Shown here one piece after another: positions 1-64,000 of a stretch of 64,000 nucleotides of DNA. The stretch covers positions 1,664,001-1,728,000 of the forward strand of contig OZ243972.1 in assembly GCA_965214705.1 (NCBI GenBank), written 5' to 3'. The first letter of the stretch is position 1; each line of letters begins with the position of its first letter. A program made the translations under genes and the position numbers. The notes below the pieces were generated by a model, which was not told the origin of the DNA, made no database searches, and saw nothing but the letters and a program-made list of their open reading frames with translations. The DNA is from Alphaproteobacteria bacterium (GTDB taxonomy: Bacteria > Pseudomonadota > Alphaproteobacteria > UBA828).

Positions 1-353
1 GCGCGGCCCGCCGGCGCTGCCGCCGACCCACAGGGGGAAACCGTGAGACGCCCGCTCGCTTCGGCCCCGCGCAACGGCGCCAAAGCGCCGACGCACGACC
101 GAACCTGTCTCCGCTTGAGCCGGGCTGACAGCCCTCGGCTCACACCCCGCTCAGTCCTCGCAGCGTGCGCCCGCATGCCTGCCGAAAGACCGGCGCGAGC
201 GTCGATTTTATGCGCAACTCTGCTGCCGGTGGATGCCGCCTGACGCTGACATCAGCGCACTTTCCACATAGCTCAACTTCGCCTCTCGTGGCCCGCGGCT
301 TCGTTCAAAAGGGTTGGGCAGGCTCTCGAGAGAGAGCCTGCCCAACCCTTAAC
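1..353 (+). mobile_element. 3' (putative ori) end of an IS91-family integrase+transposase element, copy 1 (runs off window start)
   Basis: Bases 1-356 are the reverse complement of 24102-24457 except for the palindrome loop; includes the transposase stop at 44-46, the 15-bp GCGGCTTCGTTCAAA motif (295-309) and the terminal palindrome. Confidence 0.9.
309..350. repeat. Perfect palindrome, 19-bp arms with GAGA loop, at the IS91-like end
   Basis: AAGGGTTGGGCAGGCTCTC-GAGA-GAGAGCCTGCCCAACCCTT. Confidence 0.95.
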
Positions 354-538
354 CTTCTACGGCCCCGGCCACGCCGAGGCGGCCGGCGTTTTCGAGCGCT
401 CCGGCATCGTCGGCGCATTCGGTGCGAAGCGGCAGTAAGGGGCCGATGCAGGGACGCCGGAAGGGCAGGCGCGTCCGGTTCGGAGGATGGGCCTGTCCCT
501 CGGAAAAGACTCGGGGCGAACTCTCAGCCGGTGACATC

Positions 539-847
539 ATGCCCTTCCGTCACCGCGTGACCGAACGAAATCCCGTCCACGCCGTAACCGCTCGGGTCCC
601 GGGGGACGGAACACACGCGGTCGCTACCAAGGTGACGCAGTCCCGAGGGAACCCGACCGCCGGCGATTCCGTCTCGATTCCCGCCGACCTCGCGCCCCTG
701 ATCGAGCGAACATTCCGCTACACCTACATGCTCGCCACCAGGATGCGCGACGAAATGGTCGACAACGGACAGGCCGAGGAGCTCGACAAGCTGGTGAACG
801 AGGCGCGTGCGTCGCAGGCCGACCTCCGCGCGGCCGACACCGACTGA
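539..847 (+). CDS. Hypothetical protein (mobile-element associated; start uncertain)
   Basis: ORF 422..847; the C-terminal helical part (LIERTFRYTYMLATRMRDEM...) looks protein-like. Confidence 0.45.
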   Translation: MPFRHRVTERNPVHAVTARVPGDGTHAVATKVTQSRGNPTAGDSVSIPADLAPLIERTFRYTYMLATRMRDEMVDNGQAEELDKLVNEARASQADLRAADTD

Positions 848-930
848 GCCTGCCGACCGGAACCCGGTTCGCCGCCGCGTCCAAGCCGAACTCCCGCCCG
901 CTTACCGAACCTCCCGACGGAATCCAGGCC

Positions 931-1533
931 ATGCCCCCTCTCGTAGACCGTGAGCGCTTGCCGGAAGAGTGGCCCACGAACGCCGGTTCTCCCGCGTTCT
1001 GGGAAGAGCTCGGAAGAACGGTCGCCGCCTTCGGCCACCTCGAAGACATGCTGGCGCGGGCCTTCTTCGGCCTTACCGGGAGCCGCGAATTCGCTGACAT
1101 GGAAGAGGCGGAGGCGGCATATCCCCAATGGGAGAAAGCCCTCAAGGAGACGTTGACCGACACCCTTCACGCGCTCACCGCAAGACTCGAGAAGGCATTC
1201 AAGGACGACGACCGCGTGTCCGACGACATCGCCGAGCCAGTCGTCGCCCGCCTGAAGGCCCTCCGGGTCTGGCGCAATGCCCTGTGTCATGGGGCATGGC
1301 AGGGATTCGCGGCAGACGGAACCTCCTCGCTCCGCTACTTCAGAAAGTCCGCCGTCGGACCCGAGCTCCTGGAAAACAGTCTGACCATCGACGACAACTC
1401 TTCCATTCGCGCCGAGACTGCCGCCCTCACGCTCGACGTCGTGGACATCGTATCCGGCCCTGGCGTCCGCTTTCCGGGCACCGCGCTGCCCGGCATTGAC
1501 CTGGCCGAGTACATAAGAGAGTCGCGAGACTGA
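931..1533 (+). CDS. Hypothetical helical protein with HEPN-like RX4H motif
   Basis: 200-aa ORF; LGRTVAAFGHLE N-terminal helix and WRNALCHG (R-X4-H). Confidence 0.6.
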   Translation: MPPLVDRERLPEEWPTNAGSPAFWEELGRTVAAFGHLEDMLARAFFGLTGSREFADMEEAEAAYPQWEKALKETLTDTLHALTARLEKAFKDDDRVSDDIAEPVVARLKALRVWRNALCHGAWQGFAADGTSSLRYFRKSAVGPELLENSLTIDDNSSIRAETAALTLDVVDIVSGPGVRFPGTALPGIDLAEYIRESRD

Positions 1534-1681
1534 TCTCTACACTTCCGGCTGTCGATAAGTTCGCTGTCCCGACGAGATCGGGATACGCGTACGGCCGGCC
1601 CAAATGGCCACCGTCTATCGACAATACGGCCTTCGATTGAACGGAACGGCGAGCATCCACACGCCTTCAGCGCCTTCCCCA

Positions 1682-2596
1682 TCAATCCCGCTCGTCGGAC
1701 TCCGGGTCGCCTCGCACATCCATCACCAGCATCCGCGACAGGCGCAGTGCCCGAAGCCGTTCCGCGTCCCGACGCGCCATCTCCCTTCCGTTTTCCGTAT
1801 CCGGCTCCACCCGCGCCCGGTCTTCCTCGGTCGTCTCTCCGACGCCGATCCGATCGAACTGCCGGCCCGTGTCTCCGTTCAGATCATCGACCGTGGGCGC
1901 CTTCCATCCCGAACCGTCCGCCGGCTCTTCCAACCCCTCGATCACGACCGCATACGATCGCGGTTGCCTGATTCCCACAAACTCGATGAGATCACCCGCA
2001 TCCACTTCGAAGTACTCGAATTCTCCAAGCGTCAGAATGCCCGGCAAGAACAGATGGTGCCAGGGCTTGCACTTCTCCTCGATCTCGATGAGCCTTTTCG
2101 TATCCTGGGGCACATCCTCAGCACCGGCCAGCAAGCACCCGGTCTCGAGACTTCTGAAGCCTGGCAACGCCTTGTCCTGCTTCCAGAACTCCCGCTGACC
2201 CTCCGTACAGTAGATGCAGTAGACGGGTTTCATTCCGGCCGCGAGCGCGCCGGCTCTCAGCAGCTGGCGCTGCTGCTCGCCGGAAGACTTCACTTCGTGC
2301 TTGATTTTCAAGACCTCGTCGCGCTGAACCCGCTTCGCCTGCACCCGCATCTTGAGGGTCCGCCTTCGCCCGACGATGTGCCATTCCCAGTCGGCGCCGT
2401 TCCGGGACTCGGCGTGCTTGGAGAAGGTGTGAAGATGGACGTGCTCCGGATGCCGCCGCCTGATTTCCAGAAGATTGGTCTCCGTGATGGTCTCTTCGCC
2501 GTAGCTCACCCCGACGCCTTCCCCTTGCGAATACGCCAGGTTGCGCGATGTCGCGTCGCCCAATTCGACGAAGGTGGCGGCCATATCGAACTTCAA
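1682..2596 (-). CDS. PD-(D/E)XK-like nuclease (DUF6615-like)
   Basis: EETITE...ESRNGADWEWH...MRVQAKR (D...QAK motif); TTG start at 2596 with GGAGG RBS overlaps the upstream TGA. Confidence 0.65.
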   Translation of the reverse strand: MKFDMAATFVELGDATSRNLAYSQGEGVGVSYGEETITETNLLEIRRRHPEHVHLHTFSKHAESRNGADWEWHIVGRRRTLKMRVQAKRVQRDEVLKIKHEVKSSGEQQRQLLRAGALAAGMKPVYCIYCTEGQREFWKQDKALPGFRSLETGCLLAGAEDVPQDTKRLIEIEEKCKPWHHLFLPGILTLGEFEYFEVDAGDLIEFVGIRQPRSYAVVIEGLEEPADGSGWKAPTVDDLNGDTGRQFDRIGVGETTEEDRARVEPDTENGREMARRDAERLRALRLSRMLVMDVRGDPESDERD

Positions 2597-4074
2597 CGGG
2601 CGTCCTCCCTTCCACCGGTCTCTCTTTGCGACCGGGCAGCGGCACCGGGTTCGGCGCGCCTTGCGCTCGGGTTCCCGGCGTCCGCCGCCGCACCCCATTC
2701 ACCTGGCGGACCCTCGCGCAGCAGCTTGAACAGCGACTGCCGCGCAATGTCGAAGCCGTTGACGAACGCCGAATGAACTCTATCCGGGGTCAGCTTGTGC
2801 AACCGGTTGTGAATGATGTCCGATCGCACGCCATGGAGCTCCCGCACGTCGTCACGGATTCTGTTCTCGCTCACCGCATCCGTTCCCAGAAAGCGCGCCG
2901 CGCGGTTGCGCAACTTGCGTCCGATGTTGTTCTCATCCAGCACATACATCCGCTCCAGCGACATCGCCACATCCAGCAACCTGTCAGCGACCGCGAACCG
3001 CCCGCTCCGGGAAAGCGCCTCCGACAGGCGCGTGACGATCGGCGCCATCCTCTGGTAATGTGCACTCTTGCGGCCGCGGAAGGCCTCCTGCGCTACCGCC
3101 AGCGCCGCCGGATCTATCGCCGGGCACTCGTCGAATCCGCTGACGCCCTCCGCCGACCAGCTCCGATAGAAGCCCCGGCTTTGGGTCTCCCGGCCCAGGA
3201 GCCGTCCGGCCGAACCGTCGATGCGGTTGGACAATGTCGCGAGCGGTGCGACCCGCGTTGCGTGACTCACCGCCAGCAAGTCCAGGAACACTGCTGCCTC
3301 CTGGAAGAACGGCGGGGGCGGCGGCCCCAGCGAACCGTTCAATCTGCCCCTTCGGCGGAATTCAGGCCGCCACCGGAACGGCCGGGCCACCGCTCCCACC
3401 GCCCGCCAGCCGTGGAATCCCGCACCTGACGGAGCAAAATCCCCGACCAGGTCCTCATCCGCGAATCGCAGCACTTCTTTGTACGGCAGCAGTACAATGC
3501 CGTCCGCTACCTCGATCCTCTCGGACAGGGCGAGGCCATGGAACAGGAACATGTCGCAAGCCTCGTAGAGACTGCCGAGCGCCTCTGCCGCCGCCCCGTC
3601 TCCCGCAGGCGAAAGGAATGCGTTCAGCTCCCGCAAGGGCCTGCGAATGCGGTCATCCGGCAGCTCCGCGGCGCGCGCCATCAGCCCCGCAATCAAGGTC
3701 CCCGCGTAGATATCCCCGCCGGAACCGGGGATCTCCATCGAGAATCGGTTGTCGCCGATCAAGCGGCCCGTTACGGCCACCCGTTCGAGCACCGGGTGGG
3801 CCAGCAGCGCGTAACGCGCGAGATTGAGAGCCGCGCGCAAGGGCGCGTAGTACGCTTCCAGGCCCCAGCGCCTGGCGTTGCGAACCTCGTCGTAGAGCAG
3901 GCGAAGATCGTCCAGCGGGAAGGGCGGCGGTTTGCCGTCCCTCAGGTCGATCACGCTCGCATGCCGTTCCTGGTATTCGCGAAGATAGGGCTCCTGCACC
4001 TCCGCCAGCGGGGGGAGCAATCGCGCCAGGCGCTCGATCCAGTCCTCGACGTCGAATTCCCGATCGGCCGGCAT
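2593..4074 (-). CDS. ApeA/Apea-like HEPN domain protein
   Basis: C-terminal LLDVAMSLERMY...LRNRAARFL...VRSDIIHN (R-X4-H). Confidence 0.75.
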   Translation of the reverse strand: MPADREFDVEDWIERLARLLPPLAEVQEPYLREYQERHASVIDLRDGKPPPFPLDDLRLLYDEVRNARRWGLEAYYAPLRAALNLARYALLAHPVLERVAVTGRLIGDNRFSMEIPGSGGDIYAGTLIAGLMARAAELPDDRIRRPLRELNAFLSPAGDGAAAEALGSLYEACDMFLFHGLALSERIEVADGIVLLPYKEVLRFADEDLVGDFAPSGAGFHGWRAVGAVARPFRWRPEFRRRGRLNGSLGPPPPPFFQEAAVFLDLLAVSHATRVAPLATLSNRIDGSAGRLLGRETQSRGFYRSWSAEGVSGFDECPAIDPAALAVAQEAFRGRKSAHYQRMAPIVTRLSEALSRSGRFAVADRLLDVAMSLERMYVLDENNIGRKLRNRAARFLGTDAVSENRIRDDVRELHGVRSDIIHNRLHKLTPDRVHSAFVNGFDIARQSLFKLLREGPPGEWGAAADAGNPSARRAEPGAAARSQRETGGREDAR

Positions 4075-4147
4075 CGCCGCCCCCTTCCGCGCTCTCCCTG
4101 CGCACGCACGCACCTGCGCGCTGCGCCCGGACGCAGGGCATGCTTAA

Positions 4148-4226
4148 GGGTTTCGCATCGGTGACGCCATGGCCCGGCGCAACCCGGGCAACCTTCCGTG
4201 CAGCCTTTCGCAGCCGGGCTTCTCTC
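4148..4226. repeat. 79-bp dispersed repeat, copy A
   Basis: About 5 mismatches to 7888-7966, same orientation. Confidence 0.85.
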
Positions 4227-4589
4227 TCCCGATGCACTGTCAGCGCTTCGCGTGTCGCTTCCACGCGGGATCGAACGCACGCGTCCGAATTCCCGGCGCG
4301 GCGCGTCCTCGCACAAGAGCCATCCCCGCTCGTGGAATGCTTCGAGATTCACGCCGCCAGCGCAGGCCGGTTTATGGACGCGCCGACAATCCAGACTTAC
4401 ACCGTCGAGGACTATGTCGTGGGATGGAAGCTCGAAATGCCGAAGGCTGCATAGAAGAACGACACTCGCCATATACCTTGACGGCCTGATTGCCTCGCTC
4501 CGTCCGCTGGCCGAACGGTGTTGGCTGCGCGAACGCACCTCCTCGGCCGGGCGCTGCCGCCCCCACCGAGGGGATGGCGAATAGTACGC

Positions 4590-4890
4590 GCGCCCGCCTA
4601 AGCCGGCTCCCCGAAGAGGGCGATCCTATCAACGCAATTGGCTACCGCGTCGCCGACTTCTCCTGGGCCACGCTCAAGAGCCGGAGCCGTGAGCGCCGGG
4701 TCGTCGCCAAAGTCGAGTGGATGCCGGGCCGGGACGCCAACCCCCGCTTCGTCGTCGCCTTGCTCGTGCCCGGCCGGATCGGGCCACAGGACCTCTACAA
4801 GCAGCTCTACTGCGCCCGCGGAGACATGGAGAACCGCATCAAGGAGTGCCAGCTCGACCTCTTCGCAGACCGCACCTCGGCGGCCACCAA
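4590..4890 (+). pseudogene. IS1380-family transposase internal fragment
   Basis: RRVVAKVEW...NPRFVV...LYCARGDMENRIKECQLDLFADRTSA; both termini missing. Confidence 0.8.
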
Positions 4891-5058
4891 ACAACACAAC
4901 AACGGGCGCTCGTGAGAAGTTCGGCTTGGCATCGATCCCTTTGAGGGTCTGTTGGCGGATCGGTCCGGCGGCGCGCCTTCACGATCGAGGAGATCGATGA
5001 TGACCGGATAACCGGCCGGCGCCGCGAAGGACAGACTTATGTGCGCGCACTCTCGGTT

Positions 5059-6087
5059 TCATCGGAACGGCGGCGAGTAGAGGATGCCACCGTCTCGGTA
5101 AAGCGCATTCAGCCCGCGCGGCAGACCGATTGCCGTTTCCGGTCCAATGAATCGGTCGTAGATCTCGCCATAGTTCCCTTCTGCCGCAATCGCCCGAACG
5201 GCCCACCGGAAATCGAGGCCCAGCATGTCGCCGAGCGAACCTTCGGTGCCGAGCATCCGGTTGATCTCCGGATGATCCGTCCCCTCGGCCATCTCCATGA
5301 CACTAGCCTGGGTTACGCCGAGCTCTTCCGCCGTGATCAAAGCGTTCAGCACCCAGCGTGCGATATCCGCCCACTGGTCGTCACCCTGGCGCACCAGAGG
5401 TGCCAACGGTTCCTTCGAAATGATCTCGGGAAACAGCATGTGTGCATCCGGGTCGGCGAACGACGCCCGGGTTGCCGCCAGGCCGGACGCGTCGGTCGTG
5501 TAGATATCGCAACGGTCCGCTTCATAGGCAGCCCGAGCCTCGGCATTGGTTTCGATCGGCACCGGCTCGTACGACATGCGGTTGACGCGGAAGAAATCCG
5601 CGAGGTTGAGCTCGGTGGTGGTGCCGGTCTGGATGCAGATCGAGGCGCCGTCGAGTTCCCTGGCGCTGGAGATGCCGAGCGCCTTGCGCCCCAGAAATCC
5701 CTGACCGTCATAGTAATTGACGCCGACGAAGGTGAAGCCGAGGTCGGTATCGCGCGAGAAGGTCCAGGTGGTGTTCCGCGACAGAATATCGACCTCGCCC
5801 GAAGCCAGCGCCGGGAAGCGGTTCTTCCCAGTCAGGTTCGTGTAGGAAACCTTGTCAGCATCCCCCAGTACGGCGGCCGCCAGCGCCCTGCAATAGGCGA
5901 CGTCGAAGCCGGTCCAGTTGCCATCGTCGTCGGTGAAGGCGAAGCCCACAACGCCGTGGTTGATGCCACAAGAGAGTTCGTCCTTGGCCATCACGTCGTC
6001 GAGGGTCGCTGCCTCGCCCTGCACCGACCCTGCCGCTGCCAGCGCTGCGGCCGCCGCGATTGCACTCGCGATACTCTTCAATCTCAT
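5059..6087 (-). CDS. aapJ: General L-amino acid ABC transporter substrate-binding protein (AapJ/BztA), without permease genes
   Basis: Signal peptide; GFDVAYCRALAAAV, LSRNTTWT, ISKEPL, GNYGEIYDR motifs. Confidence 0.9.
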   Translation of the reverse strand: MRLKSIASAIAAAAALAAAGSVQGEAATLDDVMAKDELSCGINHGVVGFAFTDDDGNWTGFDVAYCRALAAAVLGDADKVSYTNLTGKNRFPALASGEVDILSRNTTWTFSRDTDLGFTFVGVNYYDGQGFLGRKALGISSARELDGASICIQTGTTTELNLADFFRVNRMSYEPVPIETNAEARAAYEADRCDIYTTDASGLAATRASFADPDAHMLFPEIISKEPLAPLVRQGDDQWADIARWVLNALITAEELGVTQASVMEMAEGTDHPEINRMLGTEGSLGDMLGLDFRWAVRAIAAEGNYGEIYDRFIGPETAIGLPRGLNALYRDGGILYSPPFR

Positions 6088-6338
6088 GGCTGTGCTCCTG
6101 AGCTGTCTGAATGTCGAACCGTTGCGTCTCCCCTGGTCTTGCGTGACGGCGCCCGTCGCTGCTCCATCTTTCGACCGGCTTGGAAGATTGACCCACGGTC
6201 CAAAATCCTGCCGCCGCTGACGCAGAGGAGACCATCGGCATCAACGTCCGGACGCGATCGTACGGCCTCGCGCAGCCGAAGACTCGGCAATCCGTGCTCT
6301 TGAGCCACTTGATTCTCCCCCGTCCGATTGGTCCATTC

Positions 6339-6713
6339 TTAGGTTGTGAAGCAAGGAGTAGCACGCGGCTGCGCGTGTGCCACCAACTCAAGAAGGAAGG
6401 CGCTGCGGACCTCGTTACATGCCATATGGGTAGCGGGCATGTTGTAGCCGAAAAGCCACATGCCAACGTTGAATTCATTGTTGTCCCAGTCGTAGCTTGC
6501 CCATGCTCACCCACTCTCGGCTCGAGAGCTAATGAATGCCTTTCTCGCCTCCTCTACTCTCATCTCCAATTAATCCATGCCCCTGTCCCACAGGGTGACG
6601 AGCGTAGTCATCAGCCATTGACCGATCGGCCCAGGGTCCGCGCGCACGTCGTCTGCGCTTGAGACCAGCAGCACCGAGGCTGCAGCGACGAACCACTTCC
6701 GAAGCGTCCTCAC
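6339..6713 (-). pseudogene. Secreted hypothetical protein with two in-frame stops
   Basis: GTG start with GGAGAG RBS; signal-peptide-like MRTLRKWFVAAASVLLVSSA; frame continues through TAA and TGA to WASYDWDNNEFNVG... Confidence 0.5.
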
Positions 6714-6755
6714 TGTCGACTCTCCATCCTATGATATCGGGCAAGTCGTCGTCTC

Positions 6756-7073
6756 TCAGTCCAGACAATCGACCAAGGTCGACAGCATGGCGATCGGCAG
6801 GTCGTAGAAATTCCCGAGCCCCTTGGTGTACACTCGGAAATTCCTGCTGCTGCTCGTGGCGTTGTAGGACACGTTGATTACGTCCGCTTTGCGGAAGCTC
6901 CATATCGCCGTCGAGGTGCCGGCGGTCACGAACTCATTGCCGCAGTCGAAAATCGCGTCCGGGCCTCTCAACGCCTCGGGTGTGAGCGGCACGATGGGCG
7001 GTTCGGCTGCCGCCTGCGCCGCAGTTGGAGCCGCCAGCATGATGGTTGTGAGCATGGCGTATAGTGCTCTCAT
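6756..7073 (-). CDS. Small secreted hypothetical protein
   Basis: AGGAG RBS, signal peptide MRALYAMLTTIMLAAPTAAQA. Confidence 0.65.
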   Translation of the reverse strand: MRALYAMLTTIMLAAPTAAQAAAEPPIVPLTPEALRGPDAIFDCGNEFVTAGTSTAIWSFRKADVINVSYNATSSSRNFRVYTKGLGNFYDLPIAMLSTLVDCLD

Positions 7074-7321
7074 CGCGTGCTCCTGATGAGAAAGAAGACC
7101 CGCGCGCCGAAGAAGCCAGGACTGCGCGCGGGTCCAAGTTCATCCCGTTTTTACACATGGGCTCTCGCACTCCATGCGTCGCGCTGCGGGACGGATGTTA
7201 AGGCCCACGTGCGATGCGCGACACACGTGGACCCTGAGGCACCTTGAGCCCGCACAGTAGGGCTCACGAGGACAGGGATCAGGTGCCTCAGCTGCAGCAC
7301 CACTTTCCCTTGCGGTTCCAT

Positions 7322-7594
7322 TCAGACAATCAGATTGGCTGCTACGGCCACGCCGACGATGATGCCGACCACGAGCGCTGCCAGTGTCATCAACACGCGG
7401 TGCTCTGAGCGCCGCAGTTCGTCCTTGGTGGCGTAGTCTGCCCGATTATTCGGCGGCCAGCGCTCCATCTCAATCAGCTTCTTCTCGATGTGCGGGTCGG
7501 GATCGCGGCCCTTGAGGATCTGCTCCTCGCGCCAGCACAGCCAGATGTGGTCCAGAAGGTGCAACCACGGGGGCGAAGGACGATCATCGGTCAT
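7322..7594 (-). CDS. Small C-terminally anchored protein (DUF1640-like ATKxEL + TM; start uncertain)
   Basis: DYATKDELRRSE followed by a hydrophobic C-terminal helix. Confidence 0.5.
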   Translation of the reverse strand: MTDDRPSPPWLHLLDHIWLCWREEQILKGRDPDPHIEKKLIEMERWPPNNRADYATKDELRRSEHRVLMTLAALVVGIIVGVAVAANLIV

Positions 7595-7887
7595 TGGGTG
7601 AAGTCGGCGGCGTCCGTCGTTCCCATCGCCCAGCCCCCAGCGAACCCGTTTCCTCTCTATTCGAGCGGTGTATCATATTCATAACGTAATCCATGGCAAG
7701 GAATTGGTGAAATAATCGACGCTTCGAGACAAAAAACTGTATCACACGGCCGAAGAATATCTCTTCAGCATCTCTTATCTTTGAGCTAAAGTATCTTTGT
7801 AGTAACCTTCTACCAGATCCTCAGGCGGCGCGGCGGCCGACAGGGAGGATCGAGCCTGGACGGAACGCGGCGAAGCGGCGCCGCGAT

Positions 7888-7966
7888 GGGTTTCGCATCC
7901 GCGGCGCCATGGCCCGGCGCAACCCGGGCATCCTTCCGTGCAGCCTGTCGCAGCCGGGCTTCTCTC
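7888..7966. repeat. 79-bp dispersed repeat, copy B, just downstream of the relaxase remnant
   Basis: Near-identical to 4148-4226. Confidence 0.85.
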
Positions 7967-7983
7967 CACGGCGGCCCGGTCCA

Positions 7984-8730
7984 TCACCGCCCCAGGTCGA
8001 GTTCCCGGCCCGAACTCCTTTGCCGCGAGAGCAGTTTCGGCTCCCTGGCAGGCGCCTTCGTGCGCTGACGATCCTTCCCCGCGCCGTCCGGGGCGCCGCG
8101 TTTCGGCCCCTTCTCGCGGCGCGGCACGGGCTCCGCCGCCTTGCCGGACGCCGCGCGTTTCATCTCGCCGATGGCTTCGAGCGCCGCGATGCGCTCGCCG
8201 GTGACGGCCTGGAGCTTCGTGCGAAGCTCGGCCGCGTCGTCGGTCACAGCTCCGCGCGGTCGCGCGCGCGGCTGATCTCGACGTAGAAACTCTTCTGCGT
8301 GGTGAGATGGGCATGCCGCGCCTCCATGGCGGCGATCACGTTGTCCACGGTGCGGCCCTGGAAGGCGTGGACGGTGAACGCCCAGGCATGGTCGAGATGG
8401 CGCAGCTGGGGATCGCCCTTGCCGAGTTCCAGCATCTTCCCGTCCTCCAGGCGGAACGCCACCCGCCCGTCTTTGATCGCAACCACCTCCGCCGCCCGGC
8501 TGTTGACCAGGCCGAGGTCGGCGTCGTTGCGGGTCCAGCGGATCCGGTCGCCGGCCCGGAGCACGATACCCTCGGCCCGGTAGACCTCGCTGCCGCCCCT
8601 GCGTCCGCCGATTTCGGTCGGCTTCCAGGCGACCCGACCGCCGTGGCGATCGTCGAGCAGCACCGCGCGGAACCTGTGGTCGACGCCGATCACCCGCCGC
8701 TTGTCGCCCTTCTCGACGCCGACCCTCTTG
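7984..8730 (-). pseudogene. MOBF (TrwC/TraI) relaxase-helicase C-terminal fragment, frameshifted
   Basis: HLDHAWAFTVHAFQGRTVD...FYVEISRARDRAEL, then a frameshift near 8245 before VTDD; ends in RELDLGR. Confidence 0.85.
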
Positions 8731-8849
8731 TAGGGACATCGGCAGCGCAGTCCAATTCCGGCCGCGCGGTGAGGAACAACTCTTCGACCGTTCGCGGGCC
8801 TGGGAGGGGCTCGGTGTCTACCGGTCGAGAAGGTCGCGCAGCACCCGGG

Positions 8850-9478
8850 CCCGCGTGGGATGCTTGAGCCTCCGCAGCCTTGCCTTCGATCTAGCGGATA
8901 CGCTCCCGCGTCATCGAGAACTGCTCGCCCACTTCCTCGAGTGTGTAGTCACGCTTCGTGCCGATGCCGAAGCGCATGCGCAGCACCCGTTCCTCCCTCG
9001 CTGTCAGGTTGCCCAGCGTGCGGGTGATCGTCTCGCGCAGGTCGGCACCCATCGCCGCGTCCACAGGCTGCTCCGCTGCTTTATCCTCAATCAGATCGCC
9101 CAGACGCAGGTCCCCGTCGATTCCGAGCGGTGTCTCGAGACTCTTCGGCTTTGCGGCCGCCGCAGCCTTCAGTGCCTGGTGCACCGTGTCGAGCGACATG
9201 CCGGTACGTTTGGCGAGCTCCTCCGGTGTTGGGGCACGCCGGAGCTCGCGGCGCAAGAGCCAGGACGCACGCCTCAGCTTCGTGACAGTTTCCACCATGT
9301 GAACCGGAACTCGGACCGTGCTTGCGGTGTCCGCGATCGACTGCCGGATCCACCAGCTGGCGTAGGTCCAGAATTTGAAGCCCTTACGGTAGTCGAACTT
9401 GCCCACCGCCCTCATCAGGCCGGTGTCGCCTTCCTGAATCAGGTCCGGCAGCGCCAGCTCCCGGTTCTGGTTGAGGTA
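8850..9478 (-). pseudogene. RpoD-like sigma-70 fragment (regions 2-4)
   Basis: [33 protein letters not shown]...[17 protein letters not shown], then TAG where QIE is expected; N-terminus absent. Confidence 0.85.
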
Positions 9479-9670
9479 CTACCTGCGAGACGACGGCACC
9501 AACGTCCAGAAGGACCAAAGCGGGAGGTCTGCTGGTGGCCCGCCGTCGCATCCGCTAGTCATGACGCGTCCTATTCGTAGGCTCGACTGCTGAGTAACCG
9601 TTCGTCGCTTCTTCAAAACCACGCCAGCCAATCCAACACCGGATAGCCGAAGGCTTTCCGGTTCCTGCGG

Positions 9671-10261
9671 CTATTGCCAGCCCTCCACACCCGCCATGTC
9701 CGGAAGGCGATGGGCGATTCCCTTGTGGCAGTCGACGCAGGTCTTCTCGCCCGTGAGCAGGAAGGTCTCGTGCGCCTCGGCGGCCCGCGCGCTCTGGAGG
9801 CTGATGTCCATGGACTCCGACGAGTGGCAGTTGCGGCATTCCAGGGAGTTGTTCGCCTTAAGGCGAGACCACTCGCGGGTGGCCATGGCCAACCTGTGCG
9901 CCTCGAATTCCTCGGGCGTGTCGATGACTCCGAAGATCGTGCCCCAGAGCTCCTTGGTCGCCTGGACCTTGCGGGCGACCTTGTCCGTCCACGCGTGGGG
10001 AACGTGACAGTCCGGGCATGACGCGCGCACGCCGGATGCGTTGGCGTAATGAACGGTCGTCTGAAGCTCGGCGTAGACATTGTCGCGCATCTCGTGGCAC
10101 GAGATGCAGAAGCCCTCGGTATTGGTAAGCTCCAGCGCGGTGTTGAATCCGCCCCAGAAGACGATCCCGGCAACGAACCCGCCGAGCGACAGAAGCCCTA
10201 GGCTGAAATACTTGCTGGGGCGCCGGATGGTCCTCCAATAGGCCCGGAGCGGCTTGAACAT
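9671..10261 (-). CDS. napC: NapC/NirT tetraheme cytochrome c
   Basis: Four CxxCH motifs, [11 protein letters not shown]-terminal TM. Confidence 0.95.
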
Positions 10262-10265
10262 CCCG

Positions 10266-10730
10266 TCAGTCCGAAGTTTCTTGGGCGCCGGCGCGCAGAA
10301 GGGTATCGATGTCGATGAACTCGTTCTCGATCATGAGCTTCACGTCGCGCTGCGCGACATGGCACTGGGTGCAGAAGTAGCGCTGTGGCGTGATCGCCGC
10401 GCGGAACTGGTTGTCGCGGTCCATGAAGTGGGTGATCGAGACCATCGGCGCGCCGCTTTCGCCGGTGCGGGCGCGGGCGTGGCATGACAGGCACCTGTTG
10501 GAGCGGAGGTCGATCCGGTAGCCCTCAATGTCGTGCGGGATGACCGGGGGCTGCTCGGGATAGTTCCGCACCTCGCGCCGATCGCTCTCGTGGAAGCCGG
10601 TCATGAGCGGGGCCTCGGATTCCGCCGTCAACGGCGTGCCGCCGCGCAGGGTCGCGATCGGATCGGCCGCCCAGACAGCGGGGGTCGACGCGAGCACCGC
10701 AATAGCGGCGAAGGCGAGAAGTCTTCTCAT
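10266..10730 (-). CDS. napB: Periplasmic nitrate reductase diheme subunit
   Basis: [25 protein letters not shown]. Confidence 0.95.
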
Positions 10731-10743
10731 CTGTCCGCCTCCC

Positions 10744-13248
10744 CTACGCCGCTTCCAGGCGCACGGCGCACTTCTTGAAATCCGTCTGCTTGGAGATCGG
10801 ATCGGTCGCGTCCAGCGTCACCTTGTTGATGAGCTGGCTGGCATCGAACCAGGGGACGAAGACAAGGCCGCGCGGCATCTTGTTGCGGCCGCGCGTCTCG
10901 ACGCGCGTGCGGATCTCTCCCCGCCGGGAGATCACGCGCACCTCGGAGCCGCGCCTCAGGCCCAGCTCCCTCGCGTCGTCCGGGTGCATGAAGCAGACGG
11001 CGTCGGGGAAGGCGCGGTAGAGCTCCGGCACCCGTTCCGTCATCGAGCCGGAATGCCAGTGCTCCAGCACGCGGCCGGTGGTGAGCCAGAAGGGGTATTC
11101 GTCGTCGGGGCTTTCCGCTGCCGGCTCCCAGGGCAGCGCGAATATGCGCGCCTTGCCGTCCGGCTTGCCGTAGAACTCCACGCCGGCGCCGGGGGTGACG
11201 TATGGATCGTAGCCTTCCCGGTAGCGCCAGAGCGTCTCCTTGCCGTCGACCACGGGCCAGCGCAGCCCGCGACTCGCGTGGTAGCTTTCGAACTCGGCGA
11301 GGTCGTGAGCGTGGCCGCGGCCGAAAGCGGCGTATTCCTCGAACAGGCCCTTCTGCACGTAGAAGCCGAAGTACTGGGATTCGTGGTTGGCGTACTCGGC
11401 GCTGGTCTCCTCCAGGGGAAAGGCGTCGACCTGCCCGTTGCGGAACAGCACGTCGAAGAGCGACTTGCCGCGCAGCGCCGGCGCCTTGGCGATCAGCTCC
11501 TCGGGCCAGACGTCTTCCACCGTGAAGCGCCTGGAAAACTCCATCACCTGCCAGAGATCGGAGCGCGACTCGCCGGGCGCGGGGACCATCTCGTGCCAGA
11601 ACTGCATGCGCCGCTCGGCATTGCCGTAGCCGCCCTCCTTCTCCACCCACATCGCCGTCGGCAGGATCAGGTCCGCGGCCTCCGCCGTCACCGTGGGATA
11701 GGCTTCGGAGACGACGATGAAGTTGTCGGGGTGGCGGTAGCCGGGATGGGTCTCCTCATTCATGTTGGCCGCGGCTTGCAGGTTGTTGTTCACCTGAATC
11801 CAGTAAGCGTTGAGTTCACCGTCGCGGAGCTTGCGGTTCTGCAGCACGGCGTGGAAGCCGGGCTTGCCCGGGATCGTGCCCTCGGGGAGCTTCCAGATCT
11901 TCTCCGCGACTGCCCGGTGCTCCGGGTTCTTCACGACCAGGTCGGCAGGCAGCCGGTGCGCGAAGGTGCCGACCTCCCGCGCCGTGCCGCAGGCGGACGG
12001 TTGCCCGGTGAGCGAGAAGGGCGAGTTGCCGGGCTCGGCGATCTTCCCGGTCAGCAGGTGGAGGTTGTAGATCAGGTTGTTGCACCAGACCCCGCGCACG
12101 TGCTGGTTGACCCCCATGGTCCAGAACGAGGTCACCTTGACGTCCGGGTCCGCGTAGAGCGCGGAGAGGGCCTCCAGGCGGTTCTTCGGCACGCCCGAAA
12201 CCTCATGCGCGCGCTCGAGCGTGTAGTCGGCCACGAAGGCGGCATACTCCTCGAAGGACATGTCCTCAGAACCGCCCGCCTTGCCGGCATTGGCAGCCGC
12301 CTGCTCCAGGGGATGGTCCGGCCTGAGCCCGTAGCCGATATCGGTGTTGCCGCGCCGGAACATGGTGTGCCGCGAGACGAAGTCCTCGTTCACGGCGCCG
12401 CTCTGGATGATGCGGTTGGCGATGTAGTTGAGGATCGCCAGGTCGCTCTGCGGCTCGAACACCATCGGGATATCGGCGAGGTCGAAGCAGCGATGCTCGA
12501 AGGTCGACAACACCGCGACCTTCACATGCGGCGCGGAAAGCCGCCGGTCGGTCACCCGCGTCCACAGGATCGGGTGCATCTCGGCCATGTTGGAGCCCCA
12601 GAGCACGAAGGCGTCCGCATGCTCGAGGTCGTCGTAGCAGCCCATCGGCTCGTCCATGCCGAAGGTGCGGATGAAGCCCGCCACTGCGGACGCCATACAG
12701 TGACGCGCGTTGGGCTCGATGTTGTTCGAGCGGAACCCCGCCTTCATCAGCTTGGCGGCGGCGTAGCCTTCCCACACCGTCCACTGGCCGGAGCCGAACA
12801 TGCCCACCGCCGTCGGACCCTTGGCCTTGAGCACGGCCTTCCACTTCTCTGCCATGACGTCGAACGCCTGGTCCCAGGTGACCGGCGTGAACTCGCCCTC
12901 CTTGTGGAACTGCCCGTCCCTCATGCGCAGCAGAGGCGTCGTCAGACGGTCCTCTCCGTAGAAGATCTTGGAGAGGAAGTAGCCCTTGACGCAGTTGAGG
13001 CCGCGATTGACCGGGGAGAGCACGTCGCCATGGGTCGCCACCACCCGGCCGGCCTTGGTCGCGACCATCACCGAGCACCCTGTCCCGCAGAAGCGGCACG
13101 GCGCCTTCGACCACTTGAGCCCGGTGCGGTCGGCTTCGGTCACCAGGTTGGCGGCCTTGGCGGGGAGGGTAATCCCGGCCACCGCCGCGGCCACGCTGGC
13201 CGCCTTGGCCTTCAGAACGTCACGCCGGGTGAACTTTGCCTTCAGCAT
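10744..13248 (-). CDS. napA: Periplasmic nitrate reductase catalytic subunit
   Basis: Tat motif [38 protein letters not shown]. Confidence 0.97.
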
Positions 13249-13552
13249 CGTGCGTATCCCCTTCGCTCCTCCGGCCAGGATCGGCGACACCTCGTGCCGG
13301 ATCGGAGTGGTGAAAGACGAGATTGACGCTGAGCACGCCGGGAAACGCGCCGATCCGGTCGACGATGCGGACCAGCTCCGCGTCGCTTGGCGTCTCGATC
13401 ACCACGACAATCTTGCCGGCGCCGGTGCTGGCGTGAACCTCGGTCCCCGGGAGAGAGGAGATCGCCTCCTCCAGCCGCCCGTGATCTTCCATGCGCGCCT
13501 GCACCAGAAGGCTGGAGATGGTGAGGCCGTCGGCTTCGCAGTTCGTGGACAC
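13220..13552 (-). CDS. napD: NapA chaperone
   Basis: ISSLLVQAR...GKIVVVIE...[10 protein letters not shown]; GTG start; position in operon. Confidence 0.85.
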
Positions 13553-13568
13553 CCGCCTTCTTCCCTCG

Positions 13569-13847
13569 CTAGCCCAGTGCGATGGCGTCCGCCGGACAGG
13601 CCCGTACGCAGTCGCCGCATCCGGTGCACCGTCCTGTATCCACGAGGATTCGTGCGCTGCCCCCGAGGGTCGGCGTCGCGCGAAGGGCGGCCGCAGCGCA
13701 GGCATCGGCGCACGAGCGGCAATAGACGCCGCGCGCTGCCAGACAGCTCTCCGATATCGTGGGTGTGGATGCCCCGCTCGGGGCCCGGCGCGCGCCTCCA
13801 AGGAAGCCGCGTCGCGAAATCGACTGTGTGCCGGGCTCGCGCTGCAT
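13569..13847 (-). CDS. napF: Short NapF-like ferredoxin
   Basis: SRRGFL, CRSCADAC, CTGCGDCVRACP. Confidence 0.8.
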   Translation of the reverse strand: MQREPGTQSISRRGFLGGARRAPSGASTPTISESCLAARGVYCRSCADACAAAALRATPTLGGSARILVDTGRCTGCGDCVRACPADAIALG

Positions 13848-14041
13848 CAGACCGCCGGCCCCTGCGGCCCTCCGAGCAAATCGGCGATCCAGATTCCCAG
13901 CCCGAGGGCGCCCACGATCGCGATTGAGATCGCCGGCAGGAGAACGATCACCAGGAAGAGAAAGGACCGAAGCTCCCGCGCTCGCTCCAGCTTGATATCG
14001 TCAGTCCCGGGTTGATCCGACCCCACGTCACCTCCCAACAC
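13847..14041 (-). CDS. napE: NapE membrane protein
   Basis: ELRSFLFLVIVLLPAISIAIVG...GP. Confidence 0.8.
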   Translation of the reverse strand: MLGGDVGSDQPGTDDIKLERARELRSFLFLVIVLLPAISIAIVGALGLGIWIADLLGGPQGPAV

Positions 14042-14118
14042 GTTCTCTGCATGTCCAAGAGTTGAACGACTTCATCCTCTCGCTGTTGCGGATTGTAGAA
14101 TGAGGCGTGTGGTTCCCT

Positions 14119-14132
14119 TTGACATGCGTCAA
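14119..14132. promoter_or_regulatory. FNR/FixK-type box upstream of napE
   Basis: TTGAC-ATGC-GTCAA (consensus TTGAT-N4-ATCAA). Confidence 0.75.
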
Positions 14133-14447
14133 TGCCTGCCCCGGACAATCGGCGTCTCGCCGCTCCGGTGACTCGGGCGGACCCTGGCGTTACACCGCAC
14201 CCACAGCATCGCCTCCAAACGCTAGGTTCTTGTGCAGCGCCGCGCCGGCGGGACGCTCCACTGCCCTGCACGCTCGACGGAGACGAAGTGGGTGTGGGAG
14301 GTGACTGGTCGCACAGCCAGCCCGATAAAATGCGGCGAGGATCGTCGCGAGGCCATTGAGACTCTCCGCGCCATGCGTCGGGTTACGTGGAAAGCGCGCC
14401 TGAATGCTTGCGCCGCCATGACAGGGCCGTGCCGACACTCTCGGAGA

Positions 14448-14461
14448 TTGATCTGTCGCAA
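14448..14461. promoter_or_regulatory. FNR/FixK-like box upstream of usp
   Basis: TTGAT-CTGT-CGCAA. Confidence 0.55.
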
Positions 14462-14548
14462 ACCTGAAGGATCGAGAATTTCATAAAGTAAGTCAGATGG
14501 GGCACCGCTCTAAGATAATCGCCCATGACCCAGATCGGAGAGTGATCG

Positions 14549-14989
14549 ATGTTCAAGACGATTCTCGCAGCGTATGACGGCTCCGACCACGCCGATAAGG
14601 CGGTGACGATGGCGGGAGACCTGGCCGCGAAGTACGGTGCGACGCTCCATCTCGCCAGGGTGGTGGACCACAGCCATGCACCGAGAGAAGTAGCGGAATT
14701 CGCCGCCCAGGAGCATGTCGAGAGTCCCGATCGGGTCGAGGAACACGCCGTGGAAGAGCGCGAGTTCCAACCGCTCGCGGATCGACTGCACTCGGGCGAC
14801 TTGAACGTCGAGTGCGTCGTGCTGAGAGGTGAGCCGGCAAGCGCACTGATCGGATATGCGAACAACGTCGGCGCCGATCTCATCGTCATGGGGCGCCGCG
14901 GCCGCGGCCGCATGGAGGGTCTCGTCATCGGCAGCGTCTCCGCGAAGCTGACGAGCCACGCAAACTGCGCGGTGCTGACAATCAAGTAG
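14549..14989 (+). CDS. Universal stress protein
   Basis: MFKTILAAYDGS...ADLIVMGRRG...IGSVS. Confidence 0.92.
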   Translation: MFKTILAAYDGSDHADKAVTMAGDLAAKYGATLHLARVVDHSHAPREVAEFAAQEHVESPDRVEEHAVEEREFQPLADRLHSGDLNVECVVLRGEPASALIGYANNVGADLIVMGRRGRGRMEGLVIGSVSAKLTSHANCAVLTIK

Positions 14990-14999
14990 GAAGGGCCGC

Positions 15000-15331
15000 G
15001 TGACGGATTGGACGGCCGCTCGCGAGCGACAGGAGCGCCGGCGCTCGGAACTGCGCGAATCGCTCGCGCACTATCGGCGCGATCTGCGGACCGCCCGCAG
15101 CGCCGACTGGGAGTAGCGGGCGGTCGAAGCCCAGGGCGATGAGGTCCTCTAAGGTCTGGAACGTCTGCACTGCGCGAGATCGAACAAATCGATGCTGCCA
15201 TCAAGAGAATCGAGCTCGGGACTTGCGGCGAATGCCGGGTCTGAGGTGAGCCCATCGGCAGGCGGCGGCTCGACGCTCTGCCCTATGCCGTAAGCTGCAT
15301 CCGGTGCGCCGGCTCCGCCGCCCGCGGTTGA
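15000..15331 (+). pseudogene. DksA/TraR C4 zinc-finger pseudogene
   Basis: EIEQIDAAIKRIELGTCGECRV*GEPIGRRRLDALPYAVSCIRCA, with further stops (DWE*RA, DEVL*G) and frameshifts upstream. Confidence 0.8.
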
Positions 15332-15478
15332 GCACGAAGCTCGATAGCGCACGTCTTCAGTCCGGGCGGATTGCCACAAGGCGATGAGCGGCTTGCAACG
15401 AGGGCCGTGGAGCTATGCACCGGCGCGGCTGGAGGGGTCGCCGGTCACGACTAGCCATCGCATGGCGGCTCGGCGCTC

Positions 15479-15492
15479 TTGATCGAGGTCAA
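15479..15492. promoter_or_regulatory. FNR/FixK box upstream of ccoN
   Basis: TTGAT-CGAG-GTCAA. Confidence 0.8.
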
Positions 15493-15684
15493 CCATCCGA
15501 ACGTTCGATCGGGTAAGAACTTACGCACTGACTGAGATGCCGCCGTGCCCAGGCTTGTCGTGTACTAACGGCACGCGGGTCAAATCCCGATGGAGACGGG
15601 ATCGAGCTTTGGCTAGCATTGACTGGAGTCGGATCGAGACCGCTCGGTTATCAGGTTCCGATCGGCGGACGTGCAGGGGGTAGC

Positions 15685-17151
15685 GTGGCAGACACCGACG
15701 CCATTGCCGGCGAGCGCTACAACGAGACGGTGGTGCGGTGCTGCACCGTCGCCACGGTGTTCTGGGGCGTGGTCGGCTTCCTGGTCGGCCTCTATATCGC
15801 GCTGGAGCTCGCCTTCCCCGTCCTCAACTTCGACCTGCCGTGGCTGAGCTTCGGGCGCCTGCGCCCGGTGCACACGTCTGCGGTGATCTTCGCCTTCGGC
15901 GGCAACGCGCTGCTGGCGACGTCGTTCTACGTGGTCCAGCGCACTTGCCGGGCGCGCCTCTGGGGCGGGCCGCTCGCGATGTTCGTCTTCGTCGGCTACC
16001 AGATCTTCATCTGCCTCGCCGCCAGCGGCTACCTGCTGGGCTACACGCAGAGCAAGGAATACGCCGAGCCCGAGTGGTACACGGACGCCTGGCTCACGCT
16101 GGTCTGGGTGGTCTACCTCGCGGTCTTCCTGGGCACGCTGATCAAGCGCAAGGAGCCGCACATCTACGTCGCGAACTGGTTCTTCCTCGCCTTCATCGTG
16201 ACCGTCGCGATGCTGCATATCGTGAACGGGCTGAGCTGGCCGGTCTCCTTCCTCGGCACCAAGAGCTACTCGATGTTCGCCGGCGTGCAGGATGCGCTGA
16301 CCCAGTGGTGGTACGGCCACAATGCCGTGGGCTTCTTCCTGACTGCAGGCTTCCTCGGCATGATGTACTACTTCGTGCCGAAGCGCGCCGAGCGGCCTGT
16401 CTATTCGTACCGGCTCTCGATCGTCCACTTCTGGTCGCTGATCTTCCTCTACATCTGGGCGGGACCGCACCACCTGCACTACTCGGCGCTGCCGGACTGG
16501 GCGCAGACGCTGGGCATGACCTTCTCGGTCATGCTCTGGATGCCGTCCTGGGGCGGGATGATCAACGGCATCATGACGCTCTCCGGTGCCTGGCATAAGC
16601 TCCGCACCGACCCGGTGCTGCGCATGATGGTCACGGCCGTCGCGTTCTACGGCATGAGCACCTTCGAGGGGCCGCTCATGTCGATCAAGGCGGTCAATGC
16701 GCTCAGCCACTATACCGACTGGACCGTCGGCCACGTGCATTCCGGCGCGCTCGGCTGGGTCGCCTTCATCACCTTCGGCGCGGTCTACATGCTGGTGCCG
16801 GCGCTCTGGAACCGGCCGCGCCTCTACTCGATGAAGCTCGTCAGCGTGCACTTCTGGATCGCCACCATCGGGATCGTCTTCTACATCTCCGCGATGTGGG
16901 TCTCCGGCATCATGCAGGGGCTGATGTGGCGCGCCTACGACAGCCTGGGCTTCCTGCAGTACTCCTTCGCCGAGACCGTGGACGCGATGCACCCCTTCTA
17001 CGTGATCCGTGCGCTGGGCGGGCTGCTCTTCGTGATCGGCGCGCTGGTCATGGTCTACAACCTCTGGCGGACCACGCGCGGCGACATCCGCGCGAGCGAG
17101 CCCCTCGAAGCGCCGCGTCCCGCCCCTGTCGCCGCCGGCGCGCCGGCGTGA
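15685..17151 (+). CDS. ccoN: cbb3-type cytochrome c oxidase subunit I
   Basis: [34 protein letters not shown]. Confidence 0.97.
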
Positions 17152-17161
17152 GGGGGCGGCG

Positions 17162-17908
17162 ATGAGCCTGCATCGGGTCATCGAGCGCCACTCCTTCCTC
17201 ATGCTCGTGCTGATCCTCGTCACGGTCGCCATCGGGGGGATCGTGGAGATCGTGCCGCTGTTCACGCTTGAGAGCACGGTGCCCAAGGTGAAGGGGGTGC
17301 GCCCCTACTCGCCGCTGGAGCTCGCGGGCCGCAACATCTACGTGCGCGAGGGCTGCTACGTCTGCCACAGCCAGATGATCAGGCCCTTCCGCGACGAGGT
17401 GGAGCGCTACGGCCACTACTCGCTCGCGGCGGAGAGCATGTACGACCATCCGTTCCAGTGGGGATCGAAGCGGACCGGCCCCGATCTCGCGCGCGTCGGC
17501 GGGCGGTACTCCAACGACTGGCACGTCGCGCATTTTCTGGATCCGCGCGCCGTCGTGCCGGAATCGGTCATGCCGGGTTACGGCTATCTCGCGGAGTGGG
17601 AGCTCGGCTACGACGACATCGCCGCGCATCTGGAGACCAACCGCAACGTCGGCGTGCCCTACACCGACGAGATGATCGCGACTGCGGCCGACGACCTCGC
17701 CGCCCAGGCCGATCCCGACGGAGACCACGACGACCTTCTCGAACGCTACCCGAAGGCGGTCGTGGGCGACTTCGACGGCGACCCCGACTTCCTGAGCGAG
17801 ATGGACGCGATCATCGCCTATCTGCAGATGCTCGGCACGCTGGTGGACTTCACCAGCTACCGGCCCGAGTATCTGGACGCGGCGGCCGAGCCGGAGCCGA
17901 ACGAATGA
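17162..17908 (+). CDS. ccoO: cbb3 oxidase subunit II
   Basis: [29 protein letters not shown]. Confidence 0.97.
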
Positions 17909-18057
17909 TCGAGGCCCTGCAGGCTTGGTGGTCGGTCGTCTTGCTGGTGGTTTTTCTGGCCATCATCGGCTGGGTCTTCTGGCCGCGGCACAAGAAGCGG
18001 CTGGAGAATCACGGCACGATCCCGCTGCGCGATGGCGCTCCGCCGGAGGAGCGCTGA
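17905..18057 (+). CDS. ccoQ: cbb3 oxidase subunit IV
   Basis: 50 aa [27 protein letters not shown]...IPL; ATGA overlap with ccoO. Confidence 0.85.
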
Positions 18058-18060
18058 GCC

Positions 18061-18930
18061 GTGGCGGACGAGCGCGAGAGGGACGAGGTCACCGGGATCG
18101 AGACCACCGGCCACGAGTGGGACGGGATCAAGGAGCTCAACAACCCGCTGCCCCGCTGGTGGCTCTACATCCTCTACGCGACCATCGTCTTCGCGCTGAT
18201 CTGGTGGGTACTGTTCCCCGCCTGGCCCACGGTCGAGACCTATTCCAAGGGCGTGCTCGGCTGGTCGCGCCACCAGCAGTTCGACGAAGAGGTAGCGACG
18301 GCCCGCGCCCGGCAGGCGACCTACCTCAACCGCATCGCCGAGCTGGAGGTCGGCGAGATCGCAGAGACTCCGGAACTCAGGGCCTTCGCGATGGCGGGCG
18401 GGCGCTCGGCCTTCGCCGTCAACTGCTCGCAGTGCCACGGCAGCGGCGCCGCCGGCGCGCCCGGATACCCCAATCTCAACGACGACGACTGGCTCTGGGG
18501 CGGCGAGCTGGAGGCGATCGAAGAGACCATCCGCTACGGCATCCGCTCGGACCATGACGACGCCCGCTTCAACGACATGCCGGCCTTCCTCGTAGACGAG
18601 TGGCTGAGCGAGGAGCAGATCGACGACGTCGCCGAGTACGTCCTGGCTTACACGGAGCGCTCGGGCGATGCCGAGGCGGCCGCGCGCGGTGCGCTTATCT
18701 TCGAGGAGGAATGCTCCCTCTGCCACGGCGAGGAGGGCGGTGGCGATTACGACATGGGCGGGCCCAGGCTGAACGACCACATCTGGCTCTACGGCGGCGA
18801 GAAGGAGGACATCGTGCGCATGGTCTCGTACTCGCGGGGCGGCGTGATGCCGGCCTGGGAGGGCCGCCTCGATGACACCGTGATCAAGCAGCTCGCCGTC
18901 TTCGTGCATGGCCTCGGCGGCGGGGAGTGA
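18061..18930 (+). CDS. ccoP: cbb3 oxidase subunit III
   Basis: TTGHEWDGIKELNNPLPRWW, two CxxCH. Confidence 0.97.
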   Translation: MADERERDEVTGIETTGHEWDGIKELNNPLPRWWLYILYATIVFALIWWVLFPAWPTVETYSKGVLGWSRHQQFDEEVATARARQATYLNRIAELEVGEIAETPELRAFAMAGGRSAFAVNCSQCHGSGAAGAPGYPNLNDDDWLWGGELEAIEETIRYGIRSDHDDARFNDMPAFLVDEWLSEEQIDDVAEYVLAYTERSGDAEAAARGALIFEEECSLCHGEEGGGDYDMGGPRLNDHIWLYGGEKEDIVRMVSYSRGGVMPAWEGRLDDTVIKQLAVFVHGLGGGE

Positions 18931-18947
18931 GGCCCGGCGGAGCCGCC

Positions 18948-20426
18948 ATGGCTTCCAGCAACCAGGCGCAGATGAGCGCCGTCCCCGTCGAGGATGTTGC
19001 GGCCGTCAACGCGCGTAAGAACCGTCCGCTCTACAAGAAGAGAGAGCGGATCTATCCGCGCATCCCGCGCGGGCGCTACCGCACCGTGAAGTGGATCGCC
19101 ATGGGGGTCACGCTCGCGATCTACTACCTCCTGCCGTGGGTTCGCTGGGAGCGTAGCGCTGGCGCGCCGGACCAGGCGGTGCTGGTCGATATCCCGGCGC
19201 GGAAGTTCTACTTCTTCGCCATCGAGATATGGCCGCAGGAGATCTACTACTGGGCCGGCCTGCTCATTCTCGCGGCGCTCGGGCTCTTTCTCGTCTCGAG
19301 CCTGCTGGGGCGGGTGTGGTGCGGCTACGCCTGCCCGCAGACCGTGTGGACCGACCTCTTCATCCACGTCGAGCGCTGGATCGAGGGCGACCGCAACGCG
19401 CGCATGCGCCTCGACAAGGCGCCCTGGCGGGCGGCGAAGATCGCCCGCAAGGCGGCGAAGCACCTCGTCTGGATCGCCATCGGCGTCGCGACCGGCGGCG
19501 CCTGGGTCTTCTATTTCGCCGACGCGCCCACGCTCTTCTCGCAGCTTCTCAGCTTCGAGGCGCCGATCTCGGCCTATGCCACCATGGCCTTCCTGACGGC
19601 GACGACCTACCTCTTCGCCGGCCACGCGCGCGAGCAGATCTGTACCTACGTCTGCCCCTACGCCCGCTTCCAGGCGGCCATGTTCGACGAGAACACCATG
19701 ATGGTGAGCTACGACACCGCGCGCGGCGAGCCGCGCGGCAAGCACAAGGCGGGCCAGTCGTGGGAGGGCCGGGGCGACTGCGTCGATTGCAAGCTCTGCA
19801 TCGCCGTCTGCCCGGCCGGCATCGACATCCGCGACGGCCAGCAGATGGAGTGCATCAACTGCGCGCTCTGCATCGATGCGTGCAACGGCGTGATGCCCAG
19901 GGTGGGGCGGCCGCGCGGGCTGATCCGCTACGATACCCTGCGCAACCTGGAGGCGCGGGCCGCAGGCGAGGCCGCGCGGGTGCGCCTCTTCCGGCCGCGC
20001 ACGGTCGTCTACGCGGTTTTGCTGGTCGGTGCCGCGGTGTTGATGATGGGCACGCTCTTCACCCGCGCCGACCTCGACGTGGCGGTGCAGCGCGACCGCA
20101 ATCCGTTGTTCGTGCAGCTCTCGGACGGCAGCATCCGGAACGGCTACACTCTCAAGGTCTCCAACAAGTCGCACGATAGTCGCGTGCTAACGCTCTCGCT
20201 TTCCGGCATCGCGGGCGCCCTCATCGACATGCCGGTCGAAGGCGTGGAGGCCGCGGCCCAGGCGCCTCTGACGGTGGCGCCGGACTCGCTCGGCACTTTC
20301 CGCGTCTTCGTTCGTGCGCCGCGCATGGCGCTGGACGGCAGCTCGACCGACCTGGCGTTTTCGGTGGTAGACGAGGGCTCGAAGGCGGCAGTCTACGACA
20401 CGGTGTTCAGGGGGCCGGAGCCGTGA
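18948..20426 (+). CDS. ccoG: cbb3 accessory ferredoxin
   Basis: GRVWCGYACPQTVWTD, CVDCKLCIAVCP, CINCALCIDAC. Confidence 0.95.
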   Translation: MASSNQAQMSAVPVEDVAAVNARKNRPLYKKRERIYPRIPRGRYRTVKWIAMGVTLAIYYLLPWVRWERSAGAPDQAVLVDIPARKFYFFAIEIWPQEIYYWAGLLILAALGLFLVSSLLGRVWCGYACPQTVWTDLFIHVERWIEGDRNARMRLDKAPWRAAKIARKAAKHLVWIAIGVATGGAWVFYFADAPTLFSQLLSFEAPISAYATMAFLTATTYLFAGHAREQICTYVCPYARFQAAMFDENTMMVSYDTARGEPRGKHKAGQSWEGRGDCVDCKLCIAVCPAGIDIRDGQQMECINCALCIDACNGVMPRVGRPRGLIRYDTLRNLEARAAGEAARVRLFRPRTVVYAVLLVGAAVLMMGTLFTRADLDVAVQRDRNPLFVQLSDGSIRNGYTLKVSNKSHDSRVLTLSLSGIAGALIDMPVEGVEAAAQAPLTVAPDSLGTFRVFVRAPRMALDGSSTDLAFSVVDEGSKAAVYDTVFRGPEP

Positions 20427-20917
20427 CTGCACAGGAACGGGCGGAGCCCGCCAAGAATTGGTGGCAGTCGGGACGCTGGATTCCGTGGACCTTCGTCGGC
20501 GGATTCGGCGTGGTCTTCGGCGCCAACGTCGCGCTGATCCTATTCTCGCTGGGCAGCTGGACCGGGCTGGAGACCACGGACGCCTATCGCAAGGGGCTGG
20601 CCTACAACGACGTCCTCGCCGCGGCGGAGGCGCAGGCGGCGCGTGGGTGGTCAGCCCAGATTGTCTACGGTGACGGACGCCTGGAGGTCCGCCTGAGCGA
20701 CGCGGACGGGCGCGGGCTGGAGGGGCTTGCCGTGACGGCAACCTTCGTGCGGCCCACGCATGAGGGCGACGATGTCACAGTTCTGCTGGCGGCCGAGGGC
20801 GCCGGGCGCTACGGCGTCCCGGTCGCACTGCCCAACGCCGGCAACTGGGATGTGAGGCTGAGGGCCGAGGGCATCGGCAAGCCGTGGTTCGCCAGCCAGC
20901 GGATATGGGTCCGCTGA
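20423..20917 (+). CDS. ccoH: FixH family protein
   Basis: WIPWTFVGGF...AYRKGLAYN...RPTH. Confidence 0.85.
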   Translation: MTAQERAEPAKNWWQSGRWIPWTFVGGFGVVFGANVALILFSLGSWTGLETTDAYRKGLAYNDVLAAAEAQAARGWSAQIVYGDGRLEVRLSDADGRGLEGLAVTATFVRPTHEGDDVTVLLAAEGAGRYGVPVALPNAGNWDVRLRAEGIGKPWFASQRIWVR

Positions 20918-23133
20918 TGGCGTTCGCCGAATCCCATGCCGCCGCACCCAGCGCCGCTTCCGACGCCGAGGCGAGCGGCGCTTTCGACCCCTACATCGAG
21001 ACGCGGGACGGCCGCCACACGTTGCGCTTCCTCGTTGACGGCATCCACTGTGGCCAGTGCGTGTGGAAGATCGAACAGGCGCTCACGCGTGAGCCGGGCG
21101 TGACTGCCGCACGGGTCAACCTCTCGACCAGGCGGCTCGCGCTCACCTGGCGGGGCGCGGCGAGCGATGCATCGCGCCTCGTCGATGCGGTGGAGCGGCT
21201 CGGCTATCGCCTCGTCGCCTACGACCCCGCTGCGCTCGACAGCGGCACAAGGCAGGAGGAGCGCGCCCTGCTGCGCGCCGTCGCCGTCGCCGGCTTCGCC
21301 ACGGCCAACGTGATGCTGCTCTCCATCGCGGTCTGGGCCGGGGCGGTTCAGGACATGGGTCCGGCGACGCGGGATCTGATGCACTGGATCGCGGCGCTCA
21401 TCGCGCTGCCGGCAGTGGCTTACGCCGGGCGCCCCTTCTTCCGCGCGGCGCTCGCCGCAATCTCGCACCGGCAGCTCACGATGGAGGTGCCGATCTCGCT
21501 CGCGGTGATCGCGGCAGCCGCCATGAGCCTGTTCGAGACCGCGTCCGGCGGCACGCACGTCTACTTCGATTCCGCCTGCGCGCTGCTCTTCTTCCTGCTC
21601 ATCGGGCGTTATCTCGACCGCCGCGCGGTGGGCCGCGCGCGCTCGGCGGCGGAACAGCTTCTCGGGCTGAGAGCGCACGCCGTCACGGTGATCGACGCCG
21701 ACGGGCACGAGCGCCGGGTTGCGCCGGAGCAGGTCCGCCCCGGTATGCAGGTCCTGGTCGCTGCAGGCGAGCGGATCGGGGTGGACGGCACGGTGGAGGG
21801 CGTAGCCGGCACGGTCGACACCAGCCTCATCACCGGCGAGGCCGGGCCCGCAACACTCGCGCATGGCGCCGCCGCTTACGCCGGCATGATCAATCTCGCC
21901 GGGCCGCTCCGGCTCTCGGTGACGGCGGTGGGCAACGATACGCTGTTGGCGGAGATCGTGCGCCTCACCGAGGCGGCCGAGGCGGAGCGCACCCGCTACC
22001 AGGCCCTCTCCGACCGCCTGGCGAGCCTCTACGCACCCATCGTGCACGGGCTCAGCGTGGCGAGCTTCCTCGGCTGGTATCTGATTGGCGGCGTCGACTG
22101 GCAGGCCGCGCTGCTCATCGCCATCGCCGTGCTCATCGTCACCTGCCCCTGCGCCTTTGGGCTGGCCGTGCCCATGGTGCAGGCCGTGACCAGCGGGCGC
22201 CTGATGCGGCGGGGCGTCATCGTGAAGTCCGGCACCGCGCTGGAGCGGCTGGCCCGCATCGACCAGGTGGTCCTCGACAAGACCGGCACGCTGACCTGCG
22301 GCACGCCGGTGCCCGACTTCGACGGTATCAAGACCGCCGACCTCGAGATCGCGGCATCGCTCGCTGCGGCGAGCCGCCATCCCCTGGCCCAAGCGCTCGC
22401 CCGTGCTCACGGCGCCGCGCGTCCGGCGCAGGACGTGACGGAAACTCCGGGGTTCGGACTAGAGGGCACGGTCGCTGGCACCCGCGCGCGCCTCGGCAGC
22501 CGGGCCTGGTGCGGCGTGGCGGAGGACGACGAGGCCGAGGGGCCCGAGCTCTGGCTCGCGCGCGAGGGCCGCGCGCCGGTGCGTATCCCGTTTTCCGACA
22601 CCCTGCGGCCCGACGCCGCTTCTGTGGTCGAGCGGGTGCAGGCGCTGGGCCTGCCGGTCACGCTTCTCTCCGGCGACCGGCCGGCGACGGTCGAGAGGGT
22701 GGCGGCGACACTCGGTCTCGATCGCTTGCGGGCGTCGTGCAAGCCCGACGACAAGGCGGCGACGCTCGCCCGACTCACGCGCGAGGGCCATCGCCCCCTC
22801 ATGGTCGGCGACGGGATCAACGACGCGCCGGCGCTGGCAACGGCCTTCGTCTCCATGTCGCCGGCGAGCGGCGCGGACGTGAGCCAGGCAGCCGCCGATC
22901 TGGTGTTCCAGGGCGAGAGGCTTGCGCCCGTGGCCGAGACCATCGCGCTTGCCCGGCGCGCGGCGAGGGTGGTGTTTCAGAACTTCGCGCTCGCCTTTTC
23001 CTACAATGTCATCACCATTCCGCTGGCGATGGCGGGGCTGGTGTCGCCGCTGGTCGCGGCGATCGCGATGTCCGCGTCTTCGCTCGCGGTCGTGCTGAAC
23101 GCCTTGCGCCTCGGACGGGAGGGCGCCGCATGA
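20917..23133 (+). CDS. ccoI: Copper P1B-type ATPase
   Basis: CGQC HMA, CPC, DKTGTLT, GDGINDAP. Confidence 0.93.
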   Translation: MAFAESHAAAPSAASDAEASGAFDPYIETRDGRHTLRFLVDGIHCGQCVWKIEQALTREPGVTAARVNLSTRRLALTWRGAASDASRLVDAVERLGYRLVAYDPAALDSGTRQEERALLRAVAVAGFATANVMLLSIAVWAGAVQDMGPATRDLMHWIAALIALPAVAYAGRPFFRAALAAISHRQLTMEVPISLAVIAAAAMSLFETASGGTHVYFDSACALLFFLLIGRYLDRRAVGRARSAAEQLLGLRAHAVTVIDADGHERRVAPEQVRPGMQVLVAAGERIGVDGTVEGVAGTVDTSLITGEAGPATLAHGAAAYAGMINLAGPLRLSVTAVGNDTLLAEIVRLTEAAEAERTRYQALSDRLASLYAPIVHGLSVASFLGWYLIGGVDWQAALLIAIAVLIVTCPCAFGLAVPMVQAVTSGRLMRRGVIVKSGTALERLARIDQVVLDKTGTLTCGTPVPDFDGIKTADLEIAASLAAASRHPLAQALARAHGAARPAQDVTETPGFGLEGTVAGTRARLGSRAWCGVAEDDEAEGPELWLAREGRAPVRIPFSDTLRPDAASVVERVQALGLPVTLLSGDRPATVERVAATLGLDRLRASCKPDDKAATLARLTREGHRPLMVGDGINDAPALATAFVSMSPASGADVSQAAADLVFQGERLAPVAETIALARRAARVVFQNFALAFSYNVITIPLAMAGLVSPLVAAIAMSASSLAVVLNALRLGREGAA

Positions 23134-23300
23134 GCATGCTCCTCTATCTTATCCCCGCCGCGGTGTTTCTCGGCCTCCTCGGCCTCGGCGCCTTTCTGTG
23201 GTCCGTGCGCTCGGGCCAGTACGACGACCTCGACGGCGCGGCGCACCGCATCCTCTTCGACGACGAGACGCGCGAGGAGCGCGAGGAAGATCAGCCATGA
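23130..23300 (+). CDS. ccoS: cbb3 maturation protein
   Basis: LLYLIP...WSVRSGQYDDLDGAAHRILFDD. Confidence 0.92.
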   Translation: MSMLLYLIPAAVFLGLLGLGAFLWSVRSGQYDDLDGAAHRILFDDETREEREEDQP

Positions 23301-24070
23301 CGACGGATCAGACGGCGACGGGATTCGGGCTCCCGTCCGAGAAGCGGATCGGCTTCGACCATCCGTGGGCCTGGCTCGCGGCCGGCTACCGCGACATGAA
23401 GAAGTCCCCCCACGTGAGCCTCAGCTACGGCGCGCTCTTCGCCGCCATGGGGTGCCTGCTGACCTACGGCCTCTACGAGCTGGACGCGGTCTACGTCGCG
23501 CTGCCGCTGGCGGCGGGCTTCATGCTGATGGGGCCGCTGCTCGCCGTCGGGCTCTACGAGGTGAGCCGCCGCCATGCTGCGGGCGAGAAGGTGACGCTGG
23601 GAGCGGCGTTCGGCGCCTGGCGGCGCGATCCCGGCGGCGTGTTCGCGCTCGGCTTCGTGCTGATGCTGGTGTTCCTGCTCTGGATCCGCATCGCGACGCT
23701 GCTCTTCGCGCTCTTCTACGGTGTCGGCGAGTTCCACGCCGAAGCGTTCGTCTCCGAGACCTTCTTCTCGTTCAAGACAATCTGGTTCCTGATCACGGGC
23801 ATCGGCATCGGCGCCGTGTTCGCGACCATCGTCTTCTCGATGAGCGCGATCGCCTTCCCCATGATCATCGACCGGAAGTCGGGCGCGACGGTGGCCATCC
23901 TCTGCAGCCTGCGCGCGGTCGCCCACAACTGGCGCCCGCTGGTCCTCTGGGCCGGCCTGATCGTCGCCTTCTCGATCGCAGGCCTCGTGGTCGTCTATAT
24001 CGGCCTGATCGTCACCCTGCCGCTGATCGGCCACGCGAGCTATCACGCCTACCGCGACCTGGTCGAGTAG
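23297..24070 (+). CDS. DUF2189 membrane protein
   Basis: PWAWLAAGYRD...GPLLAVGLYEVSRR...PLIGHASYHAYRDLV. Confidence 0.85.
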   Translation: MTTDQTATGFGLPSEKRIGFDHPWAWLAAGYRDMKKSPHVSLSYGALFAAMGCLLTYGLYELDAVYVALPLAAGFMLMGPLLAVGLYEVSRRHAAGEKVTLGAAFGAWRRDPGGVFALGFVLMLVFLLWIRIATLLFALFYGVGEFHAEAFVSETFFSFKTIWFLITGIGIGAVFATIVFSMSAIAFPMIIDRKSGATVAILCSLRAVAHNWRPLVLWAGLIVAFSIAGLVVVYIGLIVTLPLIGHASYHAYRDLVE

Positions 24071-24411
24071 CGGCGACAGTCAGACCGGGCACGGACCGGA
24101 CAAGGTTAAGGGTTGGGCAGGCTCTCGAGAGAGAGCCTGCCCAACCCTTTTGAACGAAGCCGCGGGCCACGAGAGGCGAAGTTGAGCTATGTGGAAAGTG
24201 CGCTGATGTCAGCGTCAGGCGGCATCCACCGGCAGCAGAGTTGCGCATAAAATCGACGCTCGCGCCGGTCTTTCGGCAGGCATGCGGGCGCACGCTGCGA
24301 GGACTGAGCGGGGTGTGAGCCGAGGGCTGTCAGCCCGGCTCAAGCGGAGACAGGTTCGGTCGTGCGTCGGCGCTTTGGCGCCGTTGCGCGGGGCCGAAGC
24401 GAGCGGGCGTC

Positions 24412-25653
24412 TCACGGTTTCCCCCTGTGGGTCGGCGGCAGCGCCGGCGGGCCGCGCGTCGAGCGGGGCTCATGGCGGCGGCGGATTTCGCGGACGAGGC
24501 GCATGACGCCGCCGCAGTGGGGGCAGGCCACGGGCGCGGTGCCGATCTCGGGCTCTTCGTCGGGCTCGGCCCGAGCGCCGTCCACGCTTCCCTCGGGGGC
24601 GGCGCAGCCGAGGGCGCCGAGAGCCTGGCGTGCTCTCTCCAGCGTGCTGGCGCGGCAGCCGTTGGCGAGGATGCCGAAGTAGCGAATGCGGTGCATGCCG
24701 TCCGGCAGGACGTGCCTCAGGAAGCGGCGGATGAACTCGTCGGCGCTCACGGTGGCGATGCCGTAGCGCGGCTTTCTCTGCCCCGGCGCCTTGGGCTTTC
24801 GGTGGCGGAAGGAGACCGTCTCGCCGTCGAAGGAGACGATGCGGCTGTCGGAGATGGCGATCCTGTGCGTGTAGTGCGAGAGGTACCGGAAGACCTGCTC
24901 AGGCCCGCGGAAGGGCCGCTTGGCGTAGACCACCCAGTCCCTGGCCCGGGCGGCGGCAAGCGTGGCGTGGAACTCGCCGGGATTGGCGAGGTGGGCGAGG
25001 GTGCCGTGGAACTCCAGGTCCCCCCGGCCGTGGGCGCGGGCGAGCTCCTCGAGGAAGAGGCGGCGGAACAGGCTGCCGAGGACCTTGACGGGGGCGAGGA
25101 AGGTGGTGCTCCCCGTCTTCCACTCGCCACTGTCTACGTCGAAGCCCGCGTTGGGCACGACCACGTGCAGGTGCGGGTGGAAGCGGAGCTTCTGATCCCA
25201 GGTATGGAGGACCGCGGTGCCGCCGATGCGCATGCCGCCGTGGCGGGGATCGGCGGCGATGGTGCGCAGGGTCTCGGCGACGGCCCGGAAGAGGATGTCG
25301 AACACCACCCTGCGGTTGCAGAAGGCAATGGCGGCAACCTCCTTGGGCAGGGTGAAGACCACATGGAAGTAGGGCACCGGCAGGATGTCCCCGGCGCGCT
25401 CCTCGCTCCAGAGGTTGGCGGCGAGACCCTGGCAGGTGGGGCAGTGGCGGTTGCGGCAGGAGTTGAAGAGCGGATGCTCGCGCCCGCAGCCCTCGCAGGC
25501 GTACATGTGGCCGCCGAGCACGGCGGTGCGGCACGCCTCGATGGCGCCCATGACCTTGAGCCGGGCGGCGTCGATGCGCCCTTTGTGGCGCTCACGGAAA
25601 GCGGCGCCGGCGCGGCGGAAGATCTCCGCCACGCCCGCGCGTTCGGCCTCCAC
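24412..25653 (-). CDS. IS91-family rolling-circle (Y2) transposase
   Basis: NSCRNRHCPTCQ Zn finger, YFHVVFTLP, LHTW...HPHLH (HUH), YLSHYTHR. Confidence 0.95.
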   Translation of the reverse strand: MEAERAGVAEIFRRAGAAFRERHKGRIDAARLKVMGAIEACRTAVLGGHMYACEGCGREHPLFNSCRNRHCPTCQGLAANLWSEERAGDILPVPYFHVVFTLPKEVAAIAFCNRRVVFDILFRAVAETLRTIAADPRHGGMRIGGTAVLHTWDQKLRFHPHLHVVVPNAGFDVDSGEWKTGSTTFLAPVKVLGSLFRRLFLEELARAHGRGDLEFHGTLAHLANPGEFHATLAAARARDWVVYAKRPFRGPEQVFRYLSHYTHRIAISDSRIVSFDGETVSFRHRKPKAPGQRKPRYGIATVSADEFIRRFLRHVLPDGMHRIRYFGILANGCRASTLERARQALGALGCAAPEGSVDGARAEPDEEPEIGTAPVACPHCGGVMRLVREIRRRHEPRSTRGPPALPPTHRGKP

Positions 25654-25659
25654 GCGCCG

Positions 25660-26538
25660 TCAGTTGCGCAACGCTGCGAAGCCTGAGATCGGGTGGTCGA
25701 GGCCCTCGAACATCTTGCCGGTGACGCGGGCGTAGTGACGGGTCGTGTTCGCGCTTCGATGGCCGAGCATGTCCCGGATCACCTCGATATCGCCGCCGCG
25801 CTCGAGGAGATGGGTCGCCGCCGAATGGCGCAGGCAATGGAAGGTGTAGCTGCGGTCGAGCTCGGCAATGTCGCGCGCCCTCCTGAAGGCGGCCTGCAAG
25901 GTCTCCGTTGCGATGGGCCTGTCGAGCGAGACGCCGTAGAAGAGCCAGCTCGTCGGACGCGGCCAGATGTTCCTGTAGTAGACGCGCAAGTAGTGGATGA
26001 CGATGTCCGGCAACGGTGCCATTCTCTCGGTGCCGCCTTTGCCGGAGGGGATGTGCAGCAGCTTCTTCTCCGACAGGATGTCGCCGACCTTGATGGCCAA
26101 GGTCTCGGAGATGCGGAGCCCGCCGCCATAGCCGGTGACAATGGCAGCACGGTGGCGGAGGTCGGGTGTCGCAAGGATGAGGTGCTCGACCTCCTGCTCC
26201 GACATGTAGCGCGGCAGCTTGCCGGGCTTCTTGCGGGAGCGCAGGCCGGCGACATGGTCAGGCCAGCCGAGTGTGTCGATGTAGAGGAAGTTCAGCGCGG
26301 CGAAGGAGACGTTGGTCGTGCCCGGACTGAGCCCCTTGTCGATCCGCCCCAGGTACCACTGGCGCACCTGCTCGGCGTCGAGCTCGTCCGGCGAGGCGTC
26401 GTAGTACCTGGCCAGGTTCTTGATCTCGCAGATGTAGGCCTTGGACGTGCTCGCGGCCAGATTGGCGATGCGGAGCTGCTCCTCCATGCGCTGGCGAAGA
26501 GGGGTGACGGTGTTCGTGTCGCACGCGGTCCCGGTCAT
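25660..26538 (-). CDS. Tyrosine recombinase/integrase
   Basis: TPLRQRM N-terminus, GLRISE, HCLRHSAATHLLE, LGH...TRHY. Confidence 0.93.
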   Translation of the reverse strand: MTGTACDTNTVTPLRQRMEEQLRIANLAASTSKAYICEIKNLARYYDASPDELDAEQVRQWYLGRIDKGLSPGTTNVSFAALNFLYIDTLGWPDHVAGLRSRKKPGKLPRYMSEQEVEHLILATPDLRHRAAIVTGYGGGLRISETLAIKVGDILSEKKLLHIPSGKGGTERMAPLPDIVIHYLRVYYRNIWPRPTSWLFYGVSLDRPIATETLQAAFRRARDIAELDRSYTFHCLRHSAATHLLERGGDIEVIRDMLGHRSANTTRHYARVTGKMFEGLDHPISGFAALRN

Positions 26539-27109
26539 TATCGATCTCCCTGGATCGCGACGGCGCGCCGCCGGACCGATCCGGCGACGGTCCGTCGCAG
26601 GGGTCGATACTAACCACTGGTGATCGGGAGGCTGCTGGGGATCCGCCACCCGACGGGCGGAGCGCCACTGACGCAACCGGGAAGCGAACGCACAGAACAA
26701 ACGGCACCCGCGACGCCTCGGAAATGAATGAACTCTACGCCGCTAACTCCGCGTAGCGGCTTCGTTCAAACACATCTGCAGTTGGGCGCGTCGATCCAGC
26801 CGATGAAGGCGCGCTGGACAGGTTCACCGTTCGTGTCTTGGGAGTCGCTATTGCGCAACCGACAACACCGCACGTCGAAGGCGACCAGATCAGGGACGAA
26901 GGCATGTCCCCCAATCCGTTCGAGATCGACGCCTACCCGCCGTCACAGGTGGCGCGGAACTCCTCACTCGAAACAATCTCATCACCGTGGCCTGGGTGTT
27001 GTTCGGCACGCAGTTAGGGCGCCGATCGGCGTTATAAGGTGTTGATGTGCTTCGATTCAGAGGGGTCAAACGGCGATGCTTAACAACAGATTACCCGCGC
27101 CGAACAACA

Positions 27110-28483
27110 TCAGAGCCGGGCGACGGTCTCGGAGAAGCGGTCCCGCTTGAGCAGCCGGCCGCGGCCGGGCTGACCCAGCACTCGACCGCGGTCCACCACA
27201 ACCTCGCCGCGCGAGAGTGTCAGGCGCGGCCAGCCTTCGACCTCCCAGCCCTCGAAGGGGTCCCAGTCGGCCGCTGAGTGCATGTCTTCCGCGCGGATGG
27301 TCCTTTTGGCCTTGGGGTCGAACGCCACGATGTCCGCATCGGCGCCGATGGAAATGGTACCCTTGCGCGGATAAAGCCCGAAGAGCCGCGCCGGGTTGGT
27401 CGCCGTGACCTCGACCATGCGGTTGAAGCTGAGCCGCCGCCTCAGCACGCCCTGCGAATAGAGCAGCGGGACCATGGTCTCCAGTCCGGCCATGCCGGCA
27501 AGAATCTCGTCAACCTTGTCGAAGGTCTTCTTCTGCTGAAACGACCAGCCGTCATGGTCCGTGGCGACGGTCTGCAGGACCCCGCTCTCCAGCCCCTGCC
27601 ACAGGATATCCATCTGGTCCGCCTCGCGGAGCGGCGGCCAGCCGGCATAGAGAATGCCGTCCTCTTCCTCCATCCGGGCGTGCGAGAAGTGGAGGTAACA
27701 GGGCCGGGTTTCGCCGTAGACGGTGTGGCCCCTGCCGCGCGCAATGGCGAGGCTCTCCAGGCTCTCCTCACAGGAGAGATGGACCAGGTAGGCCGGGACC
27801 TCCGCCACCTGCGCCATGCCGATGCCCCGCATGGCGGCGATGCCTTCCGCAGCGCGCGGCCGCGAATCGGCGAAGTACCGGGCGCCGTATTTCCCGTCCG
27901 CGTTGAAGAGCCGCGCCAGGTACTCGAGGCAGCAGGCGTCCTCGACGTGGAGATTGACCAGCCCGCCGTGGCGGCCGACCTGCGCCATCATCCGCATGAA
28001 GCCGTCGATGTGGTGCTCGAACGTCCCCATCATGAAAATCTTGAAACTGGTGTGGCCGTCGGCGATGACATCCGGGATCTGCTGGATCGCGGCGTCGTCG
28101 GGCTCGAAGACGGCGACATGAAAGCCGTAGTCGATGACGGCCTTGTCGCGGGCCTTGCCGTGCCAGGCCTGGATCGTCTCCTGCGGCGTCTGGCCGGGGC
28201 CAGGCAAGGCATAGTCGATGAGCGTGGTGACGCCGCCGCAGGCCGCCGCGACGGTGCCGCTATGAAAATCCTCGACCGATTGCAGGCCCTGGAACTCCAC
28301 GTCGACGTGGGTGTGCACGTCGACGGCGCCCGGCAGCAGGTAGAGGCCCGAGACGTCGAGTGTCCGCTGCGCCGGGCCGAGGTCGAAACCTAGGCGTGCG
28401 ATCCTGCCGCCCTCGATGCCGATGTCGGCGTCGAAGGTGTCGCCGGCCGTCACCACCCTGCCGCCGCGCAGGATCAGGTCCAT
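27110..28483 (-). CDS. hydA: Dihydropyrimidinase/hydantoinase
   Basis: PGAVDVHTH, SFKIFM, ATDH, NPARLFGLYPRKG. Confidence 0.9.
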   Translation of the reverse strand: MDLILRGGRVVTAGDTFDADIGIEGGRIARLGFDLGPAQRTLDVSGLYLLPGAVDVHTHVDVEFQGLQSVEDFHSGTVAAACGGVTTLIDYALPGPGQTPQETIQAWHGKARDKAVIDYGFHVAVFEPDDAAIQQIPDVIADGHTSFKIFMMGTFEHHIDGFMRMMAQVGRHGGLVNLHVEDACCLEYLARLFNADGKYGARYFADSRPRAAEGIAAMRGIGMAQVAEVPAYLVHLSCEESLESLAIARGRGHTVYGETRPCYLHFSHARMEEEDGILYAGWPPLREADQMDILWQGLESGVLQTVATDHDGWSFQQKKTFDKVDEILAGMAGLETMVPLLYSQGVLRRRLSFNRMVEVTATNPARLFGLYPRKGTISIGADADIVAFDPKAKRTIRAEDMHSAADWDPFEGWEVEGWPRLTLSRGEVVVDRGRVLGQPGRGRLLKRDRFSETVARL

Positions 28484-28512
28484 CTCAGGCCCTCCCTTCC
28501 GGCGGTTTCCGT

Positions 28513-29502
28513 TCAGGGGTCGAGGCGGACGACACCGTTCTCCACCAGCACGCGGTCATCGAGGCGGACGGTCGGGCAGTAGATGACCATGTCGAGATGG
28601 ACGGGACAGCGCACCGTGCCGCCGTAATAGATATTATCGCCGAAGGCGATGTGGACGTTGCCGCGCGCCTTCTTCTCTTCCTGGAAGCTGCCGTTACGGA
28701 GGCACACGCCGTTGAGGCCGATGCCGAACTCGGCGATGTTGTCGGCATCGGGCACCGTCTCCAGTATGTGGCGCAGATGCGCAGCCTCGGGCCCCTCGCC
28801 GCTCACGCTCACGGCCCGACCGCCCCGCACCTCAACCCGAATCGGGGTTGCGGGCCGGGCGATGCCGGTGCCCGGCCCGTCAATCACGATTACGCCCTCG
28901 GCCTCGCCCTCCAGCGGGCGAGAGGAGACCTCGCCGTCGGAGAAGGCGGCGTTCTTCCCCGGCGCGGTCGCGTAGCCGCACTCTACGACTACGGTGTCGG
29001 AGCCGATGGGCGCGGCGATATCGGTACCGGCTTCCGTCGTGATGCGCATGGTATGCCCGGCGGCCCAGAGTGCCGCCAGCGCCTGTCCTTCGGCGTAGAG
29101 CGCTCGGTAGTCGGCCAGCGCGCCGCCGCCGGTGAAGTTCGAGAGCTCGCGCATGACCATGGACATGGTGCGGATGCGCTTCTCCGTCAGCAGCTCCTTG
29201 ACGCGGGCGGCATAGGCCGGCGCGCCGCCGGAGCCGGTCAGGCTGATCAGCACGTCGGTCTTCTCGAACGCGGCCTCGACCATCGGGCTCAGCTGGTTCT
29301 TTCGCTCCGGCGGGCGCGAAGGCTGATGGAGGATGGCCCACTCCGCGTCGGCCGAGGCCGCGACGTTGGCAAGCGCTCGGACCATCTCCATCGCGCTGTG
29401 ATCGTCGACGACGATTGCCACGGTCTCGCCGGGCCTAATGGCGAGCAGCTCGCGCCCGACGAGGCGGGCGCTCTCGGCCACGTCGATGGTCGCCGGCGCC
29501 AT
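28513..29502 (-). CDS. Aminopeptidase T (M29)-like metalloprotein
   Basis: DGEV, IAEFGIGLN, EEKK..GNVHIAFGDN, HLD. Confidence 0.75.
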   Translation of the reverse strand: MAPATIDVAESARLVGRELLAIRPGETVAIVVDDHSAMEMVRALANVAASADAEWAILHQPSRPPERKNQLSPMVEAAFEKTDVLISLTGSGGAPAYAARVKELLTEKRIRTMSMVMRELSNFTGGGALADYRALYAEGQALAALWAAGHTMRITTEAGTDIAAPIGSDTVVVECGYATAPGKNAAFSDGEVSSRPLEGEAEGVIVIDGPGTGIARPATPIRVEVRGGRAVSVSGEGPEAAHLRHILETVPDADNIAEFGIGLNGVCLRNGSFQEEKKARGNVHIAFGDNIYYGGTVRCPVHLDMVIYCPTVRLDDRVLVENGVVRLDP

Positions 29503-32068
29503 GAACCTTCTCTCTTGCCCCTACCCGCCATTTCGGAGGGCATTAGTCGATTTGACTCGAGATTTCTGTTGCCTAGGCTGCACAAAGTGGCACGAGGCAC
29601 AACACTTGTCCGTCGCACCGGCGGAAGAAATAAACCATATGTTGAAATGCTCGGAGCATCCCACCTCGCGGACATTTGGGCGGTCCCGGCTACATCATCC
29701 GCGCTGGACCACAGGATAGACCGAAAGCCCAAAATCAGAATCTCTGCCTGTCAGGTTGAGGTTCCCTCAACCACCACCGCCGCAGAGTGGGACGGGCATC
29801 TGGATCGCGTAGCCGCGAAGATTCGGATGTACCTGGAGCGCGAGCACCACGAGAGCGACGACCACGTGGCGCTTGCCGTTGCGGTTTTGCAGCAGGCGGG
29901 GCGATGGACGCGGTCTTCAGACCCTTTGTCGCTGCTCACTCCGATATGGATGATGATCCAAGCCCCAGCCCGTACGTAACCGTTCGCTCAAACCATGGAG
30001 AACCGGATTGGGAGAGACAAGAAACAGCCGCGATTTCAGCGAACCAAGCGGCTGCGCGCGCCTACGTCACTCGTCGACGGGTCGGGTCCACGGTCTGAGC
30101 AAACGGTTACGCCCGTACCGGCTTGGCCGAACCTTTACCTCCCTGCGTCGACCAGAGTACGCATCAGATCGAAATGAATCGGTACCTATTTGGTATCTGG
30201 AGATTGAGGCTGAAGCCAAATATGGAAAGAGGGTGATACATAACATGCTGCCAAATAACGATTAATCGGATCAGCCTATAGTGTGTGCTGGGCAGCGCCC
30301 AGATCAGGTGGGTTCAAGTCCCACTGGCGCTCGGGTAAGGGGCGCCATATCCAAAAGTGGGGGTAATTCCTCACTGGCCGGAGTGAGCCGATAAGCGAAA
30401 CTCTAAACGGGCACGAAGCCGGAAACGGCGGAGACAGCCAAGGGAGGAGCTAAGTTGGTCCACTGTCGAAAGACAACCGGAAGGCAGGGTGTCCACCGCG
30501 AGGTGGAATCTGAAGGGCTTGCGGAGAAGTACCGGGCCGTAATCGAGGGGGCCACCCCATGATGAATCGGTCGGCCAAAGACGGGGCAAGGTCGAGCCGG
30601 CACTATGGCGGCGAAGGCGTTCTTACCCACCCGTCGCACCAAGGTGTTTGCGAGCGGCACGGTACGGAAGATCTGGACGTGACCCCAGGAGGGCTCGCCG
30701 CGTTCCCGGGTGGCACCGGGATAACGGACCCTATAAGCCGAAAGGCGAAATGGGAAAGGATGCGCGGCGAGCAATCGGACAACCGAATAGTACCTGAAGC
30801 CCGGCGAAAGCCGGGTGACCGCGCGAGCGGCGGCCGTGTGGGCCGGGGAAGGCGGTTGGCAGAGGTGGTCGGCGAGAGACAGCGATGAGTGAGTAAGGAC
30901 CATGACGCGGACAAGTTCCTTGAGCGAAAGACCCGGACATCATGGCCCGAGGAGACTCATCGACTGGATCAACCCGGCGGGTGACAGGAAGGTCCACTCA
31001 CTGGTGGACAAGGTGTACAAGCGGAAGAACCTTGAGGTGGCCTGGGAAAAGGTGAAGCGCAACCGGGGTGCCGGTGGCGTGGACGGAGAGGATTTAGCGG
31101 CGTTCGAGGCATCGCTGGATGCAAATCTCGATCGCCTGCACCGGGAGTTGCGGGACGGTGAGTATCACCCGCAGCCGGTTCTCCAATGCCTGATCCCCAA
31201 GGCGGGCCAGCCGGGGAAGTTCCGCCCGCTCGGCATCCCGACAATCTACGACCGGGTGTGCCAGCAGGCGCTGCTGAACCGGCTGGAACCGATCTTCGAG
31301 CCGGTGTTCGACGATGCCAACTACGGGTACCGGCAAGGAAGGTCTGCCCATGGAGCGTTACGCAAGATATGGAGGGAACTGGACGAGGGCAACGAGTGGG
31401 TTCTCGATGCGGATTTGAAAGACTTTTTCGGGTCCGTGGACCACGAAAAGCTCCTCGAACTCGTCAACCAGCGAGTCTCGGATGGCCGGGTATTAGGTCT
31501 GCTCAGGCAGATGCTCACGGCCGGGGTGGTGGCCGACGGTAAGAGGCTGCCGACCGAACAGGGCACTCCGCAGGGCGGCATCGTTTCACCGCTGCTCAGC
31601 AATATCTTGCTGACCCCGTTCGATTGGGAAATGCGTCGTCGCGGCTATCGACTAACGCGATACGCCGATGATTGGCTGATCACGTGCCGCACACGCGGGG
31701 AAGCCCGCGCAGCACTGGAGACGGCCAGGCGGATTCTGGCAAAGCTGGGTGTGTCCCTCAACGCCGGGAAGACCCGCATTGTCCATGTCAGGCACGGGTT
31801 TGAGTTCCTCGGCTACAAGATCAAGCAGGGCGAGCGGCCTCTCCGGCTGTCGTCCTCCAAGATCAAGAGCGGGGTTCGCGGGGGAGCGCGCTACGCGGTT
31901 CCGCGTGAGAAATCCATCCGGCACTTCAAGGACCAGATTCGCCAGCGTACCCGGCGCAAGGCTCCTGTCAGCACGCAGGAGCTGATTGACGAGATCAACC
32001 CGATCATTCGGGGATGGGGCCAATACTATTGCAAGGCCCACGTCCGCGGGCTCTTCCACCAGCTTGAC

Positions 32069-33747
32069 GGGTGTAGGTCTGGCATGGCGATCGTAAGTCA
32101 TTGATTTAGCGCGATTGGCGGGTGGCCGTAGGCAGCCAGAATCGGGTTTTCGTGACAATCGGCCGGTGCAGGGCCGGATTTTGTCACAACGGCGGCATCC
32201 AGCAGTGGTGGGTGGGAACGCTCCGCACCGCGAGATGCGGTAGGATGCCGCGCCGACAACCCAACATCAGACCCAACATCAGGAGCGTTCCCATGCCAGT
32301 GTCGCAGTCTCTCATCGCCTCGTCCATCGACCTTTTGGGCCTGCCTGCCGAAGTCGCCGAAGCGGTCGCCCAGGTGGTGGAGTTCTGTCGCGAACAGGCT
32401 GGGTCTGACCCGTCTGCCGAGACGTTCGAAACGGTTGAGACGGGGCTGCGGGACGCCATGAACGGCTTGGGTTGCAAGCTCCTTGGGGCCTTCGCCGAGA
32501 GCCGCGACGACGGTGCGAGCCGGATCGAGCGCGACGGACAGAGCTGGGTCCGGGTGGCGGCGACGCCGAAGACGATCATGACGACGCTCGGTCCCGTGAC
32601 CTATCGGCGTGCGCGCTATCGCAGCGGCGCGAGCAGCACGTCGCTGGTGCCGGTGGACGAGAGCCTGGGCCTCATCGACGACTACCTGACGCGGCCGGCG
32701 GCGCAGCTCGGGCTGATGATGATGGGCCACTGTACGCCGCGTGAAGCGGAGGAGTTCTTCGCGAAAATGGGCGGAATGACGCCGTCGGTGAGCACGCTGC
32801 AGCGCCTGGCCCTGAGCATGCATGAGCACTGGGAGAGCGTCGCCCCGGAGACGCTGGCCAGCATCCGTGAAACCCAGGGCATACCGCCCGATGCGGTCAC
32901 CGCGTCCGTCTCCCTTGACGGCGTCATGGTGGCGCTGCGGGCCGGCGAGGACGGCCGTGCCGAGGCGTGCTGGCGCGAGGCCTCTTGCGGCACGGTCTCC
33001 TTCCACGACGCCGAGGGCCAACGGCTGAAGACCCTCTATCTCGGCCGTATGCCCGAGAGCGGCAAGGCCGCGCTGAAAGCGCAACTTGCAAGCGAGGTCG
33101 CCCATATCCGCCGTGTGAGCCCGAAGATCAGGATCGGCGCCGTCGCCGACGGGGCCGCCGACAACTGGACCTTCCTCGAAAGCCTCTCGCCCGAGACCGA
33201 GGTCATCGACTTCTGGCACGCTTGCGAGCATCTCCGCGTGGCCTCTGACCATGCGGTGGCGCGCCACTGGTTCGAGAAGCACCGCGAAATCCTGCGCCAC
33301 GACCCCCGCGGCGTCGACAAGGTGATCCGGGCACTGCGCTACCTCCTGGACAGGGCAAAGGGGGACCCGGCCGAGATCGAGCGCGAGCTGGCCTTCTTCC
33401 GAAAGCACCGCCATCGGATGCGCTACCACGCCCTGAAGGAAGAGGGCATCGCCATCGGCTCGGGTGTGGTCGAGGCGGCCTGCAAGACCCTCGTCGCGCA
33501 GCGCTTGAAACGCTCGGGCATGCGCTGGCGGATCGACGGCGGGCAGGCGGTTCTGACCTTCCGCGCCCTGATCAAATCCGGCCTCTTCGACCGGGCATGG
33601 GATGCGCTCATGGACGCCCGATCCGGACCAGCTAACGACAACATCAGCCCAACCGAAGTCCTGGCACTCGCTGCTTGACCAAAATGAACCAGCCCATATC
33701 CTTTAGCGCCATCACGACTGGCATATCGCCATACGAGAATCACACCC
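32069..33747 (+). mobile_element. ISKra4/ISLre2-like insertion sequence
   Basis: Imperfect TIRs GGGTGTAGGTCTGGCATGGCGAT / ATCGCCATACGAGAATCACACCC; 8-bp TSD AGCTTGAC at 32061-32068 and 33748-33755. Confidence 0.92.
32293..33678 (+). CDS. ISKra4/ISLre2-like (Mutator-like) DDE transposase
   Basis: SLDGV, ADGAADNW, DFWHACEHL, IGSGVVEAACK...RLKRSGMRW; AGGAG RBS. Confidence 0.88.
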   Translation: MPVSQSLIASSIDLLGLPAEVAEAVAQVVEFCREQAGSDPSAETFETVETGLRDAMNGLGCKLLGAFAESRDDGASRIERDGQSWVRVAATPKTIMTTLGPVTYRRARYRSGASSTSLVPVDESLGLIDDYLTRPAAQLGLMMMGHCTPREAEEFFAKMGGMTPSVSTLQRLALSMHEHWESVAPETLASIRETQGIPPDAVTASVSLDGVMVALRAGEDGRAEACWREASCGTVSFHDAEGQRLKTLYLGRMPESGKAALKAQLASEVAHIRRVSPKIRIGAVADGAADNWTFLESLSPETEVIDFWHACEHLRVASDHAVARHWFEKHREILRHDPRGVDKVIRALRYLLDRAKGDPAEIERELAFFRKHRHRMRYHALKEEGIAIGSGVVEAACKTLVAQRLKRSGMRWRIDGGQAVLTFRALIKSGLFDRAWDALMDARSGPANDNISPTEVLALAA

Positions 33748-33993
33748 AGCTTGACGGCTGGATCGTGCGGCGGCTCTGGTCGCATTGTCGCAAGCGCTGG
33801 CGCAACGCTGGCTGGAAACAGTTGCCGGAGCGCAAGCTGATCGACGAATACGGGCTTGTTCGCCTGATCTCACTGGTTCCGTCCTTGAACCTTCGTTGAG
33901 ACACCTTTGTGAAAGCGGCTTACGGGAAAACCGTACGGGCCGTTTGAGCGGCGGACGGAGGCTAGCCTCGCGGGGCGCCTCCTCCGACCCGAC

Positions 33994-35510
33994 AGCAATG
34001 AAGCCGGCGAACAACGGCCCCTCGGGGCCGGCGGAGCCGGGGGAGCGAAGGGGCGGACCCAAGGGCAATCCGAAAGGCCAAAGCTCGCGCCGCGCGCAGA
34101 AGCGGGGAAGCGAGTCACAGGCGGCCGACCGGATACGACAGGCTGCAAAGAGGAACCCGGATGAGTGTCTCGTGGCGCTCCTCCACCATGTGACGGTTGA
34201 CTGCCTGCGCGACGCGTACCATTCGCTGAGAAAGGACGCGGCAGCGGGGGTGGACGGCGTCACGTGGGAGGCATACGCCGACGGGCTGGAAGATCGCTTG
34301 GTCGACCTGCACGGGCGTGTGCACAGGGGGGCGTATCGGGCGCCGCCGTCGCGGCGGGTCTACATACCCAAAGAGGACGGGGGACAACGACCGCTCGGCA
34401 TCGCCTCGCTGGAGGACAAGATACTCCAGCGGGCGGTGACGGATACGATTCTGGTGCCGATCTACGAGACGGAGTTCCTCGGCTTCAGCTACGGCTTCCG
34501 GCCGGGGCGGGGGACGCATAACGCGCTCGACGCCGTGGCGGTTGGAATGGAACGGCGGAAGGTCAACTGGGTCGTTGACGCCGACATCCGCGGGTTCTTC
34601 GACAATCTCGGGCGGGACCACCTGGTCGGGATGCTCGAAAGGCGCATCGGAGACACGCGGGTCATGCGGCTGATCGTCAAGTGGCTGAACGCCGGCGTCA
34701 TGGAAGGGACCGACTGGACGGACACCGGCAGGGGCGTTCCGCAGGGTGGGATAATCTCACCCTGCCTCGCCAACGTTTACCTGCATTACGTGCTCGACGA
34801 CTGGTTCCACAACACATGGCGCAAACGGACGGCAGGAGGCGACACAATCATCGTGCGATACGCCGATGATTTTGTGTGCGGCTTCCAGCACGAGGGCGAC
34901 GCGAAGCGTTTCCTCCGGGACCTCGGCGAGAGGCTGGCCCAGTACGGACTGGAACTGCATCCGGGCAAGACCCGGCTCATCGAATTCGGCCGCTACGCGA
35001 AAGCGAACCGCCGGACACGGGGGCAGGGCAAGCCGGAGACGTTCGACTTCCTTGGCATGACGCACTTCTGCGACCAGTCGAGGAAGGGACGGTTCAGGGT
35101 CGGCCGCAGGCCATCCCGGAAACGGGTCAACCGCACTCTGCGGGGGATCGCGGAAAGGCTGCGCAAGCGCTGGCACGACAACCGGCACGAGACAGCGAAG
35201 TGGCTGGGAAGGGTCATCGACGGCTGGCTCAACTACTACGGCGTACCCGGGAGCGGCCGCTATCTGGTGCGGTTCGTGCACCAATGCAAACGGCTGCTCA
35301 TGCGTGCCCTGCGGCGAAGGTCCCAACGGGACCGCACCGCGTGGGAGGATATCAATCCCCTCACTGCTGCCCACTGGCCCAAGGCCAGCATCCGTCATCC
35401 GTGGCCGAACCAGCGGCTTGTCGTCAGGACCTGAGGGAGGAGCCGGATGCGAACAGCGCCCGTCCGGATCTGTGCGGGGGGACCGGGGCAACCCGGTTCC
35501 CTACCGCGAT
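33994..35510 (+). mobile_element. Group II intron B, 3' portion (from mid-domain III to 3' end)
   Basis: Begins AGCAATGAAGCCGGCGAAC (DIII-like); DV GAGCCGGATGCG...CGTCCGGATC; DVI ending CCTACCGCGAT at 35510. Confidence 0.85.
33998..35434 (+). CDS. Group II intron RT/maturase B (start uncertain)
   Basis: RPLGIASLEDK, GVPQGG, VRYADD, ETFDFLG; frame intact; no endonuclease domain. Confidence 0.88.
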   Translation: MKPANNGPSGPAEPGERRGGPKGNPKGQSSRRAQKRGSESQAADRIRQAAKRNPDECLVALLHHVTVDCLRDAYHSLRKDAAAGVDGVTWEAYADGLEDRLVDLHGRVHRGAYRAPPSRRVYIPKEDGGQRPLGIASLEDKILQRAVTDTILVPIYETEFLGFSYGFRPGRGTHNALDAVAVGMERRKVNWVVDADIRGFFDNLGRDHLVGMLERRIGDTRVMRLIVKWLNAGVMEGTDWTDTGRGVPQGGIISPCLANVYLHYVLDDWFHNTWRKRTAGGDTIIVRYADDFVCGFQHEGDAKRFLRDLGERLAQYGLELHPGKTRLIEFGRYAKANRRTRGQGKPETFDFLGMTHFCDQSRKGRFRVGRRPSRKRVNRTLRGIAERLRKRWHDNRHETAKWLGRVIDGWLNYYGVPGSGRYLVRFVHQCKRLLMRALRRRSQRDRTAWEDINPLTAAHWPKASIRHPWPNQRLVVRT

Positions 35511-36581
35511 AGACTTGAACAAGTTTATCGAAACCTCCAAATGTGTTGTTGTATATGGTAACTGATGTATAATGCACATTTCTTTTTCTTGAGAGAACTT
35601 CACGGAACCTCCATCATGCATTTCCACCAATGTCTTGAGCAAATTCATTCCAATACCGGTTCCCTCAGGCGTTACCTGCCGTGCATGTCGTCCGCGGAAT
35701 CCCGAAATGAATATTCTTTCTACCTCATCCTCCTCCACAGATGGTCCCACCGAGCTCAAATGCACATGCACACGATCAGAGTTCTCTGAGAAATGAATCT
35801 CCACACTTGTATTCGGGGGAGCATACTTAATGGCGTTTTGGATCATTAAGTAAGGAATGACATCAAACAACGCAATACCGTCGACTCGCCCCGTGCTTGA
35901 GCCAGTCAATTGAAGCCTTACATTTTCGGAGGAGGCCGTGGGCGTCAAACTTCTAATCACGCGATCAAAGGCACGGTAGATTGGTATCAAACTTCTCGCT
36001 GCTTTTAGCAGAGCTGGATTAGACACTACATCGAGAACATCGGTTCGAGTCTTTAGGATTTTCGATAGCTCCTCTATATTTCTCACGGTATTGAGATACC
36101 TCTGATGAATATAGCCATCTTCTTGCAAATCTTGCTTCAGACGATAAACGGCGTTGTATATGTCCGTGTTGATACTACGCACTTCATGAATGTTTGTTCT
36201 CATAACTAGGAGCAATTTTTCTTTAGATTCTGCAAGAGCCGCGATTGTTCTTTTGACGTATGATTCCACGTTTTCCGCGTTCATTCTTATCGATAGGGTT
36301 TGCTCACGCCCACGAATGGAGCTAATCCCCACAACTTTGAGACCATGCACGACGAGCCATACTTGTTCGTCGGTCGACAACGAAGACACATATGCCGCGT
36401 ATCCAGACGGACAGCATGTCCAACCGTGCCGCACCCGCAATAGATGATCCAATTCCTCTTTCGTTTGTGCGGTAGGAGAGAGGGGAAACAGTGCTCCATC
36501 ACCACGAGCAATCAACAAACCAGTACTGTTGCGCAATAGCCATGGGAATGGAAATCCTAAGAAAAATTCCTGATCTATCAT
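35424..36581 (-). CDS. Cytoplasmic histidine kinase (low GC); last ~28 codons derive from antisense intron B
   Basis: NIHEVRS H-box, QNAIKY N-box, IF..GFRG, EGTGIG; no TM segments. Confidence 0.85.
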   Translation of the reverse strand: MIDQEFFLGFPFPWLLRNSTGLLIARGDGALFPLSPTAQTKEELDHLLRVRHGWTCCPSGYAAYVSSLSTDEQVWLVVHGLKVVGISSIRGREQTLSIRMNAENVESYVKRTIAALAESKEKLLLVMRTNIHEVRSINTDIYNAVYRLKQDLQEDGYIHQRYLNTVRNIEELSKILKTRTDVLDVVSNPALLKAARSLIPIYRAFDRVIRSLTPTASSENVRLQLTGSSTGRVDGIALFDVIPYLMIQNAIKYAPPNTSVEIHFSENSDRVHVHLSSVGPSVEEDEVERIFISGFRGRHARQVTPEGTGIGMNLLKTLVEMHDGGSVKFSQEKEMCIIHQLPYTTTHLEVSINLFKSIAVGNRVAPVPPHRSGRALFASGSSLRS

Positions 36582-36594
36582 ACTGCTGACAGAG

Positions 36595-37278
36595 TTATGC
36601 GATCAAGGCAAACAACGCGTTAGAGACCAAAGAGCCAACGATTGCGCGTATATCGGGAGACAAATTCAGCCTCGCAGACTTCAGTTGTAAGCTTTGGGGA
36701 ACTGTCGAAGGGTCCGCTAGTAGCGAGCGAACTAATGTATCCTCCAGGCACGCCAACTGGAAGGGTGTTACACCCTTATCCAACAATCGAGAGCGGTTTT
36801 TTCTCCATACTACCGCGGGGTGAATCACTGCTAGTGTGCCTTCGTCCAACAGCTCACACCAATCTTCAATGGATGTGTCCTTTTGCGTGAACTTGTCTGC
36901 GGTTTCGACGCTAGGAACCAGCAGGTCGGGAGCCGCGCCTCCAGTATACGCAATAACGTATTTTTCTGGAAAGTGTGCCTTTATTTCTCGAATCAAATGG
37001 GCTCCTTGTTGTCTGGGATTCAGCTCCCTTCCGACTCCTTGAAGGTCGACGAGCACAACAGGGTAATCCCGAACCGTGTCAATAGTCGACAAGTCCCGTA
37101 AGTGAGCAATATTGAATTGGTGCTTCTGAAGACTTTGGAGCGGTGAAAAATCTTTATCATCTATTACAACTATTCGAACAGACCTTCGAACCTCTTGAAG
37201 GTTTTTCTTGGGAAAGAGGAGTTGAAGATCCTTATCGACCTCCTCGATACTCTTCAGTTCCTTCCAAATTACTCTCAT
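36595..37278 (-). CDS. Response regulator receiver-domain protein (low GC)
   Basis: IVVIDD, VLVDLQG, YTG, QK; helical C-terminus. Confidence 0.8.
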   Translation of the reverse strand: MRVIWKELKSIEEVDKDLQLLFPKKNLQEVRRSVRIVVIDDKDFSPLQSLQKHQFNIAHLRDLSTIDTVRDYPVVLVDLQGVGRELNPRQQGAHLIREIKAHFPEKYVIAYTGGAAPDLLVPSVETADKFTQKDTSIEDWCELLDEGTLAVIHPAVVWRKNRSRLLDKGVTPFQLACLEDTLVRSLLADPSTVPQSLQLKSARLNLSPDIRAIVGSLVSNALFALIA

Positions 37279-37624
37279 TTCTGAGCCGCGTAGGCGGGTT
37301 CAACATCTGGGTGCATAGTGGGAGAGGTCTGGTATTGCGGGGAAGAGCGTTTCCGCCTGATGTTCCTTCTGCCCAGGCACCCAGCACCAGACTTGCCCGT
37401 CCCGCTCAATACGCGTGGTGCCATCATCCTGCCCCCGGATACTGCACGGCCGCCATCTTAGCAGGATTCCGACCGAGTCGGGTATTCTGTCACGCGAACC
37501 TGCATTCAGACGACCAGGGAACGCCTAAGCCATTGATCTCAATACGCTCAATCTGCCATCCCAAGATCCCATTCTGGGTGTCACGAGGGAACCTGCGCCA
37601 AAGATGCACGAATCTTCGAAGCCG

Positions 37625-38788
37625 TCAGTCTGAGTTGGCGCCATTGCAATCCATGATGGCTGCGACCGATCGCCCGATCCGCTCGGCCGCTTCCTCGATG
37701 TCGCGGTCTCCGAGATGAGCATAGCGAAGCGTCATGCTCGAATTGGAGTGGCCGAGCAGCCGCGAGACCACCGGCACCGGCACGCCGTTCATCACCGCGT
37801 GGCTGGCGTGCGTATGGCGCAGGTCGTGAAGGCGAACGTCCTCGATGCCGGCCTCGCGGCGGGCCCGGTACCAGAGAGAAAGCTCGGACCCGCGTGGCCG
37901 CGAGGGATCGCGTGGCGAGGGGAACACGAGCGGGCTTTCTCCCCGCGTCTGGCGGTTGAGGATACTCCTGGCCTGGGCGTTGAGGGGTACCTTTCTAGCA
38001 CCCGTCTTGCTATCCCCGAGCATGAGCATGTCGCCGTGGACCTCGGACCAGCGCAGCCGGACGATCTCGCTCTTGCGGCAGCCGGTCAGCAGCAGAAGCC
38101 GGATGATCTCGGCCTGCGCCGCGCCGCGTCCGCCGGATTGCCGGTCAAGGACCCGGTGCAATCGGGCGATCTCCTCGCGGGATAGGAAACGCGTGAGCGG
38201 CGTGCGCCGGTTTCTCTTGATGCCGCGCGTCGGGTTCGTGTCGATGTAGCCGCAGGCGATGGCAAAGTTCATGATCTGCCTGACAAGCTTCAGCGCGTTG
38301 TTAGCGTTGCCGGGCGCGGTGCGGCTGAACGCGTCGAACCAGCGCCTGACCTGCGCGGGGGCTATGCGGTCGAGCGGCGTCGCGCCGAAGGCGGGGAGGA
38401 TGCTGCCTTCAAGCACGTAGCGGACGCCCCGTTTCGTCGATGGCTTGTATCGCTTGAAATGAGCCTGCTTCCACTCGCTCGCGACGAAGTCGCGCAACTG
38501 CGGGACGGCCCGCGTCGGCGCAGCCTCCCTGTCGGGCTCCGGGACGGCCTGCCGCGCGAGGCACTCCCGGCGGGCTTCGGCGATGTCCATCGCCGTCACC
38601 GGGCCGAGGGAGCGGCGCATCGACCGGCCCCCGGCATCGCGCAACAGGACATAGCTGCGCCCACCAGTGGGCCGGACGCGGACGCCGAGGCCGGCGACGC
38701 GGCTGTCCCATACGGTATACTCCCGCTCGCGGGGACGGAGGCGGGCAATGGCGGCGTCGGTAAGCCGCGCGCGTTTCCTGCCGGCCAT
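37625..38788 (-). CDS. Tyrosine integrase with N-terminal arm-binding domain
   Basis: LTDAAI...GLGVRV, TGCRKSEI, LHDLRHT, LLGH...Y. Confidence 0.92.
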   Translation of the reverse strand: MAGRKRARLTDAAIARLRPREREYTVWDSRVAGLGVRVRPTGGRSYVLLRDAGGRSMRRSLGPVTAMDIAEARRECLARQAVPEPDREAAPTRAVPQLRDFVASEWKQAHFKRYKPSTKRGVRYVLEGSILPAFGATPLDRIAPAQVRRWFDAFSRTAPGNANNALKLVRQIMNFAIACGYIDTNPTRGIKRNRRTPLTRFLSREEIARLHRVLDRQSGGRGAAQAEIIRLLLLTGCRKSEIVRLRWSEVHGDMLMLGDSKTGARKVPLNAQARSILNRQTRGESPLVFPSPRDPSRPRGSELSLWYRARREAGIEDVRLHDLRHTHASHAVMNGVPVPVVSRLLGHSNSSMTLRYAHLGDRDIEEAAERIGRSVAAIMDCNGANSD

Positions 38789-38791
38789 GAC

Positions 38792-39913
38792 TTATCCCTC
38801 CAACGCGATGCCGACGGTCTCGGCAGCGTCGCGGATCATGGCGTCGGCAAGGTGGGTATACTTGAGCGTGGTCTCCGGGTTGCGGTGTCCGAGCAGGCGA
38901 GCGATGGCGAGGATGTTCTCTCCCTCTCGCAAGGCGATGCTGGCATGGGTATGGCGGAGATCGTGAAGGCGGGCGTCGCCAAGATCGGCCTCGGCGCGTA
39001 CCTCAGCCCAGAACTGCTGCAGCCATGTCCCTTCGCGCGGTGCTCCGGTCCTGGGCGCCGGAAAGACCCAGCGGCCGGTCCGCTCCAGCGCGTCGAGGAC
39101 GTTCCGTGCCGGCTGGGAGAGCCACACTGTTCGGGGACCGGTCTTGCTATCCCGGAGGAAGAGACGGCCCTCGCGGTAGTCCGACCAGCGCAGCGTCAGG
39201 ATCTCACCCCCGCGGCATCCCGTCAGGAGAAGCAGGCGGACGGCGGCGACCTGGAGCGGACGGCGGCTGGCATGTGCGGACAGGGTTGCGGCCAGTCTTC
39301 GAATCTCGTCGTCGGACAGGAAGCGCTCGCGCCCCTTCCGGCGGTATCGCCGGATGCCCCGGCAGGGGTTGGAGCCCTCGGGCCTGAGGCCCATCGCTTC
39401 CGCCTCGGTCATGATGACGGAGAGCACCGGCATGGACCTGTCTGCGGCGGCCGGCGTGGCGCTGAGCGCGGCGAACCAGTGTCTGACATCCCGGCGCTCG
39501 ATATCGGCGATGTCTCGTCTCGCGAAGTACGGCAGGATTTGCCGACGCAGGTAGACCCGGTTGACGCTGAGCGTTCCCGCCTTCCAGACCCGTTGGTAAC
39601 GCACGAACACGGTCTCGGCGACGGCCTCGAAGAGGGTCTCGCCGGGATCGCAGGGCAGACCCTCCCCGCGCTTGATTCCAGCCAGCGCTTCGACGGCGCA
39701 GGAGCGGGCCTCCTCGACGCTCATGGTCTCGGCGTCGCCGACGATCTTCCAGACGCGCTCGCCGTCATGCTGGCAGTGGACGAAGAAGCGCTTGCGTCCC
39801 GAGGGCAGGACGCGGACGCCGAAGCCCCTGAGCTTGCCGTCGCGGATGTCGCGAGCGGTCTTTCGGGGCCTGAGCGCGCTGACTCGGGCGTCGGTGAGGA
39901 TAGTTCTGGGCAT
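38792..39913 (-). CDS. Tyrosine integrase with arm-binding domain (tandem paralog)
   Basis: GFGVRV, TGCRGGEI, LHDLRHT, LLGH..TTLKY. Confidence 0.92.
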   Translation of the reverse strand: MPRTILTDARVSALRPRKTARDIRDGKLRGFGVRVLPSGRKRFFVHCQHDGERVWKIVGDAETMSVEEARSCAVEALAGIKRGEGLPCDPGETLFEAVAETVFVRYQRVWKAGTLSVNRVYLRRQILPYFARRDIADIERRDVRHWFAALSATPAAADRSMPVLSVIMTEAEAMGLRPEGSNPCRGIRRYRRKGRERFLSDDEIRRLAATLSAHASRRPLQVAAVRLLLLTGCRGGEILTLRWSDYREGRLFLRDSKTGPRTVWLSQPARNVLDALERTGRWVFPAPRTGAPREGTWLQQFWAEVRAEADLGDARLHDLRHTHASIALREGENILAIARLLGHRNPETTLKYTHLADAMIRDAAETVGIALEG

Positions 39914-40026
39914 GCGTCTTCTCCCGGTTGCGATTGCAGCCGGGGAAGAGACGGTTGCACGATCCGTTCCCCGGCGGCGGGCTTCAGGAGAAAAAGCGAC
40001 CCTGTGTCAGTTAGTTAGCACCGCAG

Positions 40027-41100
40027 GTGCGCCCCATGGTGTATCTGGCAGAGCTCTTCGTCGGCCGCGTGCGCGGTGGGCTGTCGACGGCGGCGGTGAT
40101 CGCGAGCGCCATCTTCGGCTCTATCTCCGGCAGCGCGGCGGCGACGCTGACCTGCATCGGCTCCGTGCTGCTGCCCCGCCTGCGCGCGGCCAACTATCCT
40201 GAAGGCTTCTCGGCCTCGCTGATCGCCAATGCGGCCCCCCTGGGCCTGCTCATCCCGCCGAGCTCGATCCAGATCATCTACGCTTGGGTGACGCGCCAGT
40301 CGGTGCTGAAGTGCTTCCTGGCAACGGTCATGCCGGGCCTGATCCTGATCATCCTGCTGTGCGCGCTCAATCTGATCCTGATGGCGCGGCGCAAGGAAAT
40401 CGTGATGGAGCCTCCGCCCGAGAAGTTCTCCTGCGAGGCGGCGCGGCGCGGCACCAAGGCCTTCCCCGCGCTGATGATGCCGGTGGTCATCCTGGGCGGC
40501 ATCTACGGCGGCATCATGACCCCCACGGAGGCCGCAGGCGTCGCCGTGCTCTACGCCATTCCCGTGGGCTGGTTCATCTACCGGGGCCTCAACCGCAAGA
40601 CCTTCGTCGAGGCGCTGGTCGAGAGCGGCACGACCACCGGCGTCGTCATGGTGATGTTCTTCACCGTGATGATCGTGAGTCGGCTCCTGATCTTCGAGGA
40701 TATCCCGGGGCTCGCGGAGCAGCTGATCTTCTCGGTCTCCGCCAACCCGGTCGTCGCGCTGATCATGATCAACATCGTCATCGTCATCATTGGCATGCTG
40801 ATGGACGATGTCTCGGGCGTGCTGCTGGCCTCGCCGCTCCTGCTGCCGATCGCCATGAAGCTCGGCGTGGATCCCATCCACTTCGCCGCCATCATCGGCG
40901 TCAACCTCGGGATGGGGAACGTCACTCCGCCGACGGCGCCGCTGCTCTACCTCGGCGCGCGGGTGGCGAACACGCAGGTGAACAAGATGCTGTGGCCGAC
41001 CACGCTGATGATCCTGTTCGCCTGGCTGCCGACACTCATTGTCACGACCTACGTGCCGGCTGTATCCCTCTGGCTGCCGAATCTGGTCTTGGGCCGCTAA
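40027..41100 (+). pseudogene. TRAP transporter large permease DctM, 5'-truncated
   Basis: FGSISGS, LIPPS, GGIYGGI.TPTEA, TPP motifs; the N-terminal TMs and dctPQ are absent and replaced by the integrase element. Confidence 0.8.
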
Positions 41101-41117
41101 GCGCTGGAGGAAGAGAC

Positions 41118-42245
41118 GTGAGAATCAGCGAGATCGTCACGACGCCGCTCTGGATTCCCTACAAGCAGCCCTATCACTGGGCCCAGGGCATCACTCTCGG
41201 CGCCGGCGTGGTGTTGGTGGAGGTCCGTACCGACGAGGGCGTGACCGGCTACGGAGAGTCGATCGCCACGCCCTCGGCTGACGGGATCTGCGCCTATCTG
41301 TCTCTCGCGGCCGATGTCTGCATCGGCCGCAGCCCGTTCGAGAACGCTCGGCTGATGGGCGAGGCCTACCACACACTCTTCCAGTTGAAGGGCACCTGCA
41401 GCGCACCGCGCTTCGCGGGCCAGGTGCTGGCCGGCCTGGAGATGGCGCTCTGGGACGTCATGGGCAAGGCGGTGGGCCGTCCCGTCCATGAGCTGCTGGG
41501 CGGAAGGGTGCGCGACGAGGTTCGCTACTTCGGTTTCCCCCAAGGCGAGACCGCCGAGGAACTGGCCACCCAGGCGGCTCGCTTCGCAGAGGCCGGTTGC
41601 GACGTGATCTACGTCAAGGTAGGCCGCGGCGACGAACTCGATGCGGAAATCGTGGCGAAGGTGCGGGACGCCATCGGGCCAGAGAGGCGCTTGAGGGTGG
41701 ATCCCAACGAGCACTGGTCACCCGCACGGGCTGTTCGCATGATCCGCAAGCTCTCAGCGTTTGATATCGACCTCGTCGAGCAGCCGACGCATGCGGAGAG
41801 CATCGACGCGTTGGCGCAGGTGCGGGCCCGTAGCCCCGTCGCGGTCGCGGCAGACCAGAGCGTCTTCACGCCGCAGGAAGCCTTTCACGCCTGTCGCCAG
41901 AACGCCGCCGATCTTATCGTCATCGGCCTGCATGAGACTGGCGGCCTGCGGCGCTTCTGCGAAGTCGCCCACGTCGCCGCGGCGGCGAATGTCGAGGTCT
42001 GCATCCACGGCCTCTATGAGACCGGGATCACCACGGCGGCGGCGAACCAGGTGGCGGCGGTAACCCCCAACCTCGACGACGGCAACCAGTACATGATCGA
42101 CTTGCTGGCCTGGGACGTCGCGAAGAGCCCCGACCTGACGCTGCAGCGCGGCACGCTGCCCGTACTGGACGGTCCGGGACTGGGCTTCGAGCTCGATGAG
42201 GACGCCGTCGCCCGCGCCGCCCAAGCGTGGAATGACAGGAGCTGA
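41118..42245 (+). CDS. Mandelate racemase/muconate lactonizing (enolase superfamily) enzyme
   Basis: GLEMALWD, YVKVG, RVDPN, VEQP, GPGLG; GGAGG RBS + GTG. Confidence 0.88.
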   Translation: MRISEIVTTPLWIPYKQPYHWAQGITLGAGVVLVEVRTDEGVTGYGESIATPSADGICAYLSLAADVCIGRSPFENARLMGEAYHTLFQLKGTCSAPRFAGQVLAGLEMALWDVMGKAVGRPVHELLGGRVRDEVRYFGFPQGETAEELATQAARFAEAGCDVIYVKVGRGDELDAEIVAKVRDAIGPERRLRVDPNEHWSPARAVRMIRKLSAFDIDLVEQPTHAESIDALAQVRARSPVAVAADQSVFTPQEAFHACRQNAADLIVIGLHETGGLRRFCEVAHVAAAANVEVCIHGLYETGITTAAANQVAAVTPNLDDGNQYMIDLLAWDVAKSPDLTLQRGTLPVLDGPGLGFELDEDAVARAAQAWNDRS

Positions 42246-42331
42246 GAGCGCCCACCGTCCTAAACCGTGTCGGTGTCCCCATCCCACGTTGGGCGAGGCG
42301 GCATCTCGGTTCTCCCCGAGTAGACTGCTCC

Positions 42332-42979
42332 CTATGCCTCTCCGCCGCCGGCGTCTTCGTTGGTTGGCTCCGCCGAGGAGTCCTTCATCATCTTCCTGGT
42401 GCTCTCCCTGTCGAACACCGACACGGAAAGCATCAAGGCATCCTCTTCGCCCAGGGCGACGAACCCGTGGGGCATCAGGCTATCGAAATGGACCGAATCG
42501 CCCTGCTCCAGAACGGTCGGGCTGTAGGGCTCCATGTAGAACCGCACGCTGCCACGCAGGATGTAGATGATTTCCTCGCCCGCATGGGTGCTCATGGCTG
42601 CCGGCTCGCCTCGTCCCGCCGGCACCCGAACCACCGCAGGCTGAAGCGCCTTCATCGCGATTTCGCTGCTCAGCGCCTCGTATTCACCCAGCGGTGTTTC
42701 GTAGCGGACGCCCCCGCCCGCCCGCGTGATCGTCCGGGCGCCGTGCGCAAAGGTGTAGAAGCTCTCGCCCAGGAGCGCGAGGAGGTCGAGGCCGAGGCCG
42801 TCGGCAAGGCGGGTTAGCACGTCGAAGTTGGGGGATGACTGGTTGTTTTCGATCTTCGAGAGGGTCGAGATCGCGACGCCCGTCTTGGCGCTGACCGCCG
42901 CAAGGGTCAGGTTGTTGTTCTTTCTCAGGCGTTGCAGCGCCCTGCCGATGTTGTTCCGCTCGTGCCGCTCAGCCGCCAT
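42332..42979 (-). CDS. XRE HTH + cupin transcriptional regulator
   Basis: STLSKIENNQSSP; HAGEEIIY...GDSVHFDS..PH. Confidence 0.88.
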   Translation of the reverse strand: MAAERHERNNIGRALQRLRKNNNLTLAAVSAKTGVAISTLSKIENNQSSPNFDVLTRLADGLGLDLLALLGESFYTFAHGARTITRAGGGVRYETPLGEYEALSSEIAMKALQPAVVRVPAGRGEPAAMSTHAGEEIIYILRGSVRFYMEPYSPTVLEQGDSVHFDSLMPHGFVALGEEDALMLSVSVFDRESTRKMMKDSSAEPTNEDAGGGEA

Positions 42980-43101
42980 GGGAGCCTCGAGTCCGCTCGT
43001 GTCTCGTCGCGAAAACAGTACCACCGACCTGCGCTGATGCCAGCGGCCGTCGTTCACCTCACCGGCGAGCCGGCCCTCGTGCTGCCCCGGCGCCCGCCGG
43101 A

Positions 43102-44330
43102 TCAGGCCCGAGCCACCGGCGGGATGTAGTCCTCCAGGTCCTCCTCGCCGAAGCGGACGGTGCGCCCCAGCTCGGCGGAGCGATAGAGCGCCATGAGTAT
43201 CTCGGTCACGGCGAGACCGTCGCGGAAGGTCTCCGTGGGCGTCGTGCCGGTGCGGAAGCACTCCACCATGTGGCGGTTCTCGCTGGTGTAGCCGTAGACC
43301 CCGGCCTCGTCCTCCAGCGCCGGCATCAGGCCCTGCTCGGCGTTCTGCTTCCCTCGCCGGCGGCACCCTTGACCGCACGCGAGATGAAGACCTTGAGCCC
43401 GGTGCCGAGGGAAGAGAACTCCATCGAGTATTCCGGGCCCAGCAGCTCAAGCTGGATGCGCAAGCCGGCGCCGACATAGGCCCAGGACGTGGTGGTCTCG
43501 ATCATTGCCTCGTTGCCGTCCGGATCCTCCAGAACCAGCGTGCCGCGCGCGAAGTCCTCGGCGGGCCTGCGGCCATAGTCGACCTCTCGCCCCATCTCGC
43601 GCTTGAGGCGCCGCACGTAAGCCGGCCGGGTCCACTTGAGGTTGGCGATGGTGGCGTTGGCGCTCACCACCCTGAGCGTGTCGCGCGCCTCACCCGGCGC
43701 GGTCAGCAGGTGGCGCGCGACCTCCACTGAGTGGCACATCATGTCCGACAGCACGCCGCCGCCCTGCTTCTCGCCCTGCCAGAACCAGGGCATGTGCGGG
43801 CCGGAATGCTCCTCGGCCGCGCGCGCGAGATAGGGCCGGCCGGTGAGCGGCACGGCGCGGCGCCAGATGATCTCCTTGCCGCGCTCGACCGCGGTCGAGA
43901 ACACCTGGTTCTCCAAGTAGCCGGTGGCGAGCCTGGCGTCGTCCGCAAGCCGGACCATGGCGCGGGCCTCGGCCAGATTGCGCGCGAGGGGTTTTTCGCA
44001 GGCGATGCCGCGCAGCCGCTTGCCGCCCTTCACCGCCTTGTGGATCGCCTCCATCGTGGCGACGCGGGTGTCGTTGGGCGAGAGGATCCAGAGCGCATCC
44101 ACGTCCTTCGCGCGGATCAGCTTGTCGAGCGACGAATGAGCCGTGCAGGGGCCGAGGTCGAGCTCGTTGGCACGCGCGGCGAGCGCGCTGCGGCTCTCCT
44201 TCGTCGGGCTGTAAACCCCGGTGATGGCGCAGTTGCGCACGCCGGTGAAGGATTCGAGGTGGAAGCGCGCTATGAAGCCCGCGCCGATCATCCCGATACG
44301 CAGCGTCTTCAGCGGCTTGCGCTGGGCCAT
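43102..44330 (-). pseudogene. Gfo/Idh/MocA oxidoreductase, frameshifted near 43350
   Basis: IGAGFIA, CEKPL; frame breaks at GAAGE and resumes KQNAEQGLMP in another frame. Confidence 0.8.
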
Positions 44331-44496
44331 GGTCTCTTCCTCCTCGTGCCGTCGGCGTGGACCGGCATTATGGCACTTGATCCCTGGACGCCGAACCACG
44401 CCGGAGCGCCCATGACCGTGGCAGGACATCCGCGTTAGAGTACGGGTGCGCGCAAGCGACACCGTCGGGCCGATTGCCGCTTCGGGAGGCAGCGTC

Positions 44497-45570
44497 ATGG
44501 AACTCGGCATGCTGATGATGCCGTTGCACCGGCCAGAGCGGCCGTTCCTCACGGTGCTGCGCGAGGACCAGGAGGCGATCGTGCTCGCGGACGAGCTGGG
44601 CTTCAGCGAGGTCTACGTCGGCGAGCACTATTCCAACAAGCCGGAGCAGATCACCTCGCCCTTCATCTTCCTCGCGACCCTGATCGAGCGCACCAGGCAG
44701 ATCAAGTTCGGCACAGGCGTCATCAACCTGCCGCAGCAGCACCCGGCCATCGTCGCCGCCCACGCTGCGATGTTCGACCAGCTCACCGAGGGCCGCTTCA
44801 TATTCGGCATCGGTCCCGGCGGCTCGCCCGGCGACTTCGAGATGTTCAAGCTGAACAACCCGCCGGACCGGCCCAGGATGATGCAGGAGTCCATCGAGAC
44901 GATCCTGAAGATCTGGTCGCAGGAGCCGCCCTACGAGTTCCCCGGCGGCTACTGGGATTTTCGGATCAAGGACGCCTACCGCAGCGATCTCGGCGTGGGC
45001 GTCATGGCCCGGCCCTACCAGACACCGCACCCGCCCATCGCCGTCTCGATCATGAGCCCGCGCTCCGGCAGTGCGCGGACCGCCGGCGCGCACGGCTGGA
45101 TACCGATCTCCGCAAACTTCACCCCGGCCTGCCACGTCAAGACCCACTGGGAGGCCTATTCGGAAGGCTGCGAAGCGGAGGGACGCGAGCCCGACCCTGC
45201 GATCTGGCGCGCGGCCCGCAGCATCCTCGTGACCGAGAGCGACGCCGAGGCCGAGGACTACCTGGCCGACCCCGACAACACGCTCGCCTTCTACTTCAAC
45301 TACCTGCGCACGGTGCTGCTCGACGCCGACTTCGGCGCGCTGCTGAAGGACGACCCCGCCATGTCGGACGAGGCGGTCACCACCCGGTACATGCTGGATG
45401 CGATGGTCGTGGCCGGCAGCCCCAGAACCGTGACCCAAAAACTCGTGGCCTTTCGCGAGGAGGTCGGCGACTTCGGCACCCTGATCGCGACCGCGCACGA
45501 CTGGGACGACGAAGCTCGTTGGCGCCGCTCCATGCGTCTGCTCGCCGACGAGGTCGTCCCGCACCTCTAG
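44497..45570 (+). CDS. LLM-class (luciferase-like) flavin oxidoreductase
   Basis: ADELGFSEVYVGEH, GRFIFGIGPG, PYQTPHPP. Confidence 0.9.
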   Translation: MELGMLMMPLHRPERPFLTVLREDQEAIVLADELGFSEVYVGEHYSNKPEQITSPFIFLATLIERTRQIKFGTGVINLPQQHPAIVAAHAAMFDQLTEGRFIFGIGPGGSPGDFEMFKLNNPPDRPRMMQESIETILKIWSQEPPYEFPGGYWDFRIKDAYRSDLGVGVMARPYQTPHPPIAVSIMSPRSGSARTAGAHGWIPISANFTPACHVKTHWEAYSEGCEAEGREPDPAIWRAARSILVTESDAEAEDYLADPDNTLAFYFNYLRTVLLDADFGALLKDDPAMSDEAVTTRYMLDAMVVAGSPRTVTQKLVAFREEVGDFGTLIATAHDWDDEARWRRSMRLLADEVVPHL

Positions 45571-45582
45571 CGGGGACGCACG

Positions 45583-47073
45583 ATGGCTTCCACCGACTAC
45601 GATCTCGTGATACGCGGCGGCACAGTGGCCACGGCCGCCGACACGGTCGCCTGCGACGTGGGCATCCGCGGCGGCCGCATCGTCGCGTTAGCGGAGGGTC
45701 TAAGTGCCGGCGCTGACGAGATCGACGCCCGCGGAAACCTCGTGCTGCCGGGCGGGGTCGACAGCCACTGCCACATCGACCAGCCATCGTCCATGGGCGC
45801 CACCACGGCCGACGACTTCCGCTCCGGCTCCATCTCCGCCGCCTGCGGCGGCACCACCTGCATCATCCCCTTCGCAGCGCAGCACCGGGGGCAATCGCTC
45901 CGCGCCGTGGTCGAAGACTACCACGCGCGTGCCCGCGGCAAGGCTGTGATCGATTACGCCTTCCACCTGATCGTCTCGGACCCGACCGAGCAGGTGCTCG
46001 GTCAGGAGCTGCCGGCGCTGATCAAGGACGGCTACACCTCGTTCAAGATCTACATGACCTACGACGCGCTCAAGCTGGACGACCGCCAGGTCCTCGACGT
46101 GCTGGCAGCGGCGCGGCGCGAGGGCGCCATGGTGATGGTCCACGCCGAGAACCACGACGTCATCGCCTGGCTCACGGAGCGGCTGATCGGCGCCGGCCGT
46201 TCCGCCCCCCAGTTCCATGCGGTGGCCCATGCCGCGGCGGCCGAGCGCGAGGCCACTCACCGGGCGATCACGCTTGCCGAGATCGTCGACCTGCCGATCC
46301 TGATCGTGCATGTCTCGGCGCGGGCGGCGATGGAGGAGATCCGCGTCGCCAAGGCACGGGGGCTCAGACTCTACGCCGAGACCTGCCCGCAGTATCTCTT
46401 CCTCACCGCCGCCGACCTCGACCGCGAGGGCTTCGAGGGCGCCAAGTACGTCTGTAGCCCGCCGCCGCGCGATGCGGCGAACCAGGAGCACGTCTGGCGC
46501 GGGCTGGAGGGCGGCGTGTTCGACGTCTTCTCGTCCGACCACGCGCCTTATCGCTACGACGATCCGGAGGGCAAGCAGATGCACGGCAAGGGCGCGCCCT
46601 TCAACCGGATCGCGAACGGCGTGCCGGGGCTCGAAATCCGCCTGCCGATGCTGTTCTCGGCCGGCGTGGGCTCGGGACGCATAAGCCTCAACCGCTTCGT
46701 CGACCTCTGCTGCACCCGGCCGGCGAAGCTCTACGGCCTCTATCCGCGCAAGGGCTCCATCGCGGTGGGCGGCGACGCCGACATCGCGATCTGGGACCCC
46801 GAGCGGCGGGTGACGATCTCGCAAGACATGCTGCACGACAATCTCGACTACACGCCCTACGAGGGCCGCACGGTCACGGGCTGGCCGGTGACCACGCTCT
46901 CCCGCGGCACGGTCGTCTGGGACGACGGCGCGGTGCTAGGCGAGCCGGGGCGCGGCGAATTTCTGCGTTGCGACCTGCCGGCCGCCGCACATCCGCTCGG
47001 CCGGCGGGTCCACGGCTTTGCGCCCGAGAGCGGCGACTACGACGCCCCATGGGTGGGGGAGAGCGAAACATGA
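45583..47073 (+). CDS. hydA: D-hydantoinase/dihydropyrimidinase
   Basis: PGGVDSHCH, SFKIYMTY, VHAEN, SSDHAP. Confidence 0.93.
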   Translation: MASTDYDLVIRGGTVATAADTVACDVGIRGGRIVALAEGLSAGADEIDARGNLVLPGGVDSHCHIDQPSSMGATTADDFRSGSISAACGGTTCIIPFAAQHRGQSLRAVVEDYHARARGKAVIDYAFHLIVSDPTEQVLGQELPALIKDGYTSFKIYMTYDALKLDDRQVLDVLAAARREGAMVMVHAENHDVIAWLTERLIGAGRSAPQFHAVAHAAAAEREATHRAITLAEIVDLPILIVHVSARAAMEEIRVAKARGLRLYAETCPQYLFLTAADLDREGFEGAKYVCSPPPRDAANQEHVWRGLEGGVFDVFSSDHAPYRYDDPEGKQMHGKGAPFNRIANGVPGLEIRLPMLFSAGVGSGRISLNRFVDLCCTRPAKLYGLYPRKGSIAVGGDADIAIWDPERRVTISQDMLHDNLDYTPYEGRTVTGWPVTTLSRGTVVWDDGAVLGEPGRGEFLRCDLPAAAHPLGRRVHGFAPESGDYDAPWVGESET

Positions 47074-48014
47074 GCCGGATCGTCACCGTCGCGGCCGCGC
47101 AGCTCGGCCCCATCGCGCGCGACGAGCCGCGGGCTAACGTGGTCGCGCGCATGATCGCCCTGATGCGCGAGGCGGCAGAGCGCGGTGCCGACCTCGTGGT
47201 CTATCCGGAGCTTGCGCTGACCACGTTCTTCCCGCGCTGGCTGCTCGACGACGCGGAGGCGGACGCCTTCTTCGAGACGGAGATGCCGGGCCCGGAGACC
47301 CGGCCGCTCTTCGAGGAGGCTGCCGCCCTCGGCGTCGCCTTCCACCTCGGCTACGCCGAGCTTGCGCGGGAGGAGGGGGAGACCCGCCGCTTCAATACCG
47401 CCATCCTGGTAGACAAGACAGGCGCGATCGTCGGCAAATACCGCAAGGTCCATCTGCCGGGCCACGCCGAGCACGAGCCCGAGCGCGAGTTCCAGCACCT
47501 GGAGAAGCGCTACTTCGAGGTCGGCAATCTCGGCTTCCCGGTGTGGGAGGCGCTCGGCGGCCGCGTCGGCATGCTGATCTGCAACGACCGGCGCTGGCCC
47601 GAGGCCTTCCGCGTGCTCGGCCTGCAGGGCGTCGAGCTGGTGCTGATCGGCTACAACACGCCAACGCTCAACGGCCTCGCCTTCGAGCCGCCGCACCGGC
47701 GGGCCTTCCACAACCACCTCTCCATGCAGGCCGGCGCCTATCAGAACGGGGCCTGGGTGGTGGGTGTCGCCAAGGCCGGCCGGGAGGAGGGCGTCGACAT
47801 GCTGGGCGGCAGCGCTATCGTCTCGCCCAACGGCGAGATCGTGGCGCAGGCCCGCTCTGAGGACGACGAGGTCGTCGTCGTCGCCTGCGACCTGGACGAC
47901 GGCGCGTTCCTGAAGTCGAGCACCTTCAACTTCGCGGCCCACCGCCGCACCGAGCATTACGGCCTGATCGTCGAGACCACGGGCCTCGTGCCGCCGCGCG
48001 GGAAGGCACCGTGA
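47070..48014 (+). CDS. N-carbamoyl-D-amino acid hydrolase
   Basis: PELALTTFFPRW, YRKVHLPGH, QHLEKRYF, ICNDRRWPE. Confidence 0.92.
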   Translation: MSRIVTVAAAQLGPIARDEPRANVVARMIALMREAAERGADLVVYPELALTTFFPRWLLDDAEADAFFETEMPGPETRPLFEEAAALGVAFHLGYAELAREEGETRRFNTAILVDKTGAIVGKYRKVHLPGHAEHEPEREFQHLEKRYFEVGNLGFPVWEALGGRVGMLICNDRRWPEAFRVLGLQGVELVLIGYNTPTLNGLAFEPPHRRAFHNHLSMQAGAYQNGAWVVGVAKAGREEGVDMLGGSAIVSPNGEIVAQARSEDDEVVVVACDLDDGAFLKSSTFNFAAHRRTEHYGLIVETTGLVPPRGKAP

Positions 48015-48664
48015 GCGCCCGCATTCTCGTCATCAACCCGAACAGCAGCGCGACGGTCACCGACGATATCGCGCGCGCTGTGGATGGCCTGCGCTTCGAG
48101 GGCGGGCCTGCAATCGACTGCTTGACGCTGGCCGAAGGTCCGCCCGGCATCGAGACCCAGCGCCATGTCGACGAGGTGGTGACGCCGCTTTGCCGCACCA
48201 TCGAGCGGGAGAGCGCGGACGCGTTCGTCATCGCCTGCTTCTCCGACCCCGGCCTCCATGCGGCGCGGGAGGCGACCGGCACGCCGGTCTTCGGCATCGC
48301 GCAATGCGGCCTGCTGGCGGCGCTCGCGCGGGGCGAGCGCTTCGGAATCGTCGCCATTCTCGAGGGCTCGATCCCCCGACACCGGCGCTATATCGCGTCG
48401 CTTGGCCTGAGCGCACGCATGGCCGGCGAGCGCGCCATCGGGCTCGGGGTTACCCAGCTCGCGCAGGAAGAGGTCGTCGCCGCGCGCATGACCCAGGTGG
48501 CCGAGCAGCTCCGCGACGAGGACGGCGCCGACGTGATCGTTCTGGGCTGTGCCGGCATGGCCCGCTACCGGGCACCGCTCGAGGCGCATCTGGGCTGCCC
48601 CGTCATCGACCCCTCGCAGGCCGCGGTCGGCATGGCGCTCGCGATGCTCCGTAGCTCTCCCTGA
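48011..48664 (+). CDS. Hydantoin racemase (Asp/Glu racemase family)
   Basis: INPNSS, IACFSDPG, LGCAGM. Confidence 0.9.
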   Translation: MSARILVINPNSSATVTDDIARAVDGLRFEGGPAIDCLTLAEGPPGIETQRHVDEVVTPLCRTIERESADAFVIACFSDPGLHAAREATGTPVFGIAQCGLLAALARGERFGIVAILEGSIPRHRRYIASLGLSARMAGERAIGLGVTQLAQEEVVAARMTQVAEQLRDEDGADVIVLGCAGMARYRAPLEAHLGCPVIDPSQAAVGMALAMLRSSP

Positions 48665-48672
48665 CTTTAGGC

Positions 48673-48702
48673 TTGACATCACCGATAATGTGACATCATA
48701 TA
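48673..48702 (+). promoter_or_regulatory. Sigma70-type promoter of the TA operon with TGACATCA direct repeat (probably leaderless)
   Basis: TTGACA-N18-CATATA just before ATG 48705; TGACATCA at 48674 and 48691. Confidence 0.5.
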
Positions 48703-48704
48703 CG

Positions 48705-49121
48705 ATGCGATATGTGTTAGACACCAACGTCGTGGTCGCAGGGCTGCGCAGCCCGAGCGGCGCCTCCGCAGCGCTGCTCGACCATGCCTTGAGTGAAAGG
48801 TTCACGCTCTTGCTGTCCGTGGCTCTGACCTTGGAATACGAGGCGGTTTGCCGCGATCCCGCGCAGCGGATCGCGTCGGGATTGAGCGAAGAGGAGGTCT
48901 CGACCATCGTCTCGGCGCTCTGTGCGGTGTGCGAGCCGGTCGATGTGCGGTATCTGTGGCGCCCCCAGCTCCGCGATCCCGCCGACGAGATGGTGTTCGA
49001 GACTGCCGTGAACGGCAGAGCCGATGCTCTGGTGACGTTCAACCGGCGTGACTTCGGCGATGCCCCGGCGCAGTTCGGAATCGCGCTGCAGACGCCCCGG
49101 GAAGCCTTGAGGAGCTTGTGA
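48705..49121 (+). CDS. PIN-domain toxin
   Basis: VLDTNVVV...EY...DPADEMVFETA...LVTFNRRDF. Confidence 0.9.
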   Translation: MRYVLDTNVVVAGLRSPSGASAALLDHALSERFTLLLSVALTLEYEAVCRDPAQRIASGLSEEEVSTIVSALCAVCEPVDVRYLWRPQLRDPADEMVFETAVNGRADALVTFNRRDFGDAPAQFGIALQTPREALRSL

Positions 49122-49375
49122 TGGCGAAGAAGGAGACCAGCACCTACCCGCTGCGGCTGCCCAAGTCCTTGAAGGAGGCCGCCGCGCACATCGCCAGGGA
49201 AGATGGCACCAGCTTCAACCAATTCGTGGCGACCGCTGTCGCCGAAAAGGTTTCCGCCATGAAAACCGCCGATTTCTTCGCCGCCCGAAAAGCCGACGCC
49301 GACATCGAGGCGGCGCGCCGCCTGCTGCGCAGGGAGGGCGGCCAGCCGCCGGAGCCCGAAGACCGGTTGCCATAA
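49118..49375 (+). CDS. Ribbon-helix-helix (HicB-C-like) antitoxin
   Basis: YPLRLPKSL...GTSFNQFVATAVAEK; overlaps the toxin stop. Confidence 0.85.
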   Translation: MMAKKETSTYPLRLPKSLKEAAAHIAREDGTSFNQFVATAVAEKVSAMKTADFFAARKADADIEAARRLLRREGGQPPEPEDRLP

Positions 49376-49480
49376 TCGGGTTGAGAAATCCGGAGTATCA
49401 CGAAAATTTGACGGTGACTCCCGAAGACTGGCAGCATACGAGTCGCGATTGAGTGCATACATCCTGTTCGAGGACGCAGG

Positions 49481-50356
49481 ATGTTTGACGGAAGAATGGC
49501 AGCGGCCGCCAAGGCTGCGGAACAGATCGTGGCCGACGCGACACCATCGGCTCACCCGCATGGGCCGGAACTGCCGGACATGTCCGGCAGCTACGGCCGC
49601 TATATCTCTTCGGGCCTCTACGACCGGCGGTACCCGCGCCCGAACCGGCGCACGCTGCGCAAGATGAAACGGTGCCTGGTCGCCGGTGGCCGGTTTCTCG
49701 ACGTCGGCGCCGGCACCGGGCGCTACACCCTGCCGCTCCTGCAAATGAGCGGGACGCGCTGCGTGGCCCACGACATCAGCCCGGTCGCGCGCGAGACGCT
49801 GTCGGAGCGCCTGCGCGGCTTCGTGAGCGACGAACGCCTGATCATCCGGGGGGATGACCCCGACGACCTGGCCGCCGAGCTACCGCAGGCCTTCGACCTC
49901 GCGTTGCTGGCTTTCGGGGTCCTGGCACATGTTGCCCGGCGCAAAGAGCGCTTGCGCCTGCTGCGGGCCATCCGCACCATGCTGAAGGCGGAAGGCACGC
50001 TGATCCTCAGCGTGCCGAACGCGAGACGCCGGTTCCGCGCCGAGCAGCGCGATGCGGAGCCTCTGGTGCGCGAGGGCACGCTCGAGCCGGGCGACGTCCT
50101 TTACCAGCGCAACCAGGCCGACGGTAAGATTCGCCTATTCTACCACCTCTATACGCTCGACGAGGTGCATCGCGACCTTTCGGAGACTGGTTTCCGGGTG
50201 GCGAGCGTCGGGGCCGAGAGCCTGCTGTCCGAGCGGAAGGTCGTCAGTTCCCGGCCGATCGGCTGGCTCGACGCGCTGGCCTGCCAGTTCGCGCCGACGG
50301 AACTCGGCTACGATCTCCTGGCTGTTGCCCAGCCAAAGACTGCAGGCGACGTATAA
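49481..50356 (+). CDS. Class I SAM-dependent methyltransferase (start uncertain)
   Basis: FLDVGAGTGR. Confidence 0.8.
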   Translation: MFDGRMAAAAKAAEQIVADATPSAHPHGPELPDMSGSYGRYISSGLYDRRYPRPNRRTLRKMKRCLVAGGRFLDVGAGTGRYTLPLLQMSGTRCVAHDISPVARETLSERLRGFVSDERLIIRGDDPDDLAAELPQAFDLALLAFGVLAHVARRKERLRLLRAIRTMLKAEGTLILSVPNARRRFRAEQRDAEPLVREGTLEPGDVLYQRNQADGKIRLFYHLYTLDEVHRDLSETGFRVASVGAESLLSERKVVSSRPIGWLDALACQFAPTELGYDLLAVAQPKTAGDV

Positions 50357-50715
50357 ATGTTTTTCATAGCCCTCCCAGAAAAATTCTATTGGCAATTATC
50401 GTCCGGCGGTGCCATCTCTGAATAGCCGCCCACTGGCCGATCTTGCATAGATTTGGCGGAACGCGCGTCCAACTCCGCCAAGAACGGATCGCAAGGCAGG
50501 TTCCGGCCGGGAGGGGCGGGACCGGGTTCCTCCCTGCCCGCAGCTCCCGCCCCTTGGCCGCCGGCGACGGCCTACGCTGCCGCCGGCGGCCAGCGGTGTC
50601 TACAGCTCGCTCCCAATGCCTCTCCCCGGTGCTTTCCGCCATGACCCTGCCAAGACATGCGGTTTACGATAGGCACAAGCGCGACGGCCCCCCACGGCAT
50701 GAGGGAGAATGACCC

Positions 50716-51672
50716 ATGGCGACCGTGCTTCAGACAGACTTCGCCTGGCCCGACGTGAGCATCGAGCGTGCGGTGATCGAAGACGCCGGCCACATACTGG
50801 TGGCGGGCCCTTCCGAGCCAAGCCCGGCGGAGGCGGTCGAAGCCATGGTGGATGAACACGACCCCGCCGCCATCCTCACCTGCTGGGCCCAAATCTCCGC
50901 CGCCGCGATCGCACGCCCCTCGGCACTCAAGATCGTGCAGCGACTGGGCGTCGGGCTCGACAACATCGCGGTGGACGCGGCGACCGCGCGCGGCGCTTGG
51001 GTCGCCAACGTGCCGGACTATTGCGTAGAGGAGGTCTCGGACCACTCGGTGGCCATGGCCTACGCCTGGTTCCGCGGCGTCGTTCACTTCGACCGTGCCG
51101 TGAAGACGGGCGAGTGGGACCCCTCCGGCGCCCGCCTTCGCCGCGGCGCGACGCTGACCGCCGGCATCCTCGGCATGGGGCGCATCGGGCGCTGCACCGC
51201 GCGGAAGCTGGACGCGCTCGGCATGACCGTGCTGGGCCACGATATCGCCGCACCGCCGGAGGCCGTGCCGGCGCAGATGGTCGGGCTCGACCGGCTCGCT
51301 GCGGACTCCGACATCATCGTCGTCCACCTGCCGCTCACCGACGCGACGCACCACCTGGTGGACGCGGCGTTCCTCGCCGGCGTCAAGCCGGGCGCCTTCC
51401 TCATCAACGTGAGCCGCGGGCCGGTGGTCGACAACGATGAGCTGATCGAGGCGTTGGAGGCCGGCCGGCTCGCCGGCGCCGGCCTGGACGTGGTGGAGGG
51501 CGAGCCGAGCCCGCCCGCCGCGCTCGTCGCCCGTGCCGACGTGATCGCGACACCGCACGTGGCCTTCTCCTCCGATGCCTCGCTGGCGGAGCTCAGGCAG
51601 CGGGGCGCGGAGGAGGTGGTGCGGGTGCTCGCCGGCGACGCGCCGGTGAACGCGTGCAACCGGATTGACTGA
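50716..51672 (+). CDS. D-2-hydroxyacid dehydrogenase (CtBP-like)
   Basis: GVGLDNI, NVPDYC.EEV, GMGRIG, NVSRG, TPH. Confidence 0.9.
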   Translation: MATVLQTDFAWPDVSIERAVIEDAGHILVAGPSEPSPAEAVEAMVDEHDPAAILTCWAQISAAAIARPSALKIVQRLGVGLDNIAVDAATARGAWVANVPDYCVEEVSDHSVAMAYAWFRGVVHFDRAVKTGEWDPSGARLRRGATLTAGILGMGRIGRCTARKLDALGMTVLGHDIAAPPEAVPAQMVGLDRLAADSDIIVVHLPLTDATHHLVDAAFLAGVKPGAFLINVSRGPVVDNDELIEALEAGRLAGAGLDVVEGEPSPPAALVARADVIATPHVAFSSDASLAELRQRGAEEVVRVLAGDAPVNACNRID

Positions 51673-51715
51673 CGGGCCAGGGCGCTCGTATCGCGCACCG
51701 GCAAAGGAGGGGCCG

Positions 51716-52114
51716 ATGACCGTGCCTGGGCCAGCCATCGTCGATCAGGCCACGCTCGATTGGGAGGGGGGAGAGGACGCCAACCTCGCCACGGGCAGCG
51801 GCATCCGCTGGAAGCTGCTGATCGCTGGTGAGAGCACGCAAAGCGTCGGTCTCATCACCGGGATCGCGGAGATCACGCCCGGCGCCAAGCTCATGCGCCA
51901 CCACCACGAGCCCGCCGAGACCTACTACATCATGAGCGGGCGCGGGGAGATGGAGATCGAGGGGCGCACGCAAGCGGTGGGGCCCGGCTGCGCCATCTAC
52001 ATCCCGCCGGACGCACGCCACGCCATCCGCTGCACCGGCACGGAGCCATTGGTCTTCGTGTTCTCCTTCCCGCGCGATCGCTTCGACCAGATCGTCTACC
52101 ACTTCGATCATTAG
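51716..52114 (+). CDS. Cupin resembling DddK/DddW DMSP lyases
   Basis: GIRWKLLI, GIAEITPG, HHHEPAETYY, IYIP..ARH, FP.DRF..IVY. Confidence 0.7.
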   Translation: MTVPGPAIVDQATLDWEGGEDANLATGSGIRWKLLIAGESTQSVGLITGIAEITPGAKLMRHHHEPAETYYIMSGRGEMEIEGRTQAVGPGCAIYIPPDARHAIRCTGTEPLVFVFSFPRDRFDQIVYHFDH

Positions 52115-52216
52115 CACGTGAAGTTAGGCCGCGCGCGTTGACTCGGTTCCGCCTCCGGGGCTAAATCTCAGGCGCTGATACGGCCCGGCTCAGGGCCGGA
52201 TTTCGGGGGTGAATTC

Positions 52217-52633
52217 GTGGCAGATCAATCAAGCGGTGGCGGCACCCGCGCGCGACCGATCTCGCCCCACCTCACCATTTATCGGCCGCAGCTCACCTCG
52301 GTGCTCTCGATCCTGCACCGCATGACCGGCGTGATTCTGGCGTCCGGCGCCGCGATGCTCTGCGCCTGGCTGCTGACCGCCGCCGCAGGCGAGCGCTATT
52401 ACGACTGGACCGCGTGGTTCCTCACCTCGTGGCTCGGCTACGCGCTGCTGGCCGCCTGGTCCTGGTGCCTGTTCTATCACCTCTGCAACGGCGTCCGGCA
52501 CCTGTTCTGGGATGCCGGGATGTGCCTCTCGCTCCGCGAGACCTACGGCTCGGGCATCGCCGTGGTCGTCGCTTCGTTCGTGCTGACCGGGCTCTCCTGG
52601 GGCCTCGGCATCGCCTGCAATCTGGCCGGCTGA
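52217..52633 (+). CDS. sdhC: Succinate dehydrogenase cytochrome b556
   Basis: RPISPHLTIY, SILHRMTG, HLCNGVRHL.WD. Confidence 0.95.
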   Translation: MADQSSGGGTRARPISPHLTIYRPQLTSVLSILHRMTGVILASGAAMLCAWLLTAAAGERYYDWTAWFLTSWLGYALLAAWSWCLFYHLCNGVRHLFWDAGMCLSLRETYGSGIAVVVASFVLTGLSWGLGIACNLAG

Positions 52634-52641
52634 GGCGCGTC

Positions 52642-53025
52642 GTGGCTTTGCAAACTCCGCTCGCCAAGGTTCGCCACCTGGGCTCCGCCAAGGAAGGCGT
52701 CAACCACTGGTGGTGGCAGCGGCTGACCGCGATCCTGCTGGTGCCGCTCTCGCTCTGGTTCGTGGGCTCGCTCTGGTCGCTCATCGCGGCGGGCGCGGAC
52801 CGCGACGACTTCGTCGACTGGCTCTCCGGCCCGGTCGCGGCGGTGCTGATGCTGCTCTTCCTGGGCGCGACCTTCTACCACCTGAAGCTCGGCCTGCAGG
52901 TGGTGATCGAGGACTACGTGCACGGCAAGTGCAAGTGGGTGCTGCTGATTCTCAACACGTTGCTCTGCCTCGTGCTCTGCCTCGCCTCGCTCTACTCCGT
53001 GATCCTGATTGCGGTGCAGGGGTGA
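52642..53025 (+). CDS. sdhD: Succinate dehydrogenase membrane anchor
   Basis: [26 protein letters not shown]. Confidence 0.95.
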
Positions 53026-53029
53026 GCGG

Positions 53030-54823
53030 ATGACGTCGGCCTATCCCATCGCCGAGCACCACGACGACGTGGTGGTGGTGGGCGCCGGCGGCGCCGGCCT
53101 GCGCGCAACTCTCGGCCTGGCCGAAGCCGGGCTGCAAACCGCCTGTATCAGCAAGCTCTTCCCGACCCGCAGCCACACGGTGGCGGCCCAGGGCGGCATC
53201 TCGGCAGCACTCGGCAACATGGAGGAGGACGACTGGCGCTGGCACATGTACGACACCGTCAAGGGGTCGGACTGGCTCGGCGACCAGGACGCGATCGAGT
53301 ACCTGTGCAAGGAAGGCCCGCGCGCGGTCATCGAGCTGGAGCACTACGGTGTGCCCTTCTCGCGCACGCCGGACGGCAAGATCTACCAGCGCGCCTTCGG
53401 CGGCATGTCGCTGAACTACGGCGAGAAGCAGGCGCACCGCACCTGCGCCGCCGCCGACCGCACCGGCCACGCCATCCTGCACACGCTCTACCAGCAGTCG
53501 CTGCGCCACAAGGCCGCGTTCTTCATCGAGTATTTCGCCCTCGACCTGGTGATGGACGAGGAAGGCGCCTGCCGCGGCGTGCTCGCCTGGAACCTGGACG
53601 ACGGCACGCTGCACCTCTTCCGCGCCCACATGGTGATCCTGGCCACCGGCGGCTACGGTCGCGCCTACTTCTCCGCGACCTCGGCCCACACTTGCACGGG
53701 CGACGGCAACGCCATGGTGCTGCGTGCAGGACTCCCGCTGCAGGACATGGAGTTCGTGCAGTTCCACCCCACCGGCATCTACGGCTCCGGCTGCCTGATG
53801 AGCGAGGGCGCACGCGGCGAGGGCGGCTATTTGATCAACTCCGACGGTGAGCGCTTCATGGAGCGCTACGCGCCCAACGCAAAGGACCTCGCCTCGCGGG
53901 ACGTGGTGAGCCGCGCGATCACCATGGAGATTCGCGAGGGGCGCGGCTGCGGGCCCGAGAAGGACCACATGCACCTGAAGATGGACCATCTCGGCGCGGA
54001 GGTGCTGAACGAGCGCCTCCCCGGCATTACCGAGACGGCCCGCATCTTCGCCGGCGTCGAACCGTTGGAAGAGCCGGTTCCGGTGATTCCGACCGTCCAC
54101 TACAACATGGGCGGCATTCCCTGCATTTACACTGGCGAGACGGTGACGGTGCGGGACGGCGACCCGGATTCCGTGGTTCCCGGCCTGATGTCGGTGGGCG
54201 AGGCGGCCTGCGTCTCGGTCCACGGCGCCAACCGCCTCGGGTCCAACTCGCTGCTCGATCTGGTCGTGTTCGGCCGCGCGGCGGCGCAGCGCTGCGCCGA
54301 GATCGTCGAGGCCGGCGCGCCGCACAAGCCGATGCAGAACGGCGTGCTCGACAAGAGCCTCGACTGGTTCGACCGGCTGCGCCACGCCAAAGGCGCCACA
54401 CCCACGGCGGCCATCCGCCTCGACATGCAGCGCACCATGCAGGAGCACGCCGGCGTCTTCCGCACCCGCGACATCATGGAGGAGGGCGCGCGCAAGCTCG
54501 ACGGCGTCTGGGACGGGTTCCGCAACGATATCGGCGTCGCCGACCGCTCGCTGATCTGGAACTCCGATCTCGCCGAGACCATCGAGCTTGACAACCTGAT
54601 GCGGCAGGCGAGCGTCACCCTGCACTCAGCGCTCAATCGGGAGGAAAGCCGCGGCGGCCATGCGCGCGAGGATTTCCCGGACCGCGACGACGAGAAGTGG
54701 CTCAAGCACAGCGTCGCCTGGCTCGACGACGACGGCGCGACCAGGCTCGACTACCGGCCGGTGCACATGCATACGCTCAGCAACGAGGTCGAGACCATTC
54801 CTCTCAAGGCACGGGTCTACTAG
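53030..54823 (+). CDS. sdhA: Succinate dehydrogenase flavoprotein
   Basis: [23 protein letters not shown]. Confidence 0.97.
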
Positions 54824-54846
54824 GGCCCCGGCAAGGTCGGTCACCG

Positions 54847-56614
<1,768 letters not shown>

Positions 56615-56632
56615 CGTACACGACACATGCTG

Positions 56633-57273
56633 TTATGCAGGATGACGAGTTATGAAATCTCTCACGCCTTGCAAGAATAGTGCGACCTGATCTTTAGTAT
56701 ATTCAGAATAATGGCCATGCGCTGCTTTATTTCTTAGATCTAGCCAAGCAGTTACGTTTTTCTGGTCTAGTTTAGAATACGCCGCTTGCTTGGCTAACTC
56801 CGAATTTAATTCATCTGTTTTCCTAGCTTTGCCACCACGCTCAACGCTAATGTTGTGCTTGTTACACAAGTTTCTGATATGAACTTCGAGTGTGCTGCCG
56901 GTTATTACAGCGGCGGCATCTTTGTACTTGTTATCCAACAAATGCGTGGCCATTTCTAGGTAATCACCAAACACATTGCCATGTAATAACTCCTCCACCG
57001 ACTGAAGGTAGCCATTGCGGATGTCAGAAAGAAGTGCTTTTGCTACTCCCCCATCTCTTTCTCCAAATATATCACATCTCGATACTGTTTTTTTCTGAAC
57101 TCTACGATGCTCATGTAGTACGGAGAATTTGAGCCCGAAGCTCTTTCCACTGCAGCAACACACCGAGTTCGCAGGTCGGCAATTTCTGTACGATTGGGAG
57201 GGGCCGGTTGAGCAAGGCGCGTTTGGTACTCAGAGACAATGTCTGTCAATTGCTGTTCGAAGACTTGTGTCAT
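56633..57273 (-). pseudogene. Low-GC HEPN (DUF4145-like) gene, frameshifted at a G5 run near 57050
   Basis: ORFs 57043..57273 and 56633..57163 join as ...LEKEMG/VAKALL...; YKDAAAV..G..LE, LRNKAAHG. Confidence 0.75.
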
Positions 57274-57308
57274 TAGCGTTCCATGCTGTTAGACGATTTC
57301 CTTGTTCC

Positions 57309-58217
57309 CTAACCCGCTGCTTCGAGCCAGTGGCGGGCGATTTCCTCGCGCGTTGCGAACCAGACGCCCTCGTGCGCCTGCGCGTGCTCGATGAAGCGGC
57401 TGAGCCCCGCGATGCGGCCGGGGCGGCCGATCATGCGAGGGTGCAGGCCGATGGACATCATCTTCGGGCAGGTCGCTGATTCCGCATAGAGCGTGTCGAA
57501 GCTGTCCCGCGCGTATTGATAGAAGTGCTCGGCGGTGAGGAAGCCGGGCGCCGTCCAGAAGGAGAAGTCGTTGATATCGCACGTATAGGGCACCACCAGA
57601 TGGCGCTTGCCCGAGACCTCCACGAAGTAGGGCAGGTCGTCGTTATAGGCGTCGGAATCGTAGATGAAGCCGCCGTCCTCCACCACCAGCTCGCGGGTGT
57701 GGACCGAGGGCCCGAAGCGGCAGTACCAGCCCACCGGCCGCTTGCCGCAGGTGCGCTCGAAGGATTCGATGGCGAGCCGGATGTGCTCGCGCTCCTCCTC
57801 GCGCGAGAGTCGGAACACTTCCTCCCAGCGCCAGCCGTGGCTGCACACCTCGTGGCCGCCGGCGACGACCGCGCGGGCGACCGCTGGGTTCTGTTCGAAG
57901 GCGACGGCGCAGGCATAGAAGGTGGACTTGATCCCAGTCTCGTCGAAGAGGCGCAGGAGGCGCCAGACACCGGCGCGGGAGCCGTACTCGAACATCGATT
58001 CCATGGCGAGGTTGCGGTAGCTCTCGGGCAGCGAGTAGTTGCCGAACTCGGTGAGTCCTTCCTGGTGCGCATCGCCCATGGCGTGTGAATACTCCGAGCC
58101 TTCCTCGTAGTTGACCACCACCGAGATCGCGAGCCGCGCCCCGTTCGGCCAGGGGATCGCCGGCGGGTTGGCGCCGTAGCCCACCAGATCGCGTCCGCCT
58201 GAAGATACCTCCACCAT
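57309..58217 (-). CDS. PuuE-like allantoinase/polysaccharide deacetylase
   Basis: RDLVGYG..PP...WP, NYEEGSE, FEYGSRAGVWR, SIGLHPR. Confidence 0.85.
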   Translation of the reverse strand: MVEVSSGGRDLVGYGANPPAIPWPNGARLAISVVVNYEEGSEYSHAMGDAHQEGLTEFGNYSLPESYRNLAMESMFEYGSRAGVWRLLRLFDETGIKSTFYACAVAFEQNPAVARAVVAGGHEVCSHGWRWEEVFRLSREEEREHIRLAIESFERTCGKRPVGWYCRFGPSVHTRELVVEDGGFIYDSDAYNDDLPYFVEVSGKRHLVVPYTCDINDFSFWTAPGFLTAEHFYQYARDSFDTLYAESATCPKMMSIGLHPRMIGRPGRIAGLSRFIEHAQAHEGVWFATREEIARHWLEAAG

Positions 58218-58409
58218 GATGCTCCTCCGTTCCCCTGCTGCTCCCGCCGAAGCGTTTCCGTTTTACACGGAACCGCTCCGGCAGTTTTTCGCTCACGGCG
58301 GCCGGCCTGCGGCCGGCGCCTCCGCGAGGGCGCCGCTAACGCGGCGGGCCGCGGTCGCGGCCTGTTGCGAATCCGTCAACGACGGCCTCGCTCCCGTCAT
58401 CATAGAGCG

Positions 58410-59669
58410 TTACGGGGCGCCGTCGTAGTAAGCCTGGAGGATGGCGACCACGCCATCGCGGCTGTATTCGGGCGGGATCGCCTCGCCGCCTGCGAACATC
58501 TCGCGCAGCCGGGTGCCCGAGATGCGGAGCTTGCCGTCGTCGCTCTGGCGGCAGGGCCGGCCTTCGGCATCGCCGGTCGCCACCGCCGCCACCGCGCGAT
58601 GGCGTTCATCCTCGGCTGGCGGGTTCGTCCCGCCGTCGGCGGCAAAGCACACGTTCCCCGTCGCCATGCCCTGGCAGTCGAAGCAATGGAAGGTGTCGTC
58701 GATCTTGAGCGGCCGGATGGCGAGGCTGCCGGCGCCGATCTCGTCGAAGATGCAGTGCGCGTCGTAAGGCCCGTAGTAGCCACCGAGCCCGGCATGGTCG
58801 CGCCCGATCACCAGGTGCGAGCACCCGAAATTCTGGCGGAAGAGAGCGTGCAGCAGCGCCTCCCGCGGGCCGGCGTAGCGCATCTCGATGGGATAGCCGG
58901 CCTGGATCACCGTCCCTTCCGCGAAGTGGTTGGCGACCAGCCAGTCGATGGCGCGGACCCGGACGTCGGCCGGGATGTCGCCCTGCTTGAGCGCGCCGAG
59001 CACCTGATGAATCAGCACCCCGTCGCACACCTCAAGTGCAACCTTGGCGAGGAACTCGTGACTCCGGTGCATGGGGTTGCGGGTCTGGAAGGCGGCGACC
59101 GTGGACCAGCCCTTCTCGGCGAAGAGCGCCCGGGTCTCGGCGGGGCGCAGGTAGAGCCCCCGGTAGGTCTCGGGAAAGTGGCCTTCCGAGAGCACCGAGA
59201 CCGAACCCGCGAGGTTGACGGCGCCCTGCGCCATGACCTTGGCGACGCCGGGGTGGGCCTCGTCGGAGGTCCGGTAGACCTCGCGGCATTCGAGGGCCTC
59301 GTCGATGGCGTATGTCTCGCTGACCGTGAGGACGCCAAGGATCTCCCCGTCCGCGTCCGTCAGTGCCACCTCGTCGCCGACGGCCACGGCGAAATCCTCG
59401 TCGCAGGAAACCGTGATGGGCAGCGGCCAGAAGAGCCCGTTCTCCAGGTGCATCTCCAGGCATGCGCCGCGCCAGTCGGCCGCGCCCATGAAGCCTTCGA
59501 GCGGCGTGTAGGCGCCCATGGCGAGCATGAAGAGGTCCGAGACCTCGCGGGTGGAAAGCGGCAGCCGCTTCAGGGTGCGCGCCCGCTTCAGGGCCTCGTC
59601 CCGCTCCTCTCCGGGCAGCAGCAGGGGCTTCAGGGCGGCGTCGCCATGCGGGGGGATCAGCGTCGACAT
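58410..59669 (-). CDS. sat: Sulfate adenylyltransferase (ATP sulfurylase)
   Basis: FQTRNPMHRSHE, MRYAGPREA, IGRDHAG, ISGT. Confidence 0.93.
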   Translation of the reverse strand: MSTLIPPHGDAALKPLLLPGEERDEALKRARTLKRLPLSTREVSDLFMLAMGAYTPLEGFMGAADWRGACLEMHLENGLFWPLPITVSCDEDFAVAVGDEVALTDADGEILGVLTVSETYAIDEALECREVYRTSDEAHPGVAKVMAQGAVNLAGSVSVLSEGHFPETYRGLYLRPAETRALFAEKGWSTVAAFQTRNPMHRSHEFLAKVALEVCDGVLIHQVLGALKQGDIPADVRVRAIDWLVANHFAEGTVIQAGYPIEMRYAGPREALLHALFRQNFGCSHLVIGRDHAGLGGYYGPYDAHCIFDEIGAGSLAIRPLKIDDTFHCFDCQGMATGNVCFAADGGTNPPAEDERHRAVAAVATGDAEGRPCRQSDDGKLRISGTRLREMFAGGEAIPPEYSRDGVVAILQAYYDGAP

Positions 59670-59675
59670 GGGGCG

Positions 59676-59870
59676 TCAGCGCCGGTTGGCGACTTCCTTT
59701 CGAATCTCCTTCGACTTGGCTTCGGGCAGAACCCAGATTGCGCCGGCCATCAGCGGCCCCAGGGCGAGGGTCACCCAGCGCACGATCCCGGTGCTGTCGT
59801 CGAGGAAAAACACCGCCACGCACAGCGCGAGGGCGAGCACGGAGACGAGAATCTTGTAGTTGCTGGGCAT
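59676..59870 (-). CDS. Small two-TM membrane protein
   Basis: 64-aa hydrophobic ORF in operon with sat. Confidence 0.65.
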   Translation of the reverse strand: MPSNYKILVSVLALALCVAVFFLDDSTGIVRWVTLALGPLMAGAIWVLPEAKSKEIRKEVANRR

Positions 59871-59890
59871 CGCTCAGGTCCTTCGCAATC

Positions 59891-60196
59891 TCAGGTGGAG
59901 TCGAACGCGTCGATTGCTGCGGCCACGTCTGCGCTCGTCATCTCCCACGTGTTGTCGAAGTTCGCCACGACGCCGCGCATGAATGGCTCGACAAGCTCGA
60001 GGGCGCGGGCCTCCTCGCCCGCACCGAGGTGATCGGCCAGGATCGCGAGCGCGAGCTGACGCGACTGCGCGCCTTCATAGGTCCACTCGAAGCCGGTCTC
60101 GCTGAAGCGCCGTATGTCGAGCCTCTGGTCCAGGAGCTCGCCGTCAACGGTGACCACGAGCCCGTCGATGGTGCGATCCCCGGCGTATCTCTTCAT
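59891..60196 (-). CDS. DUF6166-like hypothetical protein
   Basis: MKRYAGDRTIDG...GFEWTYEG...LALAILADH. Confidence 0.7.
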   Translation of the reverse strand: MKRYAGDRTIDGLVVTVDGELLDQRLDIRRFSETGFEWTYEGAQSRQLALAILADHLGAGEEARALELVEPFMRGVVANFDNTWEMTSADVAAAIDAFDST

Positions 60197-60373
60197 GGCG
60201 TTGCTCCGAAGCGGGGCTGATCGTCGCCCATCGTAGAATCGTCCGCGCCACACACGCCATGGCCGCGGTGAGAATGGCGGGCTAGCATACCGGCATCCGG
60301 GCAACCGGGACGCGCTGCCGCAATCGTCGAAGCATCCCATTTCCGAACATGCTTTCGCGTATCGGAGCCGCAC

Positions 60374-61057
60374 TTGAGCGTGAGTGAGAGAGAGTCGGAT
60401 GCGGGCCTGCGCACGGACCCGGACCGCAGCCTCACGGACCAAGCATACGTCGCGCTCGAGGAGATGATCTGCACGCTCAGGCTCGAGCCCGGCGAGGTGC
60501 TCTCCGAAGGTGCGCTTTCGAAGACGCTGGGCATCGGACGCACGCCGGTGCGCGAGGCGTTGCAGCGCCTGGCGCGGGAAGGGCTGGTCACGGTGCTCCC
60601 CCGGCGCGGTGTCCTGGTCTCGGAGTTCAACGTGGGCAAGCAGCTCCGGATGCTGGAGGTGCGCCGCGAGCTAGAGCGGCTGATGGTTCGCTCTGCCGCG
60701 TCTCACGCAACGACCGAAGAGCGCGCCCGCTTCGCGGCTATCGCCCGCGCGATATACGAGAGCGCCGATGCGGGCGACGACATCCGCTTCATGCGCCTCG
60801 ATCGCGAGTTCAACGTGCTGGTGAGCCTGGTGAACCGCAACGAGTTCGCAGCCGAAGCGATCTCGTTGATGGCCGGCCTTTCGCGGCGGTTCTGGTTCAT
60901 GTACCACCGCCAGGACGGCGATCTCTCGTTGATTGCTCGACTCCATGCCGACATCGCCAACGCGATCGCGGCGGGAGACGAGGCGGCGGCGGCAATGGCG
61001 AGCGATGCCCTGCTCGAATACATCGAATCGATCACCCGGGCGGCGGTGGATTGGTGA
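60374..61057 (+). CDS. GntR (FCD) transcriptional regulator
   Basis: GRTPVREALQRL...PRRG. Confidence 0.92.
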   Translation: MSVSERESDAGLRTDPDRSLTDQAYVALEEMICTLRLEPGEVLSEGALSKTLGIGRTPVREALQRLAREGLVTVLPRRGVLVSEFNVGKQLRMLEVRRELERLMVRSAASHATTEERARFAAIARAIYESADAGDDIRFMRLDREFNVLVSLVNRNEFAAEAISLMAGLSRRFWFMYHRQDGDLSLIARLHADIANAIAAGDEAAAAMASDALLEYIESITRAAVDW

Positions 61058-61215
61058 GCGGCATGGCGATGCCGAAGCCTTCGCGCCTGCACGCCGCAAT
61101 ACCCTCGATCAGAGCTGCAGCATCCTTGTTTTGTCGTTGATATTCGACTAATATATTACTCTCGGAATGCCTTGGCGCGCCGGCGCTCAAGCACGGGGGC
61201 ACAGGGGACACAACC

Positions 61216-62019
61216 ATGGAACTCGCGAACTCACCGATGGACGAGCGCCAGCGGATCTACCGTGAGGTCTACCGGGAGCGCATCGCGGCCTGGTACAACG
61301 GCTATCTGCACGTCGCGATCATCTACCTCATCGGCGCCTGCGCGCTCTACGTCTGTCTCTCCCATGTCGGGACCATGCTGTGGTGGGAGTGGCTCACGAT
61401 CCCCGTGGTGCTGCTGGCGAGCAACATCTTCGAATGGCTGCTCCATGTCCAGGTGATGCACCGGCCGCGCAAGTGGAAGGGGTTCCGCGCCATCTACACG
61501 CGGCACATGCTCATGCACCACCAGTTCTTCACCGACAAAGAGATGCGCTTTGCCGGCCAGCATGATTGGCGGGTGACCGTCTTCCCGCCCTACGCGCTTG
61601 TCGTGTTCATCCTCATGTCGACGCCGCCGGCGCTGATCGCAGGCTTTGTCATCTCTGCGAACGTGGGTTGGCTCGTCATCGCCACCACGACCAGCCTCTA
61701 TCTGCTCTACGAGTTCATGCACTTCTGCTGTCACATCGGCGAGAACCGGTTCGTGCGCTACTGCCCGTTCGTGAACACGATCCGGCGCCACCACGCGGCG
61801 CACCACAACCAGTCGATCATGATGGAGCGGAACATGAACCTGACGTTCCCCATCGCCGACTGGATGTTCGGGACGTCGGATCTCGATCGCGGCCTGCTCG
61901 GGCACCTCTTCAATGGCTACTCGACGAAGTACGTCAAGTCCGACATGCGCAAGAGCGCCCGGACCCCGAAGGTGAAGGCTCACTCTCCGGCCGATGCGAC
62001 GGCGGCCAGCCCCGCCTGA
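61216..62019 (+). CDS. Fatty acid hydroxylase/sterol desaturase family protein
   Basis: His boxes EWLLH..MH, HMLMHH, EFMH..H, RRHHAAHH. Confidence 0.85.
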   Translation: MELANSPMDERQRIYREVYRERIAAWYNGYLHVAIIYLIGACALYVCLSHVGTMLWWEWLTIPVVLLASNIFEWLLHVQVMHRPRKWKGFRAIYTRHMLMHHQFFTDKEMRFAGQHDWRVTVFPPYALVVFILMSTPPALIAGFVISANVGWLVIATTTSLYLLYEFMHFCCHIGENRFVRYCPFVNTIRRHHAAHHNQSIMMERNMNLTFPIADWMFGTSDLDRGLLGHLFNGYSTKYVKSDMRKSARTPKVKAHSPADATAASPA

Positions 62020-62230
62020 GGCCGACGCGCCCACGGGCGCCTGAAGACGGACACGCATGACTCGCGGCGGCGCCGGATACCGGTGCCGCCGCAGCGCGTT
62101 TCCGGGCGCGGCACGGACCGGTTTCCACCCGAACGCAGCTGCCATGCACGCGACCGGGTCACGCCAAGGACCGCTTTCGGCAAACTCTGGTAACGTGCCT
62201 CGCAGAGCACCGCGAGCAGGGAGAAGAGCC

Positions 62231-63133
62231 ATGACCAGCCACGCGACCGGGGACGGAGGCATTCCGCCCAGAGATGCGGCGGCGCGCGGGCTGAAGCGGG
62301 TCATGACCCTGGGGGGTGCCTACGGCACCCGCAACTACACCGTGAAAGACCTGCGCGATCAGAAGGGAAAGCGCGCGCTGGTGGAGACCCTGCCGTTCTC
62401 CCCGGAGGAAGCGGCGGCCGCCGAGGAGGCCGGCATCGATACCATGAAGGCGCGCTTCGATCCCCGCCAACCCGATCTCACGGCGGCGATCCGGCGCGCA
62501 GCCCCCAACACGTTCATGGCCTTTTCCGTGCCGCTCGTTGCCGCCGCGAGCGAGGTCGAAGCGGTCCGCATCGGCTACGACGCGATGGCGCTCGGGGCGG
62601 ACGCGATCATGTGCCAGTGGAGCCCCCGCTTCGTGGCGGCGGCGGCCGACGCGGGCATCCCAATCCAGGGCCACGCGGGGCTGGTCCCCCGCAAGAGCAC
62701 ATGGACCGGGGGCTTACGCGCGGTCGGGAAGACCCTCGACGAGGCGATGTGGGTCTATCGCGAGATCAAGGCCCTCGAGGACGCCGGCGCCTACGCGGTG
62801 GAGGTCGAGGTCATCCCCGCGCAGCTGCTGGTCGAGATCAGCAAGCGCACGCGGCTGCTCACGTCGTCCATCGGGGCGGGCAGCGGCGGGGATATCCAGT
62901 TCCTGTTCGCCGACGACATCCTCGGCAACAACCCGCCTCCCTACCCCCGGCACTCGAAGCAGTACCGCCACCTCTACAAGATGAAGCAGGCGATGCAGGC
63001 CGAGCGGCTGGCCGGATTCCGGGAATTCGTCGCCGATGTCCGCGAGGGCCGTTTCCCCGGACCGGAGCACATCGTCAACGCCTCGGACAACCTCGTCGAT
63101 TCCTTCGTCGATGCGGTCGAGTCCGCCAGTTGA
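62231..63133 (+). CDS. PanB-like (ketopantoate hydroxymethyltransferase fold) protein
   Basis: IPIQGHAGLVP, RAVGKT, LEDAGAYAVEVE, SIGAG, F...VREGRFP. Confidence 0.75.
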   Translation: MTSHATGDGGIPPRDAAARGLKRVMTLGGAYGTRNYTVKDLRDQKGKRALVETLPFSPEEAAAAEEAGIDTMKARFDPRQPDLTAAIRRAAPNTFMAFSVPLVAAASEVEAVRIGYDAMALGADAIMCQWSPRFVAAAADAGIPIQGHAGLVPRKSTWTGGLRAVGKTLDEAMWVYREIKALEDAGAYAVEVEVIPAQLLVEISKRTRLLTSSIGAGSGGDIQFLFADDILGNNPPPYPRHSKQYRHLYKMKQAMQAERLAGFREFVADVREGRFPGPEHIVNASDNLVDSFVDAVESAS

Positions 63134-63169
63134 ACCGCCCCCGACCCCGTTAACGCAGGAGACGATCCG

Positions 63170-64000
63170 TTGAGCGAAGCGCAGACAACCAAGGGGCAGG
63201 CATTCAAGGACCTGCATCTGGCCGACGGCATATTCGTGATGCCGAACGCATGGAACGCCGGTAGCGCCTACATGCTGGAGGCAGCGGGTTTCCCCGCCGT
63301 CGGTACCAGCAGCGCGGGGATCGCATTCTGCCTCGGTCTCCCCGACTACGAAGGCGTGCTCACCCGGCAAGCCGCGCTGGAGGAGACCGAACGGATTGCA
63401 GGTGCGCTCCGGATACCCGTCAGCATGGATGCGGAGAACGGCTACGGACATTCGCCGGAAGAGGTGGCCGAGACCATCCGCCTGGCGGCCGAGACCGGCG
63501 CGGTGGCGGCCAGCATCGAAGACTATGCCGCCGCTTACGGCACGGGCGATCTCTATGATCGGACGCTATCGGTGGAGAGGATCGAGGCTGCGGCGAGCGC
63601 CGCCGCGTCCCTGCCGTTTCCGTTCACGCTGACCGCGAGAGCCGAGTGCTACCTCATGGGGCATCCAAACCCGTTCGAGGAGTCGGTGACGAGGGTCAAC
63701 CTGTATCGGGAAGCGGGGGCGGACTGCCTCTACGTCCCCGGCGTCAAGGACCCCGAGACCATCGGTCGGCTGGTGAGGGAGGTCGACGGGCCGGTCAACG
63801 TGGTTATGGGCCTTGCCGGCAGTCCGATGAGCGTGAGCCAGCTTGAGGACCTGGGCGTGAAGCGGGTGAGCATCGGCGGCTCGCTGGCTCGGGCCACGTT
63901 CGGCGTCATACGTCGGGCGGCGGAGGAAATGCGTGACCGCGGCACCTTTACCTATTCCGAAGGGCAGGTACCCAACGGCGAGCTTTGCCGATTCTTCGAC
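63170..64000 (+). CDS. Isocitrate lyase/PEP mutase family protein (truncated by window end)
   Basis: TTG start after AGGAG; FKDLH...MPNAWNAGSA...GTSSAG...DAENGYG; absent from the ORF track because no stop lies in the window. Confidence 0.85.
   Translation, partial: MSEAQTTKGQAFKDLHLADGIFVMPNAWNAGSAYMLEAAGFPAVGTSSAGIAFCLGLPDYEGVLTRQAALEETERIAGALRIPVSMDAENGYGHSPEEVAETIRLAAETGAVAASIEDYAAAYGTGDLYDRTLSVERIEAAASAAASLPFPFTLTARAECYLMGHPNPFEESVTRVNLYREAGADCLYVPGVKDPETIGRLVREVDGPVNVVMGLAGSPMSVSQLEDLGVKRVSIGGSLARATFGVIRRAAEEMRDRGTFTYSEGQVPNGELCRFFD

Follow-up and report, generated by a model that had tools for sequence, protein, structure and literature searches.

A reverse-complemented hairpin loop at the right end of a high-copy IS91-family element is probably a rare, heritable template-switch mutation

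The window, that is, the whole 64,000-nt stretch of DNA analysed here, lies on contig C1 of an alphaproteobacterial genome (G000; 3 contigs, 7.9 Mb). It contains the right end of one copy and the whole of a second copy of the same insertion sequence (IS), placed in opposite orientations. Loops are named as read on the element strand, GAGA being form A and TCTC form B. The features are as follows.

1–354, + strand: copy 1, last 354 bp of the IS (element positions 2313–2666), form A; the copy extends to the left of the window
C1:1660039–1664354 (genome coordinates): copy 1 as a whole, with a 1649-bp IS110-family insertion in tnpA that lies outside the window
295–308, + strand: right terminal inverted repeat (IRR) of copy 1, 14 nt, complementary to element positions 1–14
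309–350, + strand: subterminal palindrome of copy 1, 19-bp stem, loop GAGA at 328–331 (form A)
351–354, + strand: tail AACC of copy 1, the final 4 nt of the element; the flank begins at 355 (TTC)
24104–26769, − strand: copy 2, full-length IS (2666 bp), form B; junction taken from the empty sites of three related strains
24108–24149, − strand: subterminal palindrome of copy 2; loop at 24127–24130, GAGA on the + strand and hence TCTC on the element strand
24150–24163, − strand: IRR of copy 2, 14 nt
24412–25653, − strand: tnpA, IS91-family HUH (Y2) transposase, 413 aa (profile matches)
25660–26700, − strand: int, Xer/IntI-like simple tyrosine recombinase, 346 aa (profile matches)
26739–26760, − strand: small, weak left-end palindrome, 7-bp stem and 8-nt loop (fold)
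26756–26769, − strand: left terminal inverted repeat (IRL), 14 nt, the terIS-side end (left junctions of full-length copies)

The element is a 2666-bp IS91-family IS with the order IRL, int, tnpA, approximately 250 nt of noncoding DNA, IRR, hairpin and AACC tail. TnpA matched the domains Y2_Tnp (2.7e-54, 184 bits) and Zn_Tnp_IS91 (4.3e-30, 104 bits) and scored 382.5 bits against the NCBIfam model transpos_IS91, for which the cut-off is 125; it therefore combines the HUH Y2 transposase with the N-terminal zinc-binding domain expected of the IS91 family. Int contained Phage_integrase (6.7e-33) and a SAM-like N-domain (Phage_int_SAM_4, 7e-12), and its best solved relatives were the XerC-like 4a8e, XerD (1a0p) and IntI4 (2a3v) at similar E-values; it scored under every NCBIfam equivalog cut-off. 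The first-pass annotation was thus right to call this an integrase-carrying IS91 element, a tyrosine recombinase gene lying upstream of a tnpA that matches the IS91-family profiles. IS91 elements with recombinases are mentioned in bioRxiv 10.1101/542381, and no useful hit came from a literature search directed at named IS91 elements that carry int.

The AACC tail was constant in 90 of 90 oriented ends and the sequence beyond it was variable. The 4 nt following ...TTAAC at these ends read CTTG in 41 cases, CTTT in 15, CTTC in 11 and otherwise in 23, so that 68/90 were CTTN; put as the flank past the tail, TTG was found at 41/90 and TTN at 68/90 ends, indicating insertion 5' of a TTG-type target. 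Insertion is therefore oriented, with the oriIS end beside a CTTG/GTTC-type tetranucleotide as is characteristic of IS91. Excerpts of the literature describe the same behaviour: IS91, IS801 and IS1294 have a CTTG/GTTC target by oriIS, make no duplication and carry subterminal palindromes at oriIS and terIS (PMC13181058), and IS91 inserts 5' of a tetranucleotide (PMC10288648).

Logan contigs of three related strains (runs X1, X15 and X17) carry the empty site of copy 2. Their flanks differ from the window at 14/588, 13/479 and 15/758 positions, respectively, and they run on from window position 24102/24103 without interruption to what lies past the left end of copy 2; in X15, 30 of 30 letters equal the far flank. 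Placement of the junction is ambiguous by a shared CAA only, and the insert is exactly the element, without a target-site duplication. Since these contigs join both flanks directly, copy 2 is a recent, strain-specific insertion made without target duplication. The element hence shares with the IS91 family the HUH Y2 transposase with a zinc-binding N-terminal domain, the lack of a duplication, the CTTG-like target and the oriIS subterminal palindrome. In contrast to the IS91-family palindromes, which PMC13181058 calls imperfect, its oriIS palindrome is single and has a perfect 19-bp stem. It also differs from the family in that the palindrome lies outside the 14-bp terminal inverted repeats and in a very high copy number of ∼91.

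A 42-nt palindrome with a 19-bp perfect stem is identical on the + strand at window positions 309–350 and 24108–24149, and both palindromes show the loop GAGA on that strand (328–331 and 24127–24130), as the first-pass annotation had reported for these inverted element ends. The DNA around them, however, is mutually inverted (inverted repeat 1–370/24088–24457). When 1–354 was compared with the reverse complement of 24104–24457, 4 of 354 positions differed, and all four were the loop bases (G/T, A/C, G/T, A/C); the earlier claim that the inverted loop is the sole difference in about 350 bp consequently holds over the full comparison. The similarity of the two copies ends at 354/355 and 24103/24104. 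Relative to the element, the loop of copy 2 is the exact reverse complement of that of copy 1, with its length unchanged. Because four neighbouring changes yield an exact reverse complement in otherwise identical DNA, they are not chance substitutions; the loop inversion between the copies is real and exact to the base.

Both forms folded equally well. The DNA fold centroid was −23.4 kcal/mol (z −7.0) for the copy 1 hairpin (form A) and −25.4 kcal/mol (z −8.5) for that of copy 2 (form B), which is as stable as form A, and single-stranded DNA folds of both forms on both strands gave centroids from −23.4 to −25.7 kcal/mol (z −7.0 to −8.5). The 7-bp stem of the left-end (terIS) palindrome appeared in the fold, with an energy not above that of shuffled sequences (z −0.67). 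A simple scan did not call the right-end hairpin as an intrinsic terminator. Across six related ends, compensatory changes were found in 3 of the 19 stem pairs, and 86% of cells in the relatives' stem alignment were paired, versus 24–47% when the partners were slid. PMC10288648 states that HUH enzymes in general recognise hairpins at element ends. By analogy with its family, the transposase most likely uses the hairpin to recognise the right end beside its cleavage site.

The genome contains 92 copies of the palindrome, of which 90 could be oriented by their flanks. On the element strand 84 of these ends carried GAGA (form A; 41 on + and 43 on −) and 6 carried TCTC (form B; 5 on + and 1 on −). 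Of the two non-orientable palindromes, one is solo; the other lies in a head-to-tail tandem, in a full-length copy that is B-like and raises the B-like count to 7 of 91 element ends. All 92 centres were 12 nt long and of form A or form B, and no centre of other length or sequence occurred among them. Besides copy 2, the flipped form was found at six loci, spread over all three contigs and each with unique flanks. An exact-pattern scan of genome and metagenome contigs for the hairpin with any centre of 0–16 nt gave no match outside this genome.

Two loop forms side by side recall parvoviruses and other rolling-hairpin replicons, which have flip/flop terminal palindromes. The first-pass annotation had proposed that the element may transpose through a hairpin or snap-back (rolling-hairpin) intermediate; a covalently closed hairpin of this kind would randomise loop orientation as at parvovirus termini. 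Both orientations do exist, the transposase is an HUH enzyme and, as in the viruses, two mutually inverted-complement forms stand beside the cleavage site of an HUH-type enzyme. The other copies are also not all fixed in one orientation, the outcome named beforehand as refuting the idea. However, the orientations were expected at about 50:50 under this proposal, and the count of 84:6 departs from that expectation with a binomial P of 1e-18. Unlike parvovirus termini, the two forms are thus far from equimolar, and they are inherited (the six B copies lie 0–1 mismatch apart, on 3 of 29 haplotypes). The long palindrome is present at the right end only, insertions resemble ordinary IS91 insertions, and the loops of relatives are fixed, in 8/8 ends of a related element and 7/7 of a second family. 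The palindromes do not terminate a linear replicon, the element being integrated at ∼91 sites. We therefore see practically no chance that true flip/flop operates here, and nothing is left to argue for transposition in an unusual, rolling-hairpin manner.

The six B copies sit at six different sites, are full-length and intact, and differ from copy 2 at 0–1 position over ∼2666 nt, whereas for A copies the four loop bases are the minimum difference from copy 2. All ungapped core copies (57 of 57), the six B copies among them, have retained intact reading frames for int and tnpA. Since the B copies are intact and at different sites, and copy 2 is absent from the empty-site contigs of the three related strains, both loop forms transpose and hand on their orientation. 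An IS91-family element can therefore still transpose after the loop of its oriIS hairpin has been reverse-complemented, so that what the enzyme reads is probably the stem and tail, not the loop. One flipped lineage grew to 6–7 of 91 copies. Loop orientation is usable as a lineage marker within a burst of ∼91 copies.

The tandem provides a second change at the same palindrome. It consists of two full copies in head-to-tail arrangement (C2:643960–649295, locus L049), with the right end of one abutting the left end of the next. It is the only right-end/left-end junction in the genome, and has the form expected of a circle junction. The excerpted text of PMC13181058 describes for IS91 single- and double-stranded circles with joined ends; likewise, oriIS is here joined to terIS in a head-to-tail junction, present once in this genome. 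A normal junction of this type would be a quasi-palindrome (IRR, stem, loop, stem, AACC, IRL) in which AACC is unpaired. The actual junction departs from this in two ways: its left arm has an extra GGTT opposite AACC, and its loop is flipped. Taken together, these two changes match, base for base, the reverse complement of the loop and right arm, so that the junction has become a perfect palindrome, with 37-bp arms and a fold of −55 kcal/mol. Because the GGTT and the flipped loop exactly copy the reverse complement of the opposite arm, we read the tandem junction as a template-switching signature; a single template-switch excursion would yield both changes.

Template switching is known to act in this way. 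The literature describes the classical correction of quasi-palindromes by template switching (PMC5941160) and loop or spacer inversion as a recognised outcome of it (PMC8794818; PMC8604942). As in such mutations, the new bases at the B loops are an exact reverse complement, length is kept and inverted arms flank the change: 4/4 loop bases are complemented and reversed between perfect 19-bp arms. The tandem junction adds a templated correction of arm asymmetry, GGTT opposite AACC, and this templated 4-nt insertion gives a longer perfect palindrome in the manner of the quasi-palindrome mutations treated in the same papers (PMC8794818, PMC5941160, PMC8604942). In contrast to described template-switch mutations, the palindrome is here the functional end of a mobile element, and the mutation was then copied to new sites.

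From this comparison we consider the flipped loop to be, with good probability, a rare heritable mutation of the oriIS hairpin that arose by template switching. A polymerase would rarely switch template inside the perfect 19-bp inverted repeat, moving perhaps to the opposite arm, to the complementary strand or to a different copy in reverse alignment. Synthesis of the 4-nt loop on the complementary template, followed by a return to the original one, would leave an inverted loop of the same length. The plain B copies would represent a smaller version of the tandem event, with the switch in one arm and the return in the other. Transposition tolerates both loop forms and reproduces each of them unchanged at new sites. 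Two further routes, exchange with a different hairpin and exchange between the inverted copies 1 and 2, were followed step by step by hand and rejected, as neither turns a loop around with respect to the element that carries it; the flip must therefore have arisen within one palindrome or by copying an oppositely aligned one. Template switching at HUH origins had been raised in the first-pass annotation. Of the ideas listed there it is the only one that fits, as a rare mutational event and not as a step of the transposition cycle. The mechanism is ordinary and the example new. It marks perfect palindromes at transposon ends as hot spots for template-switch mutation.

How often the flip has happened bears on whether the same strand-switch chemistry is instead coupled to transposition. 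The 57 core copies vary at 17 columns, and the loop accounts for 4 of these. Three internal SNP backgrounds (3 of 29 haplotypes) carry B loops, and all three are also found with A loops. A tree built without the hairpin columns needs three changes of loop state; good support is limited to 1 of its 26 inner branches. Taken at face value, the three backgrounds and three changes could mean that flipping is far commoner than replication errors, which would count against a rare template switch. The coupled reading would place the switch in the folded displaced single strand or circular intermediate, or at second-strand synthesis, where the intermediate joins oriIS and terIS into a long quasi-palindrome, and would have the loop flip in a few per cent of events. 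The three backgrounds with at least three state changes are in its favour, as are the flipped loop and templated GGTT at the sole right-end/left-end junction and the joined-end circles, single- and double-stranded, of IS91 in the excerpted PMC13181058.

However, four gametes were present among the A copies in 8 of 10 pairs of common SNPs, which points to frequent gene conversion or recombination among element copies. With haplotypes mosaic to this degree, the three B backgrounds need not be three events. Given also the single well-supported inner branch, exchange between copies would explain the three-background pattern equally well, and one to three flip events appear equally compatible with the copies in this genome. 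A rough estimate with assumed rates would lead us to expect about one in-situ event over the age of the family, and no flip was seen in 8/8 copies of the related element or 7/7 of the sister family. Coupling to transposition is accordingly an unlikely alternative that deserves some weight; the flips may arise while the chromosome replicates or in the folded single-stranded or circular intermediate.

A length change at the same spot in other strains suggests a different route. The palindrome centre reads (TC)2(GA)4 in form A and (TC)4(GA)2 in form B, and dinucleotide slippage could convert A to B in two steps via (TC)2(GA)2. In an X15 contig (depth 84) and in a low-depth X1 contig the letters corresponding to window 24127–24130 are missing and the palindrome is perfect. 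Exactly four loop letters are absent, as in the proposed intermediate, and the X15 contig shows a change of length that simple inversion does not predict. Because these contigs lack the four loop letters, the centre of the palindrome is generally unstable. Yet neither the intermediate nor any other length was found in 92 palindromes of this genome, one inversion is a more parsimonious path than two slips of two units each, and slippage leaves the GGTT gain at the tandem junction unexplained, so that we find this route quite improbable. A break in the X17 contig before the loop was rejected as a sign of mixed orientation, two other loci sharing the same 9-nt flank. Depth ratios suggest ∼15–30 copies of the element in the related strains.

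Near-identical repeats in 91 copies are hard to polish, and an assembly or polishing artefact was considered for this reason. The same exact 4-nt reverse complement is nevertheless present at seven loci on three contigs with unique flanks, and mis-polishing among repeats pulls towards the majority form and creates no minority form. An artefact is extremely improbable on these grounds.

The first-pass annotation had further suggested that the tyrosine recombinase of the element may invert the loop or otherwise rearrange the palindrome. int has been kept beside tnpA in two diverged families, both with a right-end hairpin, and the excerpted text of bioRxiv 10.1101/542381 groups IS91-borne recombinases with integron integrases, which act on folded hairpins. 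The geometry, however, is unfavourable: the inverted segment is 4 nt long between abutting 19-bp arms, which would leave no room for two synapsed sites, whereas an invertible switch has two inverted sites flanking a segment of synapsis length. Conservative exchange between two hairpins, worked through by hand, would never flip a loop relative to its own element. Int has no special closeness to IntI, and according to the same preprint (bioRxiv 10.1101/542381) the insertion that IntI requires to recognise its DNA is absent from IS91 recombinases. We judge inversion by the recombinase very improbable.

A different part for Int is conceivable at the folded oriIS–terIS junction, in which IRR pairs with IRL, followed by a 4-nt bulge and then the 19-bp stem. 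Xer recombinases and integron integrases act on the folded single-stranded hairpins of other rolling-circle elements. The flipped loop and templated GGTT could then be the footprints of strand switching in such a junction, on which the Xer/IntI-like Int might act in folded or cruciform form, for instance in resolving tandems or circles. We regard this as a long shot. If it were true, the past of the intermediate could be read from the orientation of the loop, and the recombinase carried by IS91 elements would have a defined substrate.

Relatives were used to polarise the change. Three divergent copies within the genome (42–47 mismatches), which root the tree, are form A, as are three more copies of that older variant. 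Right ends of ∼82% identity were found in 5 of 20 genomes of the same genus, two further weak matches in G026 and G040 (E ∼1e-4 to 1e-3) being to another part of the query and left out; a DNA search across the family (43 other genomes) added none to these five. On the element strand the loops of the relatives are TCTC (G005 and G014), TCCC (G017) and TCAT (G018 and G008), and their hairpin arms, found by alignment, differ from those of the present element. In G014 the same loop and the same arm mismatches occurred in 8/8 right ends that contain the repeat motif, a count that leaves out a ninth, weaker match. Because the relatives are TCTC-like and the divergent within-genome subfamily is GAGA, the simplest history would comprise at least two rare inversions over time: a first from a TCTC-like loop to GAGA before the expansion in this genome, and one or more later inversions back to TCTC in a recent sub-lineage.

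The genome also harbours a second, diverged int- and tnpA-carrying IS91-family element of ∼2.6 kb in at least 10 copies (for example C1:3503370–3505987, minus strand, locus L048). Its layout is that of the studied element and its 14-nt terminal repeats are similar. The right-end hairpin occupies the same place with an unrelated sequence, a 13-bp stem and an 11-nt loop, and the loop is identical in 7/7 right ends.

The studied element was inserted exactly at the left-end boundary of the second family three times and at the left end of its own kind once; on the basis of these four insertions, left ends are preferred targets. The solo palindrome of the census (C1:3505985–3506033, L048) has GGTT and AACC on its sides without an element body and adjoins the left end of the second IS91-type family. 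It could stem from deletion between two facing copies or from abortive transposition.

Copies that match from element position 1306 onwards were initially candidates for truncated elements, which was rejected when they proved to be full copies split by an insertion. Inside copy 1, to the left of the window, lies a 1649-bp IS110-family element (DEDD_Tnp_IS110 and Transposase_20; G000 C1:1661345–1662993), inserted exactly at element position 1306 within tnpA, and the same site is used in other copies. The two halves are 1650 nt apart in 10 copies, with larger, nested gaps in 4 more, and 2 further copies are split at element position 1293–1295. The loop of every interrupted copy is form A. The insertion looks like site-specific homing into an IS91-family transposase gene.

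Three smaller repeats were noted. Just outside one copy (G000 C3, ∼2473165–2473200) the 16-nt tip of the right end, comprising the tail and the start of the stem, is tandemly duplicated. Within the window, a 94-nt direct repeat of 87% identity is found at 4148–4241 and 7888–7981, 3740 nt apart. A 65-nt inverted match (80%) joins 4926–4990 to 26549–26613 in the int gene of copy 2, ∼21.5 kb away, and the stretch at 4926–4990 may be part of another recombinase gene or a fragment of one.

What the first reader, a model, noticed from the sequence alone, without database searches (positions are those of the whole stretch)
30283..34030. Group II intron apparently programmed to home into domain III of other group II introns
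Seen: intron A has a stem-loop GCCG-GCACTATGG-CGGC with ACTATG(G) at 30602-30608, complementary to its 5' exon end TATAGT (30277-30282, one G-U pair) and perfectly to CCATAGT. Its 3' exon starts AGCAATGAAGCCGGCGAAC, so the joined exons read TCGGATCAGCCTATAGT|AGCAATGAAGCC. That matches the TCGGA-N-ATAGTA motif of intron domain III; intron A's own version is TCGGACAACCGAATAGTACC near 30775. Known: EBS1-IBS1 pairing sets the target, and twintrons exist. Inference: a hyperparasitic intron that uses a conserved ribozyme motif as a safe-harbour target; its own copy (AATAGT) mismatches the EBS, suggesting self-avoidance.
Basis: partly seen in the sequence, partly recalled or inferred. Interest (0 to 1): 0.75.

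Follow-up and report, generated by a model that had tools for sequence, protein, structure and literature searches.

The report
Intron that homes into other introns
This is a mobile group II intron whose whole lineage, found in many bacterial phyla, inserts into one conserved spot in the catalytic RNA (domain III) of other group II introns, a parasite of parasites.

Summary
Window 30283-33993 is a complete group II intron ("A"), here broken by a 1675-bp ISKra4-like IS. Its EBS1 (ACUAUGG, 30602-30608) lies in a hairpin loop and pairs with the 5' exon.

The genome holds 21 copies of A's 5' end, at least 99.8% identical apart from one diverged copy. 17 of 21 sit at one spot in other group II introns: after ...YCRUAGU and before A, in the internal loop of domain III (D3). 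Precise empty sites exist.

In other genomes, relatives with 50-93% identical reverse transcriptase were found at 63 loci in about 10 phyla. 26 of 38 show 7/7 EBS1-IBS1 pairs, with several compensatory changes. 28 of 52 3' flanks run into a host RT gene.

The lineage proteins form one clade. Host proteins fall into at least four clades, and host RNAs into three Rfam D1-D4 families.

Self-avoidance is only partly supported. The lineage's own D3 pairs 5/7 or worse in 33 of 35 members, but 5/7 targets and one lineage-in-lineage insertion exist.

The window copy itself is degenerate: its host's 5' half is missing.

Homing into introns is known (Thermosynechococcus, Methanosarcina). A clade aimed at a conserved ribozyme-core motif across intron classes was not found in the literature I could search.

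The parts
30265..30282 (+). 5' exon remnant that looks like host J2/3 (TCGGA) plus the D3 basal-helix 5' strand. IBS1 is CUAUAGU at 30276-30282.
   Evidence: sequence. It makes 7 pairs with EBS1, one of them G-U. Upstream DNA (29300-30264) has no group II D1-D4 match, and 30149-30264 has an unrelated 82% paralogue at C1:2152155.
30283..33993 (+). Intron A: an En-less, IIE/IIF-like group II intron, 2024 nt without the IS.
   Evidence: GUGUG 5' end, DV, DVI and 3' AC. 21 5' ends and 20 3' ends in the genome. The intact reference copy is G000:C3:26838-28861.
30596..30612 (+). EBS1 hairpin; EBS1 = ACUAUGG at 30602-30608.
   Evidence: Rfam D1D4-3 alignment (weak), stem covariation, EBS1/IBS1 covariation.
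30775..30858 (+). Intron A's own J2/3 (UCGGA, 30775-79) and domain III. The basal helix is CAACCG 30780-85 / CGGUUG 30853-58. The own AAUAGU|A lies at 30786-30792.
   Evidence: Alifold of 25 lineage members and single-sequence fold. 0 of 20 copies are interrupted at this position.
30902..32070 (+). IEP gene, N-terminal part (RT plus the start of X). It continues at 33758-33899.
   Evidence: Pfam RVT_1 2.4e-40 and GIIM 1.4e-13. The intact 436-aa protein P0001 scores 383.8 bits against TIGR04416, cut-off 300. No En/HNH domain was found.
32071..33745 (+). ISKra4-like insertion sequence inside the IEP gene. The transposase ORF is 32122-33678. The 12-bp direct repeat is at 32059-70 and 33746-57.
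   Evidence: NF033572 ISKra4, 168 bits, below the 205 cut-off. UPF0236. About 30 copies in the genome. Junctions.
33758..33899 (+). IEP gene, C-terminal part, to the stop codon at 33897-99.
   Evidence: alignment to the intact copy.
33913..33945 (+). Domain V: AGC triad at 33914-16, 2-nt bulge at 33936-37, 5-nt loop GAAAA at 33926-30.
   Evidence: Fold (z = -3.7). The pentaloop is the IIE/IIF trait named in PMC3753933 (Introduction read).
33950..33993 (+). Domain VI with bulged A at 33987 (7 nt from the end) and the 3' splice site ...GAC.
33994..35510 (+). Host intron B from the D3 internal loop to its 3' end. Includes the D3 3' part, the host IEP (in-frame ATG at 33998, ORF to 35434) and DV-DVI at 35438-35510.
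   Evidence: 99.9-100% identical to 5 other B copies. RVT_1 and GIIM. TIGR04416 339 bits. RF00029 34 bits. Empty B sites at C3:2105696 and C3:2192299.

Best explanation
Intron A belongs to a clade of En-less, IIE/IIF-like mobile group II introns whose homing site is the J2/3-domain III region of other group II introns. The 7-nt EBS1 (ACUAUGG) pairs with YCRUAGU: the top two bases of the 5' strand of the host's D3 basal helix plus the conserved AUAGU of the D3 internal loop. The intron reverse-splices after the U, in front of a conserved A (IBS3). A second, weaker determinant is the host's J2/3 (GUC-N-GA at about -18..-13), probably read by the IEP.

Because this motif belongs to the ribozyme core, it recurs in introns of several classes. 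One element can therefore colonise many unrelated host introns, which are themselves harmless, mobile places to live.

Shown here: intron anatomy, precise insertion with empty sites, EBS1-IBS1 covariation, D3 location, recurrence across hosts and phyla, monophyly of the lineage.

Inferred: DNA retrohoming primed without an endonuclease; IEP contact with J2/3; the inner intron must splice out first to restore host D3; self-avoidance through the GA at -7/-6 of the lineage's own D3.

The window copy is a dead one. An IS sits in its RT gene and the host 5' half is lost.
For: Anatomy.

This genome:
- 21 5' ends and 20 3' ends. 19 of the 20 full copies differ from the reference at only 0-5 sites; two of the variable sites are shared by many copies. 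C1:2015067 is the exception, with a 16-nt deletion and 7 substitutions.
- 15 full-length open IEP frames.
- 14 distinct insertion sites. 10 of them (17 of 21 copies) lie in other introns: B, B', B'', B''', the window flank, C, D, D-like, E and F.
- Hosts confirmed by Rfam: D1D4-6 for B, B'' and D; D1D4-4 for F; DV for C and E.
- Precise empty sites: B 2, B'' 2, E 4 identical plus 2 at 94%, F-like 4 at 80%.
- The same A sequence sits in hosts only 70-80% identical to each other, so these were independent recent insertions.

Elsewhere:
- 63 loci in about 10 phyla, plus complete plasmids of Cupriavidus necator N-1, Paraburkholderia hospita, Bradyrhizobium 62B and Microvirga.
- Target profile over 45 non-redundant 5' flanks and 59 non-redundant 3' flanks: -6 C 41/45, -4 U 43/45, -3 A 39/45, -2 G 42/45, -1 U 43/45, +1 A 56/59, -14 G 37/45, -16 C 35/45.
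- EBS1-IBS1 pairs: 7/7 in 26 of 38, 6/7 in 10, 5/7 in 2.
- Compensatory pairs: ACUUUGG/CCAAAGU, ACCAUGG/CCAUGGU, ACCAUGC/GCAUGGU, AUUAUGA/..GUAAU, and a fully retargeted CCACCGU/ACGGUGG.
- 28 of 52 3' flanks have a same-strand RT gene starting within about 250 nt in all but two; 6 of the 24 negatives had less than 500 nt of flank.
- The D3 basal helix covaries in host classes I, II and IV and is short in class III.
- Tree: 37 lineage IEPs form one clade (SH-aLRT 100), and 18 host IEPs fall into at least 4 clades.

Distal motif: a J2/3-like word occurs in 33 of 558 (5.9%) unoccupied YYRTAGTA sites. By my reading of the flanks, it occurs in 3 of 4 non-intron sites used by A.
Against: No EBS2 was found. 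A scan of 25 members for D1 segments complementary to -8..-22 gave no consistent column.

4 of 21 copies (3 unrelated sites) are not in introns. Two lineage members, L029 and L033, are retargeted elsewhere, so D3 specificity is not absolute.

Many suitable sites are unoccupied: 2 B, 2 B'', 6 E, and 5 copies of another intron-like GGAAUCUGACUCGGUCGUAGUA. About 90 IS copies with a 7/7 match (two wobbles) are never used.

A's own DV does not reach RF00029 at E<=1 in the window.

Most foreign loci are MAG contigs, where repeats are often misassembled or misbinned.

Class assignment rests on two traits only.
Confidence: 0.85

Rival explanations
1. A is passively multiplied. Host introns that already carried A moved or were duplicated as composite twintrons, so the many copies say nothing about A's own target choice.
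For: Within a host family the copies could be composite moves: B' is occupied in 5 of 5 copies and B in 3 full copies. The polymorphism at position 570 partly follows host family, with T in all B and B'' copies and G in 4 of 5 B' copies. Composite mobility is considered possible for Thermosynechococcus twintrons (PMC2882425, passages read).
Against: Nearly identical A copies sit in about 9 host families that are only 70-80% identical or unrelated, belonging to three Rfam D1-D4 families. They also sit in 3 non-intron sites. Empty copies of B, B'' and E coexist with occupied ones. The same site is used in unrelated hosts in other phyla, with EBS1 covariation.
Confidence: 0.07
2. There is no adaptation to introns. 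A simply recognises a short word (about 8 nt) that happens to occur in D3, and introns are over-represented only because insertions elsewhere are purged by selection.
For: The core word is short. Non-intron insertions exist (4 of 21 copies). Retargeting by EBS1 change alone occurs in L033. Bacterial introns in general survive mainly in mobile DNA (PMC12584367, Introduction read).
Against: 558 unoccupied YYRTAGTA sites exist, including about 90 in IS copies where insertion should be harmless. The J2/3-like distal motif is kept even at non-intron sites (3 of 4, against 5.9% background). The preference is retained across a clade with a long stem branch (0.83) and 50-93% IEP identity.
Confidence: 0.06
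3. Insertion happens at the RNA level. A reverse-splices into host intron RNA (excised lariats or precursors) and is fixed by reverse transcription and recombination, rather than by DNA retrohoming.
For: EBS-IBS pairing works on RNA as well as on DNA. Host introns are abundant, stable RNAs and have their own RT. No call bears on this.
Against: In folded host RNA, -7/-6 are paired in the D3 basal helix and the loop is part of the core, so access should be poor. Non-intron DNA sites are also used. DNA retrohoming is the established route (PMC8643678 abstract).
Confidence: 0.02

Closest known systems
Thermosynechococcus elongatus TeI3 (F3) introns inserted in TeI4 (F1) introns (Mohr, Ghanem, Lambowitz 2010, PMC2882425; passages read)
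   Same: [quoted passage not shown] Twintrons serve as a route of proliferation.
   Different: There the site is in DIV, between the first two ATGs of the host ORF. The inner introns are ORF-less derivatives of the same family, and it is one genome. Here the site is the D3 internal loop of the ribozyme core, the inner intron has its own IEP, the hosts belong to at least 4 IEP clades and 3 Rfam D1-D4 families, and the habit is shared by a clade spread over about 10 phyla.
Methanosarcina acetivorans nested introns (Dai and Zimmerly 2003; seen only as described in the review PMC4424553; the paper itself is not held)
   Same: Repeated site-specific homing into other group II introns, giving a perpetual homing site. 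There are nested arrays, and L064 here is similar.
   Different: By the title and the review, the targets are ORFs of related introns, not a conserved RNA motif shared across classes.
Trichodesmium Tery_4732 twintron (PMC4649490, passages read)
   Same: A bacterial twintron whose inner intron interrupts a ribozyme domain. Sequential splicing was shown there.
   Different: It is a single locus, the inner intron lies in domain I, and there is no evidence of a lineage-wide target.
Context-specialised lineages: IIC introns after terminators or attC sites, and IIB1 introns at start/stop codons such as groEL (PMC12584367, Introduction read)
   Same: A monophyletic intron group tied to one kind of genetic context.
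   Different: The context here is the catalytic core of another intron. That 2025 introduction lists the specialised groups and names none that targets introns.
IIE/IIF (class E/F) bacterial introns (PMC3753933, Introduction and passages read)
   Same: No En domain, a small ribozyme (713 nt without the ORF, within or just above the 450-700 nt quoted), a 5-nt DV loop, a 3' AC, and EBS1 as the crucial pairing. EBS2 was dispensable for splicing in that study.
   Different: Membership was not tested by phylogeny with reference IEPs. That paper does not say that class E/F introns lie in other introns.

Membership tests
Mobile group II intron | 5' GUGYG and 3' AY termini | tested here: met
   GUGUG at 30283 and ...GAC at 33993. 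The boundary is fixed by 20 copies and by empty sites.
Mobile group II intron | Domain V hairpin with AGC triad and 2-nt bulge; domain VI with bulged A | tested here: met
   Fold: DV 33913-33945, bulge CG, bulged A at 33987.
Mobile group II intron | Match to Rfam Intron_gpII (RF00029) or to the D1-D4 models | tested here: not met
   In the window A's DV gives no RF00029 hit at E<=1, and D1 gives only 21.4 bits to D1D4-3, gathering score 32. Other copies and relatives score 29-42 bits with RF00029. The pentaloop DV probably lowers the score.
Mobile group II intron | Intron-encoded RT/maturase in domain IV | tested here: met
   RVT_1 and GIIM. TIGR04416 383.8 bits, cut-off 300.
Mobile group II intron | EBS1-IBS1 pairing supported by covariation | tested here: met
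   36 of 38 members have at least 6/7 pairs, and there are at least 5 kinds of compensatory change.
Mobile group II intron | EBS2-IBS2 pairing (IIA/IIB types) | tested here: inconclusive
   No consistent complementary D1 segment in 25 members. Positions -8..-13 form the variable host helix strand.
Class E/F (IIE/IIF) | IEP without D/En domain | tested here: met
   The 436-aa protein ends after X, and there is no HNH or other hit.
Class E/F (IIE/IIF) | 5-nt loop in DV instead of a tetraloop | tested here: met
   GAAAA at 33926-33930. The trait is as stated in PMC3753933.
Class E/F (IIE/IIF) | IEP groups with reference class E or F proteins | not testable with these tools
   No named reference IEPs (Ge.ur.I1, So.us.I2, Cl.be.I2 and the like) could be fetched. 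That a Geobacteraceae MAG (72%) and a Bryobacterales MAG (82%) carry relatives is only a hint.
Intron-homing (twintron-forming) introns of the T. elongatus / M. acetivorans kind | Inner intron at the same site in several outer introns | tested here: met
Intron-homing (twintron-forming) introns of the T. elongatus / M. acetivorans kind | Target in DIV or the IEP ORF of closely related introns | tested here: not met
   The target is the D3 internal loop. The hosts are unrelated clades. In B-type hosts an in-frame ATG lies 5 nt downstream of the site, but the site is 5' of it and inside the D3 helix.

The most novel reading that the evidence does not exclude
A widespread clade of group II introns lives as a generalist hyperparasite of group II introns. 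It uses the nearly invariant J2/3-D3 core (GUC-N-GA ... AUAGU|A) as a target that hosts cannot easily mutate away. It protects itself by a lineage-specific GA at -7/-6 of its own D3. It is also in an arms race with its hosts: within single genomes, host D3 variants (AAAGU, AUGGU) are matched by EBS1 variants (ACUUUGG, ACCAUGG; L014/L025 and L021/L040). By cutting D3 it makes host splicing depend on its own prior excision, so it could act as a brake on other introns.
Probability: 0.35. Interest if true: 0.85.

Novelty: new variant of a known kind. Interest (0 to 1): 0.74.

Why it matters
Homing elements are known to choose conserved, hard-to-mutate sites, and group II introns are known to live in other mobile DNA. 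Here the two ideas meet: the chosen site is the catalytic core of the same kind of ribozyme. This explains how one En-less intron can spread through many unrelated hosts and phyla.

It gives a natural system for studying several questions: sequential splicing, competition between introns, target recognition without a clear EBS2, and possible immunity of an intron to its own kin.

It also has a practical consequence. Standard intron-finding pipelines drop loci with two RT genes (PMC4028801 and PMC8919778, passages read). Such elements, and the outer introns they occupy, are therefore probably under-counted.

Tried and rejected
1. My first reading of A's own motif as a UCGG-ACAA-CCGA hairpin was wrong. 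The alifold of 25 members and the single fold give J2/3 plus a CAACCG/CGGUUG basal helix.

2. I first read TTCAGACTTTCC upstream of the copy at C1:2614328 as host J2/3. It is the inverted repeat of a 1210-bp IS5-like element that landed in the IBS1, with an ATAG duplication. The true host half ends at C1:2613121. In one search my rebuilt B''' flank carries one extra base, so ignore that row's 5' end.

3. A brute-force search for any helix partner of -14..-6 was uninformative against shuffles (5.9 versus 5.4 bp). Only the class-wise alignments show the helix.

4. EBS2 search: the 8-bp match of the GGAAUCUGAAGG region to the B host's UCAGAUUC occurs in 2 of 25 members, so I treat it as chance. 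EBS3 was not sought.

5. A loose regex for J2/3+D3 was swamped by an IS of about 90 copies. A crude ORF-based D3 finder failed.

6. The window's 5' flank as a host D1 was rejected. As part of the nearby IS110-like element it was also rejected.

7. The tree used the quick method and a midpoint root. ORFs under 380 aa or with under 300 aligned residues were dropped, so 37 lineage and 18 host rows remain out of the ORFs of 67 loci, plus P0001 and own hosts B and C.

8. Literature: 7 searches were answered, and 9 papers were read in part or as an abstract. None describes a D3-homing lineage. The lineage may therefore be listed there without my seeing it. From memory only: the IIC intron of Oceanobacillus iheyensis has a very similar J2/3-D3 word. 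This was not checked by any search.


Full report
WHAT IS IN THE WINDOW

Window 30283-33993 (+) is a group II intron, called A here.
- It begins GUGUG.
- It has a canonical domain V (33913-33945): AGC triad, 2-nt bulge and a 5-nt GAAAA loop.
- Domain VI has a bulged A at 33987, 7 nt from the end. The intron ends ...GAC.
- Its reading frame encodes an RT/maturase. Pfam gives RVT_1 and GIIM. The intact 436-aa form from another copy scores 383.8 bits with TIGR04416, cut-off 300, and has no endonuclease domain.

In the window the gene is split by a 1675-bp ISKra4-like insertion sequence (32071-33745), flanked by a 12-bp direct repeat. Without the IS the intron is 2024 nt.

In 20 of 20 copies the conserved sequence stops at ...CGAC, followed by an A and then a variable base.

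THE OBSERVATION

ACTATGG is at 30602-30608, inside a hairpin loop: stem 30596-99 / 30609-12. Rfam's D1D4-3 model aligns this hairpin to its EBS1-type stem-loop, though weakly (21 bits). Among relatives the stem shows compensatory changes. The 5' exon ends CUAUAGU (30276-82), which gives seven pairs, one of them G-U. The intron's own UCGGA...AAUAGUACC is at 30775-30794.

IS IT MORE THAN CHANCE? THIS GENOME

The assembly is 7.9 Mb in 3 contigs at 67% GC. It holds 21 5' ends and 20 3' ends of A.
- 19 of the 20 full copies differ from the reference at only 0-5 sites. Two of the variable sites are shared by many copies. The exception is C1:2015067, with a 16-nt deletion and 7 substitutions.
- 10 copies have the intact length of 2024 nt.
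- 9 carry IS or other insertions, at nine different places.
- 15 have a full open IEP frame.

There are 14 distinct insertion sites. Ten of them (17 of 21 copies) are in other group II introns, always at the same spot: after ...YCRUAGU, before A(G/C)C. The hosts are as follows.
- Four related families (B, B', B'', B''') are 70-80% identical to each other.
- Four further families are C, D (plus a truncated D-like copy), E and F.
- Rfam confirms the hosts: D1D4-6 at 122-154 bits for B, B'' and D; D1D4-4 at 84 bits for F; Intron_gpII at 51-64 bits for C and E.

Precise empty sites exist: 2 for B, 2 for B'', 4 identical plus 2 at 94% for E, and 4 at 80% for F-like ORF-less introns. Nearly the same A sequence sits in hosts that differ by 20-30% or are unrelated, so these are recent, independent insertions. 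This is the same argument that was used for Thermosynechococcus (PMC2882425).

Against this, 558 unoccupied YYRTAGTA words exist genome-wide.

WHERE IN THE HOST?

I aligned host flanks by class and folded them. This was done in a script, on flanks joined only inside that script. The alignments give one architecture:
- J2/3 (GUC-N-GA, about -18..-13);
- a basal helix whose 5' strand is -12..-6 and whose 3' strand lies 35-64 nt downstream, behind a conserved GGAG-N-GAAGG;
- between them, AUAGU|A and a distal hairpin.

The helix covaries, for example CUCGGCC/GGCCGAG, UUCGCCC/GGGCGGA, UCUGGCC/GGCUGGA, CGGGUCC/GGACCCG and GUGCCCC/GGGGCAC.

Intron A's own region folds the same way: CAACCG/CGGUUG, 30780-85 / 30853-58. 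The variable base in J2/3 is G in A, which ends in C, and A in B, which ends in U. This is as expected if it is the gamma nucleotide. That reading rests on established knowledge of gamma-gamma' and on two cases only.

So the site is in the internal loop of domain III, and IBS1 overlaps the top of the D3 basal helix.

THE LINEAGE ELSEWHERE

A scan of one genome per species returned 63 loci encoding relatives of the IEP, at 50-93% identity. By record titles they come from about 10 phyla.

Four complete plasmids of cultured strains also carry it:
- Cupriavidus necator N-1 pBB2.
- Paraburkholderia hospita.
- Bradyrhizobium sp. 62B, where two ltrA genes are annotated back to back.
- Microvirga.

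Target profile over 45 non-redundant 5' flanks and 59 non-redundant 3' flanks:
- C at -6 in 41/45
- R at -5 in 45/45
- U at -4 in 43/45
- A at -3 in 39/45
- G at -2 in 42/45
- U at -1 in 43/45
- A at +1 in 56/59
- a second peak at -18..-14 (G 31, U/G 41, C 35, N, G 37, each of 45)

EBS1 and IBS1 form 7/7 pairs in 26 of 38 members, 6/7 in 10 and 5/7 in 2. Where EBS1 differs, the exon differs to match:
- ACUUUGG with CCAAAGU (L025)
- ACCAUGG with CCAUGGU (L040/41)
- ACCAUGC with GCAUGGU (L029)
- AUUAUGA with ..GUAAU (L015/16)
- AGUAUGG with CCGUAUU (L013)
- CCACCGU with ACGGUGG (L033, fully retargeted to a non-intron site)

28 of 52 3' flanks contain a same-strand RT gene, which begins within about 250 nt of the inner intron's end in all but two (L045 and the nested L064). 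Six of the 24 negatives had less than 500 nt of flank, and several others have D3-like sequence but no detectable ORF.

Hosts abroad include D1D4-6 types (L074, 182 bits) and a D1D4-3 type that starts directly after a hairpin plus a T-run (L076, 140 bits). That start is the classic class C position.

A quick maximum-likelihood tree puts the 37 lineage IEPs in one clade (SH-aLRT 100, stem length 0.83) and the 18 host IEPs in at least four clades. The two retargeted members are sisters inside the lineage, so they look like a secondary escape.

The lineage tree does not follow taxonomy: identical IEPs occur in MAGs labelled Gemmatimonadales and Gammaproteobacteria. This points to horizontal transfer, or to binning errors.

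Among 30 relatives of this genome, only one other, of the same genus, has the lineage: 2 copies at 92% identity. The 21 copies here are therefore a recent burst.

HOW IT MOST LIKELY WORKS

Shown by the above: target choice is set by a 7-bp EBS1-IBS1 helix plus a conserved +1 A.

Inferred: the excised RNA-IEP particle reverse-splices into DNA at this word. Because there is no endonuclease domain, it must use a pre-existing primer, as other En-less introns do (established knowledge; review PMC4424553).

The 8-nt core is not enough, so there must be a second determinant. The J2/3-like word is present at 3 of the 4 non-intron sites used (my reading of the flanks), against 33 of 558 (5.9%) unoccupied sites. 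I could find no EBS2. Positions -8..-13 form the variable helix strand, so an IEP contact with J2/3 is the best guess.

In IIE/IIF introns EBS2 was dispensable for splicing (PMC3753933). RT-stabilised extra contacts are known in IIB introns (PMC8643678 abstract).

An inner intron in D3 separates the two strands of the host's D3 helix. The host ribozyme should therefore be inactive until A is spliced out (inferred).

SELF-AVOIDANCE

The lineage's own D3 heptamer is mostly GAAUAGU. It pairs with the member's own EBS1 at 5/7 in 21 of 35 members, 4/7 in 11, 6/7 in 2 and 2/7 in 1. This is always worse than, or equal to, the real target. None of the 20 copies here is interrupted at its own D3.

But 5/7 targets are used: L031, L023, and the GATAGT site at C1:511638. 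In L064 the 3' end of a lineage member is followed by the D3 3' half of another lineage member. I rate self-avoidance as plausible, not shown.

THE WINDOW COPY

Its 3' exon is host B from D3 to the 3' end (33994-35510). Its 5' flank has no host domain I. Positions 30149-30264 have an unrelated paralogue. Its A carries the position-570 allele typical of non-B hosts. It is a rearranged, dead copy, possibly a product of recombination between A copies. No reciprocal product was found.

COMPARISON AND NOVELTY

Introns that home into other introns are known:
- Thermosynechococcus: DIV, same family.
- Methanosarcina: ORFs of related introns.
- Trichodesmium: a single twintron in domain I.

Lineages tied to a genetic context are also known: IIC at terminators, and IIB1 at start/stop codons.

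What I did not find, in 7 full-text searches and the papers read, is a clade that targets a conserved ribozyme-core motif and thereby crosses intron classes. Two intron-collection pipelines state that they lose or exclude twintrons, which may be why.

Key older papers and the intron database could not be consulted, and supplements were closed. The claim is therefore "not found", not "not known". I file it as a new variant of a known kind.

Noticed in passing
window 32071-33745: A 1675-bp ISKra4-like IS with a 12-bp direct repeat. The genome holds about 30 copies, and 4 of them lie inside copies of intron A at different positions: an IS within an intron within an intron.
   Followed up: partly
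G000, about 90 places, e.g. C1:79634: Another high-copy IS carries GGCCAGATGTTCCTGTAGTAG. This is a 7/7 match to EBS1 (two wobbles) with a J2/3-like word upstream, yet it is never occupied by intron A. It serves as a natural negative control, and it hints that strand, spacing or other contacts matter.
   Followed up: no
G000:C1:2613122-2614327: A 1210-bp IS5-like element (ATAG/TTAG duplication) inserted exactly in the IBS1 between host B''' and intron A. Its inverted repeat mimics a J2/3 word and misled me at first.
   Followed up: yes
window 30149-30264: A lower-GC 116-nt segment with a single 82% paralogue at C1:2152155-2152270. It is not part of the adjacent IS110-like element and not intron-like by Rfam. 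Its nature is unknown.
   Followed up: partly
L064 (Terriglobales MAG contig): A nested array. The 3' end of a lineage member is followed by the D3 3' half of a second lineage member, whose ORF start region is itself interrupted by a B-like intron. That B-like intron's D3 shows an odd 14-nt insert at the usual site.
   Followed up: no
L019 and L020; L014/L025; L021/L040: Identical lineage IEPs occur in MAGs assigned to different phyla, which means transfer or misbinning. Within single MAGs, near-identical hosts differ in one IBS1 base and their inner introns differ in the matching EBS1 base.
   Followed up: partly
window 33998-34000: In B-type hosts an in-frame ATG, conserved as AUGAAG(C/U)C, lies 5 nt downstream of the insertion site, inside D3. 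The host IEP frame may therefore start within D3.
   Followed up: no
G000:C3:1418305, C3:2066794, C1:1330948, C3:383002: A family of apparently ORF-less introns, with only about 300-400 nt between D3 and DV. They are 80% similar to host F around D3, and all are unoccupied.
   Followed up: no
L074 (Cupriavidus necator N-1 pBB2): The lineage intron there is 3600 nt long because an annotated IS110-family transposase gene sits inside it. Its host is a D1D4-6 type intron.
   Followed up: partly
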